A stretch of 64,000 bases of DNA from Rubripirellula sp. (GTDB lineage: Bacteria; Planctomycetota; Planctomycetia; Pirellulales; Pirellulaceae), in the NCBI GenBank assembly GCA_965216875.1, contig OZ244207.1:4096001-4160000 (forward strand), in the 5' to 3' direction. The notes beneath the pieces were generated by a model. It worked only from the letters and a program-made list of their open reading frames with translations, had not been told where the DNA came from and searched no databases. Within the stretch, counting starts at the first letter, position 1. Each line of letters begins with the position of its first letter. The translations under genes and the position numbers were made by a program. Below are positions 1 through 64,000 of this stretch, piece after piece.

Positions 1-1267
1 GGGGACGTTCGACTTCGAGGTCGTGCCGTCGCGCCAATTGGTTCATCCACTCGCGCACGGGCAAGATCGCGCCGTAAAAATTGTTTCCGTCGGTTAGCGA
101 TTTCAGTCTTCGCCCACGATTGCCCCGCTGGAAACTCGCCTTGACGTCTTTCCCCAGCGCAACATTCCTTCCCGACGAAAACAGCTCGATCTCAGCAAAG
201 CCAATCTGAGTGCGGTTGACTTCGCTGAACGTTTGCAGGAATGGCTCAACCGCAATCAACGCGACGTAGCGGCATTCGACGGCGTCGAAACGGCGCATCA
301 TGATCGGCCCCGAATCGTAAATCGAATTGACCTCGATGGTGCACAATTCGCGCGGCTCAGAAAAGTCGCTTTGACGAGCACCGACGATCCGAAGCTTCCG
401 CGGAATCGCAAAATCAGTTCCGTGGCTCTGTGGCGCCGTGTCGCTCGTATCGACCGCATGCAAATGAACGCGGTCGATCGCTTCCGTTTGCCCGAGATCA
501 ATGATGAGACTTGGTTGGTCGGCGTCGCCCTCAACTTGGCTCACAAAAGCGATGCTTTGCTCGCCACCGGTCGCATCCATCAAATAGGGCACATGCCCAT
601 CAACCAAAAACGGTTTGTCAATAAACGCGGTCACCCGATCGTTTGACGAGACTTCAACCTGGGAATGGAGGGCGACGTTTTCTTCGCCACTGAAGACCAT
701 AATCTCAGAAAGCTGGAGATCGTAGCTGCCGTCCCACAATCGCGACCCGAGGGAAGTCGCCACGAGGCGAATCCAAGATCCACGCAGCGCCGGCGGGCAG
801 TCCACAACCAACGGCGCAAGCCGCGGAAGCAGCAAATCCTCCGCTTCATAGCGGGCAATCGTCCTTCCGTCGGTAGACGCGTCGCTACCAACTTCAACAC
901 GAAATTCAACGGGAAACCCATCCGCACGAAATCCTGTGCGGCCATCGCGCCAAATGGTTGGCACAATAACGATTTGGTCGATATCACACTGCTGACCAAG
1001 ATCAATCTGTATCGATACGGGATGATCCGGATCGTCAAACCGGCGCGAGCGATAACCGGTTGCGCCAATCCCGCTCCGCAGACTTAGGGACGCGAGCTGT
1101 TCGATTTCACGGTCGACCTCTGCCAAACGAACCTGCAACTGCGACATCGTCGGTTGCCCTATCGCTCGGTTCGACGGACTCCCACGCCAACACCCACCAC
1201 TGAGAAGTGGCACGAGTGCGGCCAACAGTATTGGCAGCGACGTTAGGCTTCGTTTGATCGGGTTCAT
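1..1267 (-). CDS. Partial gene (runs off window start): N-terminal extracytoplasmic region of a probable sensor histidine kinase with discoidin/F5-8-like domains
   Basis: Not in the ORF track. Hand translation from ATG 1267: MNPIKRSLTSLPILLAALVPLLSGGC... (signal/lipoprotein-like), then MSQLQVRLAEVDREIEQLASLSLRSGIGATGYRS..IQIDLGQQCDIDQIVIVPTIWRDG..DGFPVEF, and in the same frame near 120-210 IGFAEIELFSSGRNVALGK. GAGGTG lies upstream. The middle was not translated codon by codon. The kinase domain would lie outside the window, so the HK call rests on family recollection. Confidence 0.65.
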   Translation of the reverse strand, partial: MNPIKRSLTSLPILLAALVPLLSGGCWRGSPSNRAIGQPTMSQLQVRLAEVDREIEQLASLSLRSGIGATGYRSRRFDDPDHPVSIQIDLGQQCDIDQIVIVPTIWRDGRTGFRADGFPVEFRVEVGSDASTDGRTIARYEAEDLLLPRLAPLVVDCPPALRGSWIRLVATSLGSRLWDGSYDLQLSEIMVFSGEENVALHSQVEVSSNDRVTAFIDKPFLVDGHVPYLMDATGGEQSIAFVSQVEGDADQPSLIIDLGQTEAIDRVHLHAVDTSDTAPQSHGTDFAIPRKLRIVGARQSDFSEPRELCTIEVNSIYDSGPIMMRRFDAVECRYVALIAVEPFLQTFSEVNRTQIGFAEIELFSSGRNVALGKDVKASFQRGNRGRRLKSLTDGNNFYGAILPVREWMNQLARRHDLEVERP

Positions 1268-1516
1268 TCACCTCGCAACATCTTAGCGGAAGATTTTTAC
1301 CCCCTGCATCGTACAAATACACGATACCTCACACGGTGGTCGCTCAGTAGCATTCGTGAGTCGCATGCTTCTCTCGTCTTTTCCAAGTCTATTTCCCGTG
1401 TACAAGCGACACAGTTGTCATCATCAAATCCGCTTTTTGTGATCGAGGCATCGAGCTGGACTTCGTTGTCGAGGGGACTCGCTGACAGTGCTATCCATCA
1501 CACCTGTTGAAAGAGA

Positions 1517-2737
1517 ATGAAGATGAACGTTCATCACCTGAAAAGGCAAGGGTTCACGCTCGTCGAACTCCTTGTCGTGATCGCAATCATTGGCGTACTG
1601 GTAGGGCTACTGTTGCCGGCAGTGCAAGCAGCACGCGAGGCAGCGCGCCGGATGAGTTGTAGCAACAACTTCAAACAAATCGGCCTGGGAATTCACAACT
1701 ATCATTCCAGTTACAAACGGATCCCGGCGCACGGCTTCGGCACCACCTCCGTACCGAGCGCGAACAATGCATGGTGGGCATCCAATCCGCTGGCCAACAA
1801 CCGACGCTTGAGCACACTCGTTGCAATCTTGCCCTTTGTCGAACAGCAATCGATTTGGGAGATCATTAGCCAGCCCAATGACTTCGATTCTGATGGCACA
1901 GTCGATTTCCAATCAATGGGACCTACCCCCGAGAACATTGACTATCGGCCGTGGACACTCGAAATCCCGACCTATCGTTGCCCAAGCGATCCTGGTGTTG
2001 GCCTGCCGGCGCTCGGCCGCGCCAACTACGCCGCCTGCCTGGGCGATAGCACCTGGCAAACGATGGTCGGTCCCTGGGAAGGCGATTTGGTTGACCCGGT
2101 GAGGTCCTTTCGCTTTCAACGTGCGCAAGCCGGACATCGCGGATTCTTTAAACCACGTGACACTTCGGGCCGATTCCGCGATTGCCTGGACGGACTTGCC
2201 AACACGATCGCGATGGGAGAAATCATTACCTACCTCGGCGATAACGATGCGCGCGCCGTGTTGCCGATCGATGGCAGCAGCCTCGGCAATAACAACGGTG
2301 CTATGAATGCGATCCGTGACAATCCGGGTGCCTGCGATACGTTCGTCGATCCAGAGCGTCCGAGGTTCTGGCTCAACGGTGGATCGCGAACGACACGGGG
2401 CCGTGGCTACCGATGGGCGGACTTCAAACAGATCTTCACGGGTTGCTTCACGATCCTGCCACCGAACGACGTTTACTGTGCGCGTCACAACGGGGACGAC
2501 TTGACCGGGACCGCTCCCATGTCAAGCCAACACCAAGGGGGTGCCCATATCCTGATGGCCGACGGCGCCGTGGTCTTTATCTCGGATTCAATCGAAGCCG
2601 GAAATCGAAACCACGGCGATGTCTGGTTGGGCGGCACAGGCGCCCGGCAACCAGGCAGCGAAAGTCCTTATGGACTTTGGGGAGCACTCGGAACGAGAGC
2701 CGCCAAAGAAGTCATCGAGGAAGAGCTAAACCAATAG
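1517..2737 (+). CDS. DUF1559 family protein with prepilin-type N-terminal methylation motif
   Basis: GFTLVELLVVIAIIGVLVGLLLPAVQAAREAARRMSCSNN N-terminus; CPSDP; H-X9-DG motif HQGGAHILMADG. Confidence 0.95.
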   Translation: MKMNVHHLKRQGFTLVELLVVIAIIGVLVGLLLPAVQAAREAARRMSCSNNFKQIGLGIHNYHSSYKRIPAHGFGTTSVPSANNAWWASNPLANNRRLSTLVAILPFVEQQSIWEIISQPNDFDSDGTVDFQSMGPTPENIDYRPWTLEIPTYRCPSDPGVGLPALGRANYAACLGDSTWQTMVGPWEGDLVDPVRSFRFQRAQAGHRGFFKPRDTSGRFRDCLDGLANTIAMGEIITYLGDNDARAVLPIDGSSLGNNNGAMNAIRDNPGACDTFVDPERPRFWLNGGSRTTRGRGYRWADFKQIFTGCFTILPPNDVYCARHNGDDLTGTAPMSSQHQGGAHILMADGAVVFISDSIEAGNRNHGDVWLGGTGARQPGSESPYGLWGALGTRAAKEVIEEELNQ

Positions 2738-2824
2738 CGCCCCCATCGATCCATCGGAAGGCGGACCGCACTGTGGTTCGCCTTCCTCCACTACACCAAG
2801 CCACCACGCTACTGATCTATCCTT

Positions 2825-3013
2825 ATGAATCGACCGAGAATTACCCCCCTGCTTCCAACGGCCCTGTTTGTTGTCGCCACCTTGGTTGGATGCGCTGACA
2901 CGAAACCAAAGTCCATAACCGATGAGCTGGATCAATCAGCCATCGATGCCTACAAAGAAACGGAAAAGCAAATTGAACTCGAAGCAATGAACGACATGGA
3001 TCTCGGAGAGTAG
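2825..3013 (+). CDS. Small lipoprotein, DUF1559-associated
   Basis: Hydrophobic leader ending in LVGC lipobox; acidic tail; directly downstream of the DUF1559 gene. Confidence 0.7.
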   Translation: MNRPRITPLLPTALFVVATLVGCADTKPKSITDELDQSAIDAYKETEKQIELEAMNDMDLGE

Positions 3014-3019
3014 TCGCCA

Positions 3020-4261
3020 TTACTCGTATCGCAACGCGTCGATTGGATCGAGGCGGCTTGCCTTTCTCGCCGGGTAGTAGCCGAAAAAGACGCCGACACA
3101 GGCAGAAAAGAGAATCGCAATCATTGCCGCCGGAAGACTCACCACCACCGGCCAATCGGTTCCAGGTGAAAACGCGTTGATCAACTTGATCACTCCAATG
3201 GAGCCACCAATCCCGAGCGCAAGGCCGATCAGTCCGCCAATCACCGAGAGCACGACCGCTTCGATCAAGAACTGACGCAAGATATCGGTCCCTCGCGCGC
3301 CGACAGCCATTCGGACACCGATCTCACGCGTTCGCTCGGTCACCGACACAAGCATGATGTTCATGATTCCGACGCCACCGACCGCCAAACTGATCGCGGC
3401 GATCGAAGCGAGCATCGCCGTCATTGATCCGGTAATCACGCCCAGCACATTCGCGATCTCCGTTGTGCTTTGCACTTCAAAGTCAGCAGGACGCCCAGGC
3501 GCAATGTCGTGACGTTCCCGCAGCAGTTGTTTGATTTCGTTGGTCGCAACGGATGTCAGTTCCGCGGATCGCGCCGAGGCCATGATCGCATGAACGCTGT
3601 TGAACTCGTTCCCATGAATCCGTTTCTGAACGGTCGTGTAGGGCACTAAGAGCACATCATCCTGGTCCTCGCCAACCATGTTGGCCCCCTTCGCTTCCAA
3701 GACCCCAATCACGCGAAAGGGAATGGAACCGATGCGAACCTTTTCGCCGATCGGGTCAATGGTCTGAAAAAGCTTGGCGACCAACGTTTGACCGATCACG
3801 CAGACTTTGTCGGCGGATCGGATTTCACGTTCGCCAAAGAAGCCTCCCCGACGAAGTTCCCACGAGCGAACGGTCAAGTATTGGGGTCCGACACCGAGAC
3901 ACTCCTTCGGCTGCCAGTTGACGCCTCCGTAGACGACCTGATTGCCAAAACCAACCAGCCCGCTGCTCGCCGCGACCGCACTGCACTCGCTACTGATCGC
4001 ATTGGAATCGTCCGAATTGAGGGTGATCGCACGCAAGTCATGCACACCACCGCGCTGCATCATTTTTGGAAAGATAATGATGACGTTTGTGCCGAGTCCT
4101 TCAAGTTCACCACGCACAAGACCCTCGGCACTTTGACCGATCGACACCATCGCTGTCACCGCTGCGATGCCAATGACAACACCCAACGTTGTCAACGTCG
4201 CGCGCATGCGATTCTTGCCCAAGGAGCGAAACGCAATCCGAACGGTATTCCAAAAGCCCAT
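3020..4261 (-). CDS. MacB/FtsX-family ABC transporter permease
   Basis: LTTLGVVIGIAAV first TM; GGVGIMNIMLVSVTERTREIGVRMAVGA; FFGYYPARKASRLDPIDALRYE terminus. Confidence 0.95.
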   Translation of the reverse strand: MGFWNTVRIAFRSLGKNRMRATLTTLGVVIGIAAVTAMVSIGQSAEGLVRGELEGLGTNVIIIFPKMMQRGGVHDLRAITLNSDDSNAISSECSAVAASSGLVGFGNQVVYGGVNWQPKECLGVGPQYLTVRSWELRRGGFFGEREIRSADKVCVIGQTLVAKLFQTIDPIGEKVRIGSIPFRVIGVLEAKGANMVGEDQDDVLLVPYTTVQKRIHGNEFNSVHAIMASARSAELTSVATNEIKQLLRERHDIAPGRPADFEVQSTTEIANVLGVITGSMTAMLASIAAISLAVGGVGIMNIMLVSVTERTREIGVRMAVGARGTDILRQFLIEAVVLSVIGGLIGLALGIGGSIGVIKLINAFSPGTDWPVVVSLPAAMIAILFSACVGVFFGYYPARKASRLDPIDALRYE

Positions 4262-4263
4262 AT

Positions 4264-5514
4264 TTACTTCTTTTGCTTTTTGGCAGTGACCAATGCATCG
4301 CCCTCTTTGACATCACCACTTAGGACCTCGGTCCAACGACTGTCACGGATACCGATCGCCACAGGAATCGCTCGCAGCTTTTGGTCTTCCCAAACCCAAA
4401 CGTGGCGACGATTCTTGTTGCTTGCTGCGGCAGTCTTTTCTTCAGCCGATTCTTCGTCGACCTCGTCGGTCGATTCGGAATCATCCAAACCGGTGACGAT
4501 TTTTTTGTCTTCCTCGCGAACAAACTGCACTTCGGGAAAAAACCGTAGTGCAGCGTTCGGAATCTTCAGGCAATCGTCACGACGTTCGATGCGAAACGAC
4601 AAACTCGCTGTCATTCCGGGCATCAGTTTGCCATCGTCATTCGGCGCCGAAACCACAACTGGGTAGGTCACGACATTTTGGACTTCCACGGGACTCAGTC
4701 GCACCTGTTTGATCGCCCCGACAAACAGAACATCGGGGTAGGCATCGACTGTGAATTTGACTTCCTGGTCCGACACCTGTGCTTTGCGAATGTGGCCAAT
4801 GTCCGCTTCGTCGACTGAAGCAAAAATATGAACTTCATCGCGAATGTCGGGCGCGACGGTAAACAGCTCAGGCGTCTGGAACTGTGCCGCAAGCGTTTGC
4901 CCCGGCTCGATCTTTCGATCGATGATGATGCCATCAACCGGCGACTCGATTCGCGTGTAGCCCAAGTTGGCTTCCGAATTGGCTAGCGATGCCTCGGCCT
5001 GTGCGACGCCCGCTTCGGCAACGACAAGTTGTGCCTCGAGCGACTGGCGCGAAAACCTCGCTTGATCAACCTCCACCTGAGAAACAAACCCCTTGCCTTG
5101 AGACAAGAGTTGATCAGCGCGCTGCTCATCTGCCCTTGCCTGCGCGAGATCCGCTTCGACGCGTTTCACTTCACCACGTCGGATTGCCAGGACAGCTTGG
5201 TCGCCAGCAACTGCGGCTTGATAAATGCGAGGGTCGATCTCGGCGAGCAGTTGGCCCTCTTTGACCTGATCATTGAAATCAACGTGCAGCTCTTTGATCG
5301 GCCCGGAGACGAATGAGCCTACCGCGACCGAGAGCACCGGTTTCACTTCACCGGTTGAGTTGACGACCGAAGTGATCGATCCCGTTTCGACTTTGCCCGT
5401 GGCAAACTCCGGAATGTTTCGCTTGCGCAAATATTCTTGCGTCCATTTTCCCGCTGCACCCAGGGCACCCACCACAACGGCAAGAATCAGAATTCGAACG
5501 AACCAGCGCATCAA
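4264..5514 (-). CDS. Efflux periplasmic adaptor (MacA/HlyD family)
   Basis: N-terminal TM; VGSFVSGPIKELHVDFNDQVKEGQLLAEID lipoyl half; coiled hairpin; IESPVDG; LMPGMTA. Confidence 0.93.
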   Translation of the reverse strand: MMRWFVRILILAVVVGALGAAGKWTQEYLRKRNIPEFATGKVETGSITSVVNSTGEVKPVLSVAVGSFVSGPIKELHVDFNDQVKEGQLLAEIDPRIYQAAVAGDQAVLAIRRGEVKRVEADLAQARADEQRADQLLSQGKGFVSQVEVDQARFSRQSLEAQLVVAEAGVAQAEASLANSEANLGYTRIESPVDGIIIDRKIEPGQTLAAQFQTPELFTVAPDIRDEVHIFASVDEADIGHIRKAQVSDQEVKFTVDAYPDVLFVGAIKQVRLSPVEVQNVVTYPVVVSAPNDDGKLMPGMTASLSFRIERRDDCLKIPNAALRFFPEVQFVREEDKKIVTGLDDSESTDEVDEESAEEKTAAASNKNRRHVWVWEDQKLRAIPVAIGIRDSRWTEVLSGDVKEGDALVTAKKQKK

Positions 5515-5795
5515 GAATCGGTATTTCGGGTAGTTGCGGACTCAGAACCAAGCAATGCGCGCCCATGGCACGTTCATTTCGAGCAAGTATAAAGAGAAGG
5601 CCGGCTCACAAAACGCCCAATCAGCCGGAAAACACAGGGTTTCAACAAACCTAATTTTTTCACAACTTTTTCGTCCCCGAGACCAAGATCGGTCGGCGGA
5701 CGACGAACAGCGTGCGTACCCAATGCCTCTTTCTAAGGGGCACATCGACGCGCGGCGGACCCACACCCAACACACACCCACGGACCGAAGAAACC

Positions 5796-6092
5796 ATGAT
5801 GCTTGCCGAATTCAATTGGGATGCGATCTTCTTTAACCCACTCGCTATCCCGATCATTGCGATCGTGTCGGTCTTCACTTGGCTGATCATTGCATCAATT
5901 TCCGAATCGATCTCGAACGTGATGAATCATCGCGCTGACGTCGATCTGAAAATGGAGCTCTTTTCACAAGGTGTTCCCGCAGACGAAATCGTGCGGATCG
6001 TCGAAGCGGGACGTCCCGGCGAATCAGCTGGCCAGCAACACTCACACTACTGCCAAACCAAGCCGCATGCGGCTCCCATCCACGGCATGTAG
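5796..6092 (+). CDS. Small single-TM hypothetical membrane protein
   Basis: MMLAEF start chosen; one TM helix followed by LKMELFSQGVPADEIVRIVEAG helix. Confidence 0.7.
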   Translation: MMLAEFNWDAIFFNPLAIPIIAIVSVFTWLIIASISESISNVMNHRADVDLKMELFSQGVPADEIVRIVEAGRPGESAGQQHSHYCQTKPHAAPIHGM

Positions 6093-6136
6093 CGTCGGCC
6101 ACAGGCCGATACTGGTTTCCCCAAAGAGACGTCTGC

Positions 6137-7114
6137 GTGAAAGCGATTGTGCGCGACCAATACGGTGGCCCCGAGGTATTGCGACTCGAAGAGATCGCAA
6201 CACCCGTACCAGATCCCAATGAAGTCTTGATACAAATCAACGCAGCCTCGGTCGCCAAAGGGGATTGGGAAATCCTGCGTGGCGACCCGTTTTGGGTTCG
6301 GTTGGTCGGCTTTGGCTTTCGCCATCCAAAGCAGCGAACGCTTGGCTACAACTTTGCCGGGCGGATCGAAGCGGTCGGTGAACAGGTTTCGCGTTACAAA
6401 CCGGGCGATCTTGTGTTTGGCGTTTGCCTGCACTCACGATTGGGAGCGTTTGCCGAACGTATTGCTCTCCCCGAGGACGCTGCGTTCGTGCACATGCCCG
6501 AAAACTTGGGGTTCGATCAAGCCGCGAGCCTCCCCGAGGCTGGATGCATCGTCCTGCAAGCCTTCCATCGCACGACTCAACTTGAATCGGGCCAACGTGT
6601 CTTGATCAACGGAGCAGGGGGCGGCGCCGGATCGTTGGCAATCCAATGCGCCAAATCGCAAGGGGCCATCGTCACCGCAATCGACCGCGGCGAGAAACTC
6701 GACTTCATGCGATCCATCGGAGCCGACGAGGTGATCGATTACACCCAGGCGTCGCAGGATTCGATCGATCAAACGTATGACGTGATTCTTGACGTCGTTG
6801 GCACAGGCTCGATCGGGACTTGGAACCGCATGCTGCGTCCACACGGACAGTACTTGGCTGCGGGTGGGAGTGTTTCTCAGATCATCAAGACACTAGCGCA
6901 AGGCGCGTGGTTTTCTGCGACCACGTCAAAACGACTTGGCATGTTGACAGTCTCGCCGACCAAAGAAGACCTGGAACTTCTCTGCAACTGGATCGCATCC
7001 GAGACCATCACGCCAACCATCGACCAAACCTTTTCGTTGGACGATGTCCCCGATGCGATCCGCTACTTGGGCGACGGCCGATCGAAAGGCAAAGTGGTGA
7101 TCGCCGTTGCTTGA
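6137..7114 (+). CDS. NAD(P)-dependent MDR-family oxidoreductase (zinc-independent ADH/quinone reductase-like)
   Basis: MKAIV..YGGPEVL start; VLINGAGGGAGS nucleotide motif; GADEVIDY; GRSKGKVVI terminus. Confidence 0.92.
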   Translation: MKAIVRDQYGGPEVLRLEEIATPVPDPNEVLIQINAASVAKGDWEILRGDPFWVRLVGFGFRHPKQRTLGYNFAGRIEAVGEQVSRYKPGDLVFGVCLHSRLGAFAERIALPEDAAFVHMPENLGFDQAASLPEAGCIVLQAFHRTTQLESGQRVLINGAGGGAGSLAIQCAKSQGAIVTAIDRGEKLDFMRSIGADEVIDYTQASQDSIDQTYDVILDVVGTGSIGTWNRMLRPHGQYLAAGGSVSQIIKTLAQGAWFSATTSKRLGMLTVSPTKEDLELLCNWIASETITPTIDQTFSLDDVPDAIRYLGDGRSKGKVVIAVA

Positions 7115-7127
7115 GACTCTTGCGAGG

Positions 7128-8015
7128 TCACTCTTTTTCAACGTGCGATTTTGGCAACAAGCTAACCGTAAAGGTCAAGTTGTAAGGCGCATTGGTCGTC
7201 CGCGCTGCGTTGACCTGATCGCACTGCCAAACGAGTTGCCCCTGATGGGTTAGCTTCAAGGGTCGCCCGGTAAAACGCGCTACCGCGTATCGCCATTTGG
7301 GTTCTTGCTTGTCATCGATGAACGATTCAAGCAACAAAAAGAGCTCGGGATCGGTGCCCAGCACAAACGCAAAAATCGCTCCGTCAACGACACCTGCCTC
7401 GTCGCTTTTGTAGCGCAACAGCGGGCTGGGCATTAGCCGCAGTTGACTCGGTTGACTCGAATTGCGTTCAATGACTTCGGCACGAAAGCTTTTTGCGATT
7501 TGGCGCATCTGAACCAGACGCCGACTCTCTGCGATCTCCTTGCCCCATCCGGTGGCTTGCAACGTCTTGAATTGGATCCCAGGTTGCTGGCAGTGCCAGT
7601 CAGTCACTTGCCGATTCGGATTGCGACGTGTGGCAATCATTGCTGGTCGCTTCGCAACGACGGCTTGCTCAGACAGCGAATGCAGTTCATGAGAAACTTG
7701 TCGCAGCGTTTCGTCCGTCAAGTGATTGATCGACCAAACCGTACCGATCACCAAAGGTCGCCCGTGGAGTGTCCAGGCATAGACCGATCCATGTTGGTCA
7801 CGGTTGCGCACAGGGTTGGTGTATTTCAGAAGGGGCGTCGGATGCAGTTGCAGCACGGAGCCCTCTTTGTCATCCAAAGCGATCTCGTATCCGCCGGCGC
7901 GCTGGTCATAAAACCCCATCCACTTTTCGACGACATCGCTTGAGCCCTCTTCCTGGGCGCCAGCCATCGAGACGCTGCAAAGAACAAAGGCGACAAACAG
8001 CAATTTCGATTTCAT
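7128..8015 (-). CDS. Secreted hypothetical protein
   Basis: Signal peptide MKSKLLFVAFVLCSVSMAGAQ; DGAIFAFVLGTDPELFLLLE segment; converges on the MDR gene. Confidence 0.8.
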   Translation of the reverse strand: MKSKLLFVAFVLCSVSMAGAQEEGSSDVVEKWMGFYDQRAGGYEIALDDKEGSVLQLHPTPLLKYTNPVRNRDQHGSVYAWTLHGRPLVIGTVWSINHLTDETLRQVSHELHSLSEQAVVAKRPAMIATRRNPNRQVTDWHCQQPGIQFKTLQATGWGKEIAESRRLVQMRQIAKSFRAEVIERNSSQPSQLRLMPSPLLRYKSDEAGVVDGAIFAFVLGTDPELFLLLESFIDDKQEPKWRYAVARFTGRPLKLTHQGQLVWQCDQVNAARTTNAPYNLTFTVSLLPKSHVEKE

Positions 8016-8092
8016 CCATCGACTCCATTGAGCAAAAATCAGACGCTACCGCTTATTTTAACCAGAGTGCGTCAGGGATCACAACGGTCGGG

Positions 8093-8942
8093 GACAAATG
8101 ACCGTGCGCGGACAAGAGAGACAGAAAGATAGGTGACACAAAAATGACCGGGGCAAGCAGACATCAACGACACAGTCGGGTCATTTTTTTGTCCTCCATC
8201 TTTTTGTCCTTTCTTTCTTTCACTGCATCGCGCGTTCACCGAGAAACTGATAATCCGTTCGTCCGAACGCGGTGACAAATGACCGTAAGTGGAAAAGAGA
8301 GGCAGAAAGATCGATGGCATAAAAATGGCTGGGGCTGGCAAACATCAACGACATAGCCGGGTCATTTTTTTGTCCTCCATCTTTTTGTCCTTTCTTTCTT
8401 TCACTGCATCGCGCGTTCAACAAGAAACTGATAATCCGTTCGTCCGAACGCGGTGACAAATGACCGTGCGCAGACAAGAGAGACAGAAAGATCGGTGACA
8501 TAAAAATGGCTGGGGCTGGCAAACATCAACGACACAGTCGGGTCATGTTTTTGTCCCCCATCTTTTTGTCCTTTTCTTTCTTTCACTGCATCGCGCGTTC
8601 ACCGAGAAACTGACAATCCATTCGTCCGAACGCGGCGCAAGTGACCGTGCGCGGACAAGAGAGACAGAAAGATCGGTGACATAAAAATGACCGGGGCAAG
8701 CAGACATCAACGACACAGCCGGGTCATTTTTTTGCCCTCCATCTTTTTGCCTTTTCTTTCTTTCACTGCATCGCGCGTTCACCGAGAAACTGATCATCCG
8801 TTCGTCCGAACGCGGTGAGAAATGACCGTAAGTGGAAAAGAGAGGCAGAAAGATCGGTGGCAAAAAGATGGCTGGGGCTGACACACAGCAGGGTCATTTT
8901 TTTGTCCCCCATCTTTTTGTCCTTTCTCTCTTTCGCTGCATC
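8093..8942. repeat. Tandem array of about 4.7 copies of a 181-bp unit, each containing a long imperfect inverted repeat
   Basis: TGACCGT recurs at 8099, 8280, 8461, 8642 and 8823 (period 181). Each unit has an arm like GACAGAAAGATAGGTGACACAAAAATGACC paired with GGTCATTTTTTTGTCCTCCATCTTTTTGTC, plus a small hairpin CGTTCGTCCGAACG. Confidence 0.97.
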
Positions 8943-8965
8943 CGGACGAAACGAGCCGATAGACG

Positions 8966-10081
8966 TCAACGATGTGGCGGCAAAAAGTCGTTCAGATTGT
9001 GTGGTCGCAGGTCTTCCCAGTTACCGGTTGCTTCAGGCTCAGGGTATTTCTCAAACAACTGATGTAGCGCCTCGCAACAAGCCTCTGATAGCCCCAGGAA
9101 AGGATAATCGACGGACTTTGAGAGTACGTGAACGAGTAGTCGCTCCGTCTCGGCATCGGCCATTCCCTGTTCGCCAACAAACTCAATGATGCTGCACATA
9201 TGGGAGGGAACGTCGGGCGTTGGTTCCCAGCCGTCAGCCCAAATCTCGATCCTCTTTGTCCATCTGGCGGCGAACTTCAGCAGTGGCGTGGCCGCATCAC
9301 TCCCTAAATCAATCAAGTAGCCCAATGGAGTTTTTGGGTTCACACCTGTCCGCTTCAATCCGGCATCGCTTCCAGACAAGGTCCCTTCGAGCACGCGTAG
9401 CCACTGTTCGATTTGCTCTTGCTTGTCAAAGGCCCCGATTCGTTCAACCATTTGTTCGACCACAACGTGCGTGGGTGTCACATCTGTGCGAACATCCCAA
9501 TCACGTTCCTTTCGCCCCATCAAGCCAAGTTGAGAAAGTAGTTCGCGCTTCTCATCGGGAATGGCGTTACAGATGTCTTCGTAGACGTCGCATCCATGAT
9601 CTGTTCCGTTGGCTGGGTAGGCGATGAATTCGTCCGCCACCTGCAAGTTCTCGGGCCAGAGAATGGTATTCAAGGTTTCGCAGAGCCGCGTTGCCATTTT
9701 CCGAGTCAACGTTGCATTCGGCTCGGCACAAAGTTGTTCGTAGAGTTTCGCGAGCAGCGGTTTGGTCGCGTCGGATCTTCCGAGAATGATCTCTGTCCCT
9801 CGATGGCTGTCCCAAATCATCCGGAGGGCTTCTTCACCAACACTACTAAGGATTTCCTCGCGTTCCCTTGCCGTGAGCGCATGACAAAGGAAATAGGCAG
9901 CCGGGGCGCACGTGTCGTAGTACTCAACGCGGAAACGCACGACCGGTGAAGCAAAGGCTAGCTTCGAAAACGCCCGCGCCGTCTCCTGCACGAGCGGCCC
10001 AACCAGCGATTCAATGAGCTGCTCTTGATCTGTCACAACGACTGCCCTCGACATTGATGCGATACATACCACCAGATTCAA
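8966..10081 (-). CDS. Hypothetical protein (orphan, 371 aa; start may be about 10054)
   Basis: Long ORF filling the gap between the array and the KAP locus; globular composition; no recognised motif. Confidence 0.75.
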   Translation of the reverse strand: MNLVVCIASMSRAVVVTDQEQLIESLVGPLVQETARAFSKLAFASPVVRFRVEYYDTCAPAAYFLCHALTAREREEILSSVGEEALRMIWDSHRGTEIILGRSDATKPLLAKLYEQLCAEPNATLTRKMATRLCETLNTILWPENLQVADEFIAYPANGTDHGCDVYEDICNAIPDEKRELLSQLGLMGRKERDWDVRTDVTPTHVVVEQMVERIGAFDKQEQIEQWLRVLEGTLSGSDAGLKRTGVNPKTPLGYLIDLGSDAATPLLKFAARWTKRIEIWADGWEPTPDVPSHMCSIIEFVGEQGMADAETERLLVHVLSKSVDYPFLGLSEACCEALHQLFEKYPEPEATGNWEDLRPHNLNDFLPPHR

Positions 10082-10211
10082 AGGACATTATTCTTGCATG
10101 GCCCTAACACGTGTACATCCACTATCGTTGATTTGCGATCACAAACTTCCATGACTAAATTCGCATCTCTTGGGAGAAAAGGCAGAGCCCGATCGATTGT
10201 GGGGGCGCGAG

Positions 10212-13028
10212 ATGGCGAAAAAGAAATCGGTTTCGAAATCGTTCGACTTGGCGTACGACACGGCACAGGGGGTTGGGCGGCGTCGACTTGCGTTGAGTCG
10301 CGAGCAGGTTTTGTGGGCCTGCTTGGGGACGCTCTTGGTCGTGAGTTCGACGTGGTACTTCACGACTCGAGCACCCTATCATGACGCCTATACCCGCCCG
10401 TCTCTCCTTAGCCTTGAGGGCTGGACTTGCCCAATCGAACACAATGCTCCGCAGCGACTTGTCCGCATCAATCAACACTTTCGCGATGTGATCGCTCCGT
10501 CTGGTACCACTGACGTTTGGGCCGTCGGTGAGAGTGGTGTGATTCTGCACAGTGATGACTCTGGAAAAACGTGGACGTTGCAACACCAATATCGCGAGGA
10601 CGCAACAGGCGGAGTGAGCAACTCAGCGTGGCCCGTTCATGCAGCCCACTTTTCGACCGATGGTCAATTTGGATTGGCTGTTGGCTTTGGAGGTGTCGCT
10701 TTGCGATGCCTCGATGGCGAGACTTGGACAGAGGTCGCCATTCCCGGGTTGCCGCGAGCCGTACTTGAAGGCACCAGCGGTGAAATTGCGAATGCTTTGC
10801 ATGACGTTCAGGTCATCGATCCGATGCACCAATGGATCGTAGGTGATAACGTCCTTTGCTACTCCTCCGATGGTGGTGACACCTGGACAAACGCCCGGAT
10901 TCCGCAGTTGGTCGGTGAAGCGAAAAGTGGCGGTTACGCGATCAGTGCTGTGTCGGCAAATGAGTGCTCGGTCGGAAATCAAGACGGCATTTATCGAACG
11001 ACCAATGGGGGTGTTAATTGGGTAGAAACGCTCCCTACCTCGAGGATCTTTTCGCTGAAGATCAACGGAGGATTCGGCCTGGCGACGGGCGAGCATTGGC
11101 AATCCGCGCCACTTCCCACGAAGGGAAAAGAGACCGTTAGAGCGGCACCCATCGACGAACTAATACCAGCGACTTTGGTGGCGCAAAGAGGTGAGACGAT
11201 AGCCGCGTCTCAGCCAGCCCAAACCTTTTGGAAGTCAACCAATGGCGGAACGGATTGGACTCCGATCTCGCCTGCCGTCGCTGGTGTTGAAGGGCCACTG
11301 CTTGCCGTGGACGTTAGCGAAACGGGAAACGGCTGGGCCGTCGGCGCACCTGGGCTTCTGCTGCGATCAATGGACAAGTTGAACACGTGGGAACAGGTTT
11401 CGATTCCCGTCGAATGCACACTTAACGCAGTTAGCTTTCGCGACGAAGCGAATGGCTGGGCCGTCGGCGATGACGGCACCATTTTGCATTCCGCGGATAG
11501 CGGTCAAACGTGGATACGCCAATCCCAAAACCTAGCAACCGTTTCAGCGGGAACCTACCGCTGGTTTCCCGGCATTGGCTACTACGTCGTTCTTGCTGTC
11601 TCGGCGTTCGTTTTTGTTCGCGTCCGTAATCCGGTCAGTCATACGGAAGTCCCAACCGATCCCATCGAGTCGATCGATACGCCCGGAGTCTCAGATCGAC
11701 CTCTCACATCTGACCGACCGGATCACCTAAATTTCCGCCCGCTGGCTCTGGCGATCTCACGTTTCATGCGTAACGAGGACACCGAACCACCGATCACGAT
11801 CGCAGTCACGGGTGGCTGGGGCACTGGCAAGAGCTCTCTGATGAATTTGGTACGCGAGGATCTCGAGCGACACGGTTTCCGTCCTGTTTGGTTCAACGCT
11901 TGGCATCATCAAAACGAAGAGCAGATGTTGGCTTCGTTACTCGAGAACATTCGCAGCAACGCAATTCCGCGTTGGCGCAATTTGGGCACTCGCCTTCGAT
12001 TCCGCTGGCGGCTGCTTCGCAAAAAAGCGGGTAATCAGATTTGGCTTGTTTGTGGATTTGTGGCGATAGGCGTGTTAGCAAGCTTGATCCCTGGACTGCC
12101 TGAACTGATTCGTTCATCCGTTCTGTGGCTCACTTCGTCAATCAAGGGCGAGCAAAGCACTCTCGCTGCGACCGAATCTGGGGTAGGCAACTCAGGTGTA
12201 AACCTCGTGTTTTGGACAACCCTGTTGGGAGTTACCGCTGCGATCTGGCGCGCTGTGACTGCCTTCGGAATGAACCCTGCCATGTTGCTCGCTCAGGTTT
12301 CGAATGCCTCAAAGATCGCTCAGTTGGGGGACAAACTCAGTTTCCGGCATCGCTTTGCCGAGGAGTTCAAAGTCGTAACATGGGCCCTAAAACCGCGCGC
12401 GCTCGTGATCATGATCGATGACCTTGATCGCTGCCGCCCCGAAAATGTCCTTGAGGTCCTCGAGGCAATCAACTTCCTAGTGACCTCGGGTGACTGCTAC
12501 GTCATTTGCGGCATGGCGCTTAATCGTGTGGAGCCATGCATTGGGCTCGGATTCGAACGCGTCGCCGCAGAAATGGATTCCGAAGATTCCTTCGACGGCA
12601 ACAGTGATGGCGAAGGCGAAGAACTGGACGAAGAAGAAAACGCTCGTCTCAGACGCAGGCAATATGCGCGGCAGTATCTTGAGAAACTAATCAACTTCCC
12701 AATCCCAGTCCCGCAGATGACCGAAACTCAGGCAAGAAGCCTCGTATCAAACGGTGAGGGTCTAGGGCCATCCGATGAAGAGCCAAGTCCTTCGATTCGT
12801 CGCTGGGCGAGAGAAGAGTTGGAAAAGCATTCGCGACTCCTCGCCGCCGCCGCGTTCCTGATGGTGGTAGTCATCATGTTTGTCATTTCAGCAAACCGGC
12901 GCAACGAAAACACCAAACAAACGCCCGAAACTACCACTGAACGAAGTAGCGTTGCTCCGCCCCCGGACCCCGAAGCCTCTTTCACTCAACGACATCCGCT
13001 CCCTCTAGCCCTCGGAGAACCTCGATGA
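10212..13028 (+). CDS. Membrane protein: YCF48/BNR-repeat beta-propeller + KAP-family P-loop NTPase, lacking the C-terminal KAP motif
   Basis: Repeated WAVG..G.IL.S.DxGxTW Asp-box units; SDRP..DHLNF; Walker A GGWGTGKSS; FNAWHHQ; two TMs inserted in the NTPase; Walker B IMIDDLDRC; YLEKLINFPIPVP; ATG 10212 preferred over TTG 10170. Confidence 0.9.
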   Translation: MAKKKSVSKSFDLAYDTAQGVGRRRLALSREQVLWACLGTLLVVSSTWYFTTRAPYHDAYTRPSLLSLEGWTCPIEHNAPQRLVRINQHFRDVIAPSGTTDVWAVGESGVILHSDDSGKTWTLQHQYREDATGGVSNSAWPVHAAHFSTDGQFGLAVGFGGVALRCLDGETWTEVAIPGLPRAVLEGTSGEIANALHDVQVIDPMHQWIVGDNVLCYSSDGGDTWTNARIPQLVGEAKSGGYAISAVSANECSVGNQDGIYRTTNGGVNWVETLPTSRIFSLKINGGFGLATGEHWQSAPLPTKGKETVRAAPIDELIPATLVAQRGETIAASQPAQTFWKSTNGGTDWTPISPAVAGVEGPLLAVDVSETGNGWAVGAPGLLLRSMDKLNTWEQVSIPVECTLNAVSFRDEANGWAVGDDGTILHSADSGQTWIRQSQNLATVSAGTYRWFPGIGYYVVLAVSAFVFVRVRNPVSHTEVPTDPIESIDTPGVSDRPLTSDRPDHLNFRPLALAISRFMRNEDTEPPITIAVTGGWGTGKSSLMNLVREDLERHGFRPVWFNAWHHQNEEQMLASLLENIRSNAIPRWRNLGTRLRFRWRLLRKKAGNQIWLVCGFVAIGVLASLIPGLPELIRSSVLWLTSSIKGEQSTLAATESGVGNSGVNLVFWTTLLGVTAAIWRAVTAFGMNPAMLLAQVSNASKIAQLGDKLSFRHRFAEEFKVVTWALKPRALVIMIDDLDRCRPENVLEVLEAINFLVTSGDCYVICGMALNRVEPCIGLGFERVAAEMDSEDSFDGNSDGEGEELDEEENARLRRRQYARQYLEKLINFPIPVPQMTETQARSLVSNGEGLGPSDEEPSPSIRRWAREELEKHSRLLAAAAFLMVVVIMFVISANRRNENTKQTPETTTERSSVAPPPDPEASFTQRHPLPLALGEPR

Positions 13029-14599
13029 GTTGGATTCGCACAACAATCTTGCTGATGGGCGTTCTGGGATTTGGGCGCGTTAGCATGCCCGCGGAGGACG
13101 TCGAAGCCTTGATCGGGGGCTTCAAGCTGATACCACCCAAGCCCGCAATCGACGACGACTTGGTTATTCACTTCCAGCATGCCATCACTCGGGACGGGAC
13201 CGCAGACGAGGCCTCTCACGCAGAGGATACACCGAAGATCACTTTTCACGCATTTGTCGACAACCAACCAAAGGTGTCTCAGTCGATCGGCCCTGGAACC
13301 ATCTTGCTGAACAAGGTTGAAGAGGGACGTTTTACTGTTGTCGTTCAAGTCGCTGATGAAATGTCTGTCATCTCCTTTGATGTTGGACCTCAAAACGCGC
13401 CAACCGATTCGTCTTCTTCACTCCCCCATTCCATTGATGAAGACGCCCCGCCACCACCCGCCGAGGATGGCAACGTTATTGCTCCGACAAACTCAGCACA
13501 GGCCAATTCAGCGAGAGACTTGCCCAAACGCGACCACAACGAATCCTCCCCATCCGGGACCGACAACACGGTGGGAAACAGTGTTGGGCAAAACAACACA
13601 GGCACAACTGGATTCATCGTACGCCACGAGTTCCTAATCGATGCGACCAAGACAGCCGCTAGCCGCCTCAATCCCACGCAAACGCGGGAGTTGAAAAACC
13701 GCATCGACTCACTGCGACTGGAGATTGGATCCGGCGGATCTTCACACGGGGAACAATTCCGCAGAACGATCGCTCAATCGGATATGCGCGATACCGGGAC
13801 ACATTCCATCTGGCCGCGTGTCTACATCGACTTGCGCGACGGCATTTTGGCCGAATCGATTGACACCAACGACTTAGATGCCTGGCGACAAACGCTAAGA
13901 AAGATCAGCGACGCGTTGAACGCCCTGCTGCGGAGCGAAACTGGTTACTCGAATTCTGGCCAACTCAGGTATCCCGTGCCATTGACGGACCCAGTCGAAT
14001 ATGAGGCACCCGAGGATGGAACGCTGTTGGCTTGGTGGTTGCCCTTGTTTGCCTTGCTCGCGTGCGGTCTCCTTCTCGTGCAAGCAGCATCGAGGACGGT
14101 CGAACCGATCGTTCACGACTCACAAGACTTCAAAGAAGCCCTCGACATTTGGCATGATGTCATCGCGATCGATTGTCGAACTCCGCGTGCCTTCAAACGT
14201 TTCGTTAATCGGCTCCGATTTTCCGCCATGCGCATCCGACCTCCTGGCGCCGACCCAACGCACTTCGATCTGTTTACCGATTACTTTCGCAAGTGGATTG
14301 GCCTACCGACAAAAGCGAGTCAGCAACCCATCGCTTGGGACCAACTTGCGGGCAATGAAGCGGTGATCGTTGCACTCACCGCGATCTTGCAGGCCGACCG
14401 CACTTGGCTTGATGATGACCGCCACTGGTCTTGGTTACAAAGTGGTTGTAGCGGCCGCGCTCCTGCAGGCCTCGATCCAACACAACGCAACACCATCCGC
14501 GACGCCATCGCCATGCACAAAACGCACTTTGGATTTTGGTCGCCACATGACTCGCTTCGCGAGAGTCTTCGATCCGTTGCGGTCGAAGATGCGATTTGA
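13025..14599 (+). CDS. Signal-peptide, single-pass membrane protein whose C-terminal tail carries a KAP NTPase C-terminal motif
   Basis: ATGA overlap with the previous stop; GGAG 7 nt upstream; leader MSWIRTTILLMGVLGFG; TM LLAWWLPLFALLACGLLLV; then DSQDFKEALDIW..TPRAFKRFVNRLRFSAMR. Confidence 0.82.
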   Translation: MSWIRTTILLMGVLGFGRVSMPAEDVEALIGGFKLIPPKPAIDDDLVIHFQHAITRDGTADEASHAEDTPKITFHAFVDNQPKVSQSIGPGTILLNKVEEGRFTVVVQVADEMSVISFDVGPQNAPTDSSSSLPHSIDEDAPPPPAEDGNVIAPTNSAQANSARDLPKRDHNESSPSGTDNTVGNSVGQNNTGTTGFIVRHEFLIDATKTAASRLNPTQTRELKNRIDSLRLEIGSGGSSHGEQFRRTIAQSDMRDTGTHSIWPRVYIDLRDGILAESIDTNDLDAWRQTLRKISDALNALLRSETGYSNSGQLRYPVPLTDPVEYEAPEDGTLLAWWLPLFALLACGLLLVQAASRTVEPIVHDSQDFKEALDIWHDVIAIDCRTPRAFKRFVNRLRFSAMRIRPPGADPTHFDLFTDYFRKWIGLPTKASQQPIAWDQLAGNEAVIVALTAILQADRTWLDDDRHWSWLQSGCSGRAPAGLDPTQRNTIRDAIAMHKTHFGFWSPHDSLRESLRSVAVEDAI

Positions 14600-14751
14600 T
14601 CTTTCGCGACACCGCAACTCTTATTCAACGCATTTCGAGTGCAACAATTTACAGTACGATTGATTTTTCCGGCGCGTTACTCAGAATTGGTCTGTTGTTT
14701 TGAAGCACGTCTCGCCGCTTCGTTCGGCAGAATCCATCGAGAAAACACATT

Positions 14752-16296
14752 ATGAAACTGCATCACAAGTTCTTTACCTTTGTGGTGATCGCTTGCAGTC
14801 TTGCCAGCAATGCTGCAGCCCAAGACCAAGCTTCGACGTTCACCGCGAAAGACTATCCCGAGGCCTACCAAGCGAACTGGGATTCGCTCGCGAAACATGG
14901 CCGGGCTCCCGAATGGTTCGCGGACGCAAAGCTCGGAATCTACTTCCACTGGGGGCCATACACCGTCCCCGGTTTCCGAACGGAGTGGTACCCGCGCTGG
15001 ATGCACATGGAAAAACCAGCCAACTGGGGCGCTGGCTCGATGGAGTATCACAAAGAGCACTACGGTGACCCCTCGGAATTTGGCTACCACCACTTCATCC
15101 CGATGTTCACTGGCGAGCACTTTGATCCTGCCGACTGGGCCGAACTCTTTGCATCGGCCGGTGCAAAATTTGCCGGCCCCGTTGCCCAGCATCACGACGG
15201 ATTCTCGATGTGGGCCAGTAAGATCAATCCCAACAACGCCAAAGTCGAAGGTCCCAAGCGAGACATTCTTGGCGAGCTGTTTGGTGAACTTCGTAAACGC
15301 GACATGAAAACGATCGCGACGTTCCATCACTCGTTCACGGGTCAACGCCACCGTGACGGCGTGAAAAAAGGGGAACGTAACACGAGCTACTACCCCTACA
15401 ACAAAGACTATTTCACCTCGAGCGAAGATCCAAAGCTTCGCAAGCTCTACGGGAACATGCCCGAAGCGGAATTCAACGACTATTGGTTGAACTTGGTCCA
15501 GGAAGTGGTCGACACCTATTCGCCTGACATGATCTGGTTCGACTCGTGGCTCGATGTGATCCCTGAAGACTACCGACAACGGATGGCGGCACATCACTTC
15601 AATGCCACTGCCGCTCGTGGCGAACCGGGTGTTTTGATCTGCAAGCAGGATGACATGCCCGATCAACTTCGCGTGCTCGACATCGAGCAGGGCGGCATGA
15701 AGGAAATGCCCGACAAGGTTTGGATGACCGACATCACGTTGAGCCTGAACGGTTGGTGCCACGTCCAAAACCAAAAATACAAATCGCTGCCGTTGCTCGT
15801 TCGCAACATGGTCGACGTATGGAGTAAACGTGGTGTTGTGCTTCTCAACATTTCACCACGAGCTGATGGTGTCATCCCCGACAACCAGCGTGAACTGCTG
15901 CATGGTCTCGGCGACTGGTTGGAAGTCTATGGCGAAGCCGTCTATGGAACGCGTCATCACCATGTGTTTGGCTACGGCGATGCCACCATCAAAGAGGGAC
16001 ACCACGGAGGCCAATCGGCAACGATCAAGTACACAGCCAGTGACATTCGTTTCACCCGGTCGGCCGATGGCAAAGCAATTTACGTCTTCTTCCTTGGGCA
16101 ACCCGAAGAGGGATCGAAGTTGACGGTCCGCCACTTGGCAGCCGACGGCCAACAGGTCGATGTGAAAGACGTATCATTGCTTGGCAGCGACGCGCCGTGC
16201 CAGTGGCAATTTGAAGACGGCCTCCTGAAAGTGGTTGCCCCCCAGGGGACCAAGGCCAATGAAATTGCAACGGTTTACAAGGTCTCGCTGAAATAG
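14752..16296 (+). CDS. Alpha-L-fucosidase (GH29), secreted
   Basis: Signal peptide; PEWFADAKLGIYFHWG; AQHHDGFSMW; PDMIWFD; LLNISPRADG; GEAVYGTR. Confidence 0.95.
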   Translation: MKLHHKFFTFVVIACSLASNAAAQDQASTFTAKDYPEAYQANWDSLAKHGRAPEWFADAKLGIYFHWGPYTVPGFRTEWYPRWMHMEKPANWGAGSMEYHKEHYGDPSEFGYHHFIPMFTGEHFDPADWAELFASAGAKFAGPVAQHHDGFSMWASKINPNNAKVEGPKRDILGELFGELRKRDMKTIATFHHSFTGQRHRDGVKKGERNTSYYPYNKDYFTSSEDPKLRKLYGNMPEAEFNDYWLNLVQEVVDTYSPDMIWFDSWLDVIPEDYRQRMAAHHFNATAARGEPGVLICKQDDMPDQLRVLDIEQGGMKEMPDKVWMTDITLSLNGWCHVQNQKYKSLPLLVRNMVDVWSKRGVVLLNISPRADGVIPDNQRELLHGLGDWLEVYGEAVYGTRHHHVFGYGDATIKEGHHGGQSATIKYTASDIRFTRSADGKAIYVFFLGQPEEGSKLTVRHLAADGQQVDVKDVSLLGSDAPCQWQFEDGLLKVVAPQGTKANEIATVYKVSLK

Positions 16297-16335
16297 CGGG
16301 GCGAACCGAGTGGTGCATGATTGCATGCCCCCGTC

Positions 16336-17097
16336 CTAGTCATGGCGAAATTGATTTCGATAGCCGCGTGGCGTGATTCCCGTCACGCGGCGAAATCGTT
16401 TGGTGAAGTGGCTTTGGTCAAAAAAACCGACCTCTGATGCGATCTCGGCAAGGCTTCGAGAGGTTTGCGTCAACAACCGCTGCGCATGTTGAACACGTAA
16501 CGACAGAATAAAGTCGGTTGGCGACATCCGCAGCAGTGTTCGAAAACGCTGGTTGAACTGCGTCGCCGAAAGCCCCGCCATCGATGCCATCTCGCGCATC
16601 GAAATGGCATCGGTGTGATGCTCGCTGATGTACCGGACCACCGGCGACAATTCCTGAAAGTAAGCCTGCTGGTCTTCGGGCGTGGCAATCGGGTACATCA
16701 CACCCGCAATGCCGACGACCTCGCCGTCGAGATCAAAGAGCGGCGTTTTGGTCGAGACGTACCAACGCGGAGTACCGCGCACGTGTGGGACAAGCCAAAC
16801 CTGGTTTGCGATCGTTTTTCGACCGTCCATCACGCGACGGTCTTCGGCATGGTACGCCTCTGCCAGGGCGGGCGGCTGAAACTCGGCGTCCGTCCGCCCT
16901 AGCAATTCATTTGCGTCATCGAGCCCAAAGACGTCACGCAGCGTTGCGGAATTGATCCAAACGTACCGATGCTGGCGGTCCTTGCCATAGAAATAGGCGC
17001 CGGGCATGTGCTCAAACAGTGGCAGCACAAACCCACTGTGCAGTCCACTTGCCAGGAACGCACGCTGGAATTCGTCAGGTTGATCGGCAGCCGCCAT
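16336..17097 (-). CDS. AraC-family regulator with N-terminal PAS-like domain
   Basis: FYGKDRQHRYVWIN..GRTDAEF PAS_4-like region; C-terminal IASEVGFFDQSHFTKRFRRVTGITP AraC signature. Confidence 0.93.
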   Translation of the reverse strand: MAAADQPDEFQRAFLASGLHSGFVLPLFEHMPGAYFYGKDRQHRYVWINSATLRDVFGLDDANELLGRTDAEFQPPALAEAYHAEDRRVMDGRKTIANQVWLVPHVRGTPRWYVSTKTPLFDLDGEVVGIAGVMYPIATPEDQQAYFQELSPVVRYISEHHTDAISMREMASMAGLSATQFNQRFRTLLRMSPTDFILSLRVQHAQRLLTQTSRSLAEIASEVGFFDQSHFTKRFRRVTGITPRGYRNQFRHD

Positions 17098-17188
17098 GCG
17101 TCAAATCATACAAGAACGCCAAAGCGAGTGGGCCCCTGATGGCAACGCGCACCAGATCCTGCGACAACCGCAAAGCACTCTGCTGGCA

Positions 17189-17268
17189 CGTGAGCCGGAC
17201 ATGCTACTAGCATCGGCAATGGGGGCCCAATGAAGCGCAAGGCCCAACGCGAGCGAGTTCGGCTCACG
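17189..17268. repeat. Inverted repeat of the GTGAGCCG family
   Basis: CGTGAGCCGGAC ... GTTCGGCTCACG; a related motif occurs at about 35614-35644. Confidence 0.5.
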
Positions 17269-17326
17269 GAATCACAGCCTCGAGGGGAAGACGGCGATCG
17301 CTGGTCGTTTTGAACGCGTGAATCGC

Positions 17327-18835
17327 TTAGAACGTGCCGAGCTGGCGGCGTTCGACACCCGAAAGCAATTGCAGCAGCGCCGCTCGCAATTCACGCACTT
17401 TCAACGGCAGTGCCAAATGCTTGCGGTTGGGACCACGTTTGGCTCGAGAGAGAATATGAGTCTGGCGGTTGTCGGCCAACAAGACGGCGGGAATGTCACG
17501 CGTGTGTTCGTCTTCAGCAAACTTGTTGTAGGCGTCGACGGCCAGGTCCGCCAACTCGGCTGCGCCGAAAATCACGCAATCGGCCGGGTTGTCCTCTTGG
17601 GGATCAAAGCGTGCCAGAGCGCGATTCGGGTCCGAGATGATCAACACGCGGTAGCCGCGTGATTTGAGACGTTCACGAATCGCGTTTTGCAGGCCAGCTT
17701 TTGATTCAACCAACATCACAACGTAGCCCTCGCCCTCGTTGGTTGGGATGTCATCGTCGTCGTGATGATCGGCCATTGCGTTGCCGGCAAAGTCAGGCGC
17801 GAGCTTGCGTTTGTGACCACCTTCAAGGATCTCGATTGCCTTCTTCACTTCTGCCTGCAGCGCGGCAGCCGACTGAATCCGCTTTTCAGGATTGAATTCC
17901 ATACAACGCTGAACCACCTGGTTCGCGATACTTGGAACATCGGGGACGCGTTCGTGAAGTGGAACGACTTCTTGGAAACGCGTCACATTCAAACGTTGCA
18001 GTCGGTCGCGTGTTTCGGTGAGTGCCGGCGTACCGGCCAACATGTGATAGAGCATGTTGCCCGCGAAATAGATATCGCTTCGCGGATCATCTTTTCGGAC
18101 TCCTGTTCCACGTTCGAGCGCGGCATAGTCGATTGCCCGAGCGTTCGGACAGTCGGCCATCTTCTCGGGGTTGTTTCGATCCGAAAGGGCAGCCAAACCA
18201 AAGTCGACCAACTTTGCTTTGCCGTCGGACGAAATCAAAACGTTTGAAAGCTTCAAGTCACGGTGCGCAATCCCGAACGTCGCGGCATACGCCAATCCCG
18301 AGGCAACTTCATAAAGCAAACGCAATGCAAGATCGGCGGGCAACTTTCCGCGGACACGAACAAGTTCGCGCAGTGTTTGGCCTTCGACAAACTCCATCAC
18401 CAGGAACGGGTTTCTCACATCAGGAACAACATCTTCAATGCTAACGATGTGAGGATGCCTTAGTTTCAATCCCATGCGACCTTCGCGCAGGAACTGTTCC
18501 ATCTCTTTGACTTCGTCACGAAACCGTTTCCGAAGCACTTTCACCGCGTAGACTTTGCCATCCTTTTCCGCGCGATAAACTCGCGCGAACGTTCCGGCAC
18601 CGATCACATAAAGGACCTTGTAGTCGCCGTAAAAATAGCCGTGGCGATCGCCCTTGAGGATTTTCTCCGTTTGCAGCGTCGTGACCAAACCACGGCGCTG
18701 CATTTGTGTGATCACGTCGTCCAACTCGACAATGCCCGTACCAAGCTCACTCATTGCCTGATCTACGGCCCGTCGGTCGGCGAGCCCTAATTCAGAAATG
18801 CGAAGAGCGAATTGCTCGGGAGTCGGTTTTTCCAT
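17327..18835 (-). CDS. Hanks-type Ser/Thr protein kinase with C-terminal receiver-like domain
   Basis: GAGTFARVY, YAVKVL, HRDLKLSN, DFG; C-terminal VMLVE..RGYRVLII..DCVIFG..IPAVLL receiver pattern; start set at MEKPT. Confidence 0.9.
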   Translation of the reverse strand: MEKPTPEQFALRISELGLADRRAVDQAMSELGTGIVELDDVITQMQRRGLVTTLQTEKILKGDRHGYFYGDYKVLYVIGAGTFARVYRAEKDGKVYAVKVLRKRFRDEVKEMEQFLREGRMGLKLRHPHIVSIEDVVPDVRNPFLVMEFVEGQTLRELVRVRGKLPADLALRLLYEVASGLAYAATFGIAHRDLKLSNVLISSDGKAKLVDFGLAALSDRNNPEKMADCPNARAIDYAALERGTGVRKDDPRSDIYFAGNMLYHMLAGTPALTETRDRLQRLNVTRFQEVVPLHERVPDVPSIANQVVQRCMEFNPEKRIQSAAALQAEVKKAIEILEGGHKRKLAPDFAGNAMADHHDDDDIPTNEGEGYVVMLVESKAGLQNAIRERLKSRGYRVLIISDPNRALARFDPQEDNPADCVIFGAAELADLAVDAYNKFAEDEHTRDIPAVLLADNRQTHILSRAKRGPNRKHLALPLKVRELRAALLQLLSGVERRQLGTF

Positions 18836-19075
18836 CGGAGAATAGAGATTGCGCGTGTGTTGGTATTGGTCATCAAAGGTGGCGCCGGCCGAAGTCGGAC
18901 CGAGGGCAAACAACGTCGCAACCCCCCGGGAAATGGCCGAACAGGCTCCTCTCTGGCGCCAGCAGTTGGGACCTATTCTACACCGAGGATGCCCAATCGC
19001 AGACAGGACAATCCGTAAGCCGGCGAGTTCTGCGGCTCGCTAACGAATTTACGGGCAAAACGGATCGTACCAACG

Positions 19076-19101
19076 AAAAAACGGCGACAAAATGGTCGCC
19101 G
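19076..19101 (-). terminator. Intrinsic terminator for the 19236-19631 gene
   Basis: Minus strand CGGCGAC-CATTTT-GTCGCCG followed by TTTTTT. Confidence 0.75.
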
Positions 19102-19235
19102 CTTGAACTTGGGCCTGCGAATCCGGCTTGCTTGATTCGGCCCGGGGAACCGGTTCCGGGAAGCAACTCGAAACCGGGGCCGGTTTTCACTCCCAGTCAC
19201 GTATGGGACCCGGGGGGAGTTTCCTAAGAGGGCGA

Positions 19236-19631
19236 TCAGTCGAGCAAACGCTCGAGAGCCGAAAGAGCCGTGCGGGTCTCGTTGATACCGCCGATCTCTT
19301 CGACCATCTTTTTCACCTTAAGCAGTGATTCAATAGAAACCTCTTGAGCACCGCCGCGCGAGCCACGACCTGCGCTGGCGGTAGCGCCAACGGGACGACC
19401 GCGACGCGCCGATTTCTTTCCGGGCGGACGACCAGGCTTTCCGATCGTTTTCTTATTCTTTGAGTTGGACCGAATGGTGCTGACGAAGGCGGTTGAAACC
19501 GTGATCCCTTTCTTCTTCAGCTCAGCTGCGACTTCTTTGGGTTTGGCTTTCGGATTTGCTTTGTAATACTCACGGATGGCTTGCGACTTGTTAGGAGCTT
19601 CCGCTTTCGCTTTCGCTTTCTTCTTAGCCAT
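19236..19631 (-). CDS. Small Lys/Arg-rich putative DNA-binding protein
   Basis: 131 aa, highly basic; NKSQAIREY..EVAAELKKKGITVS helical N-domain; two GRP motifs; C-terminal amphipathic helices. Confidence 0.85.
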   Translation of the reverse strand: MAKKKAKAKAEAPNKSQAIREYYKANPKAKPKEVAAELKKKGITVSTAFVSTIRSNSKNKKTIGKPGRPPGKKSARRGRPVGATASAGRGSRGGAQEVSIESLLKVKKMVEEIGGINETRTALSALERLLD

Positions 19632-19905
19632 GGAACAACCTCTTGTTCAATCGTCGTTGCTAAAACAACACGACAGGCCCTGATAGGCACTAGGGTGGTA
19701 ATGGGTAACAGCCATTCCTGCGTGCCCAACAGAACAATGACTTACGGGCGGTGTCATAACCCCCGTATTAGCTAGCGAAAAACAGACGCTTCTTCTAACA
19801 CGCACACCAACGCTAAAAATATATCAGTTGGTCCGCGCGAACAACCGGTTTGAACGTTCGTTTTGCACGCACATTCGATTTGTTATCGAGTGTTAAGAGT
19901 GCGCG

Positions 19906-21885
19906 CTACATTCGCTTCAAGACATTGATGCCGAGCAAGTTTAGCGCAAGTCGGCAAACGCGTCCGTAAAGGAAAACCAACGCCAAGCGACACGTCTTCG
20001 CTTGAGGCGTTTCCGCTTTCAACACGTGACATTGCGTAACAAAGATTGAAAACTGCTTGGCCGTATCCAACAAGTATTCGACAAGCAGGTTAGGCGCATA
20101 TTCGTTATGCACCGAAACGAGCGATTCCTCAAAACGCAACATGGCAAGCGCAAGATCTCGCTCTGCAGAATGAGTGAACTCAATCCCTTGCTCCTTCGCA
20201 TTGGTAATCACCTCTTCCTCGGATGTTTCAGCCTTTCGCAAAATCCCATTCACACGGGCGAATGAGAATTGGATGTAGGCAGAGGTTGCACCATTGAGAT
20301 CAACCATTTTTTCGAGGTTAAATCGATAGTCACTGGTGCGATGATGTGCGAGATCCGCAAACTTGATGGCACCGATCCCAACGACCTCAGCAACATGATG
20401 TTGTTCTTCAACGTCCATCGGTGGGTCAAAGGTTGTCAAACGCTCTGGATCGCAAACCACTTGTTTTGCACGATCGACCGCGTCATCAAGCAGGCTCTCT
20501 AAGCCAATCAAGTCACCGCTCTTGGTCTTCATCGGCCGGCCATCTTCACCAAGCACCGTGCCAAAATTGACATGCGCGAGCTTGATTTCATCGAGCCCCA
20601 TTTTTTTCGCAACAGCGAACAATTTTTCAAAGTGTTCACTTTGGCGAGTGTCGACGACATATAAGATTTCGCTCGGCGAAAACTCAGCCAGCCGGTATTT
20701 CAATGTCGCCAAATCGGTGGTGGCATAAAGGTAAGCGCCATCCTGCTTGCGCACGATCATCGGGGCGTCGAAGTTCGGCAGGAACACACAGATTGCCCCT
20801 TCGCTTTCGCTTGCCGTCCCATCGGCCTGCAACTGTTCGACCACATCGCCCAACATCGAGTGATAAAAGCTCTCGCCGAGGGTATGATCGAACTGAATAT
20901 CCAACCGCTTGTAAACGCGATTGATCTCGTCTTTACAATGTGGCATGAACTTGTTCCACAATGCAAGATTTTCGGCATCACCTTCATGCAGCTTGGCGGT
21001 TTCGCCAAGCACATCGGTGGCAATGTTCGGGTGAGCATCGGCGATCGCTTTGAGTTCGGGGTCGGCATCCACCGCACCGATCTTGGCCTTGGCCGAAGCG
21101 AGTTCTCCCTCAAGTGCTTTCACACGTTTTGCCGCGGACTCGGCAACCTTCTTTGCTTTTTTGGCAGCCTTGCCTTCAGCAACTTCCGCGTCGCCAGCCA
21201 AACGTTCTGCATCCGCTTTGGCCTGAATGATCTTTTCCTCGACGGTATCGAGAGACGCGATCGCCTTTCGATAGTCCATCAATTGGTTGACCAACCGATA
21301 GATTTTTAGCAGCTCAAGCACAGGATCCGCGTCTACGGTTTCGGCGTCGCCAAAGTGTTTGTAGCCGTAGATGATCATTCCGAACTGGGTGCCCCAATCC
21401 CCCAGGTGATTATCGGTAATGGTGTTGTACCCCAGGAACTTGAGCGTCCTGGCAAGCGAATCACCAATGACCGTGCTGCGGATATGACCAACATGCATCG
21501 GCTTGGCAACGTTTGGTGACGAAAAGTCGATAACGATCGTTTCCTTTCCGCCTCGATCCTCGACCAAACATCGCTCATCATCGAGCATCCGAGACATCGC
21601 CTCGGCTAGAAACTTGTCATTAAGTTTCAGGTTGATGAACCCGTTAACGATCTCGGGCGGCTCGCACATGTCGTCGACCTTCAAGTTGTCGACGATCTTC
21701 TGGGCCGCTTCGTTAGGATTGTTGACACCCAGCTGCTTTTTCAATGGCATTGCGCAGTTGGCTTGATAGTCGCCCATCTTGGGATTGTTCGTGGGGCGAA
21801 CCAACTTCGAAAACTTTTCATAGTCTTCGGTCAACGGCTTCAGGGCGATACTAAATCGCTCCTGGAGAAGATGTGGAATGTGCAT
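19906..21885 (-). CDS. argS: Arginine--tRNA ligase
   Basis: GDYQAN; IDFSSPNVAKPMHVGHIRST (HIGH); NHLGDWGTQFG; YATTDLA; PMKTKSG; ends KRM. Confidence 0.98.
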   Translation of the reverse strand: MHIPHLLQERFSIALKPLTEDYEKFSKLVRPTNNPKMGDYQANCAMPLKKQLGVNNPNEAAQKIVDNLKVDDMCEPPEIVNGFINLKLNDKFLAEAMSRMLDDERCLVEDRGGKETIVIDFSSPNVAKPMHVGHIRSTVIGDSLARTLKFLGYNTITDNHLGDWGTQFGMIIYGYKHFGDAETVDADPVLELLKIYRLVNQLMDYRKAIASLDTVEEKIIQAKADAERLAGDAEVAEGKAAKKAKKVAESAAKRVKALEGELASAKAKIGAVDADPELKAIADAHPNIATDVLGETAKLHEGDAENLALWNKFMPHCKDEINRVYKRLDIQFDHTLGESFYHSMLGDVVEQLQADGTASESEGAICVFLPNFDAPMIVRKQDGAYLYATTDLATLKYRLAEFSPSEILYVVDTRQSEHFEKLFAVAKKMGLDEIKLAHVNFGTVLGEDGRPMKTKSGDLIGLESLLDDAVDRAKQVVCDPERLTTFDPPMDVEEQHHVAEVVGIGAIKFADLAHHRTSDYRFNLEKMVDLNGATSAYIQFSFARVNGILRKAETSEEEVITNAKEQGIEFTHSAERDLALAMLRFEESLVSVHNEYAPNLLVEYLLDTAKQFSIFVTQCHVLKAETPQAKTCRLALVFLYGRVCRLALNLLGINVLKRM

Positions 21886-22002
21886 CTTGCAGATGGTAGC
21901 GTTGGAAAGAGATCGCGGCAGACAGGTACTGTCCTGACCGGTTGCGGATTCGACGAAGGCGAAGGTTGCTTGTCGCGACGCTGGTCTGATCGCAACAATG
22001 GC

Positions 22003-22488
22003 CTACTGTTCGATGCCAAGATCCGAAAGCGGGATTTCCTTGGCGTCAGCCCAAAGAGACTCCAAGTCGTAGTACTCACGAGTTTCGTCATCGAACAGGT
22101 GGACTACGACGCTGCCGTAATCCAACACAATCCAACGGCTCTCTTGGTAGCCTTCGATTCCCATACGCTGATCGCCCATCCCCTTTTCGAGGGCATCGTC
22201 GATCTGTTCGCTGATCGCGTGAAGCTGGCGACGACTTGTCCCGGTTGCCAAGACAAAAAAGTCAAACTCAGCAGACTGGGCACTGACATCCAAAACGGCG
22301 ACGTCCGTTCCCTTGTTGTCCAGCGCAACGCGAGCGGCAGCGGCAGCGAGTTTGCGGCCTTCTTCGATACCGTGCGGGCGAATGGCTTTCGAGGGGGCAA
22401 CCATTGGATCAACGGGAGCCGGCTCTGCGGTTGACGTATCCACTTTGGGGTCGTTTGGGTCGGGCGAGGGCTGGGTTTCTTCGGACAT
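22003..22488 (-). CDS. rsfS: Ribosome silencing factor
   Basis: DNKGTDVAVLDV..DFFVLATGTSRRQLHAI..WIVLDYGSVVVHLF..REYYDLESLW; start set at MSEETQ. Confidence 0.95.
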   Translation of the reverse strand: MSEETQPSPDPNDPKVDTSTAEPAPVDPMVAPSKAIRPHGIEEGRKLAAAAARVALDNKGTDVAVLDVSAQSAEFDFFVLATGTSRRQLHAISEQIDDALEKGMGDQRMGIEGYQESRWIVLDYGSVVVHLFDDETREYYDLESLWADAKEIPLSDLGIEQ

Positions 22489-22700
22489 TCCGAAGAGTCT
22501 ACCGGTTTTGGCCCGTTTGTCACGGACCAAGCCTGAATTGCCGCATCGGTTCGACCGCGGCAGCGAGTCCCCTGGGGTTGCCCACGATCGAGCACCCAAC
22601 TGAAAGAGGGGGCAAATCCCATCATCCGACAGGATTTACCGTGTAGACAGTCCCGATAGGCCCGAAGGTTCGCGGACTTCGCGTGCCGAAAAAGAAATGA

Positions 22701-25160
22701 CTATTTCTTTTTCTTGTTTGGTGGACGACGACGCTTATTGGGTCGTTCGGCCGGTTCCTCAGGCTTGGTGACCTGTTCACGAATTCGATCGGTCAAGCTT
22801 GGCGACTTCTTTTTGTCGGTGGCGGTCGCCGTCCCTTCGATCACCGAAGCATCGAAATGGGGTGTCTTGGGAAGCGTCTTTTTGACCAAGATCCGCTCGC
22901 AGATCCCCCACAAACTACTTGTGATGAAGTAGATGCAAAGACCCGCCGGGACTCGGAAGAAGAACAGGCCCATCATCATGGTCATGACCGTCATCATCTT
23001 CTGCGTCATTGCGGTCTGTTCGTCGGTCGCCGGCGGCATGAACATCTTCTGCTGCGCCAGGAACAACGTGACCACAATCACGGGCAGGATATTGAAATAA
23101 GGGCCAAGCCAACCTGTACCACGACCGGAGAGGTAATCCCAAAGCCAATCGCCCCAATAAAGGAACATGTCGGGACCGGCCAAGTTGGACGCCCAAGCCG
23201 TGCTGGACGAAACCGCCTCTTGCCGCAATTCGATGTCAACCGAAAGTGCACGATAGAGGCCGATGAAGATTGGCAACTGAAGGAACATTGGCAGACAGCC
23301 TGCGAGCGGATTGAATCCAACTCGCTGCTGCAGCTCACGCTGAGCCTTCAAGCGACCTTCCATGTCGTCTTTGTACTGGTCGGCGATCTTCTTTAGCTCT
23401 GGTGCAAGCTCCTGCATCCGCTGTGCGTTGACCGCAGCCTTGCGTGAAAGCGGGAACATCGCCCCACGAACAATCACCGTCAGGATGATGATCGCTACCG
23501 CGTAATTGCCGACGCCAGAAAGGATGTGCAGCAGACCGGCAAGCAATCGAGCAAAGAGTGCGAACCAACCGTAATAGATGCTGTCGCCTAGACCATGCTT
23601 GGCCAATAGCTCGGGTTGCTTTGGCCCAGCGAAGAGCTGCAAGTCTTTTCGAATCGCTTTCCCAGGCCCTACCGTGGCGACCGAGCTATCAAGGAAGAAG
23701 GAAACGTTGACCGCGCGTTCTTTGTGTCGTTCGATCTTGGAAGGATCCGCGACCACGTTTGCTGTGGCACGCCGAAATCCACTCAGCGACGTTTCGCCCG
23801 CCGCTGGGATGTAGCCGACGTCAAAGTACTGTGCGTCGACACCGATGTATTTCAGATCGCGTGCTTCTTCGCTTGCATCGGGCGCGAAGATTGATTGATC
23901 CGGTTTCTCGGGTTCGTTCTTCGCTTTCTTCAGCAAATCGTAACCGCTGATCAGTTCATGCCCTTCCGCCGCAGTGCGATAAACAACGTCACGCGCTGCT
24001 GCACCACCAAAGTTGGGGCTGATCTTGTTGCTGTACCACCACCCCTCGAGTGTCAAACCATTTGCACCTTCAAGGCGGTAGGCGAGGTCTTGAGGTTGGG
24101 TGCCAGTGTTCTCAACCTGCACCGACATGTCGATCACGTAGCTGCCGGGAACGAGCGAGTAGCGGCGACTGAGTCGCACCGGCTGGCCGCCAATCGGTTC
24201 CATTTCGGCGGCGGAGAGATCGAGAGTGAAGGAAGCTTCAGATTTTTCGGGAGTGTCGCGGCCGGCGTATTCCCAATTCAATTCCGTGGGGTCGCTCAAA
24301 CCACTGATGCCGCGTTGGCCGGTAATGATTCGTTTTCGATTGACTTGGCCAAGGGTCATCAAGCAAGAAAGGCGGGACAGGTTTCCGACGACCTGATCCG
24401 CACCGCCATCGCGCGCCAACCGGATGAGATCAAGTGGATGCTCGGTGAGTGTCGCGGTGAGGGTCACGGGCGGACCACGGGTTGGTGCCGCGGCATTGCC
24501 TGCGTCCTCGTCGGCTTCGTCATCGCCTGCGGCCGCCGCTGCCGTTCGCAACACTTCAACGCTAATCTGATCGCCTGGTTTCGTTTTCAGCAGGGCAGCT
24601 TCGATATCGTTTCGCGAAACGATGACCTGACCACCAATCGCGACAATCACGTCGCCCACCTGCACACCCGCGGCGTCCGCTGGGGTTCCTGGGCCAACCA
24701 CGTTGACCAGGACTCCGTCGACGTCCATCACCGAACCGCCGGCAAAGTATCCGAGGTAGCCGTGTCGCACGTCCACGCGGCGATACTTCAAACCGCCTCC
24801 GTCGCGGCGCTCGGTCAATTCAATCCGCTCGACACCGCCACCCTTGTTGGACAACGTCACCAACATATTGTGTCCGGTCGAGGCATCCATCGACCCCAGC
24901 GTCATCCAACGCTGTGCGCTGCGAGCCTTGGGCTTCTCTTCGGAGCCATCGCCAGCGTTGGCCTCTGGTACCGTTTCGTCACTCGAATCGGAGTCATTGG
25001 AAGCGACCGAGTCAACATTCTCGGGGTCCACGACCTCGCCGTCGGCCAACTCTTCCACCGCAGGTGGCGGTGGGGGTGGCACAAACATCACGCGCAGCGT
25101 CATGTAGACAAAGAAGAATGCCGTAGCGGCGATGATGAACGTGAACAGGCTACGTTCCAC
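22701..25160 (-). CDS. yidC: Membrane protein insertase YidC, long form with PDZ domain
   Basis: [68 protein letters not shown]. Confidence 0.95.
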
Positions 25161-25384
25161 GATCGACCCGTTGGGTTAGATGGTTTGGACGAATGCCCAA
25201 GCGTTTTGGGCAGACCTATCAATTCAGAAAGACCGGCACCCCCAATAGGGTGCCAGTCTTTCACATGTAATCAGGCGTTATTCTGCCCAGCAAACCAAAT
25301 CTTGGGAAGGCGAAGGGGCCTATTCCCACGCGGCCAACGTCAAAATCGGTGCTCTGAGAGGATCATCCGAACAGGTTGGGGCGA

Positions 25385-28300
25385 TCATTCAGGCCGCGCG
25401 GCCACCTCAAGTGGCGGCAAGACGCCGATGTAGGCCATCATGTCACTGATTTCTTGAAGGGTCAGGTTATCCAGCAAACCGCTGGGCATGATACTGCTGT
25501 TGGACGGCAGGATTTGGTCGACATTGGCCGCCTCGACCTCCGAGACCCGGTTGTTTGCGTCGCGTACCTGAATCGTTCCGTCTGGCAATTCGCTGACCAT
25601 CCCAACCATCACATCGCCATCGAGCGTCAGCACTTTCTTACTGGCGTACTGGCTGCTGACCACGTGGGCAGGGTAGAGAACCGATTCCAGAATCTCGCGT
25701 TTGGTGAATCTTCGCGAGATCCCAGACAACGAAGGTCCAATCGCTCGGCCATAGTTTCCAAACTGGTGACAATCGGCGCACTTGGCTTTCGTGTAGGCAG
25801 CACGACCATGAACCGGATCGCCGAACTTCCCAGCGTCACTTTCGAGGTAGTTGGTTAGCTGATCGAAGTCCCATCGCGATTCATCTTTGTCGGGCTCTAC
25901 CGCTGGTGGACGGTCGGGGTAGGTTTTGGCATACCACTTTTGCCACAACCGCATCGACTTGTCGCCACCTTCGGGACGTTGCATCCCGGTCCAGTGCTCG
26001 AGCAGTTTTTCGGTCGATGCAAAACTCTTGTCCTGCGATTCGGCGCGAACGCCAAGCAGGATCAGTTGCCGCAAGGCCATCGGATCATCGGTCGCGACGG
26101 GAACCTTTTGAAGTGCCTTGACGACTTCTTCGGCGGTTTGATCTTCGAGAATATTCAGACTGCGAACCAGGTAGTCCCAGTTTTCGCCATCAGGGTTTTG
26201 AGCCAACGCCATCGCAATCACGGCCCGTCGCTCGGGCTCGTTCCGCCAAAGTTGGCGTAGGTACGCGGCTGAATCCTCGTCGCCTGCAGAAGCAAGCATC
26301 GCGATGATGCCCGTACGAAGGCGGCGCTGCACGTCACTTGCCTGTGGCTGTTCGACCAGTTTCTCGTCCAAGTCGCGGAGCAAGCCAGCAACCTTTTCAT
26401 CAATCGGTCGTGGCAGCCGATAGATTGCCGCCAGTGCAGCGTTCCGCCAAACCGATCCCTGTTCAAGGATGGCGAGGACATCTTCATCGGAAAGTGACTT
26501 CGCAAAGTCTCGCGTCACGGCCATCAAGTACATCGAAAGCGAACTGCTTTCGGTCGTGTTGGCCATGTTCTCGTAGAACTTCAAGATTTGGAAGCGTTGC
26601 TCTGCGGTCCAATCGTGTGAAAGGAACTGCAGGTACATTGCAACCAAGGTTCGGTCGGCTTCGGGGGCATCGGAGGTGATGTAATCGAGAGCTCGCTCAG
26701 CAACATCGTCCGATTGCAGGTAGGCCGCCAACCGAATCAATTCGTGATTCATGCGCTGGTCACCCGCTGGAAACTCTTCACCAATTTGGTCGCGAAGTGC
26801 AGTGATCTTTTCTGGATCGATTTTGCCACGGTGCAAGGCAACCTGACAGAGGCGAAGTGTGTCAACAAAGTCGGCATCACTCAAGAACTCGGTCAACAAC
26901 TGACTCGATCGACGAAGCACATCCATGCAAGCGGCTTCACTTGGATCGGCATTGACGAGCGCCAGCATCCCGACCAACGAAATGCGAACGTCATCGTGAC
27001 TGAGGACTTCTTCGCGCCAGGTTTCGACCGGCATGCGTTCCAAGACGCGACGTGCGACGAAAGCGAGGTTGCGATCCGAATCACCGAGCAGTGGCAACAG
27101 GTCGGCGACCGAGTTTGGCAAGCTGCCACTACGAAGGATCGCCTCGCAGGCAGCGCGTTGCACGCGTGCATCGCTGTCGCTGAGCATTTCGACCAAACGC
27201 TCGGAGCTGCGTTCGTCTGGATGAAGGGCGATGAATTGAGCGGCTCGAACACGAACGTTTTCGTTTTGAGCACGGCTGAGTTCGAGGATAAGTTCTTCAC
27301 TCGGCACAGGACCAAACAGCTGCATCAAGTCGATCGCACGTGTGCGATAGTGCGAAGGGTTGTCATCGCTGTAGGCGACGCCCGCGATCAATTGCCCCCA
27401 CTTATCACCGAGGTCGCGTTTGATCGATGCGATCTCTTGACGAGCCCATGCGGATCGTAGTTGGGGCTGGCGAACCGCCGCGGCAATGCCGCTGCCGAGA
27501 TTCTTCATGCGATCAGGAATCTGGCCTTTATAGATCACTCGATAGACGCCGCCTGCTGTTCCGCGACCGCCGGTGCAAAAATACATCGCGCCATCGGGAC
27601 CGACCTCGAGGTCGGTGACATTGAGCGGTTGGCCTTTCAAGAAGACTTCACTATCCGCAATGAAGCCGGCGCCCCTCGGCTTCATGCGGACGTTTAGGAT
27701 GCGTCCCTCGGACCAATCGGCGAGGAACAGTGAATTGTGGTAGCGAACTGGGAACATGTAATGTTCGTAGCAGATCGCGCCGGTCGGACTTCCTTTGCCA
27801 GTGTCCAACAGGTTGGGCAGTCGGTCGTAGTAGTGTTCGGGCCATTTTGCCCAGCCGGTGCGCCAACCAAACTCGGCCCCTTCGGTCACATCAAAGAGTG
27901 CCGTTGGTCGGTACCAGGCAGTGTCGATGTCCGCTTCCATGTCGGCATCATGAACGAACATGCCACCGGATGGCGTGAAGACCAGGTCGTAGGCGTTTCG
28001 AATCCCGCCAGCAACACGTTCGACGATCGAGCCGTCGGCGTTGGTCCGAATGATCGTGCCACCCGGAGCCTTGATGCCGCGACCATGACCCGCAGGGTCT
28101 TCGTAGCGCGGCAGCAAGTCGCCTTCGTAATAGCTTCGCAAAGTCTCGCCGTCACCCGTTTCACCCATCGCTTGGACGTGGCTTCCCACGGCAACGTAGA
28201 TCATTCCGTCGGCGCCGAGGCGAATGCCGTGAGCACCATGTTCACCACCATTGCCCTTGAATTTGACAATCGCTTTGACCTTTTCCAGCGTGCCATTTCG

Positions 28301-29182
28301 ATCGGCATCGGTCAGGCGGTAAAGAGCGTGTCCTTCGGGGCCATCGCCCGTCACAAAGACTTCGCCGTTGAGCGCCAAAATCCCTTGGCATGATGTGACT
28401 TGGTCACAATAAGTTCGAACTTGTTCGGGAATCCCGTCTTCGTCGCGATCAAAGACCAACATCAACGGGCCGCCTTCTTGCGACAAGATGATGTGGCCGA
28501 ATTCATTGAACGTCATCGCAATGACGCTGCCAACTTGATCGTCGCTCAAGACGCGTTGGACTCCAAAGCCCTTCTGAATCTGAAAGCGTTCGGTTTGCTC
28601 GGTTTGCTTCTCGGCAACAACGTCCTCGTCGCGGTCCCAAGGCACCGTGTCGCCAAGGATTCCGAACTCGGCCGCCGACTCCCAGAGTCGGTCGTTGAAC
28701 AACACGGTTTGCCACATCGATGTGTCTTCCGTGCTGGTTCGCCACGACGAGTCGCTGCTAAAGGTAAACCACTTGTCTTGGTCGTCTGGTCGGATCGACA
28801 CGCGAGCTGCGAGTGCCGCAGTATCGCCATGGGTGTTGACGACACTGACTGCGATCACATTGCGACCGATTTCAAGGAAGTCGGTAACGTCAATCTGCTG
28901 CATCTGCCGAGCCGAAGAACCCTGCCCAACCTGTTGGCCGTTGACAAAGACCTCGAAGCGATCGTCCGCCGCGATTTCAATCTTTCCTTCCGCAGGCACG
29001 CGAAGGTTGATTGGCTTGCGAAACAAGCAGGTTTCGCCTTCCGGAATTGGAGTCTGCAGCGTACTGCCCGACGCCCAAATCCATTTAGCTTCTTCAGCGT
29101 ATGCGGTCGTGGTGACGAGGGCCGCTGCGGTCAATACGGGCGCAACAATGCGGCTCAAAACAGAGCGTAGGTAGCCTTCCAT
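25385..29182 (-). CDS. PVC-type heme-binding protein: signal peptide, sugar-binding-like domain, beta-propeller, HEAT repeats, cytochrome c
   Basis: AKWIW..AADDRFEVFVNG; GEHGAHG; GIRNAYDL; DLEVGPDGAMYF; GDPVHGRAAY..CADCH..GPSL..SIMPSGL. Confidence 0.9.
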   Translation of the reverse strand: MEGYLRSVLSRIVAPVLTAAALVTTTAYAEEAKWIWASGSTLQTPIPEGETCLFRKPINLRVPAEGKIEIAADDRFEVFVNGQQVGQGSSARQMQQIDVTDFLEIGRNVIAVSVVNTHGDTAALAARVSIRPDDQDKWFTFSSDSSWRTSTEDTSMWQTVLFNDRLWESAAEFGILGDTVPWDRDEDVVAEKQTEQTERFQIQKGFGVQRVLSDDQVGSVIAMTFNEFGHIILSQEGGPLMLVFDRDEDGIPEQVRTYCDQVTSCQGILALNGEVFVTGDGPEGHALYRLTDADRNGTLEKVKAIVKFKGNGGEHGAHGIRLGADGMIYVAVGSHVQAMGETGDGETLRSYYEGDLLPRYEDPAGHGRGIKAPGGTIIRTNADGSIVERVAGGIRNAYDLVFTPSGGMFVHDADMEADIDTAWYRPTALFDVTEGAEFGWRTGWAKWPEHYYDRLPNLLDTGKGSPTGAICYEHYMFPVRYHNSLFLADWSEGRILNVRMKPRGAGFIADSEVFLKGQPLNVTDLEVGPDGAMYFCTGGRGTAGGVYRVIYKGQIPDRMKNLGSGIAAAVRQPQLRSAWARQEIASIKRDLGDKWGQLIAGVAYSDDNPSHYRTRAIDLMQLFGPVPSEELILELSRAQNENVRVRAAQFIALHPDERSSERLVEMLSDSDARVQRAACEAILRSGSLPNSVADLLPLLGDSDRNLAFVARRVLERMPVETWREEVLSHDDVRISLVGMLALVNADPSEAACMDVLRRSSQLLTEFLSDADFVDTLRLCQVALHRGKIDPEKITALRDQIGEEFPAGDQRMNHELIRLAAYLQSDDVAERALDYITSDAPEADRTLVAMYLQFLSHDWTAEQRFQILKFYENMANTTESSSLSMYLMAVTRDFAKSLSDEDVLAILEQGSVWRNAALAAIYRLPRPIDEKVAGLLRDLDEKLVEQPQASDVQRRLRTGIIAMLASAGDEDSAAYLRQLWRNEPERRAVIAMALAQNPDGENWDYLVRSLNILEDQTAEEVVKALQKVPVATDDPMALRQLILLGVRAESQDKSFASTEKLLEHWTGMQRPEGGDKSMRLWQKWYAKTYPDRPPAVEPDKDESRWDFDQLTNYLESDAGKFGDPVHGRAAYTKAKCADCHQFGNYGRAIGPSLSGISRRFTKREILESVLYPAHVVSSQYASKKVLTLDGDVMVGMVSELPDGTIQVRDANNRVSEVEAANVDQILPSNSSIMPSGLLDNLTLQEISDMMAYIGVLPPLEVAARPE

Positions 29183-29501
29183 GGCACTTGATCTTTTCGG
29201 GGAAGCGGGGATGTTTCCGAAGATTGCCAGGAAGGTTAAAGATTGTCCCCATTTTGACGCAAGGCTGATCTGAATTCGAAAGAAGAGTCCTTGGTTCCCA
29301 CATCGCCTAAAATGCCCTAATCACCCGAAACGGCCGAACAGATGCGGTTGTGAAGTCAACTTCACGCCTGATCGTTTGATAGCACTACTCATTTCCTTTC
29401 GCAATTCGATCGTTCGGGGGATCAACCAACCCGTTCGTTCCCTTCCGCCGCAGTCGATGAATCGCGGCTCCACTACTCTCATCTTTTGACAGGATTCTGC
29501 G

Positions 29502-30374
29502 ATGCGTTGGAAAGGCCGCCGCCAAAGCAAAAACGTCGAAGTCAACCGTGGCCAACGCCCCAGGCAGGCTGCTGCCGGTGGCCTCGGTTTGATCGTTGTC
29601 GTCCTAATCGTGGCATTGCTCGGTGGCGATCCGATGCAATTCCTGCAGAACGCCAATGTCCAGCAACCAGGAGCTGGGCAACCAGCCGGCGGCCCTATCC
29701 CCGGGGGAGCGCCGGCCACGGCCGAGCAGCGAGAACTTGATGAATTTGTTTCCGTTGTTTTGGCCGACACCGAAGATGTCTGGGGCAAGCTGTACCCACA
29801 AATGACAGGCCGTCGGTACCAAGAACCTGGCCTAAGGATCTTCGCCAACACCGTTGACTCAGCATGCGGGCGAGCGACGTCGGCGACTGGTCCTTTCTAT
29901 TGCCCTGCTGACCGCAAGGTTTATCTCGACACGGCCTTTTTTCACCAGCTCGCACAAGACCTCAACGCTCCCGGCGACTTTGCTCAAGCCTATGTGATCG
30001 CACACGAAGTCGGTCATCACATCCAGAACTTGTTGGGCAAAACCGACGAGCTGCAACAACTACGGATGCGATTGCCTGAGGAAGAATACAACAAGTATTC
30101 CGTGCGACTTGAACTGCAAGCCGACTTCTACGCAGGCGTCATGTTCCATCACGCTCAACGTGACAAGAGCATTCTCGAGGAAGGTGACATTGAAGAGGGA
30201 CTTCGGGCGGCCGCCGCGATCGGCGACGACACGCTCCAGAAACGAGCGCGAGGATTCGCCGAGCAAGAGACCTTTACCCATGGAACAAGCGACCAGCGTG
30301 TTCGTTGGTTTCTCAAAGGATTGCGTACGGGCGACCCGACTCAGGGTGACACGTTTCGCGCGAAAGAGCTTTGA
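29502..30374 (+). CDS. Neutral zinc metallopeptidase (YpfJ-like)
   Basis: MRWKGRRQSKNVE; GPFYCPAD; AHEVGHH (HExxH); ELQAD; FTHGTSDQRVRWF. Confidence 0.95.
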   Translation: MRWKGRRQSKNVEVNRGQRPRQAAAGGLGLIVVVLIVALLGGDPMQFLQNANVQQPGAGQPAGGPIPGGAPATAEQRELDEFVSVVLADTEDVWGKLYPQMTGRRYQEPGLRIFANTVDSACGRATSATGPFYCPADRKVYLDTAFFHQLAQDLNAPGDFAQAYVIAHEVGHHIQNLLGKTDELQQLRMRLPEEEYNKYSVRLELQADFYAGVMFHHAQRDKSILEEGDIEEGLRAAAAIGDDTLQKRARGFAEQETFTHGTSDQRVRWFLKGLRTGDPTQGDTFRAKEL

Positions 30375-30385
30375 AGCATCGCCGA

Positions 30386-30754
30386 TCAATCGGGTGCGAT
30401 GATCGGCGACCCAAAACGGAGCGTATTGCCATCGAGGTCTTCGATCACGAACACGCGGTGGCCCCACGGTGCATCATGCAGCGGCTCGATCACTTCAACG
30501 CCCTGGCCGACAAACTCATCATGCAACACCTGTGCGTCATCAACATTGACGTAAAGCTGGATCCGTTCTGGCCCGTCGCCAGAGTGCTCGGACAAATGAA
30601 AAGCAACGCGATCGCGTGCGATCTCGACAAAGACGGGCAAGCCATCGCCTGGGTCATGGTCCCAGGTGGTCTGGAAGCCGAGCTTGTCGCGAAAAAAGGC
30701 TTCGCTCTTTCGAGCGTCCGCAACGCGTAACAGGCTAATCGTTCCTTGCAACAT
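30386..30754 (-). CDS. VOC/glyoxalase/bleomycin-resistance family protein
   Basis: FFRDKLGF; LHDAPWGHRVFVIEDLDGNTLRF; AAAGGTG upstream of ATG 30754. Confidence 0.9.
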   Translation of the reverse strand: MLQGTISLLRVADARKSEAFFRDKLGFQTTWDHDPGDGLPVFVEIARDRVAFHLSEHSGDGPERIQLYVNVDDAQVLHDEFVGQGVEVIEPLHDAPWGHRVFVIEDLDGNTLRFGSPIIAPD

Positions 30755-30790
30755 GGCATCACCTTTGGACGACATTCCCAACCACCAGAG

Positions 30791-31846
30791 CTAGAACTCG
30801 ACAGCGAAACAGACTTCGCATCGATTGCGTGCCAACTGTCGGACACGCACTGACCTTGGCTTCCATTTTTCGATCGTCGCGCGCCACTGATCAATTTGGC
30901 TCGCCGAGCCGTAGTCGCCTATCTTCATCGTCAGCAACAGACCTTTAAAATGGCAACCCGAGTGGGTGACGATATTGCCGACGGTGACCAGTGTCTTTTC
31001 CGGCTTCACGTTCGAATCGACGAGCATCCATTTCGCACCGCGGAACTCTTTGCGAGGCAAGTCCCCGGCGCGTGCTCGAAAGTGTTTGAACTTGGGATGC
31101 TTTGCAATTCGCGGGTCCATGTCGGCTGGATCGATGCCGATCACTTGCATCCCCAATTCAAGCAGGCGCCCGCACGCTCCGCCCGGCGCGCTACCGATCT
31201 CCACACACAGGTCATCGGTATGCATATGGAACCCACTCCACGTGATCGCTTCAGCCGCTTTGTAGTAAGCGCGCGAAATGGGTGGGTAGGTTGGTGAAAT
31301 TGGCTGCACACCGCCGGGCCAACGTGATGGCGAAAAACTCGTGGCTTTGTGCGTGCCAAAAAACCAATGCGATGGTTCAACGAGGACCACGTCCAATACC
31401 GTTTGGTCAGGATGTGCGATTTCGTTCGGCTTGTCGGCTCGGATCAAGTCACCGCCGATTTCGCCAAAGAGTTCGTCGGCAACCGCGGCCGAAACCTCAT
31501 CCGTGCCAGGCTCAAAACCGAAACGCCCGATGGGCGCTCGATCCTTTGGCCAAACGTGCAAATGATCAAAGCTGCCCAAACCGCCCTCGGCGAGTTTTTC
31601 TTTGATGGCCACAACATGCCCCGCAAAATCTGAATCGCGAGATTGCCCGATCGAGGCCGATGCAGTTCGCACAAAGATGCCCCGCGGAGGCGGAACAGCG
31701 TCGTCATGTTTTGCGGTCACAAAACCAGGTCGCGAAAAAGCGAGGCGCCAACCCTGGTCTCCCATTTCCTTTTTCACCACCGCTTCGGCGCCGTGGGCAC
31801 AGCAAAGCATTGCGAAGGTCGGTCCAGATTGGCTTTGCTCAGTCAC
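30791..31846 (-). CDS. FtsJ-like SAM-dependent RNA methyltransferase (RlmM-like)
   Basis: SRAYYKAAEA; VEIGSAPGG; VIGIDP; LLLTMK; NRCEV; start uncertain (GTG 31846 or 31885). Confidence 0.8.
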   Translation of the reverse strand: MTEQSQSGPTFAMLCCAHGAEAVVKKEMGDQGWRLAFSRPGFVTAKHDDAVPPPRGIFVRTASASIGQSRDSDFAGHVVAIKEKLAEGGLGSFDHLHVWPKDRAPIGRFGFEPGTDEVSAAVADELFGEIGGDLIRADKPNEIAHPDQTVLDVVLVEPSHWFFGTHKATSFSPSRWPGGVQPISPTYPPISRAYYKAAEAITWSGFHMHTDDLCVEIGSAPGGACGRLLELGMQVIGIDPADMDPRIAKHPKFKHFRARAGDLPRKEFRGAKWMLVDSNVKPEKTLVTVGNIVTHSGCHFKGLLLTMKIGDYGSASQIDQWRATIEKWKPRSVRVRQLARNRCEVCFAVEF

Positions 31847-33098
31847 GTTTTTGTTGTTCTCGGTTGCGTTGAAACTTCTCGACACGCTGCGAGATTCCGG
31901 GAATCAGCTTCGCTGCGTTTTCGTAGTACAACTTTCTCAAGACGTCATCAGGAAGCTCGACGCCGTAGATTTGCCACATCCCTTGGGGCGGAGGCTGCTT
32001 TTCGCTGTAGGCGAACGATTCGTCTCGAGTCTCAAAAAACCGCCAGTAGATACGAAGTCGCTTTTCGCTCCAAGGTCCGTCGGTCCCAAACAGCAGACGA
32101 TCGGAATAGCGAATCAAAAACTTGCGTGCGGTGAAAGGTTGCCGTCCAAGCTCCGCGATCCGCGATGCGGGCTCGATCCACAGGTTCGGGTACGCATCCA
32201 ACCACTGGCCAACTTGCTTGAGATCTTCAGCGTTGTTCGCAACGTGGGCGCCAATGAATTGTGTTTTCGGATGCCGTGCAATCACCCGGTTGCGAGCGTC
32301 AAGCAATTCGGCTCGCGAGGGAAAATCTTCGCCATAAAAACTCCAATCAGGGTGCCGACTCAATTCTTCCCATCGCTCGTTGGTTTCGTCGATGGGATCA
32401 AAAAAGGCAGCCGGATCCGCCGTGTGAATGATCACGGGAATGCCGAGTTCGCCACAGGCTTTCCAAATGCCATCCCATCGCCGGTCATCCACTTCGATCA
32501 ACGATCCGTCGGGATTGCGATAGCCGAGTCCGAACTGCTTGAACACTTTCAATCCACAAACACCCTCGGCAACCGCTTCGGCAAGCTGCTTGGCGGTACG
32601 ATCAGCAAACCCCGGACGATGGCAGGCCCAGGACGATGGATCGTTTTTGTTTCCGTCGCCAATCCAATCGACATTGGCAAAGATCGCAAATCGATCTTTG
32701 TACTTTGGCCACAAGAACTTCATATGGCGTTCTAACTGGCCACCCAATCGCCCATCAAGCGAAACGCAGGTGGCGATGTTGTTGCGATCCATCAACTTGA
32801 CGAAATCATCAAGTGCTTGACTGCTGCCGCGCATCTTGAAATGAAAATGCGTGTGGACGTCAACCGACGGAAACGCCGCTTCGGTACGCGGATGCTCCTC
32901 GACTCGCAACTGACTCTTGGGCCGAAAATTCCGCAGCAGCAACTCCCGTCCCTCGCGGCCATCGAGCGCAGCTTCGCTCTCGGCACCCGGGGGCGTATTT
33001 TGCGCCCGCGCGGTGAGCGTTGCGCCTTGTAAGGCCGCTAACGTAGTAGTCAGGGCAATCGTCACAGCGATCGACCGAAAGTTGGTTACAATACGCAT
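31839..33098 (-). CDS. Amidohydrolase family protein (amidohydro_2-like), secreted
   Basis: DVHTH; VIIHTADP; GAHVAN; LFGTDG; YYENA; signal-like leader. Confidence 0.9.
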   Translation of the reverse strand: MRIVTNFRSIAVTIALTTTLAALQGATLTARAQNTPPGAESEAALDGREGRELLLRNFRPKSQLRVEEHPRTEAAFPSVDVHTHFHFKMRGSSQALDDFVKLMDRNNIATCVSLDGRLGGQLERHMKFLWPKYKDRFAIFANVDWIGDGNKNDPSSWACHRPGFADRTAKQLAEAVAEGVCGLKVFKQFGLGYRNPDGSLIEVDDRRWDGIWKACGELGIPVIIHTADPAAFFDPIDETNERWEELSRHPDWSFYGEDFPSRAELLDARNRVIARHPKTQFIGAHVANNAEDLKQVGQWLDAYPNLWIEPASRIAELGRQPFTARKFLIRYSDRLLFGTDGPWSEKRLRIYWRFFETRDESFAYSEKQPPPQGMWQIYGVELPDDVLRKLYYENAAKLIPGISQRVEKFQRNREQQKRD

Positions 33099-33175
33099 GA
33101 GTTGTGATGCATGTTGAAGCTCAAAAAACGCCGCGACTTCGCAGCGAAGAGGAATCGTAAGCAAAATAACGGACC

Positions 33176-35386
33176 GTGAGCGAAGAACACACGCAGTACC
33201 AGACCGCAGGTGGAGAATCGACCAGCCAACAGCTGTCGATGCAAGCCACCACGCCTCCAGCCGAGGTCCCAGGCTATCGTCTTCAGCGATTTTTGGGAGC
33301 GGGCGCGTTTGGGCAAGTCTGGGTCGGGCGAGACCTGAACACCGGTCGTGGCGTTGCCGTCAAGTTCTACCTTCATCGTGGCGGCGTCAATTGGTCGTTG
33401 CTTTCGCGAGAAGTGAAAAACCTCGTGCAACTCTCTGCCGACCGACACGTGGTCCAGGTCCTGGAAGTCGGTTGGGATGCCGACCCACCCTACTATGTGA
33501 TGGAGTTGGTCACCGGCGGGTCGCTCGAAGAGATGCTACAGGAGCGTTCCAAGCTGCCGGTCGCCGAAGCGGTCGAAATGTTTCGCAAGATTTGCATTGG
33601 CCTGAACCATTGCCACGGCAAGGGTGTGCTGCACTGCGACCTGAAACCGGCGAACATTCTGTTAGGCCAAGACAACGAACCACGTTTGGCCGACTTCGGA
33701 CAAAGTCGGATGTCGGACGACCAAACGCCGACACTGGGAACGCTCTTCTATATGGCGCCCGAACAGGCCGACCTGCAATCGACGCCCGATGCTTCGTGGG
33801 ATGTGTATGCCGTTGGTGCAATCTTCTATCGCATGCTGACCGGCCATCCGCCCTATCGCAACGACACGATTGTCGAACAAATCGACACCGCTGGCTCACT
33901 GCCGAAACGGCTCGAACGCTATCGTGATGCGATTCAGCATAGCGCGCCGCCGGACGCACACATGCAACGCGATGACGTTGACCGCGCGCTTGCCAGGATC
34001 ATCAGTCGCTGTCTCGCACCGGACCCGATCGACCGATACGCCAACGTCCAGCAAATCCTTCAAGATTTGAATCGCCGCGATCAGGCCCGAGCGCGGCGTC
34101 CATTGATGCTGCTCGGAATCGTTGGCCCCTTGCTAATCCTGATCGCCACCTGCGTTTACGGCGTGCGCAGCATTCGTCACGCAAGTGAAAGCACCAAGTC
34201 CGCACTTCGACGCGAAGCATTCGGAAGCAATCAACTCGCAGCCACGTTTGCCGCCCGCACACTCGAAAGTGAAGTTGAACGTTACTTCCAACTCGGGCAT
34301 CAAGAAGCCGACGATCTTAAACCGGCTCTACAGCAGTCGCTGGTCGACGAAGACTTCGACCAACTGCTTGACGAGATCGCATCGGCCAAGCGTCCCGCCG
34401 CAACGGCAAGCACCGAAGCACGCGATCGACTGCTCGATTCCCCCATTCGACAGCGTCTGGTGGCACACCTACAAGATCGCCTCGGCCGATACACCGACGT
34501 TCCGCCCGAGTCACGTCGGCTAAGACTTGCCACCATGTTCGTTACCGACGCCAAAGGAACGATCGTTGCCATTGCCTACAACGAGCCAGTCACGCGCGAA
34601 GACAACTCCGCTGGTCGGAACTTTTGTTACCGAACCTATTTCCACGGTGGCGGCCAGGAACTGTCGCGCGACGATGAACTGATCGGAACGGTAACCCCGC
34701 TTGAATCGACACACCTTTCAGCAGCGTTCCAAAGTACGGCAACAGGCCTTTGGAAAGTCGCGATCAGCACGCCGATCTATTTTGATGAAGACTCGAGCAA
34801 GAACCAATCGCCCGACGCGTTGTTCGTGATCACCGTCAACTTGGGAGACTTCAAACTGCCGCAAAGCAAAGAAGGCGGCGCCGCTGTTCTTGTTCAAGCC
34901 CGTCAAGGACGCGACCAAGGCACGATCTTGCAGCACCCGTTAATGGACAAACGTCGTGAAAGCGGTCGGTCGCTTGCCCAGGAGAAGTACCAACTTCCGC
35001 CAGAACTCTTCAGCCGGCTATTGGTTGGCGGTGACGTCGACTACCGAGACCCCATGGCCGCGGCTGATGACGGCGAGATTTACGACGGCCCATGGATCGC
35101 CGCCATGCAGACCGTCGCGGTTCCCAATGATGGCGTCTCCGAAGAAACTGAAATCGCCGAGACCGACTTGCTTGTGCTCGTGCAATATCGCCTCGACAAG
35201 GTGATGGAACCGGTCAACAAAATGCGCACCGCACTGCTTTGGGAAGGAGCTGCGGCGCTGGTTTCCATTCTGATCGTCACCCTCACGCTCTGGTACTTTG
35301 TGCGACGCGTCGGCTCGGTTCGCTCGGAACCACGACACCTGGCGCCCGAGTCGAACGAACCCGGCGAGACGATCGCGGTGAACTAG
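33176..35386 (+). CDS. Ser/Thr protein kinase with two TMs flanking a Cache-like extracytoplasmic domain
   Basis: GAGAFGQV, VAVK, HCDLKPAN, DFG, GTLFYMAPE; TM LLGIVGPLLILIA; FVTDAKGTIVA..NFCYRTYF..WKVAISTPI; second TM near the end. Confidence 0.92.
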   Translation: MSEEHTQYQTAGGESTSQQLSMQATTPPAEVPGYRLQRFLGAGAFGQVWVGRDLNTGRGVAVKFYLHRGGVNWSLLSREVKNLVQLSADRHVVQVLEVGWDADPPYYVMELVTGGSLEEMLQERSKLPVAEAVEMFRKICIGLNHCHGKGVLHCDLKPANILLGQDNEPRLADFGQSRMSDDQTPTLGTLFYMAPEQADLQSTPDASWDVYAVGAIFYRMLTGHPPYRNDTIVEQIDTAGSLPKRLERYRDAIQHSAPPDAHMQRDDVDRALARIISRCLAPDPIDRYANVQQILQDLNRRDQARARRPLMLLGIVGPLLILIATCVYGVRSIRHASESTKSALRREAFGSNQLAATFAARTLESEVERYFQLGHQEADDLKPALQQSLVDEDFDQLLDEIASAKRPAATASTEARDRLLDSPIRQRLVAHLQDRLGRYTDVPPESRRLRLATMFVTDAKGTIVAIAYNEPVTREDNSAGRNFCYRTYFHGGGQELSRDDELIGTVTPLESTHLSAAFQSTATGLWKVAISTPIYFDEDSSKNQSPDALFVITVNLGDFKLPQSKEGGAAVLVQARQGRDQGTILQHPLMDKRRESGRSLAQEKYQLPPELFSRLLVGGDVDYRDPMAAADDGEIYDGPWIAAMQTVAVPNDGVSEETEIAETDLLVLVQYRLDKVMEPVNKMRTALLWEGAAALVSILIVTLTLWYFVRRVGSVRSEPRHLAPESNEPGETIAVN

Positions 35387-35400
35387 AAGTTTCCCCTCGA

Positions 35401-35702
35401 GTTTGTAGTACCGAGCTTTAGCCGGAATCTGATCAGGCGTGGCCGCCTAAAGGCGGTACTACGAACGGTGAGCCGTTGATTCGCCGTAGCTACGCTCGCC
35501 AGAGCGTGGAGATGTGAGCGATCCACCTTCTGGTGAAGGCAGCTACGTTTGTAGTACCGAGCTTTAGCCGGAATCTTCTCAGGCGTGGCCGCCTAAAGGC
35601 GGTACTACGAACGGTGAGCCGAACGGGCTAGCGCGTGCGGCTCAGGCTGGGAGGACGCGGAGCGTCCGAAGAGTGCGTTACCACGCGGAGCGTGGTAACG
35701 AG
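35401..35702. repeat. Cluster of REP-like palindromic elements (GTAG-tagged doublets and other hairpins)
   Basis: GTTTGTAGTACCGAGCTTTAGCCGGAATC..CCGCCTAAAGGCGGTACTACGAAC twice (35401-35466, 35547-35612); GTAGCTACGCTCGCCAGAGCGTGG..CCACCTTCTGGTGAAGGCAGCTAC; GGACGCGGAGCGTCC; CGTTACCACGCGGAGCGTGGTAACG. Confidence 0.9.
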
Positions 35703-35738
35703 GGGAGAGGTTAGAGGTAACGCGGTGCGAACAACTCC

Positions 35739-37325
35739 CTAGGGCTTTAGCGGCGGGGCGTCGTATTGGGTCCGCAGTTTCGCCAATTGATCCTTCATCT
35801 GTGCAAGCACTTCCGCATACTGCGGGTCGGCCGAAACGTCTTTCATCTCATGGGGATCTTTTTCAAGATCGAACAGATTCAACCCATCGTTGCTGTAGAA
35901 GTTGATGAGTTTGAATCGGTCGGTGCGCACACCTTCATGGCGTGGGACTTGGTGTTCGCCACCATGCTCGTAGTAGTGATAGTAGATACCGTCGCGCCAT
36001 TTGGCTTGCTCTGAACCGAACAGCGGCAACATACTTTCGCCCTGCACATCCTCGGGTATCGGCAGTCCTGCGGCCTCCAGAAAGGTCGGGGCATAGTCGA
36101 TGTTCTGAATCAGCTGCTCATATCGACTGTTTGGGACGATCTTGCCTGGCCAACGAATGACAAAAGGCATCTTCAGCGACTCTTCGAACATCCACCGTTT
36201 GTCGTACCATCCGTGTTCGCCGAGGTAGAAACCCTGGTCCGAGCTGTAGATCACAATCGTGTCGCCAGAGAGCTCGTGGAGGTCGAGGTAGGCAAGCAAT
36301 CGACCGACACTTTCGTCCACCGAATCGATGCAGCGCAAATAGTTCTTGATGTAACGTTGGTATTTCCAACGCACGAGATCCTTGCCCGTCGGAGGATTCT
36401 CGAGGAAGGCATTGTTGCGAGGCACAAACGCAGCATCCCAAGCCTTCTTCTGCTTCGGTGTCATGCGTCGATACTCGCCGTCCTTCAGACGTGTTTCGCG
36501 AGTCGTCGCAAAGGGAACGTCCTGATGCACCTTCAGGTCATAGTGATAATAGAAGTGGCGGTCGATCGACATCGCGTTGCCTGCGAGCGTCTCGCTGCGC
36601 GACGACCAATCATCAAACAAGGTCTCGGGTTCCGGAACATCCTCATCGGTGTAACGATCAAGGTACTTGAGATCGGGAGCCCAGGTCCGGTGAGGCGCTT
36701 TGTGTTGACACATCAACAGGAATGGCTTGTCCTTGTCTCGACCATCGAGCCACTCGATCGCGAGGTCGGTTGTGATCGCAGTGCAATAGCCTTCGATACG
36801 GCGTTTGCCGGCTTTGCTGATGAAGTCAGGATTGTAGTAGCTGCCTTGACCGGGCAAGATTTCCCAGTGGTCAAACCCCGTTGGATCCGAATTCAAGTGC
36901 CACTTGCCAATCATTGCGGTGGTGTAGCCCGCTTTTTGAAGGACTTGTGGGAAGGTGAATTGGGAACCATCAAATGGTCCGCGTCCATTGGAATAGAATC
37001 CATTCTTGTGACTGTGCTTTCCGGTCAACACGCAAGCGCGGCTGGGTCCACAAATGGAATTCGCGCAAAACGAGTTGACAAACACGGCCCCTTCGCGGGC
37101 GATCCGATCAATGTGCGGTGTCTTGTTGATCTTTGAACCATACGCACCAATCGATTGGCACGCATGGTCGTCGGTAAAGATAAACAAGATGTTCGGCGCC
37201 TTTGCATTTCCGCTGGACGCAAAGAACGCGAGGCCAACGAGCACCAAGGCAAAACGAAGAGTGATCCCATTCACGGTAGAAGGTCTCGAAGTAGGCGGGA
37301 GAATCAGGTGGGGCAATGCGTTCAT
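35739..37325 (-). CDS. Sulfatase (formylglycine-dependent, Cys-type)
   Basis: PNILFIFTDDH; CGPSR (CxPxR); GKWHL; YSSDQGFYLGEHGWYDKR. Confidence 0.95.
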   Translation of the reverse strand: MNALPHLILPPTSRPSTVNGITLRFALVLVGLAFFASSGNAKAPNILFIFTDDHACQSIGAYGSKINKTPHIDRIAREGAVFVNSFCANSICGPSRACVLTGKHSHKNGFYSNGRGPFDGSQFTFPQVLQKAGYTTAMIGKWHLNSDPTGFDHWEILPGQGSYYNPDFISKAGKRRIEGYCTAITTDLAIEWLDGRDKDKPFLLMCQHKAPHRTWAPDLKYLDRYTDEDVPEPETLFDDWSSRSETLAGNAMSIDRHFYYHYDLKVHQDVPFATTRETRLKDGEYRRMTPKQKKAWDAAFVPRNNAFLENPPTGKDLVRWKYQRYIKNYLRCIDSVDESVGRLLAYLDLHELSGDTIVIYSSDQGFYLGEHGWYDKRWMFEESLKMPFVIRWPGKIVPNSRYEQLIQNIDYAPTFLEAAGLPIPEDVQGESMLPLFGSEQAKWRDGIYYHYYEHGGEHQVPRHEGVRTDRFKLINFYSNDGLNLFDLEKDPHEMKDVSADPQYAEVLAQMKDQLAKLRTQYDAPPLKP

Positions 37326-37382
37326 TGTAAACGCACTCGAGACGAGAACCACCGGATCGGCACGCCAATACCGCGTACTGAT

Positions 37383-38294
37383 TTAAGCCATGTCTCGGGT
37401 GACGCAGGCCAGAGTGACCGTGATGTTATCGCGACCGCCAGCACCGAGTGCAGCTTGCACCAATTGCTCACACGCCGCCTCGTTCGATGATGCCGTCATG
37501 ACAATGTCGTGAATCGAATCATCATCAACCATATCGCTTAGACCATCCGAGCAGAGCAAGATTCGATCGCCCGGTTGTAATTCAACGTGAAAAAGATCAA
37601 CCGGCACACGCTCGTTGCGAGTGTTTAGGCAACGCGTGACCATATTTCGATAGGGACGAGTGAATTGTTCGGACAAGCCTTGTTCGATCAATTCTCGCTC
37701 CAACGTGTGGTCCACCGTGATTTGGTGGATGCTTCCGGGCCGCACCAAATAAGAACGCGAGTCCCCAACGTTCACGATCGCCGCTTGGTCGCCGTAGACG
37801 TATGCCGAGGTGATGGTCGTCGCCATCGATTCGAGTGACGGGTTGGACTGAGCTTGGCGATGGAGTTCGTCTTGAATGGCGCCAATGTAAAGATCGACGC
37901 GTTCCTGGACATCCTCACGCAATCCTTCGACCGGTCGCATGATCCAACTGCTAAGCCGGTTGGCAAAATCAAGGATCGTTCGGATGGCGATCGCGCTTGC
38001 TACTTCACCCGACGCGTGTCCGCCGAGTCCATCGGCAACCGCCAACAACCAGCAATGATCGGCTTTCGTGGTTAGATCATCCGGTGGCAAACTGCTTGCC
38101 AGAACATCGCTTGAACGGGTACGACGGACGACGCAGTATTGGTCTTCGTTGGTCGATCGTTTTTTCCCGACGTGGGTTGATGCAGCGATTTCTAAATCGT
38201 TCTCGTCAAATGCCCTGACGACGATGGGGGCGACCGGCCGCTCGAGAATGGATTCTTCGACAGTTGTGTCGTTGTGTTGGCCCGCCACGTTCAA
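37383..38294 (-). CDS. PP2C-family Ser/Thr phosphatase
   Basis: RSTNED; AVADGLGGHASGEVAS; NVGDSRSY; LCSDGLSD; GGRDNITV. Confidence 0.95.
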   Translation of the reverse strand: MNVAGQHNDTTVEESILERPVAPIVVRAFDENDLEIAASTHVGKKRSTNEDQYCVVRRTRSSDVLASSLPPDDLTTKADHCWLLAVADGLGGHASGEVASAIAIRTILDFANRLSSWIMRPVEGLREDVQERVDLYIGAIQDELHRQAQSNPSLESMATTITSAYVYGDQAAIVNVGDSRSYLVRPGSIHQITVDHTLERELIEQGLSEQFTRPYRNMVTRCLNTRNERVPVDLFHVELQPGDRILLCSDGLSDMVDDDSIHDIVMTASSNEAACEQLVQAALGAGGRDNITVTLACVTRDMA

Positions 38295-38332
38295 CCCCTT
38301 CGACTAATCTTCGAATCCCTTACACAATTTCG

Positions 38333-39652
38333 TCATCTCAGTTTAACAGCTTTAAATGGATAAAGCGGGGGCAAGATACTTCGCTTTTCCGTTTCCGCCA
38401 TACGGCTGGCCGCGAGCCAGTGGTCCCGCGCAGCGGAGATTGCCGCGATGAGCTTTTGCGGATCGTATTGTCCGTTGCCGTCGACGGCTTCATAAAGCAG
38501 ATTCAATTGGTTCTTAGCCGCTTTGTCTCCATGAGAGTTTAGAAACAAATCAAGCCTTGGAGCATCGAGCTGAGCATTCGCATGATCCCACCACTGCGTC
38601 AAAAACCTTAATGCGCCCGCTGGGTCATTTGCTCGACACTTGTCCACAAAACGACGATAGAACGCCTGTTCAGATTGGTGGCGCGCATTGCGGCGTGCTT
38701 CCAGTCGGCGATAAACCACCACTCCGACAAAAACGCTCCCAAGGGCAAGAAGGATCGCTTTACCAAGCCGACCCGCTGAGGATGTTTCAAGCGGCTCACT
38801 CTCCGATTCTGACACCGCACTTTGGTCTGGATCAACCGACACCTCTAATGCATCAAGCGTGATGGTTTGCAGTTTGGATGTCGCGTTGTCCCACCACACG
38901 ATCGACACGCTGGGAATCTCGTACTGACCAGCTGCTTCAAACACGTAGGTCACCGAGTCTCTTCGCTTTCCGCTCAGACTTCCGCGGTTGAAGCTATCCT
39001 CGAGTGACGGTTGCTTGCGGTAGAGTTTGGCACCCGACAACTCGGCAAATTCAATTGGAGGCATCAGCATCGCAGGTGCGCCGTCAATCGTTTGCTCGAT
39101 GGTGCGTGTGATTCCATCCCCTACTCGAAGTGGACCGGCTTTTGGGTCCCACGATTGTTTCGCGACGAATTGGTTGGCATTGACGAAGGATGTGCCAGCG
39201 GTAACACCGGGCGGCAAGTTGACTTCGATTGAGATAGCCTCGCTGGTCGCACGTTTGGACTCGACTTCGGCATTCAAACCAAACGCTTTGGCTTCCACCA
39301 AAATGGAAACCTCGGGGATCCGCAGCTCTCCGGTCGATTGCGGGAAGACCCACCATTCATAACGTTGACCCGTTGACGCCCCTTCTGTGAGACGTTGACT
39401 TTGGCCTGGTGGCGTGTAGACGATCGCGTTCTTGACTTCGACATCCGGCAAACGCGGCAAACTTGCCCATCGGTCCTTGGCCAAAACGTCGATGCTGTAA
39501 ACCACTCGCTGTCCGACGACCGCAGTCCCCTCAGGTGTGAGCGACGTTCGAACCGTAATCCCCTCTTCTTGACCAGAGACCGACGGACCATCCGTCAACA
39601 AAACCAGCACAACAAAGATGAACGGCAACCTCGAAGAGTGGAGCTTATTCAT
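38333..39652 (-). CDS. BatD-like protein
   Basis: Signal-like leader, beta-rich repeats (VGDGITRTI; WWDNAT), C-terminal TM, LPPLYP end; last gene of the MoxR/VWA operon. Confidence 0.8.
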   Translation of the reverse strand: MNKLHSSRLPFIFVVLVLLTDGPSVSGQEEGITVRTSLTPEGTAVVGQRVVYSIDVLAKDRWASLPRLPDVEVKNAIVYTPPGQSQRLTEGASTGQRYEWWVFPQSTGELRIPEVSILVEAKAFGLNAEVESKRATSEAISIEVNLPPGVTAGTSFVNANQFVAKQSWDPKAGPLRVGDGITRTIEQTIDGAPAMLMPPIEFAELSGAKLYRKQPSLEDSFNRGSLSGKRRDSVTYVFEAAGQYEIPSVSIVWWDNATSKLQTITLDALEVSVDPDQSAVSESESEPLETSSAGRLGKAILLALGSVFVGVVVYRRLEARRNARHQSEQAFYRRFVDKCRANDPAGALRFLTQWWDHANAQLDAPRLDLFLNSHGDKAAKNQLNLLYEAVDGNGQYDPQKLIAAISAARDHWLAASRMAETEKRSILPPLYPFKAVKLR

Positions 39653-40301
39653 CACCCTTAGCCTCCTTGTTGCGTGCTGATCGCTGATAGGCAAACTTGG
39701 CCTTCAGAAACTGAGAGGGCGTGGTTTCAACCTGACGCAGCCACACAGCCTGCATTTCCTGGTCGCCGAGCGTTTGCTGCTCGCCTTGATCAACCTCGAC
39801 TTCAGTACCTTCGTTTTCTCCGCCTTCCGTAAAAACGATGTCATCCGCACCAAGCATGCCGTCGGTCGAGTTTCCACCCTCGCGGTGAATTCTCTCGCCA
39901 CGAGCGATCGCGAGTTCTCGGTTTTCGATCGCTTCCTGCCAATCGGGGCGAGACTCGATCGCAATGTCGAATTGTAGCTCCGCCTCTTTGTACTTTCCCA
40001 TCATCACGAGACTATTACCGTGATTGAAAGCAGCCTCGGCACCCGGCAGGGACGCAAACGTTGCTGCGGCTTTCTTGAATTCTCCCGCACGGTAGTAGGC
40101 CGCACCGCGGCGCATTGGATCACCAAATGTTTCTGCGGCTTGAAGCTTTTCACCAGCCTTGAGCAACCGCCAACCTTGCTGGTCCGCAGTCACGAAAAAG
40201 CTCTTGCCACTACGAACCAGACCAACGAACACAGCGATGGCCGCAACCAATGTGAAGGCGACCGCGAACCGGACAAAGACTCTTTGAAAACGCTCATTCA
40301 T
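39645..40301 (-). CDS. TPR-containing protein of the MoxR/VWA (Bat) operon
   Basis: TADQQG; GAAYYRAGEFKKAA; AAFNHGNSL..GKYKEA; WLRQV..FLKAKF. Confidence 0.85.
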   Translation of the reverse strand: MNERFQRVFVRFAVAFTLVAAIAVFVGLVRSGKSFFVTADQQGWRLLKAGEKLQAAETFGDPMRRGAAYYRAGEFKKAAATFASLPGAEAAFNHGNSLVMMGKYKEAELQFDIAIESRPDWQEAIENRELAIARGERIHREGGNSTDGMLGADDIVFTEGGENEGTEVEVDQGEQQTLGDQEMQAVWLRQVETTPSQFLKAKFAYQRSARNKEAKGDE

Positions 40302-40305
40302 TTTT

Positions 40306-41244
40306 CTAGTCCGTCTCGACACTCCATCCTCGGCGACTCCAGAAGAGTGACAACGCAACCACAAGCGGAAGCAAGTAATACCCGTCGTCCTGCCATTGCG
40401 TGACCCCATCGCCACCCGCGCCAACGATTGCATTGTCAGCCGAAGCGGCAAGCGACGTGATGTCACGGTCATCCGCTGTCATCACTTGCAGTCGAGCGGA
40501 GAGTGTTTTGGCAGCTTCCTCAAGTCCAGACCTTGCCAGGGTCGCCTTGTCATCAGGCAGCACGGCAAACACCTGCACCACCAAACTTTGTTTGGAAGCC
40601 CATCGCTTGAGTGGAGCGATTTGATTCGGATCGACACCGTCGGCTACCACGATCACCGACGCTGCTTTCCCCTGCTTGTTCACTCGCTGCGCAATCAACT
40701 CGAGTGCTTCGACAAGCGAGTCGCCGTCGCCGGGCATGACATCGGGAGCCAATGCCTGGAGCATGTGCTCGATCACGGCCGCATCTTCGGTCGGTGGCAT
40801 CACCAAGTGTGCCGAACTCGAATAGGCAACCAACCCGGTCGGCGCGCCTTCACGACGCTGAAGAAGATCATGCAGCTTGTTGCGAGCGCGTTCCAAACGC
40901 GATGGCGGTGTGTCGGGCGTCAACATCGATGCTGACAAGTTGACCGCAAGGTAAAGCTCCGCACTATCTTCGGCAAACGGCGACGGTTGGACGCGCCATG
41001 CCGGACCGGCACTGGCAAACACCATCAGGATCCAACATGGCAAAAGCAACGTCACAGGACGCAACCACGAAACCTCCTGGGGTGACTGAACCAAATGATC
41101 AAGCAAATGGGGTGCAATGTCGGCACCGAGCCCGCGTCGAGGATCGCGTCGGCGGCGGACGAGCCACCAGATCGCAACCGCGGGCACAATCAACAACAGC
41201 CAAGTGGGACGCAAAAGGTGAAAATTCGCGAGCGCGTTCATCAT
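40306..41244 (-). CDS. VWA domain protein (BatB-like)
   Basis: FHLLRPTWLL; AGPAW; NLSASM (MIDAS Asp replaced by Asn); PSRLERAR; VVADG. Confidence 0.88.
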   Translation of the reverse strand: MMNALANFHLLRPTWLLLIVPAVAIWWLVRRRRDPRRGLGADIAPHLLDHLVQSPQEVSWLRPVTLLLPCWILMVFASAGPAWRVQPSPFAEDSAELYLAVNLSASMLTPDTPPSRLERARNKLHDLLQRREGAPTGLVAYSSSAHLVMPPTEDAAVIEHMLQALAPDVMPGDGDSLVEALELIAQRVNKQGKAASVIVVADGVDPNQIAPLKRWASKQSLVVQVFAVLPDDKATLARSGLEEAAKTLSARLQVMTADDRDITSLAASADNAIVGAGGDGVTQWQDDGYYLLPLVVALSLFWSRRGWSVETD

Positions 41245-42269
41245 GCCGCTGCCTCCAACGAATCCTCACCATCGTCCGCCGACACAAGTGCCTGGTCGCT
41301 ACGACGGACCAACAGCATCAGAGCCAAGTGGCTCATCGAAAGGAGCAAGCAACCGATCACGAAATAGTGATGCAGGTCTTCTTTTGGCCGATGCGAAATT
41401 GTCTCGACCTCGCGCGTGTCGAGCTGGTCGATTTCGCCGTAGATCTCTCCGAGTGCTTCGCGGTCGGCCGCAAAAAAGTACTTGCCGTCGGTCACTTTGG
41501 CGACCTCGCGAAGCGCATCTTCATCAAGCATTTCTTCGCCAGCGGTTGTTGGATCGCCGACACCAATGGTGTGGATGACAATCCCGTTGTCCGCCGCGAT
41601 CGCAGCGGCTTTGGCTGGTGGGACCTTGCTGCCGGTGTCGTTGCCATCGGTCATCGCAATCAGCACTTTGTCGTCCAGATCGCTACGCGCAAACAGGTTG
41701 ATGCTCAAACCAATCGCATCACCAAACGCCGTCTTCGGGCCAGCCATACGTACGGCGGTCTGGTCAAGCAGTTCGCGACAGACGTCCAAGTCTTGAGTGA
41801 AGGGGATTTGCACAAACGCACCGGTGCCGAAAACGATCATCCCAACTCGGTCGCCCCGGCGTTTGGAAAGAAAATCGTCAAGCACTTCTTTGGCAGCCGT
41901 TAAGCGATCCACTCGATCGCCGTCGGCGTTGGTAAAGTCTTCAGTTTCCATCGACCCCGAAAGGTCGACCGCCAGCAGCAAATCCCGTGTTGCAACTTCT
42001 TTCGTGATGGGTGGACCTAGCCATTGAGGACGTGCCATTGCGAAAACCAACGACACCCAAATGGCAACAAACAAAATCACTTGGACTCGGCTTCGTGACC
42101 GCACGACCGCCCCTTTGGTTGTCGATGCGTCGACCGATTGAATCAACACATCAAAAATGGGAACGCGAACAGCGGGGCGTGACTCTCGGTAGGCTGGCGT
42201 CAACCATCGCACAACCAACGGTAGGGGCAGCAGCACGAACATCCAAAGGTGTTGAAAAACCAACATCAC
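41241..42269 (-). CDS. VWA domain protein (BatA-like)
   Basis: MARPQW; AVDLSGSM (MIDAS DxSxS); TAFGDAIG; MTDGNDT. Confidence 0.93.
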   Translation of the reverse strand: MMLVFQHLWMFVLLPLPLVVRWLTPAYRESRPAVRVPIFDVLIQSVDASTTKGAVVRSRSRVQVILFVAIWVSLVFAMARPQWLGPPITKEVATRDLLLAVDLSGSMETEDFTNADGDRVDRLTAAKEVLDDFLSKRRGDRVGMIVFGTGAFVQIPFTQDLDVCRELLDQTAVRMAGPKTAFGDAIGLSINLFARSDLDDKVLIAMTDGNDTGSKVPPAKAAAIAADNGIVIHTIGVGDPTTAGEEMLDEDALREVAKVTDGKYFFAADREALGEIYGEIDQLDTREVETISHRPKEDLHHYFVIGCLLLSMSHLALMLLVRRSDQALVSADDGEDSLEAAA

Positions 42270-42772
42270 CGGCGCTCCTGGTGATGGTGTTTGATCCAGG
42301 ACTGGGCCACATCGATCACCACTTTGATCTCGTCACTCGAGCAGTCGATGGTCTGGACCGATGCGGACCCCAGACGACATACCGGCTCGGTTACGAACGA
42401 CGGGGACGTGGATGCCGTCTTGTCAAGAAACTCTAACCACTCCTGGCCCGAAAGCGGTGCGACGCGTTGGCGTGGGTAAGCGACAAGAGCGACTCGTTTG
42501 AGTAGTTGCGAAACGGCAATCATCGTGGCATTCGTTTCGACGGATGCCTGAGTTTGGAGCACTTGCAACTCGGCAAGTGCGAGTCGTCGATAGGCATTCT
42601 TGCGCCATCGCCCCACCAACCGCACCGTCGAATAGGCCACCCAAACCGCCAAGACCGCCAGAACCCAATACCAAAACGGCGCCGGCGGCCACCAACCGAC
42701 CGGCGCAACGTCGGCAATGTCATGAAGTCGATCGAGCGAGTAAGGATCTTGCTGCACCCTAGCGTCTCCCAA
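42266..42772 (-). CDS. DUF4381 family protein
   Basis: LHDI..VGWWPPAPFW; YRRLAL; LLKRVAL; LSGQEWLEFLD. Confidence 0.88.
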   Translation of the reverse strand: MGDARVQQDPYSLDRLHDIADVAPVGWWPPAPFWYWVLAVLAVWVAYSTVRLVGRWRKNAYRRLALAELQVLQTQASVETNATMIAVSQLLKRVALVAYPRQRVAPLSGQEWLEFLDKTASTSPSFVTEPVCRLGSASVQTIDCSSDEIKVVIDVAQSWIKHHHQERR

Positions 42773-43742
42773 GGCCGAGCAATCGGTTCAACTGGGTTGC
42801 TGCGTCCTGCCCCGAGTGAATCGGCAAGACGGGCGTTTGCAATTGGGTCTGCAATTCAAGGACTTTTGCAATCCGCCCGGAGCTCGCGTCTTGAATTCGA
42901 CGTCGCGTCTTGCGACCGCTGAATTCGATTTCGACTTGAAGCTCACCGTCGGTGATGACCATGTTCTTGCCGATTTGCAGTTTCGACGCCGACGGGTCGT
43001 GCACAAGAACGCAAATCATGTCGTTGTGAGCTCGTATCGAACGAAGCGTTTTGAACGTGTCGTCGTCGTATCCGTGAAAGTCGCTGATCACGACGACCAG
43101 GTAGTCATGGTGCGCAACGCGAGCTGCTTTATCGAGCACTTCGTTTAAGGCGGCAGGGCGTGGCACCGCGGGTGAATCGGCCGACAATCGCTGGTTCTTA
43201 TCGACAATCGAATTCAAGATTCGCAGCACGGTGTGGCGGCTGCGTCTTGGGTCAATCGCGTCGACGCCATCATCATCAAAGATGATCGCGCCAACTCGAT
43301 CCCCCGCATCAAGAGCGCGCCATGCAGCGAGGGCCGCCGATTCGGCAGCAATCACCGATTTCATGTAGAGCTTCGAACCAAAGAACATTCCGATGCGTTG
43401 ATCGACGACCAACAACACCGGTCGATCACGTTCTTCGGTGTAAACACGAGTGTGCGCACTTCGCAGACGCGCCGTCACTTTCCAATCGATCGTTCGAACA
43501 TCATCGCCGGCGTGGTACTGCCGAATCTCCTCGAAGTTCAGCCCACGTCCGCGAACGCGTGATGCGTGTCGACCGGCAAGGAGACTCTGAACGGGCTGGC
43601 GAGGCAAGAACGAGAGCCCACGCGACTTGTGCTGCAACTGAGCCAATCGGTGCAGGGAAGTGTAGACGCGATGATCCATCGAGGCGTCCGACGAACGAGC
43701 CGCCTGAGACGCATCAAGTTGCCGAATGAGCTTCGAAGTCAT
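42759..43742 (-). CDS. DUF58 family protein
   Basis: RGRGLNFEEIRQYHAGDDVRTIDWKVTAR; EERDRP; VISDF. Confidence 0.95.
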   Translation of the reverse strand: MTSKLIRQLDASQAARSSDASMDHRVYTSLHRLAQLQHKSRGLSFLPRQPVQSLLAGRHASRVRGRGLNFEEIRQYHAGDDVRTIDWKVTARLRSAHTRVYTEERDRPVLLVVDQRIGMFFGSKLYMKSVIAAESAALAAWRALDAGDRVGAIIFDDDGVDAIDPRRSRHTVLRILNSIVDKNQRLSADSPAVPRPAALNEVLDKAARVAHHDYLVVVISDFHGYDDDTFKTLRSIRAHNDMICVLVHDPSASKLQIGKNMVITDGELQVEIEFSGRKTRRRIQDASSGRIAKVLELQTQLQTPVLPIHSGQDAATQLNRLLGLGRR

Positions 43743-44704
43743 GCGACTGGAACTACTTTGAGGATGCGACTGATGACTTCGTCCGTAGTGACACCATCCG
43801 CCCCCGCCTCGTAGCTAAGCATCAACCGGTGACGAAGGCAATCGTGAGCGATCGCGCGCAAATCGTCCGGCGTGACATGGTCTCGATCATTCCACCAGGC
43901 GTGAGCCCGCGCCGCTTTGTCAAGCGCGAGCGATCCTCGCGGGCTTGCGCCAACATGAATCAAGCCTTCCAAGTCGGCATCAAACTCTCCGGGACGTCGT
44001 GTCGCTGCGATCAACGCCACGAGGTAGTCTTCCATTGCGTCCGAAATCGAAACCTGTTGGATTTCTTTACGAGCTTCGAAGACCGCCTCCTGCGGAATGA
44101 TGTCGCCCTGCTCCTCTTTCGCGCCCGATGCTTCGCCGCGAACCAGGCGAATGATCTGCTTTTCAGATGCGTCATCGGGATGCGTCATGGTGATGTGCAT
44201 CAAGAACCGGTCCATCTGGGCTTCGGGAAGTGGATAGGTCCCCTCCTGTTCCACCGGATTCTGTGTCGCCAACACCATGAACAACCCGGGCATCTTGTGA
44301 GTCGTGCCTGCGACCGTGACCTGGCGTTCTTCCATCGCTTCCAGCAAAGCGGCTTGCACTTTGGCCGGCGAACGATTGATTTCGTCGGCGAGAACGAGGT
44401 TGGCAAAAATCGGGCCGGGCTGGAAAACGAACCGCTCGGTCGATTGTTCCCCCAAATAGATCTCCGCCCCGGTCACGTCCGAAGGCAGCAAGTCGGGTGT
44501 GAACTGAATCCGGCTAAAGTCGGACTTCAGATTGCTCGCCAGCGTCTTAATGGCGCGCGTCTTGGCCAATCCCGGCAATCCCTCAAGCAATGCGTTGCCG
44601 TTGCAAAGAAGCGTCAAGAGCAGCCGGTCCACCACGTGGTCCTGGCCGATGATCGACGCCGCCATCCGGCGTCGAAGGTCGAAGATCTGTTGGCGTGGGG
44701 TCAT
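43739..44704 (-). CDS. moxR: MoxR-family AAA+ ATPase
   Basis: LLEGLPGLAKT; RIQFTPDLLPSD; LADEINRSPAKVQAALLEAMEERQVT; ATQNPVEQEGTYPLPEAQMDRF; GASPRG. Confidence 0.96.
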   Translation of the reverse strand: MTPRQQIFDLRRRMAASIIGQDHVVDRLLLTLLCNGNALLEGLPGLAKTRAIKTLASNLKSDFSRIQFTPDLLPSDVTGAEIYLGEQSTERFVFQPGPIFANLVLADEINRSPAKVQAALLEAMEERQVTVAGTTHKMPGLFMVLATQNPVEQEGTYPLPEAQMDRFLMHITMTHPDDASEKQIIRLVRGEASGAKEEQGDIIPQEAVFEARKEIQQVSISDAMEDYLVALIAATRRPGEFDADLEGLIHVGASPRGSLALDKAARAHAWWNDRDHVTPDDLRAIAHDCLRHRLMLSYEAGADGVTTDEVISRILKVVPVA

Positions 44705-44887
44705 AGTGTCTCTTGCAAGATTCGGGAAACCGAAGTCATCAAGATACCGCGCCGACCGCCCCCTGGCATGCTCTGAACTGCACCGACATGCCCGCGACAA
44801 TTCATCCGTCTACCAGCCACCGCCAACTTGTACTAGAACATGGAGAGAACCATCAATTAGCCCTGAACATGTGCGGGTAGATTCATC

Positions 44888-45331
44888 ATGTCAGAAGCAA
44901 CCGACCCCATTAATGAAATCCTCGTGCCAATGGATTTCAGTGACACTGCGATCCACGCATTGGACTATGCCAAGCGGCTACTGAAACCCATCGGGGCCCG
45001 ACTGCATCTGCTGTTTGTCGACGACGACCCGATGCTGATGCAGGAATCGACCGATCAAGCGTTTCGTGACGAGCACGAAAACAAGATGTCGATGAAGTTC
45101 GTCGCGTTGCTTACACCGGAAGAGCGCGAACAGTTTCGAACCGTCATGGCAGTTCGCTCGGGAACGGCGTACCACGAAATCGAAATGTACGCCAAAGAAA
45201 AGAACATCGACCTGATCGTGATGGGCAACATCGGACGCTCCGCACTGGCTGACGTCGTGCTAGGCAGCGTCTCGAACCACATCATCCGACACGCACCCTG
45301 TGCGGTGCTGTCGGTCAAGAAGCTCGACTAG
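44888..45331 (+). CDS. Universal stress protein
   Basis: ILVPMDFS; IDLIVMGNIGRS..LGSVSNHIIRHAPCAVL. Confidence 0.95.
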   Translation: MSEATDPINEILVPMDFSDTAIHALDYAKRLLKPIGARLHLLFVDDDPMLMQESTDQAFRDEHENKMSMKFVALLTPEEREQFRTVMAVRSGTAYHEIEMYAKEKNIDLIVMGNIGRSALADVVLGSVSNHIIRHAPCAVLSVKKLD

Positions 45332-45402
45332 CGAGGGCGTGCACCCAGCGAGCGAGCTCGCAAGAAATGCGAGTCGCTGGCGTTGGGCGTCGACTGGGCC
45401 GC

Positions 45403-45463
45403 TTCGTAGTACCGCCTTCAAGCGGAGGTTTCAAGCGAGTCCGCCTGAAGGCGGTACTACGAA
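45403..45463. repeat. GTAG-type REP doublet
   Basis: TTCGTAGTACCGCCTTCAAGCGGA..TCCGCCTGAAGGCGGTACTACGAA between convergent genes. Confidence 0.9.
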
Positions 45464-45485
45464 CAAATCCTGCACATCTGGCATC

Positions 45486-46115
45486 TCAGTTTGGTGGTGC
45501 AAATGGCAAACGCTTGTCGGCGCCGGTCGTCACATAGGGCGTCAACTCTTTCTTGAGCCGAGCGCGGGCGCGTGACAGTCGGCTTCGCACCGTTCCTTTA
45601 CCGACCTGCAGAATGTCCGCGATGGTCTGGTAATCGAACCCTTCGAATTCGCGAAGAATCAAAATGGTTCGATGATGCGAATCGAGACGCGTCAGCGCCG
45701 CGCGTACTTGGCCTCGCTCTTCTTGACGTTGGCTGCAACGATCCGGGGACTCTCGAGCCTCGGTCGTCATTTCGTACGGTTCTCGCACCGTATCGAGCGA
45801 CATGGCTCGATTGTTGCGTCGAATATGGTTACGCCGCGAATTGAGCGCGATTCGATACAGCCAGGTGTAAAAGTTGCTCTGGTTCTTGAACGATCCGAGA
45901 TAGCGAAAAGCGCGAACAAACGCATCTTGGACCACGTCCTCGGCGACCATCGAGCAGCCGACATCGTTGCGAATCGAAACAAACAATCGATTCTGATATC
46001 GCTGCATCAATTCGTCGTATCCGTGTTGTTCACCTTCAAGCGCCATCTGGATCAACTCTTGATCCGATTTGGCAGGGAGCAGTTTTTCGGGGGCTAGGCA
46101 GGTGTTAGATTGCAC
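45486..46115 (-). CDS. ECF sigma-70 factor
   Basis: AEDVVQDAFVRAF; FYTWLYRIALN; LREFEGFDYQTIADIL..GTVRSRLSRAR. Confidence 0.93.
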   Translation of the reverse strand: MQSNTCLAPEKLLPAKSDQELIQMALEGEQHGYDELMQRYQNRLFVSIRNDVGCSMVAEDVVQDAFVRAFRYLGSFKNQSNFYTWLYRIALNSRRNHIRRNNRAMSLDTVREPYEMTTEARESPDRCSQRQEERGQVRAALTRLDSHHRTILILREFEGFDYQTIADILQVGKGTVRSRLSRARARLKKELTPYVTTGADKRLPFAPPN

Positions 46116-46418
46116 GGGACTACCTCATTGAACTAAATTCCAGGGTCGGTCATCGGCCTCACCCGCTATGCGGCGCGGTCGCACGGGCTCCGCAGAACTT
46201 TTCCCGAAAATCGAGACAACTTCGCGATTTATCGGGAACCGACGCAGACGCCAGCGTGCTTTCGCCTCGCCATCAGCGGCCAAATCGACGACCGAGGGCA
46301 GCCCCGAAAAGAGCGTCGCCGCGCATGCAACCGGCGACCGAACGAACGCAGGATTTGAAGAACGAGATTTTTTGGTGCGTGGTCCTGCCACGAATTGCGC
46401 CGAATTGAGCAGGGAAAG

Positions 46419-47018
46419 ATGAGCGAAGACTCCAGCACCAATAGCGAACACGAAGATGGTGACGTGACCGTCTTGCTGGCCGAATCAGCCGACGGCGATC
46501 AAGACGCTGCAGAGAAACTCATGCCGCTGGTTTACGATCGACTCCGAGCGTTGGCGAGAAAACTGTTGACGCAAGAGTCGCCTGCGCACACGTTGCAACC
46601 AACCGCATTGGTCAACGAAGCTTTTATGCGGATGGTGGGCTCGACGGACGTTGACTTTCAAAGCCGGACCCATTTCTTTGCGATCGGCGCGAAGGTCATG
46701 AGGCGAATCCTTGTTGACCACGCGCGAACTAAGAAACGCCAGAAGCGTGGTGGCGGGATGCCACGCGTCGAGCTGCACGAGGACATGTGCGTGTCGAATC
46801 GCAACGACGAGGATATCCTTGCCATCGAGGAAGCGCTCGAAAAGCTCGCGACCCTTGATCAACGCCAAGCCGACATGGTTGAACTGCGGTTCTTTGGTGG
46901 CCTGACGGTCGCCGAAGTTGCCGAAGTGCTAGGCGTTTCGAAACGAACCGTTGAATCCGATTGGACGATGGTTCGAGCATGGTTGCGCCGCGAACTTTCC
47001 GGCGAGACAACAGCGTGA
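46419..47018 (+). CDS. ECF sigma factor, TIGR02999-like (kinase-associated type)
   Basis: DVTVLL..LMPLVYDRLRALA; HTLQPTALVNEA; MRRILVDHAR..KRGG; VELRFFGGLT; DW..RAWL. Confidence 0.95.
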   Translation: MSEDSSTNSEHEDGDVTVLLAESADGDQDAAEKLMPLVYDRLRALARKLLTQESPAHTLQPTALVNEAFMRMVGSTDVDFQSRTHFFAIGAKVMRRILVDHARTKKRQKRGGGMPRVELHEDMCVSNRNDEDILAIEEALEKLATLDQRQADMVELRFFGGLTVAEVAEVLGVSKRTVESDWTMVRAWLRRELSGETTA

Positions 47019-48811
47019 CGCCGCAGCAACATGCTCGTGTCAAAGCGATCTTTGTCGAAGCAGCCAGACGAGATGCTTCCGAGCGAAAAGCCTACGTCCA
47101 AGAGGTTTGTGGCGACGACCAAGTCGTTCTCGGCGAAGTCCTTTCGCTCTTAGAGTTCCACCAAGACGAAACGTTGCTTGAGCCGGCCGACGCGACATTG
47201 ACGGCCGACCTGGATGTGACCGGCGTCGATGCGACCGAAGTGGGACACGACCAAAGCATTGCGGTCGAAACACCCCGCTTTGGCGACACCTACTTAGTGC
47301 AAAAGGATGTGTGGGAGGCCAACCGCCAAATCCTGCGCCGCCGCTTGATGGTGATCGCCTCGGTGATGGCCGTCTTTGTCACCTATTCGATCATCCGACT
47401 TCCCTTCAGCCCCTACCATCCCATTGGGGCTTACCTGGTACGGTGCGGCGCACTGCTGACCACTCTCTTTTGCGCGCTCATCCTTAAGCGAAAGCATGAC
47501 CTCTCGCTCGGCCAAATTCGTCTGATCGAATTCATCGTGATGGCCAATGCCGGCCTGCTAACCATCGTCATCGACGTGCGATTGATGCTACGTTGCGCCG
47601 CCGGTCATAACGAAGAGACACTCATCAGTGTCAACAATTGGAACTACTTTGCCTGGACCTTGATCATCATGGTTTACGGCGTCTTTATGCCCAATCGTTG
47701 GCAACGCGCCGCATTGGTGCTGATTCCGTGCGCAATCATCCCAAGCTTGGTCACCCTGCTAACAAGCTGGTACGAACCGCGCGTGGCCGAACTCCTTGCG
47801 ATGGACGAATTCGGGCGGCCACTGCCAACGCCATTCATCATGGCAGGGATCGCAATCTATGCAGCTCACCTGATCCACGGCGCGCGGCTGTCGGCATTCA
47901 AAGCCAAACGACTTGCCCAGTACCGCATCCTGAGCTTGATCGGCAGTGGGGGAATGGGCCAAGTCTACAAAGCAGAGCACCTACTGCTGAAGCGACACTG
48001 CGCGATCAAGGTCATCCGGCCGGAACATTGCGAAGACGACAAAGCACTGCGGCGTTTCGAACGAGAAGTGCAAGCCACCGCACACCTGACCCATCCGAAC
48101 ACCATCGAGGTGTACGACTACGGCCAAACCAAGGAAGGTGTCTTTTATTTTGCGATGGAGTTTCTGCCGGGGATGAACCTGCGGGAGTTGGTCCGCCTCA
48201 CTGGCCCCGTTCCAGCAAGTCGCGCCGTCCATTTCTTGACGCAGGTCGCCGAAGCCCTTCAAGAAGCACACCATGCCAAGCTGATCCACCGCGACATCAA
48301 GCCGGCAAATATCTTTGCAACCGAACGTGGTGGCATCTACGACTTTGCGAAGCTGCTCGACTTCGGCGTTGTTCGCCAAATCGCTGTCGACCCCAAGGCA
48401 ACTGCCTCTGGCGGGCTCGTTGCTGGCACGCCCGCGTACATGTCACCCGAACAGATCACCTCGCCAGGAAGCGTCAGCGAAGCGAGCGATATCTACGCCC
48501 TGGGCGCCGTCGGCTATTTTTTGGTCACAGGCCATGCGCCGCTCGGTGGCGCAACCCCCATGGACACCATGCTTGCTCAAGTCAACCAAATGCCCGAGCC
48601 GCCTTCGCGCCGAAACGCAGACATCCCCGCTGACGTCGAAGCGCTGATCATGGGCTGTTTGGCGAAATCGCCCGGCGAGCGAATCGCATCGGCCGCAACC
48701 TTGCAGGAGCGTCTGCAGCGGTGCCAATGCTACGGTGATTGGTCCCGTGATGACGCAAAAAAATGGTGGACCCGACTAGCCGAGTCCACCATTTCAGAAA
48801 ACCAATCGTGA
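47015..48811 (+). CDS. Ser/Thr protein kinase with multi-pass membrane region N-terminal to the kinase domain
   Basis: GTGA overlap with the ECF stop; about 6 hydrophobic segments; GSGGMGQVY, CAIK, HRDIKPAN, DFG, GTPAYMSPE. Confidence 0.93.
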   Translation: MTPQQHARVKAIFVEAARRDASERKAYVQEVCGDDQVVLGEVLSLLEFHQDETLLEPADATLTADLDVTGVDATEVGHDQSIAVETPRFGDTYLVQKDVWEANRQILRRRLMVIASVMAVFVTYSIIRLPFSPYHPIGAYLVRCGALLTTLFCALILKRKHDLSLGQIRLIEFIVMANAGLLTIVIDVRLMLRCAAGHNEETLISVNNWNYFAWTLIIMVYGVFMPNRWQRAALVLIPCAIIPSLVTLLTSWYEPRVAELLAMDEFGRPLPTPFIMAGIAIYAAHLIHGARLSAFKAKRLAQYRILSLIGSGGMGQVYKAEHLLLKRHCAIKVIRPEHCEDDKALRRFEREVQATAHLTHPNTIEVYDYGQTKEGVFYFAMEFLPGMNLRELVRLTGPVPASRAVHFLTQVAEALQEAHHAKLIHRDIKPANIFATERGGIYDFAKLLDFGVVRQIAVDPKATASGGLVAGTPAYMSPEQITSPGSVSEASDIYALGAVGYFLVTGHAPLGGATPMDTMLAQVNQMPEPPSRRNADIPADVEALIMGCLAKSPGERIASAATLQERLQRCQCYGDWSRDDAKKWWTRLAESTISENQS

Positions 48812-48821
48812 GCGTCAATCT

Positions 48822-50360
48822 CTAGAATTCGGCGCTGTACTTTTCGGTCATTTGACGACGCATTTGCGATTGTGCATCGTCCATCTGGCGCCAGATTTCC
48901 TGGACCGTCGCGGCACCTGCCGAACGCTCTTGAGTACGAATGATCGCGTTGGTGCGACCTTGCTCTTGCAAGGCCGCTTGTCCAGGCATCATGCTGACGT
49001 TGTAGCCACTGGCGCCATACAGGCCACCGTGGTAACCCATGCCGGCTCGGTAGCCACCAAACGTGCCAGAGTAGTAACCGCCCGAACGCTGGGTGTTGGA
49101 CATCGTTCGGTTCGAAACCCGCATGCCTACGCCTTTCATCGACATTTCAGCGTTTCGCAAACTTGCGGCAATTGTGGAACCGTAGTCGAGCATCTCGCTA
49201 TCGACGTTCATGATCGGCAAGCGATCGATTTTGCGAGCGTACTTGTCGTACCACATCGCGGCTTGGCCAAAGGTCTTGACCTTGTCTCGCTTGGGCTTGA
49301 TACGCAAGTCGTCAAGCAACGTGTTGACGGAGTTCCAGTATTGCTGGGTTGCCAAGAGCTTGTTCTTGCCCTCTTGGTCGACTCCGGGCGAGGTCGCTTC
49401 GTGCATAGAATCCGAAAGCGTTCGCGGCAACTCAAGGACGCTGAGCAAACGGCGTGTGCCGTCAATCTTGAGCGGACCATTGAGCATCAAGGTATTGCCT
49501 TGGATCGAAAGCTTCCAATCGTAGAAGTCGTCGACCATCGCACCTTGTCGTTCGAGAACACGCAACAACAGATCCTTGCCAACCTCACGCAGTGCTTCGG
49601 GCGACTCACTAAAGTCGACGCGAATCGCACCCGCGGCTCGATCGAGCGTGGTCACACCAAGGGTGATTCCCTGGATACCGCTGAGCAGCTTCGCAGCCTG
49701 TTCGGTGTCAACACCCGCGTTCGTGACGAACTCCATTCGATCCAAGTGCGACTTGGCTTCCGTCGCTGAAATGGCACCATTGAGGTCGAGCGCCATCACG
49801 ATTGGAGTACGAACTTTGTTGGCATAGTCAAACGCGGTGCTCAAGTACGGAGGCAGGTTGTCGCCGCTACCAACATCGGTGATGCGAAGCCAACGACTCA
49901 CGTCTTGGCGGTTCGCCGGAACGTGCGAAGCAAGCAGGTCGCCCTTGAGTTGTACCACGTAGTGGTCGTTTGGCAGACGAGCGGCCGATCGACCTTCGAT
50001 CTCGTCCATCGATCCACCGTAACGGGCTGCAACCGTGGTGACGTTTCGCTCGGCATTGAGCTTGATCATCGCGAGCTCCCAAATGGTGTCACCAAGCTCG
50101 GTGTCCATTCGGCCTGCGATCAAGACTTCCTTGCCGTCCGGGGGAAGCGCGAGCAAGCCGGAGTTGTACGCCTCTCTGCGTTTTTCATTCCACTGTTCGA
50201 TGTCGGCAACGGTCGAACCGAACATCTTGTCAGCGTTGATCAGAATCAGTGTATTGGCATCGCGTGGGATGCGGTATTTCATGCCCGAGAAAGGGGCTTG
50301 TGCCACTACATGTGCAACCGAAGTGACAGCTAGCAGTGAAAACAGGACAAGACGGTTCAT
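48822..50360 (-). CDS. Secreted hypothetical protein
   Basis: Signal peptide MNRLVLFSLLAVTSVAHVVAQ; 512-aa ORF; Gly/Tyr-rich segment near the C-terminus. Confidence 0.8.
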   Translation of the reverse strand: MNRLVLFSLLAVTSVAHVVAQAPFSGMKYRIPRDANTLILINADKMFGSTVADIEQWNEKRREAYNSGLLALPPDGKEVLIAGRMDTELGDTIWELAMIKLNAERNVTTVAARYGGSMDEIEGRSAARLPNDHYVVQLKGDLLASHVPANRQDVSRWLRITDVGSGDNLPPYLSTAFDYANKVRTPIVMALDLNGAISATEAKSHLDRMEFVTNAGVDTEQAAKLLSGIQGITLGVTTLDRAAGAIRVDFSESPEALREVGKDLLLRVLERQGAMVDDFYDWKLSIQGNTLMLNGPLKIDGTRRLLSVLELPRTLSDSMHEATSPGVDQEGKNKLLATQQYWNSVNTLLDDLRIKPKRDKVKTFGQAAMWYDKYARKIDRLPIMNVDSEMLDYGSTIAASLRNAEMSMKGVGMRVSNRTMSNTQRSGGYYSGTFGGYRAGMGYHGGLYGASGYNVSMMPGQAALQEQGRTNAIIRTQERSAGAATVQEIWRQMDDAQSQMRRQMTEKYSAEF

Positions 50361-50651
50361 TGGTGAAAGGCTCGTACAATCTGGATTTTTGTCGACGTCG
50401 CGACCCCGCGCGACGCTCGAGTCGAATCGCGATTATAGACACTGAGAATCAAAATGTCGTTCTGGCGAGTCCCCCAAGGATGCCGAAATTGCGAATCCGG
50501 ACAGAGAAATCGGCCCAAATCCAGCCGATTGTGCTCCGGATTGGCCAATCCGCCTCCCCGACGCCAGTTGGGCGGGTAGCTCTCCCGCCAAGTTTCGTGG
50601 TCAACGCCAGCACACCTGTGCCCGCAGAATGCGAGAAGGGGAGTGAGAGAA

Positions 50652-50908
50652 ACCACGAATCGAACGAATCACACGAATGATCACTTCGGGAGCGCGAGGC
50701 TCCCGCCGAGCTTCCACGATTCAATTCCTGCCCAGTTGATCGGCCACAAAAAACACAACAAGGCACGAAAAGAAAAACGACGACGTTCATGCTCTGAAAT
50801 TCTTGTGACTTTTCGTGCTTCTCGTGGCCATGCTCTTCCGACCACGAATCGAACGAACCACACGAACCACACGAATGATCACCTCGGGAGGGCGAGGCTC
50901 CCGCCGAG
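50652..50908. repeat. Composite repeat: two direct copies of a 9-nt-periodic motif + REP-like hairpin flanking a 9-nt-periodic inverted repeat
   Basis: ACCACGAATCGAACGAA..CACACGAATGATCAC.TCGGGAG.GCGAGGCTCCCGCCGAG at 50652-50710 and 50841-50908; GGCCACAAAAAACACAACAAGGCACGAAA..TTTCGTGCTTCTCGTGGCC between them. Confidence 0.85.
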
Positions 50909-50926
50909 ATTCCTTGATCCGGTTCT

Positions 50927-51298
50927 CTAGAACCGCTCGAGCACTGATTGCACGAGCCGGCACATATCGTCACCTGAGTATGGCTTTTCCAAACAGGCCA
51001 CCGCGCCTTCTTGTTGCAAACGTGCGAAACACTTCGCGTCCGTATTGCCGCTGATAAAGATGGTGGGCACATCCATCTCCTTCTTGAGCATCAAGCCTCT
51101 CAGCTCAATCCCGCTCATTCCGGGCAAATGAACGTCAAGAATTAGGCAACCTTGGACATCGCCATCAAACGAATCAAAGAAGTCCTCTGCGGTATGAAAC
51201 ACCTTAGGCTTGATGCCGATCACTGATAGTAACGCGACCAACGAAGCGGCCGCAGCGTGGTCGTCGTCGACCACGTAAACCGGGGCTTGATTCTTCAT
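50927..51298 (-). CDS. Stand-alone response regulator receiver (FixJ-like N-domain)
   Basis: VYVVDDD; CLILDVHLPGMSG; IFISG; LEKP. Confidence 0.92.
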   Translation of the reverse strand: MKNQAPVYVVDDDHAAAASLVALLSVIGIKPKVFHTAEDFFDSFDGDVQGCLILDVHLPGMSGIELRGLMLKKEMDVPTIFISGNTDAKCFARLQQEGAVACLEKPYSGDDMCRLVQSVLERF

Positions 51299-51399
51299 CC
51301 CGACGGATTGGTTTTGAGGTTGGTGTAGCTCAGCACCACCACCAGCAACTCCGCTCATGCCCCCTCCGCTGATGTTGATTCATTTCAACGCTTGCAGGA

Positions 51400-53007
51400 T
51401 CACTCGACCCTGTTGTCTTGTTCTGCGTCGGACGGAGCTTTGGGGAGTTTGATATGGAAACAAGAACCGACACCACGATCCACATCACGCCACAATCGGC
51501 CTTGATGATGTTGAATGATCGATCGACTGATGGCCAATCCCATTCCCATTCCGCTCTGCTTCGTCGAGAAGAACGGATCAAACATATGGGCCGCTGATTC
51601 TGCGTCAATGCCTGAACCGTTGTCCTCGACCGTCACATGCACATCGTCCTGCTGAATGCTCGCTTTGATCAAGACGACGGGATGTTCCACTCCCGATTCG
51701 GCCAACGCGTCACATGCGTTGCGTATCAGATTCACGAACACTTGCTGTAATTCGGTCGCGTTTCCAATAACGTATGGAATCGGCTTCGGCACTTCCACAT
51801 CAAAGTCGATGTGTTGTTCGGCAATTGTCCATTCAAGCAGCTTTTTTGAATCGCCAATCACCTCATCAAGACCAACCAGGGTTCGCTCAGATTCGTCTTT
51901 GCGAACAAAGTTTCGCAAACGGCGAATGATATCGCCGCACCTGATCGCTTGCTCGCCCATATGAGCGATCCATCGCGACACGTCGTCTTCGGGCGATACT
52001 CCACGTTCGGCCATCACGCATTGTGCCGCATCGGCGTAGTTCGCGATTGCCGAAAGTGGTTGGTTCACTTCATGCGCGATGGCGGCAACCATTTCGCCCA
52101 TGATCGAGAGGCGAGAAACATGGGCCAATTCGCGCTCACGTGCGCGCAGTGTTTCGACGGCGTGAATCCTTTCGGTGATGTCGCGATCAGCACCACGGTA
52201 ACCGACGAAATGCCCCTCTTCGTCAAAGATGGGCGTCGCGTTACTTTCGAGCAAACGAAGTGTGCCATCGCGACGCTGCCATCGAATCACCCAACCGTTC
52301 CAGCCCTTGGCCTCGGCCATCATTTCGGAGACATCCGCGGCCAGTTTTGTGCGATCCTCTTCGCACAAGAAGTCGAGTCCCGACCGCCCAACCATCTCCT
52401 CGGGCTCGTAATCGAGGATCGCTTTGACTGCTGGGTTTGAGTACGTAAACACGCCGTTCACATCGCACTGCCAAATCCATTCACTCGTGGCATCAACGAT
52501 GGTGCGGTACTTTTCTTCGCTGCGACGAAGATCACGCGTCGCGACCGCCAAATGCTCCGATTGCTTTTCAAAATTCGCCTGCAGCAGCGACTCCGTGCGG
52601 CGCAGTTCTGCCTCGATTCGACGGCGTTTTGTGACATCTCGCACGGCGACCACGCCGAGCACTTTCGGTTTGGTGTGCAAACGACTCACGGTCAAATTCA
52701 CTTCGACGGCGTCGCGATCACCAATCGCTAACCGGTAAGCTTCTCGCGAATGAAAAAGCCGCGTCTCCTGACAAGACGCGAACAACTCACTGAGTAGCTC
52801 GGGATGCTCAGCAGCAAAAAGCTCGGCAACACCGAGCGAGAGCAACTCGCGACGAGAGAGCCCCGTTAACCTTTGGGCAGCCGGATTGGCTGCGATGATC
52901 GAAAGGTCGTCGGGATCAAAAACGAAGAGGCTGTCGCTTGATTCTTCAAACAAGCATCGTGAAAACTCGGCAGGGTCGATTGCAGCAAGGTCGGGATCCT
53001 GCAGCAT
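51400..53007 (-). CDS. Soluble PAS-PAS sensor histidine kinase (FixL-like)
   Basis: Two PAS domains; H-box AIAHEVNQPL; QVFVNLIRNA; DNGSG; FDPFFSTK..GMGMGLAI. Confidence 0.95.
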   Translation of the reverse strand: MLQDPDLAAIDPAEFSRCLFEESSDSLFVFDPDDLSIIAANPAAQRLTGLSRRELLSLGVAELFAAEHPELLSELFASCQETRLFHSREAYRLAIGDRDAVEVNLTVSRLHTKPKVLGVVAVRDVTKRRRIEAELRRTESLLQANFEKQSEHLAVATRDLRRSEEKYRTIVDATSEWIWQCDVNGVFTYSNPAVKAILDYEPEEMVGRSGLDFLCEEDRTKLAADVSEMMAEAKGWNGWVIRWQRRDGTLRLLESNATPIFDEEGHFVGYRGADRDITERIHAVETLRARERELAHVSRLSIMGEMVAAIAHEVNQPLSAIANYADAAQCVMAERGVSPEDDVSRWIAHMGEQAIRCGDIIRRLRNFVRKDESERTLVGLDEVIGDSKKLLEWTIAEQHIDFDVEVPKPIPYVIGNATELQQVFVNLIRNACDALAESGVEHPVVLIKASIQQDDVHVTVEDNGSGIDAESAAHMFDPFFSTKQSGMGMGLAISRSIIQHHQGRLWRDVDRGVGSCFHIKLPKAPSDAEQDNRVE

Positions 53008-53197
53008 GATTGCCTTCTCCGTTTTGCCTTCCTAACGTTCCGCGACGCATTACTCCAACCACAAACAATCATTCGCCGTTAGTTGTCCCGCCGGACGAGT
53101 CCCACAGCACCTCCATTGTGGGGGATGGGACATCGCGTGCCAATACCAGCGTGCCACATCCCTGGCTTTACGAGATTCTGGCTATCAGATCTTCGCC

Positions 53198-54130
53198 CTA
53201 TCGATCGAGCAAAGTCTCAAGATGAATTTGCACGCTCTCCGCCAGCGCGTCGGGGTTGTAGCCTCCTTCGAGCATGCTCACCAGTCGCCCTTCGCAATGA
53301 ACGTCCGCGATCGATTGAACGATCTGCGTCAGGGTTTGAAAGTCTTCGCTTTCCAATTGGAGCGAACCGATGGGATCGAGCGCGTGGGAATCAAACCCGG
53401 CGCTGACAAGCACGAGTTCTGGCTTGACCCGCTCGGCCAACGCTTCCACCCCCTTACGAAAGCGACTCAGTTGCGCTTTCGGTGAAGTGCCATAGGTAAT
53501 CGGTAGGTTAACGGTGTAGCCGAGTCCAGCTCCTTCACCCGTCTCGTCTTCGCCGCCCGATCCGGGATAGAAGGGATAGCGGTGCATCGAAAGAAAGCCA
53601 ACGCGATCATCGCGCCAGAAGGACGCCTGTGTTCCGTTTCCATGGTGGACGTCCCAATCGATCACCAGCACGCGTTGCAAACCGCACCGGTCGATCGCAT
53701 GCATCGCGGCGACCGCAACGTTGTTGAACAGACAAAAGCCCATCGGATGCTTTTGCATCGCGTGGTGGCCAGGAGGTCGCACCAAACAAAACGCTTGTTG
53801 ATCTTGGCCACCGGTGACGCGTTCAACGGCATCGCAGACGGCCCCCGACGCAAGTTCGGCGGCAACCATCGATCGGTCACTCACGACGGTATCGGCTTCG
53901 ATCTGCCCGCCGCCACCGGCAACAAAACTGCGGATCGCTTCGATGTTGTCTTGCGAATGCACGCGTTCCAATTCGTCATCGGTCGCCACGTCCCAGCTTG
54001 GCGAGGTGCATCGCTCAATCACCTTCGCTTCGCGCAAACGCGCCATGACGCTTCGCAGACGCTGGGCGTTTTCGGGATGACCACCCGTATCATGTTCCAA
54101 GAAACGATCGTCGTAGTAAAAAAGTGTCAT
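53198..54130 (-). CDS. Histone deacetylase family (zinc-dependent deacylase)
   Basis: HPEN; RPPGHHA; GFCLFNN; DWDVHHGNGTQ; SAGFD; LEGGY. Confidence 0.96.
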   Translation of the reverse strand: MTLFYYDDRFLEHDTGGHPENAQRLRSVMARLREAKVIERCTSPSWDVATDDELERVHSQDNIEAIRSFVAGGGGQIEADTVVSDRSMVAAELASGAVCDAVERVTGGQDQQAFCLVRPPGHHAMQKHPMGFCLFNNVAVAAMHAIDRCGLQRVLVIDWDVHHGNGTQASFWRDDRVGFLSMHRYPFYPGSGGEDETGEGAGLGYTVNLPITYGTSPKAQLSRFRKGVEALAERVKPELVLVSAGFDSHALDPIGSLQLESEDFQTLTQIVQSIADVHCEGRLVSMLEGGYNPDALAESVQIHLETLLDR

Positions 54131-54200
54131 GACGAAAGTGTAACGCGATTGAGAAATGTGGGCGCCACGAGGAGGAGTGGTGATCGTTTGCCGGCTGCCG

Positions 54201-54320
54201 GTTCGTAGTACCGAGCTTCCGCCGGAATCTTCGCGCTCTTCCGCCTGAAGGCGGGACTACAAACGCGTGTGATAGTAGGCCGCGAACCGTCAATTCCCAC
54301 CTTCTGGCGAAGGTAGCTAC
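54201..54320. repeat. GTAG-type REP doublet plus a GTAGCTAC-type half element
   Basis: GTTCGTAGTACCGAGCTTCCGCCGGAATC..CCGCCTGAAGGCGGGACTACAAAC (54201-54264); CCACCTTCTGGCGAAGGTAGCTAC (54297-54320). Confidence 0.88.
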
Positions 54321-54347
54321 GGGAGTCAGTGAGGACTCGGAGCGTGG

Positions 54348-55199
54348 CTAATCGCGGGCAAGGTAGATCGCGTCACCGGTGAAACGACGACGAAAGTCCT
54401 TATCCGACCAAACGACACGTCCAATTGCCGGGTCACCGATGATCCAATGCCCGTCGCGATGTTCAATCACCACGACCGCATGCCCTTCGCCGCGCGGGCC
54501 AAGAAAGGTCGAAATCCCACGTTGGCTACGAACGCCCGCGAATTCCACCAAGGCAACATTGGGAAGCTGGCCAGCCCCATCCCACGCCGACGGGTCACGC
54601 TCGGCGACTCGAGGTTGAACGGGATTTGAGTTGGTCGCGAGTTTCAATCCTCGATAGAGTCCAAGTGGCTCGGTCCCATGTTCGCTGGTCAGGCAATCGC
54701 GAATCATTCCCTTTTCAGTTGCAACGATTCCATTCATGCGCAACAACGTTGCCGCCGCTGCAGGCGCACACGTTGCCTCATGACTCTGCAAGCAAACGCC
54801 CTCTCGCCAGTCCATCGATTCTTCAACCATGGTCGGCGCGAGAATCGGACGAGCGATCGGCATTGCTAAATAGAAAACGGCGAGTGTCCAAAGCGCCGTC
54901 GCCGTGACGGGACGGCTCCAGCCCTGAAGTCCCTTGGCCGTTCCCACCAAGCCGGCGGTGAACCCGAGCGTGATCGGCATCAGGTTGGACCAGTACACCA
55001 CTCCGCTGCCTGTCAGGGCGTTGGCCCAAAGGAGACGACCTGCGAAGAACCAAGCAAAGGTCAACGAAAAAAGAAGCGACTCGACAAACAGAAGTGACTT
55101 TCCCGTTTGCAGCTTGGGGCCGACCCAAGCGCCCGCACGGTAAGCCAGCACCGATAGCACAGAGATTGCAGCAATCGCGGTGATCAGGTCCCAGCTCAT
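54348..55199 (-). CDS. Membrane-anchored peptidase C39-like protein
   Basis: About 4 N-terminal TMs; LQSHEATCAPAA (Q..C), GHAVVV (H), IGDPA (D). Confidence 0.85.
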   Translation of the reverse strand: MSWDLITAIAAISVLSVLAYRAGAWVGPKLQTGKSLLFVESLLFSLTFAWFFAGRLLWANALTGSGVVYWSNLMPITLGFTAGLVGTAKGLQGWSRPVTATALWTLAVFYLAMPIARPILAPTMVEESMDWREGVCLQSHEATCAPAAAATLLRMNGIVATEKGMIRDCLTSEHGTEPLGLYRGLKLATNSNPVQPRVAERDPSAWDGAGQLPNVALVEFAGVRSQRGISTFLGPRGEGHAVVVIEHRDGHWIIGDPAIGRVVWSDKDFRRRFTGDAIYLARD

Positions 55200-55243
55200 C
55201 TAGGGGGCCTCCAGCGCAGGCTAAGGAGCGACGAAAACACTCT

Positions 55244-55272
55244 GTTAAGAATAGGTTATCACATTGTTATCA
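55244..55272. promoter_or_regulatory. Three 7-mer direct repeats at 11-bp period upstream of the C39-like gene
   Basis: GTTAAGA (55244), GTTATCA (55255), GTTATCA (55266). Confidence 0.4.
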
Positions 55273-55426
55273 AATGGCGTCCCGCCGGGCAATACTATCG
55301 TTATCGGCCCCCAAGGGTGCGATCTCCTCCCAAAACGCTTTTCATCGCTATTCAATCGGTAGTCCCAATCCGAGCCCCCTGTCCCCGAAGAGCCGGGGAT
55401 TCCGGCCTAAGCCCCATCAGCGCAAG

Positions 55427-55457
55427 AAAAAACGGCAAACGATGGTCCGTTTGCCGT
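55427..55457 (-). terminator. Intrinsic terminator after the FKBP gene
   Basis: Minus strand ACGGCAAACG-GACCAT-CGTTTGCCGT followed by a T-run. Confidence 0.8.
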
Positions 55458-55487
55458 CTTCACGGTTTGTCAGATTGAAAAACGCGG

Positions 55488-56012
55488 TTACTTCACGCCG
55501 AAGAGTTCGACCACAAAGTGGAGGGTGGCGTTGGGTGGAATCGTGCCGGGAACGCCACGAGGTCCGTAGCCAAGCGCACTGGGAATCTCCAATTCGATCA
55601 TGCCGCCGTTTCCAATTAGCTGCATGCCTTCGGTCCACCCAGGAATCACACCGCCAAGGGGGAAGGTCGCTCGATTGCCTCGGCGATAAGAGCTGTCGAA
55701 GATTTTGCCGTCATCCGTCCAACCTTTGTAATGCACAGTGACCACGCTGCGACGTGTGGGTCGCGGCTTTTTGCTGGCTCGCAAAATGCGGTACTTCAGC
55801 CCCGAGTCGGTGGTCTTGAACTCGGCCGAAGCATCCTTGTCGATCTTGCCGGGCTTAGCGACTTCGCGTGGGTCGTCCGGCCCTGCCTTGAGCTTCTCGG
55901 CTTTTTCATCGGCCTTTTCCACTTTCTCAGCGGCCTCATCGTCCGCGACCAACGTCACGGCGGAGAAGCAAACCAACGGCAGGACCAGCAGGAAATGTTT
56001 GATCATGATCAT
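55488..56012 (-). CDS. FKBP-type peptidyl-prolyl cis-trans isomerase, secreted
   Basis: TDSGLKY; VTVHYKG..FDSS; VIPGWTEGM; IPSALGYG; IPPNATLHFVVEL. Confidence 0.96.
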   Translation of the reverse strand: MIMIKHFLLVLPLVCFSAVTLVADDEAAEKVEKADEKAEKLKAGPDDPREVAKPGKIDKDASAEFKTTDSGLKYRILRASKKPRPTRRSVVTVHYKGWTDDGKIFDSSYRRGNRATFPLGGVIPGWTEGMQLIGNGGMIELEIPSALGYGPRGVPGTIPPNATLHFVVELFGVK

Positions 56013-56092
56013 CGCAAAGGGTTCGTGAAATTTCGGAGGAATTCGGTGTTTGTGATTCGGAGTGAGGCCCACCGTGAGGCTCGGGTGACACC

Positions 56093-56449
56093 CTAAGACT
56101 TGGGGGAGGCGACCAGCATTCGCTCGACAGCCTCCCGGCCCGTGATGCCAATTTCAATGCCAAATGACTTAGCCTTGGGAGTGCAATCAACGATTTTGGC
56201 ATCAAGAAGGTCTTCTGGATACGTCAAAGGTTGCGTTGGGGTTCCCTTGGCAATGGCGATTGCTTGACCAAATTCGGTCGGAGTTTCGATGGCGTAGATC
56301 CCACAGCCAACGATTCCGTTGTGAGTCAGGATCGAACAATACTGGCCACCGTTCCAACGATGGCTCATCCCCAAAGCTTCGCCGTTTTCGAATTGAAGCG
56401 TCTTGGTTGTGCTTGATGGCAGTTTGTCTTCAGACATCGTTCCACTCAA
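56093..56449 (-). CDS. YunC/DUF1805 family protein
   Basis: GIVGCG; EDLLDAKIV..T.KA..GIEIGITGREA pattern; start may be ATG 56437. Confidence 0.75.
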   Translation of the reverse strand: MSGTMSEDKLPSSTTKTLQFENGEALGMSHRWNGGQYCSILTHNGIVGCGIYAIETPTEFGQAIAIAKGTPTQPLTYPEDLLDAKIVDCTPKAKSFGIEIGITGREAVERMLVASPKS

Positions 56450-57270
56450 TCGCCATAGCCTGGAATTTCGGTCGGCACGCTTTCGGAAATCCCCAGCTCG
56501 CGTCGCATCAGGTTGCCCGTCTCTCGATACCAGTCAAAGAGCGTGCGAACATCAATGCCAACGTTGAAGTGTTTCACCCCCATCTCGAGATACGGCTCGA
56601 AGCCAGCAGGACGATTCAGCTCAACACGCGGATGCACTCCCTTTTTCATTGCCGTTTGGATCACGGTTCGCTCAGCTTCTTTGACCCGTGGATGATCGAA
56701 TTGCCCCGTCACACCAATACTGTTGGCAAAGTCGGCTGGACCAAACTGGACCATGTCGACGCCTGGGTAATCAAGCATTGCCTCGAGGTTATCGAGGGCA
56801 CTCTCTTTTTCGATCATCAACGCGATGACAACCTGATCCATCGCCCCGGCCCATGCTTCGCTGCCCGCTTCAGTGATCGCCGCGCGGTGCAGGTTCACTC
56901 CCTGCAATCCGCCCGACTTCGGACGTTCCGACCGGACAGCCCGCAGGCACTGAGCAACCTCATCAACATCCCGTGGGTCGGCGAAGAGAACACTTTGGAA
57001 GCCTGCACCGATGGCGCGGACGGCGGTCGCCGCGCGTGACTCCTGCTCGATCTTGATCATGCCGCTCAAGTGGTCAAACAACTCGATCGCACGCCCCATC
57101 TCTTCCAATGTCCGATGATCGTACGGTGCGTACTCGGCGCAAAACTCGACGTAGTCGAACCCGCCCGCATGTCCAACGAGCTCGATTAGGGTTGGCCAAT
57201 TGCCCATCAATCGCGTCCCCAATGTGGGCTGCCCCGCATCAAGGAGCTGTCGCAGACGGTTTGGACGCAT
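56446..57270 (-). CDS. HpcH/HpaI class II aldolase family protein
   Basis: NRLRQLL..G; GFDYV; LMIEKE; VQFGPADF. Confidence 0.9.
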   Translation of the reverse strand: MRPNRLRQLLDAGQPTLGTRLMGNWPTLIELVGHAGGFDYVEFCAEYAPYDHRTLEEMGRAIELFDHLSGMIKIEQESRAATAVRAIGAGFQSVLFADPRDVDEVAQCLRAVRSERPKSGGLQGVNLHRAAITEAGSEAWAGAMDQVVIALMIEKESALDNLEAMLDYPGVDMVQFGPADFANSIGVTGQFDHPRVKEAERTVIQTAMKKGVHPRVELNRPAGFEPYLEMGVKHFNVGIDVRTLFDWYRETGNLMRRELGISESVPTEIPGYGD

Positions 57271-57556
57271 CGGTTGGGAACCTGAGAGGGGAGCGAGTCG
57301 TGGACAGAGGCGACATTGTAGCCCCGATCACAGCGTGCAAATTGTCTCGTTACGAGACCCTGTGTGATCAAGTTGACCCGGTTTCGCCTGAGTAGGGGAT
57401 CCGCGCGAAACGGCGTTTTTTGCAATCTTTCAGGGTCGAAATGCAGGCCGCGGCACTTTTCCGAAAAAAACTCGGCCGCCCTGTAATCTGCGAGCCGGCG
57501 GATGCCATTCCCTAGTGTCAACACGAAGCAAACACAACAAAACAAGGGACGACACG

Positions 57557-57841
57557 ATGACAACCGCAGCCGCACTCCTGAGCCTGACCGCAGCAATGAC
57601 TCCCCTGGCCATCATGGCTTGCTACGCAATCGACCGTCACATCCGCCGCAAAGGCCAACTGGCTTACCTTCGCGGCCCCCTTCGCGATCAAGTCATGTAT
57701 ATGATGAATTCGCCCGCTTTGGCACACGCACCCGCTTTGGCACACACCATGCACAGCAATCAACCACGGTTGGCCGAAGTCGAAAGCTCTTCACAAGCCA
57801 TCCCCGCCGGATTGTTGACTCACAAACAACTCAGTGCTTAG
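57557..57841 (+). CDS. Small hypothetical protein with N-terminal hydrophobic segment
   Basis: AAGGGA upstream; internal duplication encoding PALAH twice. Confidence 0.5.
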   Translation: MTTAAALLSLTAAMTPLAIMACYAIDRHIRRKGQLAYLRGPLRDQVMYMMNSPALAHAPALAHTMHSNQPRLAEVESSSQAIPAGLLTHKQLSA

Positions 57842-57937
57842 TCCTGAGCCCCAAACAGAACCCGCATCCGACTCAAGCTTTGATCCAACAAACACCTCGA
57901 CGCCAAGGACGTCTTTAGCAACCCATCAGGTGATGTC

Positions 57938-58264
57938 ATGAAGAAACTACTCGCCATCGCGTTCGTGTTGACCTTCGCCGTCACAGCCTCCGCACAAAAC
58001 CAACGGCCTGGATCCAAGTACCCGCTGTATCGGTCACCCGATCAGAAACAAGCCGACTTTCAAGCAGCCCAACAGCGTCAGCGCTATGTGGCTCCGACGA
58101 TCACGATTCCCCAGCGATACTACTGGGATCCCTATTACGGCTACGGCTATCCCTACGGACGATACCCGTACTACCGCCCAAACTACTATCCAGGCACGTA
58201 CTCCTATTACCCATCCCCAGGAATGCAGCCTTGGATCCGGCCCTTCACGTTGCCCGTACGTTGA
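57938..58264 (+). CDS. Small secreted Tyr/Pro/Gly-rich protein
   Basis: AGGTG upstream; signal peptide MKKLLAIAFVLTFAVTASA; YYWDPYYGYGYPYGRYPYY low-complexity tract. Confidence 0.8.
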   Translation: MKKLLAIAFVLTFAVTASAQNQRPGSKYPLYRSPDQKQADFQAAQQRQRYVAPTITIPQRYYWDPYYGYGYPYGRYPYYRPNYYPGTYSYYPSPGMQPWIRPFTLPVR

Positions 58265-58299
58265 ACCAAGCGCACGACGAAGCACCCGCGTGACACGTG

Positions 58300-58617
58300 A
58301 TGGATCCGCTGAACCCTTACCGCCCGGCATCGGAAACGGAAGACGCGTCCCCGTTGCCCTCCCGTGCCACGGGCAACCGCGTTGATGAGGGAACGCGTGC
58401 CGGTGCCTGCTTGGCACTTGCCGTCGGTGGGACGGTGCAGTTGATGGTGATTCGCAGTTGGGCCGATTGGACTGCCGCTTTGGTCGGCCTGACACTCTTG
58501 TCGATCGCATGGGCTTGTTACCCCTGGCGACACACCGTCCACCGGCTCACGCCGACGCGACGCGACAACACGCCGATCGTCCCTGCCAGGCACTCCCAAG
58601 ACGATTCGCAACCGTGA
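58300..58617 (+). CDS. Small 2-TM membrane protein with NPY motif
   Basis: MDPLNPYRP start; two hydrophobic helices. Confidence 0.6.
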   Translation: MDPLNPYRPASETEDASPLPSRATGNRVDEGTRAGACLALAVGGTVQLMVIRSWADWTAALVGLTLLSIAWACYPWRHTVHRLTPTRRDNTPIVPARHSQDDSQP

Positions 58618-58992
58618 CGCCCATCTCGCGTGGCTCTCGCATCACCGAGTTCGTCCTCCAATCGTCGAGCCCGCTTTCCTCTCGTCGAGTCCGTTTTTCT
58701 CTCACCGAGTCCATTCTCCTCGCATCGGGCGCGTCCGCCATCCAGCGGGGCATCGACCCTCACAACGAGCAGAATCGTCATGACGAGCGCGCTGATGGCA
58801 TCCGTGTGCCCATCGAGAAACGTCATCCCCTCGGTGAGCGACCTATAGAAATAGGAATGGGGCAGATGATCGGGTTGGACCTGTGATTCTCAGAGGGCAG
58901 GGCGATTAGGCTGTCACAGCTCCCATCTTCTTGGCAAACAAGATCACGACTTCACCTTCCAATCAATCATTTGTGACCGCGGGGCGCCCCAC

Positions 58993-59196
58993 ATGTCCGA
59001 CGATGACCAACCGGTTCCGTACACCAACCCGGTCACGGTCATTGCCGCTGGCACCGCGATCGTCTTGATCATTGCCTGCCTGTTCGCGTCGCTTCCGAGC
59101 TGGCGAAAACCCAAGATGGATTCAGGCATCGACATCGACATCGAGTCGACTCGAATGATCCGCCACGACGCGCCCCGAGAGTCGGATCCTCGTTGA
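58993..59196 (+). CDS. Small single-TM hypothetical protein
   Basis: One TM (VIAAGTAIVLIIACLFASL); fills an intergenic gap. Confidence 0.5.
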   Translation: MSDDDQPVPYTNPVTVIAAGTAIVLIIACLFASLPSWRKPKMDSGIDIDIESTRMIRHDAPRESDPR

Positions 59197-59232
59197 TCCA
59201 TCGCGCAGCCCAAGATCCATCGCGCAGCCCAA
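59195..59232. repeat. Perfect 19-bp tandem duplication
   Basis: GATCCATCGCGCAGCCCAA at 59195-59213 and 59214-59232. Confidence 0.95.
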
Positions 59233-59261
59233 AAACAATTGCCTGCCGCCTTGCGTTACAG

Positions 59262-59286
59262 TGAACCTTATCGACCGTTGGTTCGA
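59262..59286 (+). promoter_or_regulatory. Candidate ECF promoter upstream of the AAA+ gene
   Basis: TGAACC-N15-TCG, also present at 60865-60888. Confidence 0.5.
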
Positions 59287-59331
59287 TAGAACTGCATCAA
59301 GTGCGACATCACTCGACCAAGGTAGGCAAGA

Positions 59332-60816
59332 ATGAGTCAGGCGGCGCGAAGTACGGTTTGGGTTTGTTTGATTGTCAGCGGCGTTATCGCCGTTTTGCTC
59401 TCGTTCGTCCTCACCTCCGAAGCGATGACGGTATTGGTTGCCGCTGGCGTCGGCGTGATCTGGACTGCGTGGGCCATTCTCTCGGCCTGGTTGTTTGGAC
59501 TACGGCGCCACGTCCTCGGACACATGGCCTGTCAACTCGAAGAGTTGACCTTCGTCAGCAAGAACGTGGGTGCCAGCCGCATTGTTGATTACATCAACAC
59601 GCTCGAGCATCTGTACGAATCGACTGACTGCCAGCGTTTTGGAGCCAAACGCGACCGGATGCTCACCTCGATCCAACATACGAACATCCCCACCGAGAAC
59701 GTCGAATGGAACACGATTGAAAGTGTTGCCGAAGAGTTGATCAGCGTTCCAGTCAACCCGGTCTACTTGATGCATCATGAGGGCGAAGCCTTCGCCGTTC
59801 GATTGTCGAGCCAGTTATTTGTCGACCACTTTGGCCAGGAAGATGCTTGGTCGACGGCCAGTGGATTTGCATCACTTGAAATCGTCGCCCACTCGCTCGA
59901 AAAAGCGAACGTGATCCTTCGTTGGCTGTCCGGGCAAACGGCCGAGCGTTCGATGTATCGCGGCAAAATGCTTCATATCTCAACGCCCCAAGATGGCACT
60001 GCGGGTCAGAACATTCGCGTGTCGGCTCCGCCCGAAGCCAGCCGCGACGATATCGTGTTACCACAATCACTCGTCGATCTTGTCGAACGTCTCGTCCATG
60101 GTCGACGCAAACACCACGCGCGACTGAGAGAGTTTGGCCACAAGACCAAACTCGGCCTCTTGCTTCACGGAGCGCCGGGCACCGGCAAGACATTGCTGAC
60201 GAAGTATCTGATCACAAGTTGCGACGACCACACCGTGGTCGTGCCGAGTGACCTGTCGGTCGAAACACTTCGTGAATCGTTTCGCATGGCGAAGTACTTG
60301 CAACCTTCGATTCTCGTGATTGAGGACGTCGACCTGCTGGCCCCGCGTCGCGAAACCAATTTGTACGTCGATCGGTTACAGGAACTGATGAACGAACTCG
60401 ATGGGTTAGGGGAGGGCAGTGACACGATCGTCATCATGTCCACCAATCGCCCGGAAGTGCTCGAGCCTGCACTTGCTTCGCGACCAGGACGCGTTTCGCA
60501 AACCATCGAGTTTCCTTTGCCCGATGAACCACTTCGACGTGATCTCCTCAAGCTCTACCTCGGCGACACCTGCGGCGGCGAGCGACTGCTTGACCAATGG
60601 GCCAACAGGACGGACAAAGCGAGCCCGGCCTTCTTGGAAGAACTGTGCAAACGAGCGATCCTGATCGCATGTGAGCGTACGGAAACGGCAGGGTCGGAAA
60701 CCAAAGACATCGACGTGCAATTCAACGATCTCGATGCCGCCATCCATGAGTTGGTCATCATGGGTGGTGACCTAACGACAAAAGTCCTCGGCTTTGCAAA
60801 CTCCGATCAGGAATAG
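59332..60816 (+). CDS. Membrane-anchored AAA+ ATPase
   Basis: Two N-terminal TMs; Walker A HGAPGTGKT; Walker B LVIEDVD; MSTNRPE..LASRPGR. Confidence 0.92.
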   Translation: MSQAARSTVWVCLIVSGVIAVLLSFVLTSEAMTVLVAAGVGVIWTAWAILSAWLFGLRRHVLGHMACQLEELTFVSKNVGASRIVDYINTLEHLYESTDCQRFGAKRDRMLTSIQHTNIPTENVEWNTIESVAEELISVPVNPVYLMHHEGEAFAVRLSSQLFVDHFGQEDAWSTASGFASLEIVAHSLEKANVILRWLSGQTAERSMYRGKMLHISTPQDGTAGQNIRVSAPPEASRDDIVLPQSLVDLVERLVHGRRKHHARLREFGHKTKLGLLLHGAPGTGKTLLTKYLITSCDDHTVVVPSDLSVETLRESFRMAKYLQPSILVIEDVDLLAPRRETNLYVDRLQELMNELDGLGEGSDTIVIMSTNRPEVLEPALASRPGRVSQTIEFPLPDEPLRRDLLKLYLGDTCGGERLLDQWANRTDKASPAFLEELCKRAILIACERTETAGSETKDIDVQFNDLDAAIHELVIMGGDLTTKVLGFANSDQE

Positions 60817-60864
60817 CGGCGAGACGGGGCGGCTTTTCTTTTTCTGGAAAAAAGCCGCTTGCGT

Positions 60865-60888
60865 TGAACCAATCGCCATGTCGCGTCG
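60865..60888 (+). promoter_or_regulatory. Candidate autoregulatory ECF promoter
   Basis: TGAACC-N15-TCG, preceded by GCCGCTTGCGT, matching the 59245-59286 site. Confidence 0.5.
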
Positions 60889-60937
60889 GCTTAAGGGCGT
60901 TCCAAGAGTGAATTGACTCCTCGCCGGCGGCAAGAAA

Positions 60938-61501
60938 ATGGCTGAAAACACTGACGAAACTCAGATCAGCGAAGCCGTTCTTGTCGTGATGGCTCAAACC
61001 CGCGACGCCACCGCGTTTCGAAAACTGATGGATCTGTATCAGGGCCGGCTCTCCTATTACATCCGTCGCCAAATCGGCCCAACCGACGAAAGCGACGATG
61101 TTCTCCAAGAAACCTGGCTGCGAGTGCACCGGCGGATCCACACCCTGCGAGCCCCTGAGGCGTTCCGCGTTTGGCTCTACAAGATCGCCCACGACTTGTC
61201 GGTCGGACACATCCGCAAGTCAACACGAACGGCCCAAACCGCCTCTGACGAGAGCTTTGACCAGAACGTTATCGACACATGGGACGAGTACGAAGCGATG
61301 GAACACGCTGACCTTGTTCATCAGACGCTCGAGTCGCTCTCACCCGAACATCGCGAAGTGTTGACGCTTCGCTTCTTAGAACAAATGGACATCGAAGAAA
61401 TGGCAGTCGTTGTCGACTGTGCAACCGGGACCGTCAAATCCCGATTGCACTACGCGAAGGCTGCACTGCGCAAACAAATCGAGGAGCAACTCAATGGTTG
61501 A
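60938..61501 (+). CDS. ECF sigma-70 factor
   Basis: DDVLQETWL; FRVWLYKIAH; REVLTLRF; GTVKSRLHYAK. Confidence 0.95.
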   Translation: MAENTDETQISEAVLVVMAQTRDATAFRKLMDLYQGRLSYYIRRQIGPTDESDDVLQETWLRVHRRIHTLRAPEAFRVWLYKIAHDLSVGHIRKSTRTAQTASDESFDQNVIDTWDEYEAMEHADLVHQTLESLSPEHREVLTLRFLEQMDIEEMAVVVDCATGTVKSRLHYAKAALRKQIEEQLNG

Positions 61502-61913
61502 TCACGATTCCAAACGAACGTTTTCCGAGCAATTGATCCAACAGGACGAAGGCATTTCACCCACTTCACTTCAGGAGAAAAGCATGAAACTTCAGCAAAC
61601 CCTTGATTCGCTTGACGCCAAAGCAAGATCCAGCCAGCGTTTCACCGTCATCTCGATCGCCGCCTTTGCCGTTTGTTACGTCGCGGGCGTTGTCTTCAAT
61701 GTCATCGTGCACCTGCTCGGCGACTTCGGCACAGTGGTCGCTGGGGTTTGGATGCTTTGCAGTTGGGTGACCATGATCACCGCTGCGGTCGCCCTCACGC
61801 GGCACCTGACCGTTCACCGTCCGCGACTCGAAAAGGGACGGACCGATCTGCAGATCGCAATGTTCCAGGACCTACAACGTCAACTCACGCAGTTGAGTCA
61901 GCACAAGGACTGA
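61494..61913 (+). CDS. Small 2-TM protein coupled to the ECF (putative anti-sigma factor)
   Basis: GAGGAG upstream; 8-bp overlap with the ECF; soluble N-terminus then two TMs. Confidence 0.75.
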   Translation: MVDHDSKRTFSEQLIQQDEGISPTSLQEKSMKLQQTLDSLDAKARSSQRFTVISIAAFAVCYVAGVVFNVIVHLLGDFGTVVAGVWMLCSWVTMITAAVALTRHLTVHRPRLEKGRTDLQIAMFQDLQRQLTQLSQHKD

Positions 61914-61930
61914 ACCACATCCTCTCGTAC

Positions 61931-62010
61931 TGTAGCTACGCTCGCCAGAGCGTGGAGGCAAAGGAGACCGGTCTCCCAACACCGTCTGCCATCTGGCGAA
62001 GGTAGCTACA
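61931..62010. repeat. GTAGCTAC-type REP doublet
   Basis: TGTAGCTACGCTCGCCAGAGCGTGG..TCTGGCGAAGGTAGCTACA. Confidence 0.88.
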
Positions 62011-62130
62011 CTCACCCGCTCAACGTTCAGGGTCCGATTCGGCAAGCACGCGTCGCCGCATTCAACTAGAATGCGATTCCCGCCTGCCTCCCGCCTCGTT
62101 CTCTCCCCCGCCTGAACTTGAGAGTTTGTC

Positions 62131-63696
62131 ATGGATCATCGTGATCTTTGCAATCGATTCGTTTCTGTTTTTGCACGCACCATCATCCTGGTGGTTGGAA
62201 CGCTTGTTCCGGTCGTTTGCAGCGCCTACGACGATCGCCCCAACATCCTGCTGATCTTGGCCGACGATCTTGGGTATGGCGATCTCGGTTGTTACAACCC
62301 CGACTCGCAAATCCCTACGCCCCATCTCGATCGTTTGGCGAAGCAGGGCTTGAGGATGACCGATGCACACAGCCCGTGCACGGTCTGCACGCCGACACGC
62401 TATAGCTTGATGACGGGGCAAATGGCCTTTCGTGTCCCACGTGGTGGAACGGTCTTCACAGGCGCGGGCGGTCCCTCGCTGATCGCCCCCGAACGATTGA
62501 CGCTGCCGGAAATGCTTAAGACTCGCGGATATTCAACAGCGTGCTTCGGCAAGTGGCACGTGGGGATGAGCTTCTTTGATGCAAAGGGCGAGGCCATCCA
62601 CAAAGGTGGCCTCGACGCGGTTCGGCGCATCGACTACTCGCACCCAATCGTTGGCGGTCCCGTGGATCACGGCTTCGATCAGTTCTTTGGAACGGCATGC
62701 TGCCCAACCACCGATTGGCTTTACGCCTTCATCGATGGAGACCGAATCCCGACTCCACCCAAAGAAAAGCTTGATCGCCAAACCTTGCCCGATCATCCGT
62801 ATTCAAAAGACAACCGGCCAGGAATGGTTGCCGATGACTTTGATCTCGAAGAAGTCGATATGAAATTCCTCGAAAAGAGCGTTCAGTTTCTCGAAGATCA
62901 TGTCCGTCGATCTCCCAACAAACCCTTCTTCCTTTTTCATTCGACCCAAGCCGTTCACTTGCCGTCGTTTCCCGGCGATGCGTTTCAAGGCAAAACAAAG
63001 TCGGGCCCTCACGGCGATTTCATCTTTCAACTCGACCATATCGTCGGCCAATTGATGCAGACGCTCGATCGATTGGGCGTTGCCGAAGAAACACTTGTCA
63101 TCTTCACGAGCGACAACGGCCCTGAGGTTGGCACGATCTATCACATGCGACGCGATCACAAGCATGACGGCGCGCGACCGTGGCGTGGCATTAAGCGAGA
63201 CAATTGGGAAGGCGGCCATCGCGTGCCCTTCATCGCTCGATGGCCGGGGCAAATCCCACCCGGAAGCGAGTCGGCCCAGATCACGTCGCTGACCGATGTC
63301 ATGGCAACGATCGCCGAGATCGTTGACTATCCACTGCCGGAGAATTGTGCGGAAGATAGTTTCAGCATGCTCACGGCGTTTCGAGGCCGCGATGGCGGCA
63401 TGCCGATTCGGCCCTACATTCTGCAGCAAGGCTTCGGTGGTTCACGGTACCTTGCCATTCGCCGAGGCAATTGGAAGTTACTGGCTCACAAAGGCTCGGG
63501 AGGCAATCGCTACGAAAACCATCGAATGCTCAAAGAGTACTTCATCGCCGATAGCGAACCCGATGCCCCGGCCCAGCTCTACAACCTCAAAGACGATCCT
63601 GGCGAAACCCAAAACCTCTACTTCACCCACCCGGGTGTCGCCATGGAACTCGAAAAACTACTTCAGAAGACGATCAAAGCCGGACGCAGCCGATAG
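62131..63696 (+). CDS. Arylsulfatase-like sulfatase (Cys-type)
   Basis: PNILLILADDLGYGD; CTPTR; GKWHV; FTSDNG; WEGGHRVPF; LYNLKDDPGE. Confidence 0.96.
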   Translation: MDHRDLCNRFVSVFARTIILVVGTLVPVVCSAYDDRPNILLILADDLGYGDLGCYNPDSQIPTPHLDRLAKQGLRMTDAHSPCTVCTPTRYSLMTGQMAFRVPRGGTVFTGAGGPSLIAPERLTLPEMLKTRGYSTACFGKWHVGMSFFDAKGEAIHKGGLDAVRRIDYSHPIVGGPVDHGFDQFFGTACCPTTDWLYAFIDGDRIPTPPKEKLDRQTLPDHPYSKDNRPGMVADDFDLEEVDMKFLEKSVQFLEDHVRRSPNKPFFLFHSTQAVHLPSFPGDAFQGKTKSGPHGDFIFQLDHIVGQLMQTLDRLGVAEETLVIFTSDNGPEVGTIYHMRRDHKHDGARPWRGIKRDNWEGGHRVPFIARWPGQIPPGSESAQITSLTDVMATIAEIVDYPLPENCAEDSFSMLTAFRGRDGGMPIRPYILQQGFGGSRYLAIRRGNWKLLAHKGSGGNRYENHRMLKEYFIADSEPDAPAQLYNLKDDPGETQNLYFTHPGVAMELEKLLQKTIKAGRSR

Positions 63697-63703
63697 AGCC
63701 GCC

Positions 63704-63801
63704 GTTTGTAGTACCGCCTTCAGGCGGCGCACTAAAGATTCCGGCTAAAGCTCGGTACTACAAACACGTGAAGATTTCGGCAAAACCTCGGTACTACAAA
63801 C
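63704..63801. repeat. GTAG-type REP doublet plus an extra degenerate arm
   Basis: GTTTGTAGTACCGCCTTCAGGCGG..GATTCCGGCTAAAGCTCGGTACTACAAAC, then GATTTCGGCAAAACCTCGGTACTACAAAC. Confidence 0.9.
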
Positions 63802-64000
63802 TATTGCGATGCCGCCGGCGCCGCCTCTTCAGTCTGCTCCGGCTCTTCCAAGCGGATCATGTTCCAGACTTGTGGTTCTTTTTCATCAAAGTGAATCAGA
63901 GCACTCGCCTCGTTTTCAGACAGGTTGTAGATACCTGTCTCCATGATCGGCCATTCTTTGCCAACCGGTCCCCAAGCGGCACGCTGGCTCTCTTTGTCGA
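63801..64000 (-). CDS. C-terminal end of a hypothetical protein (partial, runs off window end)
   Basis: Hand translation ..DKESQRAAWGPVGKEWPIMETGIYNLSENEASALIHFDEKEPQVWNMIRLEEPEQTEEAAPAASQ, ending at TAG 63803-63801. Confidence 0.75.
   Translation of the reverse strand, partial: DKESQRAAWGPVGKEWPIMETGIYNLSENEASALIHFDEKEPQVWNMIRLEEPEQTEEAAPAASQ

Follow-up and report, generated by a model that had tools for sequence, protein, structure and literature searches.

Two overlapping genes, ORF1 (10212-13028) and ORF2 (13025-14599), were found in the window, which is the whole 64,000-nucleotide stretch of DNA analysed here; both, like all their features given below, are on the + strand. We estimate a probability of about three in four that the two genes encode the halves of one membrane NTPase, which is a single chain in most other bacteria. 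The alignments supported a predicted break site in the outside loop that joins TM5 to TM6 in single-chain relatives, and the pair is probably a maintained two-chain variant.

The upstream chain and the junction

ORF1 (ATG 10212, TGA 13026-13028, with an alternative TTG start upstream at 10170) encodes 938 aa, the putative N-chain of a split propeller-KAP NTPase. Pfam matched KAP_NTPase to ORF1 residues 510-758 (profile positions 3-180 of 293; E 9.1e-25, 87.9 bits, cut-off 20), together with PSII_BNR (E 4.3e-21). ORF1 was the sole PF07693 match in the 8.26-Mb genome; thus ORF2 would have no alternative partner. The topology of both chains, including the ORF2 leader, was predicted from hydropathy, charge, and homology, and a Kyte-Doolittle scan with a 19-residue window placed the hydrophobic helices of ORF1 at residues ~30-51, 451-471, 608-628, 663-685, and 874-894. 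A basic, predicted cytoplasmic N-terminus precedes TM1 (10299-10364, residues ~30-51), which was indicated by hydropathy, flanking charge, and an AF2 model helix at 30-51 (pLDDT 90-95 from residue 31). Next comes a predicted extracytoplasmic Ycf48-like beta-propeller (10365-11561, residues ~52-450), to which the PSII_BNR match, five Asp-box-like motifs found by motif search (residues 114, 218, 263, 386, and 427), and Foldseek all pointed. The best PDB matches of the propeller were Ycf48 structures (5ojr_C, E 1.5e-12, 16% identity, TM-score 0.48 by target length), so that the Ycf48 assembly factors are its nearest structural relatives.

TM2 (11562-11624, residues ~451-471; hydropathy 1.82, model helix 455-472) is predicted to bring the chain back to the cytoplasm. 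The motif search then located Walker A, GGWGTGKS (11811-11834), with G534, K540, and S542 invariant among 60 aligned family members, and Walker B, VIMIDDLDR (12405-12431), with I735-C741 invariant in the family alignment. Between them sits the TM3-TM4 hairpin (12033-12266, residues ~608-685; hydropathy 2.21 and 1.43, model helices 591-625 and 661-683), of which TM3 is preceded by seven K/R within 15 residues. The conserved cytoplasmic elements of ORF1 end with the YLEKLINFPIPVP motif (12675-12713), where Y822, L823, K825, L826, N828, P832, and P834 were invariant. After TM5 (12831-12893, residues ~874-894; hydropathy 2.88), the chain ends in a 44-aa low-complexity tail that is predicted to lie outside the membrane (12894-13025; pLDDT <50 at residues 900-938), and a similar tail ends the ORF1-type orthologue of the metagenome-assembled genome (MAG) described below.

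At the junction (13014-13028; ...GGAGAACCTCGATGA), a Shine-Dalgarno-like GGAG (13014-13017) lies 7 nt ahead of ATG 13025, and the ORF1 stop and the ORF2 start overlap as ATGA. The frame upstream of this ATG is open for 25 codons only, back to TAG 12947-12949. We compared the junction with read-derived Logan contigs. X1 (depth ~770), X2, and X4 (depths 110-122) matched it across 12950-13060 without a single difference or gap; these three belong to one study, possibly the assembly's own source, and record the agreement of reads with the assembly and not an independent strain. X5, from another study under another organism label (depth 7), covered 12845-12995 with 0 differences. These results demonstrated that the break between ORF1 and ORF2 is real in the DNA and is no assembly error.

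The downstream chain and the single-chain family

Scanned alone, ORF2 (524 aa), the putative C-chain, had no match in Pfam, PADLOC, or NCBIfam. It begins with a signal-like leader (13025-13093) that reads MSWIR, TTILLMGVLGFG, and RVSMPA in succession, with a hydropathy of 2.08 over 11 residues and a model helix at 2-13; the hydrophobic core spans only 12 residues, and the leader shows no clean AxA cleavage site. A basic and hydrophobic, leader-like N-terminus was recognised by eye in all four ORF2-type proteins, three of which passed the hydropathy threshold. The alignment of these four proteins outlined a predicted second ectodomain (13094-14023, residues ~24-333, ~310 aa), consisting of a short beta region, a low-complexity stretch, and a helical region conserved in the split clade, with invariant residues that include R214, L230, L270, D280, W287, and A297. 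Its model showed helices at 202-252 and 281-305 (block-mean pLDDT ~59-81) and fell below 50 in the remainder. The TM6 equivalent follows (14024-14092, residues ~334-356; hydropathy 2.38-2.88, model helix 335-356), flanked by an acidic side before it (-5) and R after it. The rest of the chain is a predicted cytoplasmic helical tail (14093-14596) that equals the C-terminal part of the KAP domain and carries DSQDFKEALDIW (14117-14152) and TPRAFKRFVN (14180-14209), both found by motif search; block-mean pLDDT was 80-98 over residues 331-520, bar one block of 60.

A phmmer search of 1.84 billion representatives returned 578 relatives of ORF2 at E <= 1e-3, all of which align through residues ~250-524. 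Walker A was present in the same chain in 87 of the 149 listed non-query matches (639-1661 aa), and ORF2 residues ~330-520 align to the C-terminus of these single-chain proteins. When 25 ORF2 matches were scanned with Pfam, KAP_NTPase was found in 21 and PSII_BNR in 17. The KAP profile spans the TPRxxKRFxN motif, and in four proteins (P0015, P0019, P0021, and P0022) the match stops 13-16 residues past the T of this motif, having reached positions 288-291 of the 293-position profile.

The single-chain proteins share one order: a cytoplasmic N-terminus, TM1, a periplasmic Ycf48-like propeller, TM2, the KAP P-loop domain, in which the TM3-TM4 hairpin separates Walker A from Walker B, a YL(E/D)KLINIEVPVP motif, TM5, an outside loop that is short and variable, TM6, and a helical tail that is cytoplasmic and conserved, with the consensus DSxEF..AL.IWHP...TPRxxKRFxNRVRYLAMR. 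Between the YLEK and TPR motifs (median distance 184 residues, range 171-302 in 146 proteins), exactly two hydrophobic segments were present in 139 of the 146 and a third in only 3, so that the leader accompanies the split form. TM5 of ORF1 corresponds to the first of the two. Since ORF1 ends 44 aa past the first segment and ORF2 holds the second, the break would fall in the outside TM5-TM6 loop. The sequence-only reading had proposed a split KAP NTPase that breaks in an extracytoplasmic loop, with an ORF2 of leader, outside domain, TM, and inside tail that would return the TPRxxKRFxN tail to the cytoplasm; the Pfam match, the alignment of the ORF2 tail with KAP C-termini, and the predicted topology bore this out, and the features it named in both frames were all present at or near the positions given above. 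Its further suggestion that the NTPase is completed in trans held in part: the helical tail would come from ORF2, whereas in the predicted model the five core strands and both Walker motifs all lie within ORF1. No evidence was found for its idea of an activity that hinges on contact between the two ectodomains. The system had also been put forward as a candidate undescribed one. A literature search found no paper on the single-chain propeller-KAP family, but the family is large (at least 1212 members) and already carries generic database names.

A second split locus and the constraint on both chains

The best match of ORF1 (P0156; E 2.6e-119, 54% identity) is encoded at locus L014 of a Pirellulaceae MAG of another genus, which shares the two-gene layout (54% and 34% identity for the two chains). 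The stop of P0156 is at 6289-6291, and an ORF2-type gene follows in a frame that differs from P0156, with GTG 6296 as its most likely start; both ORFs are intact. Two further ORF2-type proteins with leaders (P0002 and P0003) are known from the downstream chain only, so the full layout is documented in two genomes. A tree built from 105 tails placed the four split ones on one side of a branch with an SH-aLRT of 84, a moderate clade support from a quick search under LG+G4. The split likely arose once, according to this tree. The root-to-tip length of the ORF2 tail was 1.39, below the median of 1.48 (rank 58 of 105), a comparison that depends on midpoint rooting, and the split-type tails showed no excess divergence. 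In addition, ORF1 retained 73/73 invariant columns (60 family members) and ORF2 retained 14/14 (44 tails). Relaxed selection, which the sequence-only reading had named as a sign of pseudogenisation, was thus not apparent. The pair is rare: with 3-4 candidates scored per genome, it was found in 2/401 sampled Pirellulaceae genomes and 3/401 Planctomycetota genomes.

We also predicted the complex of ORF1 480-938 with ORF2 320-524, which scored 0.56 (runs 0.55-0.60) against 0.00 for the best of 3 controls, with at least 60% of contacts in agreement between runs and a partner pLDDT of at least 66. The mark for this score was reached by 116/157 solved complexes and 2/215 mismatched pairs, and at 0.60 or below by only 18/157 solved complexes and both passing mismatches; these counts hold only roughly, as we supplied our own alignments. 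A PDB search by sequence found no related chain. The prediction weakly supported an association of the two chains.

The pair could instead be a recently broken gene heading for loss, with ORF2 as an untranslated or useless remnant after a frameshift. The ORFs lie in different frames, and a single extra base within the 75 nt of 12950-13024, e.g. in the C5 run, would fuse them; the pair was not found in 40 relatives; and decayed copies of the family occur elsewhere, with stop codons in G420 and a frameshift within the core in a Bradyrhizobium copy (L016). However, the same break recurs in the MAG at 54% and 34% identity, the split-type tails cluster and match single-chain tails in conservation, every family-invariant residue is retained, and a fresh remnant would lack the Shine-Dalgarno-like site, ATG, leader, and clade-specific conserved ectodomain of ORF2. 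We consider this explanation very improbable. Even less credence is due to a single chain of ~1460 aa made by a -1 frameshift within the final 25 codons of ORF1, or to an assembly error. The 25 open codons before the ORF2 start contain the C5 run, but the assembly matches the read-derived contigs, no canonical X XXY YYZ slippery heptamer was seen by eye in 12950-13024, the MAG would require the opposite shift (+1), and a chain translated on its own and exported would require a leader such as the one directly after the ORF2 start.

Genomic context and possible function

The sequence-only reading had raised a defence system, and the pair and its family might sense infection at the envelope and stop it through the membrane, as an anti-phage or conflict system. 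PifA, for example, has been proposed to halt infection through the membrane. ORF1 matched the PADLOC models of QatA (2.1e-25), PifA (1.1e-19), and the candidate PDC-S20, and the spread within Planctomycetota is patchy. According to PMC13552941, KAP proteins with membrane helices protect Enterococcus from phages, and according to PMC13001434 the YobI-family membrane NTPase Tmn uses plasmolysis as its defence. Against this, the PADLOC and NCBIfam matches of ORF1 cover generic P-loop parts only, and the QatA equivalog scored 100 bits, below its cut-off of 600. Among 21 proteins encoded next to the pair in the window and at the MAG locus, PADLOC (E <= 1e-5) gave no Qat partner, and its only other matches were a generic-looking kinase, an FtsX/LolE-type permease, and a HEAT-repeat protein; no integrase or transposase was found by Pfam among 29 neighbours. 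The three loci examined had housekeeping neighbours and no conserved partner gene. Furthermore, conservation of the core and the propeller between phyla is strong, with identities of 32-38% along the full length and 39-54% within the KAP part, unlike that of fast-diversifying sensors. Defence is therefore doubtful here, and the earlier proposal was not supported. Alternatively, an inside-out machine would use NTP hydrolysis to move the propeller and assemble, repair, or remodel an envelope complex. It would resemble Ycf48, an aid to the assembly of a membrane complex, and FtsEX- or MacB-type systems, in which force is relayed from one side of the membrane to the other. KAP NTPases were reportedly proposed as regulators of membrane-complex assembly by Aravind et al. 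in 2004. PMC13001434 restates this proposal. The Ycf48 kinship of the propeller, the high conservation, which suggests a conserved ligand, and the housekeeping neighbours are in favour, including those of the single-chain homologue L021, which adjoins a deacetylase, a Ctp protease, an M23 peptidase, FtsX, and an ABC ATPase. However, no neighbour is conserved in the three loci, the Ycf48 NCBIfam equivalog scored ORF1 at 77.8 bits, below its cut-off of 326, and most relatives are without the family, an unusual pattern if its role in the envelope were a core one. This explanation is unlikely.

We favour the maintained two-chain NTPase and propose the following origin. In a small planctomycete lineage, a single-chain gene would have been split within the outside loop between TM5 and TM6. 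The upstream gene would have kept all parts through TM5, and the downstream gene would have kept TM6 and the tail, enlarged its outside domain, and gained a ribosome-binding site, a start codon, and a hydrophobic export leader. Both chains would be co-translated from one mRNA, inserted separately into the membrane, and re-associated via their membrane helices and the docking of the C-terminal helical tail, supplied in trans by ORF2, on the P-loop domain, yielding a six-helix, two-ectodomain NTPase. Tentatively, and by analogy, the pair may act as a nucleotide-driven switch like other membrane KAP and YobI NTPases. The propeller, together here with the second ectodomain, would bind a conserved envelope or periplasmic ligand, and the signal would travel through the helices to the cytoplasmic NTPase. 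Because no other effector domain is present, the output would be a change in its own membrane assembly or in some partner.

Arrangement of the two genes and the break between them

ORF1, the N-chain of the pair, extended on the forward strand from ATG 10212 to a stop at 13026-13028 (938 aa), with an alternative start at TTG 10170 judged less likely; ORF2, the C-chain, extended on the same strand from ATG 13025 to 14599 (524 aa). Both entries came from the ORF list. The junction sequence was GGAG-N7-ATGA, in which the stop of ORF1 was overlapped by the start codon of ORF2. A motif search on the forward strand located Walker A (GGWGTGKS, nt 11811, residue 534), Walker B (VIMIDDLDR, nt 12405, residue 732) and the YLEKLINFPIPVP motif (nt 12675) in ORF1, and the DSQDFKEALDIW motif (nt 14117) and TPRAFKRFVN (nt 14180, residue 386) in ORF2. 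Both Walker motifs were invariant in the family alignment. The KAP C-terminal motif (T/N)PRxxKRxxN was present, but it was carried by the second chain. The features listed by the sequence-only reading, which had proposed a split KAP NTPase, were found, and the motifs lay at the positions it had given. The profile scan that it had suggested was also run. ORF1 matched Pfam KAP_NTPase (PF07693; E 9.1e-25, 87.9 bits against a cut-off of 20), with residues 510-758 aligned to profile positions 3-180 of 293, and PSII_BNR (E 4.3e-21). ORF2 alone matched no family in Pfam (E up to 0.1, whole protein), PADLOC or NCBIfam, and its tail alone matched no Pfam family at E up to 10. The tail covers too little of the KAP profile to reach a score by itself.

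Hydropathy analysis revealed five helices in ORF1 (TM1-TM5; ~30-51, 451-471, 608-628, 663-685 and 874-894) and one helix in ORF2 (334-355, the TM6 equivalent), together with a short N-terminal hydrophobic core, TTILLMGVLGFG. According to hydropathy and the AF2 model, the helices at 608-628 and 663-685 sit between Walker A (534) and Walker B (732). Based on the basic N-terminus as the starting point and the seven K/R residues before TM3, the predicted topology placed the propeller outside, the P-loop inside, the last 44 residues of ORF1 and the first 333 residues of ORF2 outside, and the ORF2 tail inside. The putative signal-like leader of ORF2 contained an n-region (R5) and a 12-residue h-region, with no clear AxA site by eye. 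Basic residues followed by a hydrophobic stretch were observed at the N-terminus of all four ORF2-type proteins (ORF2, the database proteins P0002 and P0003, and a gene at L014, a Pirellulaceae MAG locus with the split layout), and three of these four leaders passed the 11-residue hydropathy threshold of 2.0. The leaders of P0002, P0003 and L014 were longer than that of ORF2 and ended in A-rich segments.

One missing base within 12950-13024, where a C5 run occurs, would join ORF1 and ORF2, and this would be a typical assembly error. The read check proposed for 12950-13060 revealed no indel: contigs rebuilt independently from the reads of sequencing runs X1 (depth ~770), X2 and X4 (110-122) spanned the junction with 0 differences and 0 gaps, these runs being from a single study, maybe the assembly's own source, and not second-strain evidence. 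In X5, a run from a separate study with a different organism label, positions 12845-12995 were identical to the assembly. No RNA run was listed as containing the stretch, and those presumed to be RNA contained almost none of its sequence words, which has no bearing on whether the genes are expressed. The ORF2 frame was closed 25 codons upstream by TAG 12947-12949. An assembly error at the ORF1/ORF2 junction is excluded. A programmed frameshift that would produce one chain was also considered and judged unlikely. The domains of the pair do not lie in one polypeptide, given the stop at 13026-13028 and the different frame of ORF2, which the reads confirmed; all other features of the single-chain propeller-KAP family were found across ORF1 and ORF2.

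Correspondence of the second chain to single-chain propeller-KAP proteins

A word-indexed search with ORF2, restricted to proteins of near length, returned only the self-match, and exhaustive phmmer was needed. Against 1.84 billion representatives, phmmer identified 578 proteins at E <= 1e-3, with alignments spanning the membrane helix and tail of ORF2 (~330-520). Among the 149 matches listed (query excluded), 87 carried Walker A in the same chain (639-1661 aa), and the aligned part was their C-terminus. Another 23 of the 149 were N-terminally truncated pieces without Walker A but with Walker B or the YLEK motif, the conserved mark before TM5. The remaining 39 consisted of the tail without Walker A, Walker B or YLEK; several of them begin within the conserved VPVP region and resemble fragments or miscalled starts, and none of the 39 was counted as an additional split. 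A Pfam scan of 25 phmmer matches detected KAP_NTPase in 21 and PSII_BNR in 17. In P0015, P0019, P0021 and P0022, the KAP match reached profile position 288-291 of 293 and ended 13-16 residues past the T of the TPR motif (the mark after TM6); therefore TPRxxKRFxN marks the end of the KAP domain.

The single-chain proteins P0004, P0008, P0010, P0021 and the homologue at L021 2404-6837 shared a common plan: propeller, KAP core, YL(E/D)KLINIEVPVP, TM5, low-complexity loop, TM6 and VVKDSxEF..AL.IWHP...TPRxxKRFxNRVRYLAMRQR. Exactly two hydrophobic segments were found between the YLEK and TPR motifs in 139 of 146 single-chain proteins, and a third in only three. In the window, ORF1 ended past the first of these segments and the second was on ORF2; therefore the break falls in the extracytoplasmic TM5-TM6 loop. 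These results bore out the sequence-only reading, which had placed the break in an extracytoplasmic loop and had called for an alignment to single-chain relatives; that alignment equated ORF2 ~330-520 with the C-terminus of the single-chain proteins. In the proteins P0008 (Pyrinomonadaceae MAG), P0021 and L021 2404-6837, the domain order, the six membrane helices and the invariant motifs were the same as in the window pair, and single-chain proteins were 39-54% identical to its KAP part. The single-chain family consists of one polypeptide with 171-302 residues between the two motifs (median 184, n = 146), whereas the window has two genes, a putative export leader on the second, an equivalent spacing of 116 + 386 = 502 residues and a clade-specific ectodomain. 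The database names of the single-chain proteins included 'P-loop NTPase fold protein', 'YCF48-related protein' and 'photosystem II stability/assembly factor-like uncharacterized protein', and our literature search found no paper describing the propeller-KAP family. A separate observation concerned P0023, in which a PSII_BNR match at residues 270-307 followed the KAP core (KAP match 94-209), between hydrophobic segments at ~233 and ~361. If this stretch is taken as the TM5-TM6 loop, the second outside loop may hold propeller repeats in some members.

Occurrence and probable maintenance of the split

The best match of ORF1 was P0156, from a Pirellulaceae MAG (E 2.6e-119, 54% identity in the KAP part). 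At the locus of P0156, L014, the ORF1-type gene ended 40 residues after TM5 at TGA 6289-6291, and the ORF2-type gene lay in a different frame with its most likely start at GTG 6296 behind AGGGGA. P0002 (Planctomycetes MAG) and P0003 were further ORF2-type proteins sharing the tail and part of the ectodomain with ORF2. No ORF2 relative was found among 40 close relatives. With three to four candidates scored per genome, matches to the ORF2-type profile occurred in 3 of 401 sampled Planctomycetota, one match being broken by stops, and in 2 of 401 sampled Pirellulaceae, namely the genomes of the window and the MAG. The genome scan yielded seven loci: one split like the window (L014), one cut by a contig end (L015), one frameshifted in the core (L016) and four single-chain (L017-L020); the metagenome scan yielded one locus, which was single-chain.

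A maximum-likelihood tree of 105 tails placed the four split-type tails together, alone on their side of a branch (SH-aLRT 84). It came from a quick search under LG+G4 and included the four split rows, L021 and 100 random rows of the remaining 187 eligible (192 in all). Root-to-tip lengths of the split tails under midpoint rooting were 1.18-1.39, not above the median of 1.48. ORF1 retained 73 of 73 invariant columns of a 60-member alignment, and ORF2 retained 14 of 14 across 44 tails. Constraint was gauged by invariant columns and branch lengths; dN/dS was unsuitable, as the relatives with available DNA are 34-54% identical and their synonymous sites are saturated. Without selection, reading frames of 400-520 codons would not remain open at 24-38% identity, and on this ground we read the ORF1/ORF2 split as old and functional. 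Overall, the pair probably belongs to a known KAP NTPase subfamily, itself uncharacterised, as a variant in which a two-gene arrangement has been maintained, the second ectodomain enlarged and a leader apparently acquired (probability about 0.75).

Other broken family members were observed. In L016 4276-7462, a Bradyrhizobium erythrophlei draft contig, the homologue changed frame within the cytoplasmic core, at a point past the Walker B region and ahead of YLEK, with the two frames overlapping over 6350-6495; the position of this break differed from that in the window, and the locus is either a pseudogene or a draft-assembly error. L023 491-1593, from a Planctomycetota genome (G420), was a decayed copy whose core, TM5 piece and beginning of the tail were spread over separate short frames containing stops. 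P0196 (734 aa, on a 372-kb contig) terminated right after the YLRKLINIEIPVP motif, ahead of TM5, and many short proteins began shortly ahead of TM5 and carried TM5, loop, TM6 and tail. P0196 and the 39 tail-only matches may point to a second break, independent of the first and located ahead of TM5, or alternatively represent fragments or miscalled starts.

Predicted structure, related systems and possible function

In the ORF1 model (mean pLDDT 70.8), a propeller and long membrane helices accompanied a P-loop core whose five strands fell at 528-533, 557-562, 731-736, 763-768 and 829-832. If the model is right, the nucleotide-binding core would lie wholly in ORF1, and ORF2 would add a helical tail. 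The proposal that the NTPase is divided between two chains was supported, with one correction: the core was whole in the ORF1 model, and a helical tail is what would come in trans. The tail of the ORF2 model was all-helical, with block-mean pLDDT 80-98 over 331-520 except for one block of 60, and the ectodomain was mostly below 50, except for helices at 202-252 and 281-305. The best hit of the ORF2 model among 48,161 PDB representatives had a Z of 6.0 (8tnm_A, rmsd 4.4, 110 aligned), followed by mixed helical proteins; no fold was assigned to the tail because this Z is below the tool's meaningful level for helical bundles, and the search barely probed the ectodomain. ESM Atlas, which contained no model of ORF2, returned no usable match for the ORF2 ectodomain (25-333), and the KAP part of ORF1 gave 0 matches at E <= 0.01 when searched by sequence against the PDB. 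A complex prediction of ORF1 480-938 with ORF2 320-524 scored 0.56 (runs 0.55-0.60; best control 0.00), with at least 60% of contacts shared among runs and partner pLDDT of at least 66, which weakly supported an association. Among 157 solved complexes, 116 reached the mark, as did 2 of 215 mismatches; at <= 0.60 only 18 of the 157 did so, together with both passing mismatches. These counts apply roughly here, as own alignments were used. The score adds little because the two parts form one chain in relatives and binding was already likely.

The KAP family of P-loop NTPases (Kidins220/ARMS, PifA) was reportedly described by Aravind, Iyer, Leipe and Koonin in 2004 as having membrane helices inserted between Walker A and B. 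The window pair shares with PF07693 the Walker A/B motifs, the membrane hairpin that separates these two and the C-terminal motif with which the Pfam profile closes, but it adds TM5 and TM6 ahead of the last motif and a periplasmic propeller, with the domain distributed across two genes. QatA of the anti-phage system QatABCD shares the KAP-type P-loop (PADLOC E 2.1e-25; NCBIfam E 1.4e-28), but ORF1 reached 100 bits against an equivalog cut-off of 600, with only parts of the profile covered. No PADLOC match to the Qat partner proteins was found among 18 window neighbours, and the identification as QatA was rejected on the sub-cut-off score and the absence of such matches. ORF1 did not show full-length similarity to PifA either (PADLOC E 1.1e-19, best stretch at profile 7-98 of 720), and PifA is reported to lack membrane helices (PMC13001434). 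Tmn of the YobI family resembles the window pair in its membrane hairpin inside the P-loop domain and its helical C-terminal region, but it is reported as a single chain of a different family with a long solenoid arm and no periplasmic domain; decameric assembly and Mg2+ export are reported for Tmn only (PMC13001434). ORF1 was not assigned to Tmn or the YobI family: the YobI-ATPase Pfam score was 23.4 bits, below the cut-off of 27, and the KAP profile scored far higher. EF_KAP and related KAP-fusion defence proteins also combine a KAP NTPase and membrane helices with a following domain-less region needed for function, but as described in PLoS Biol 2026 (PMC13552941) they come from Firmicutes, lack a propeller and have their C-terminal regions in the cytoplasm. 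The best structural match of the ORF1 ectodomain was Ycf48/HCF136 (5ojr_C, E 1.5e-12, TM-score 0.48 by target length, 16% identity). The resemblance in fold is genuine, but Ycf48 is a free lumenal propeller of phototrophs, whereas the window propeller is fixed between TM1 and TM2 of an NTPase in a non-phototroph, and with 77.8 against an NCBIfam equivalog cut-off of 326 it was not classed as Ycf48 proper.

At least 1212 proteins matched ORF1 480-938 at E <= 1e-20 among 8000 scored candidates. By source names, this family, which is strongly conserved across phyla, includes Pyrinomonadaceae, Thermoanaerobaculia, Nitrospira, Brocadia, KSB1, Caldithrix and Armatimonadetes. Its neighbours varied by locus and looked like housekeeping genes: GH29 fucosidase, AraC-PAS regulator, Ser/Thr kinase, ArgRS, RsfS and YidC in the window, Dus and ThiF at the MAG locus, and deacetylase, Ctp protease, M23 peptidase, FtsX and ABC ATPase at L021. 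In the window, a GH29 alpha-L-fucosidase gene (14752-16296, +), whose product has a hydrophobic, signal-like N-terminus, lay directly 3' of ORF2; the + strand between the two showed no terminator-like site, so that co-transcription is possible. The AraC-type regulator gene with a PAS domain followed at 16336-17097 (-). The Ser/Thr kinase (528 aa, 17330-18913, -), three genes downstream of ORF2, has a C-terminal extension and matched one PADLOC PD-T4-6 model, PDLC04055, along its full length (E 4.5e-157; residues 27-518 on profile 1-484 of 496), which may merely reflect the generic kinase content of the model set; no link between this kinase and the KAP pair was seen. On the other side, a tandem array at 8089-8942 (181-bp unit, 4.8 copies, 87% match) lay immediately upstream of a divergent gene (8966-10081) and yielded a series of similar small minus-strand ORFs (MPAPAIF...SPRSDERIISF...), which are probably not genes.

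Regarding function, the pair can tentatively be viewed as a switch driven by nucleotide and coupled to a propeller that binds a ligand in the periplasm, with the membrane assembly itself as the output, although we hold this at somewhat below even odds. Some membrane KAP proteins and the YobI-family Tmn act in phage defence, according to PMC13552941 and PMC13001434. For the pair or its family, a defence role is hypothetical and rather unlikely: the QatA and PifA matches of ORF1 were to generic P-loop parts, far below the equivalog cut-off, PADLOC detected no dedicated defence partner among the neighbours scanned, and Pfam detected no integrase or transposase among neighbours at the window, the MAG locus and L021. 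Inside-out assembly or remodelling is likewise hypothetical, and we consider it a little less probable still. An even more speculative idea, to which we give low credence, is that the split itself serves regulation rather than being a neutral fission. ORF1 would be an incomplete NTPase that becomes competent once exported ORF2 joins it, and the joining would be set in the periplasm by the propeller and the ORF2 ectodomain binding each other or a shared ligand. If true, the pair would be a two-chain transmembrane NTPase receptor assembled by its ligand, a form of signalling that is not known to have been described among bacterial P-loop NTPases, and the propeller-KAP family would represent transmembrane NTPase transducers of an uncharacterised class, working outside-in (or inside-out).

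To our knowledge, membrane proteins are seldom found to be divided within an outside loop, since such a break deprives the downstream piece of its route into the membrane. Judged from its N-terminal sequence, the ORF2 gene appears to have solved this problem by gaining its own export leader, and the pair is a natural example of how outside-loop fission can survive. It also marks the exact place where a KAP domain can be cut and could provide a handle on the role of the conserved C-terminal helical tail. Finally, the pair draws attention to a large, strongly conserved family of membrane NTPases that bear a periplasmic Ycf48-like propeller and occur in Acidobacteriota, Nitrospirota, Planctomycetota and others; envelope sensing, complex assembly or defence are candidate roles for this family.
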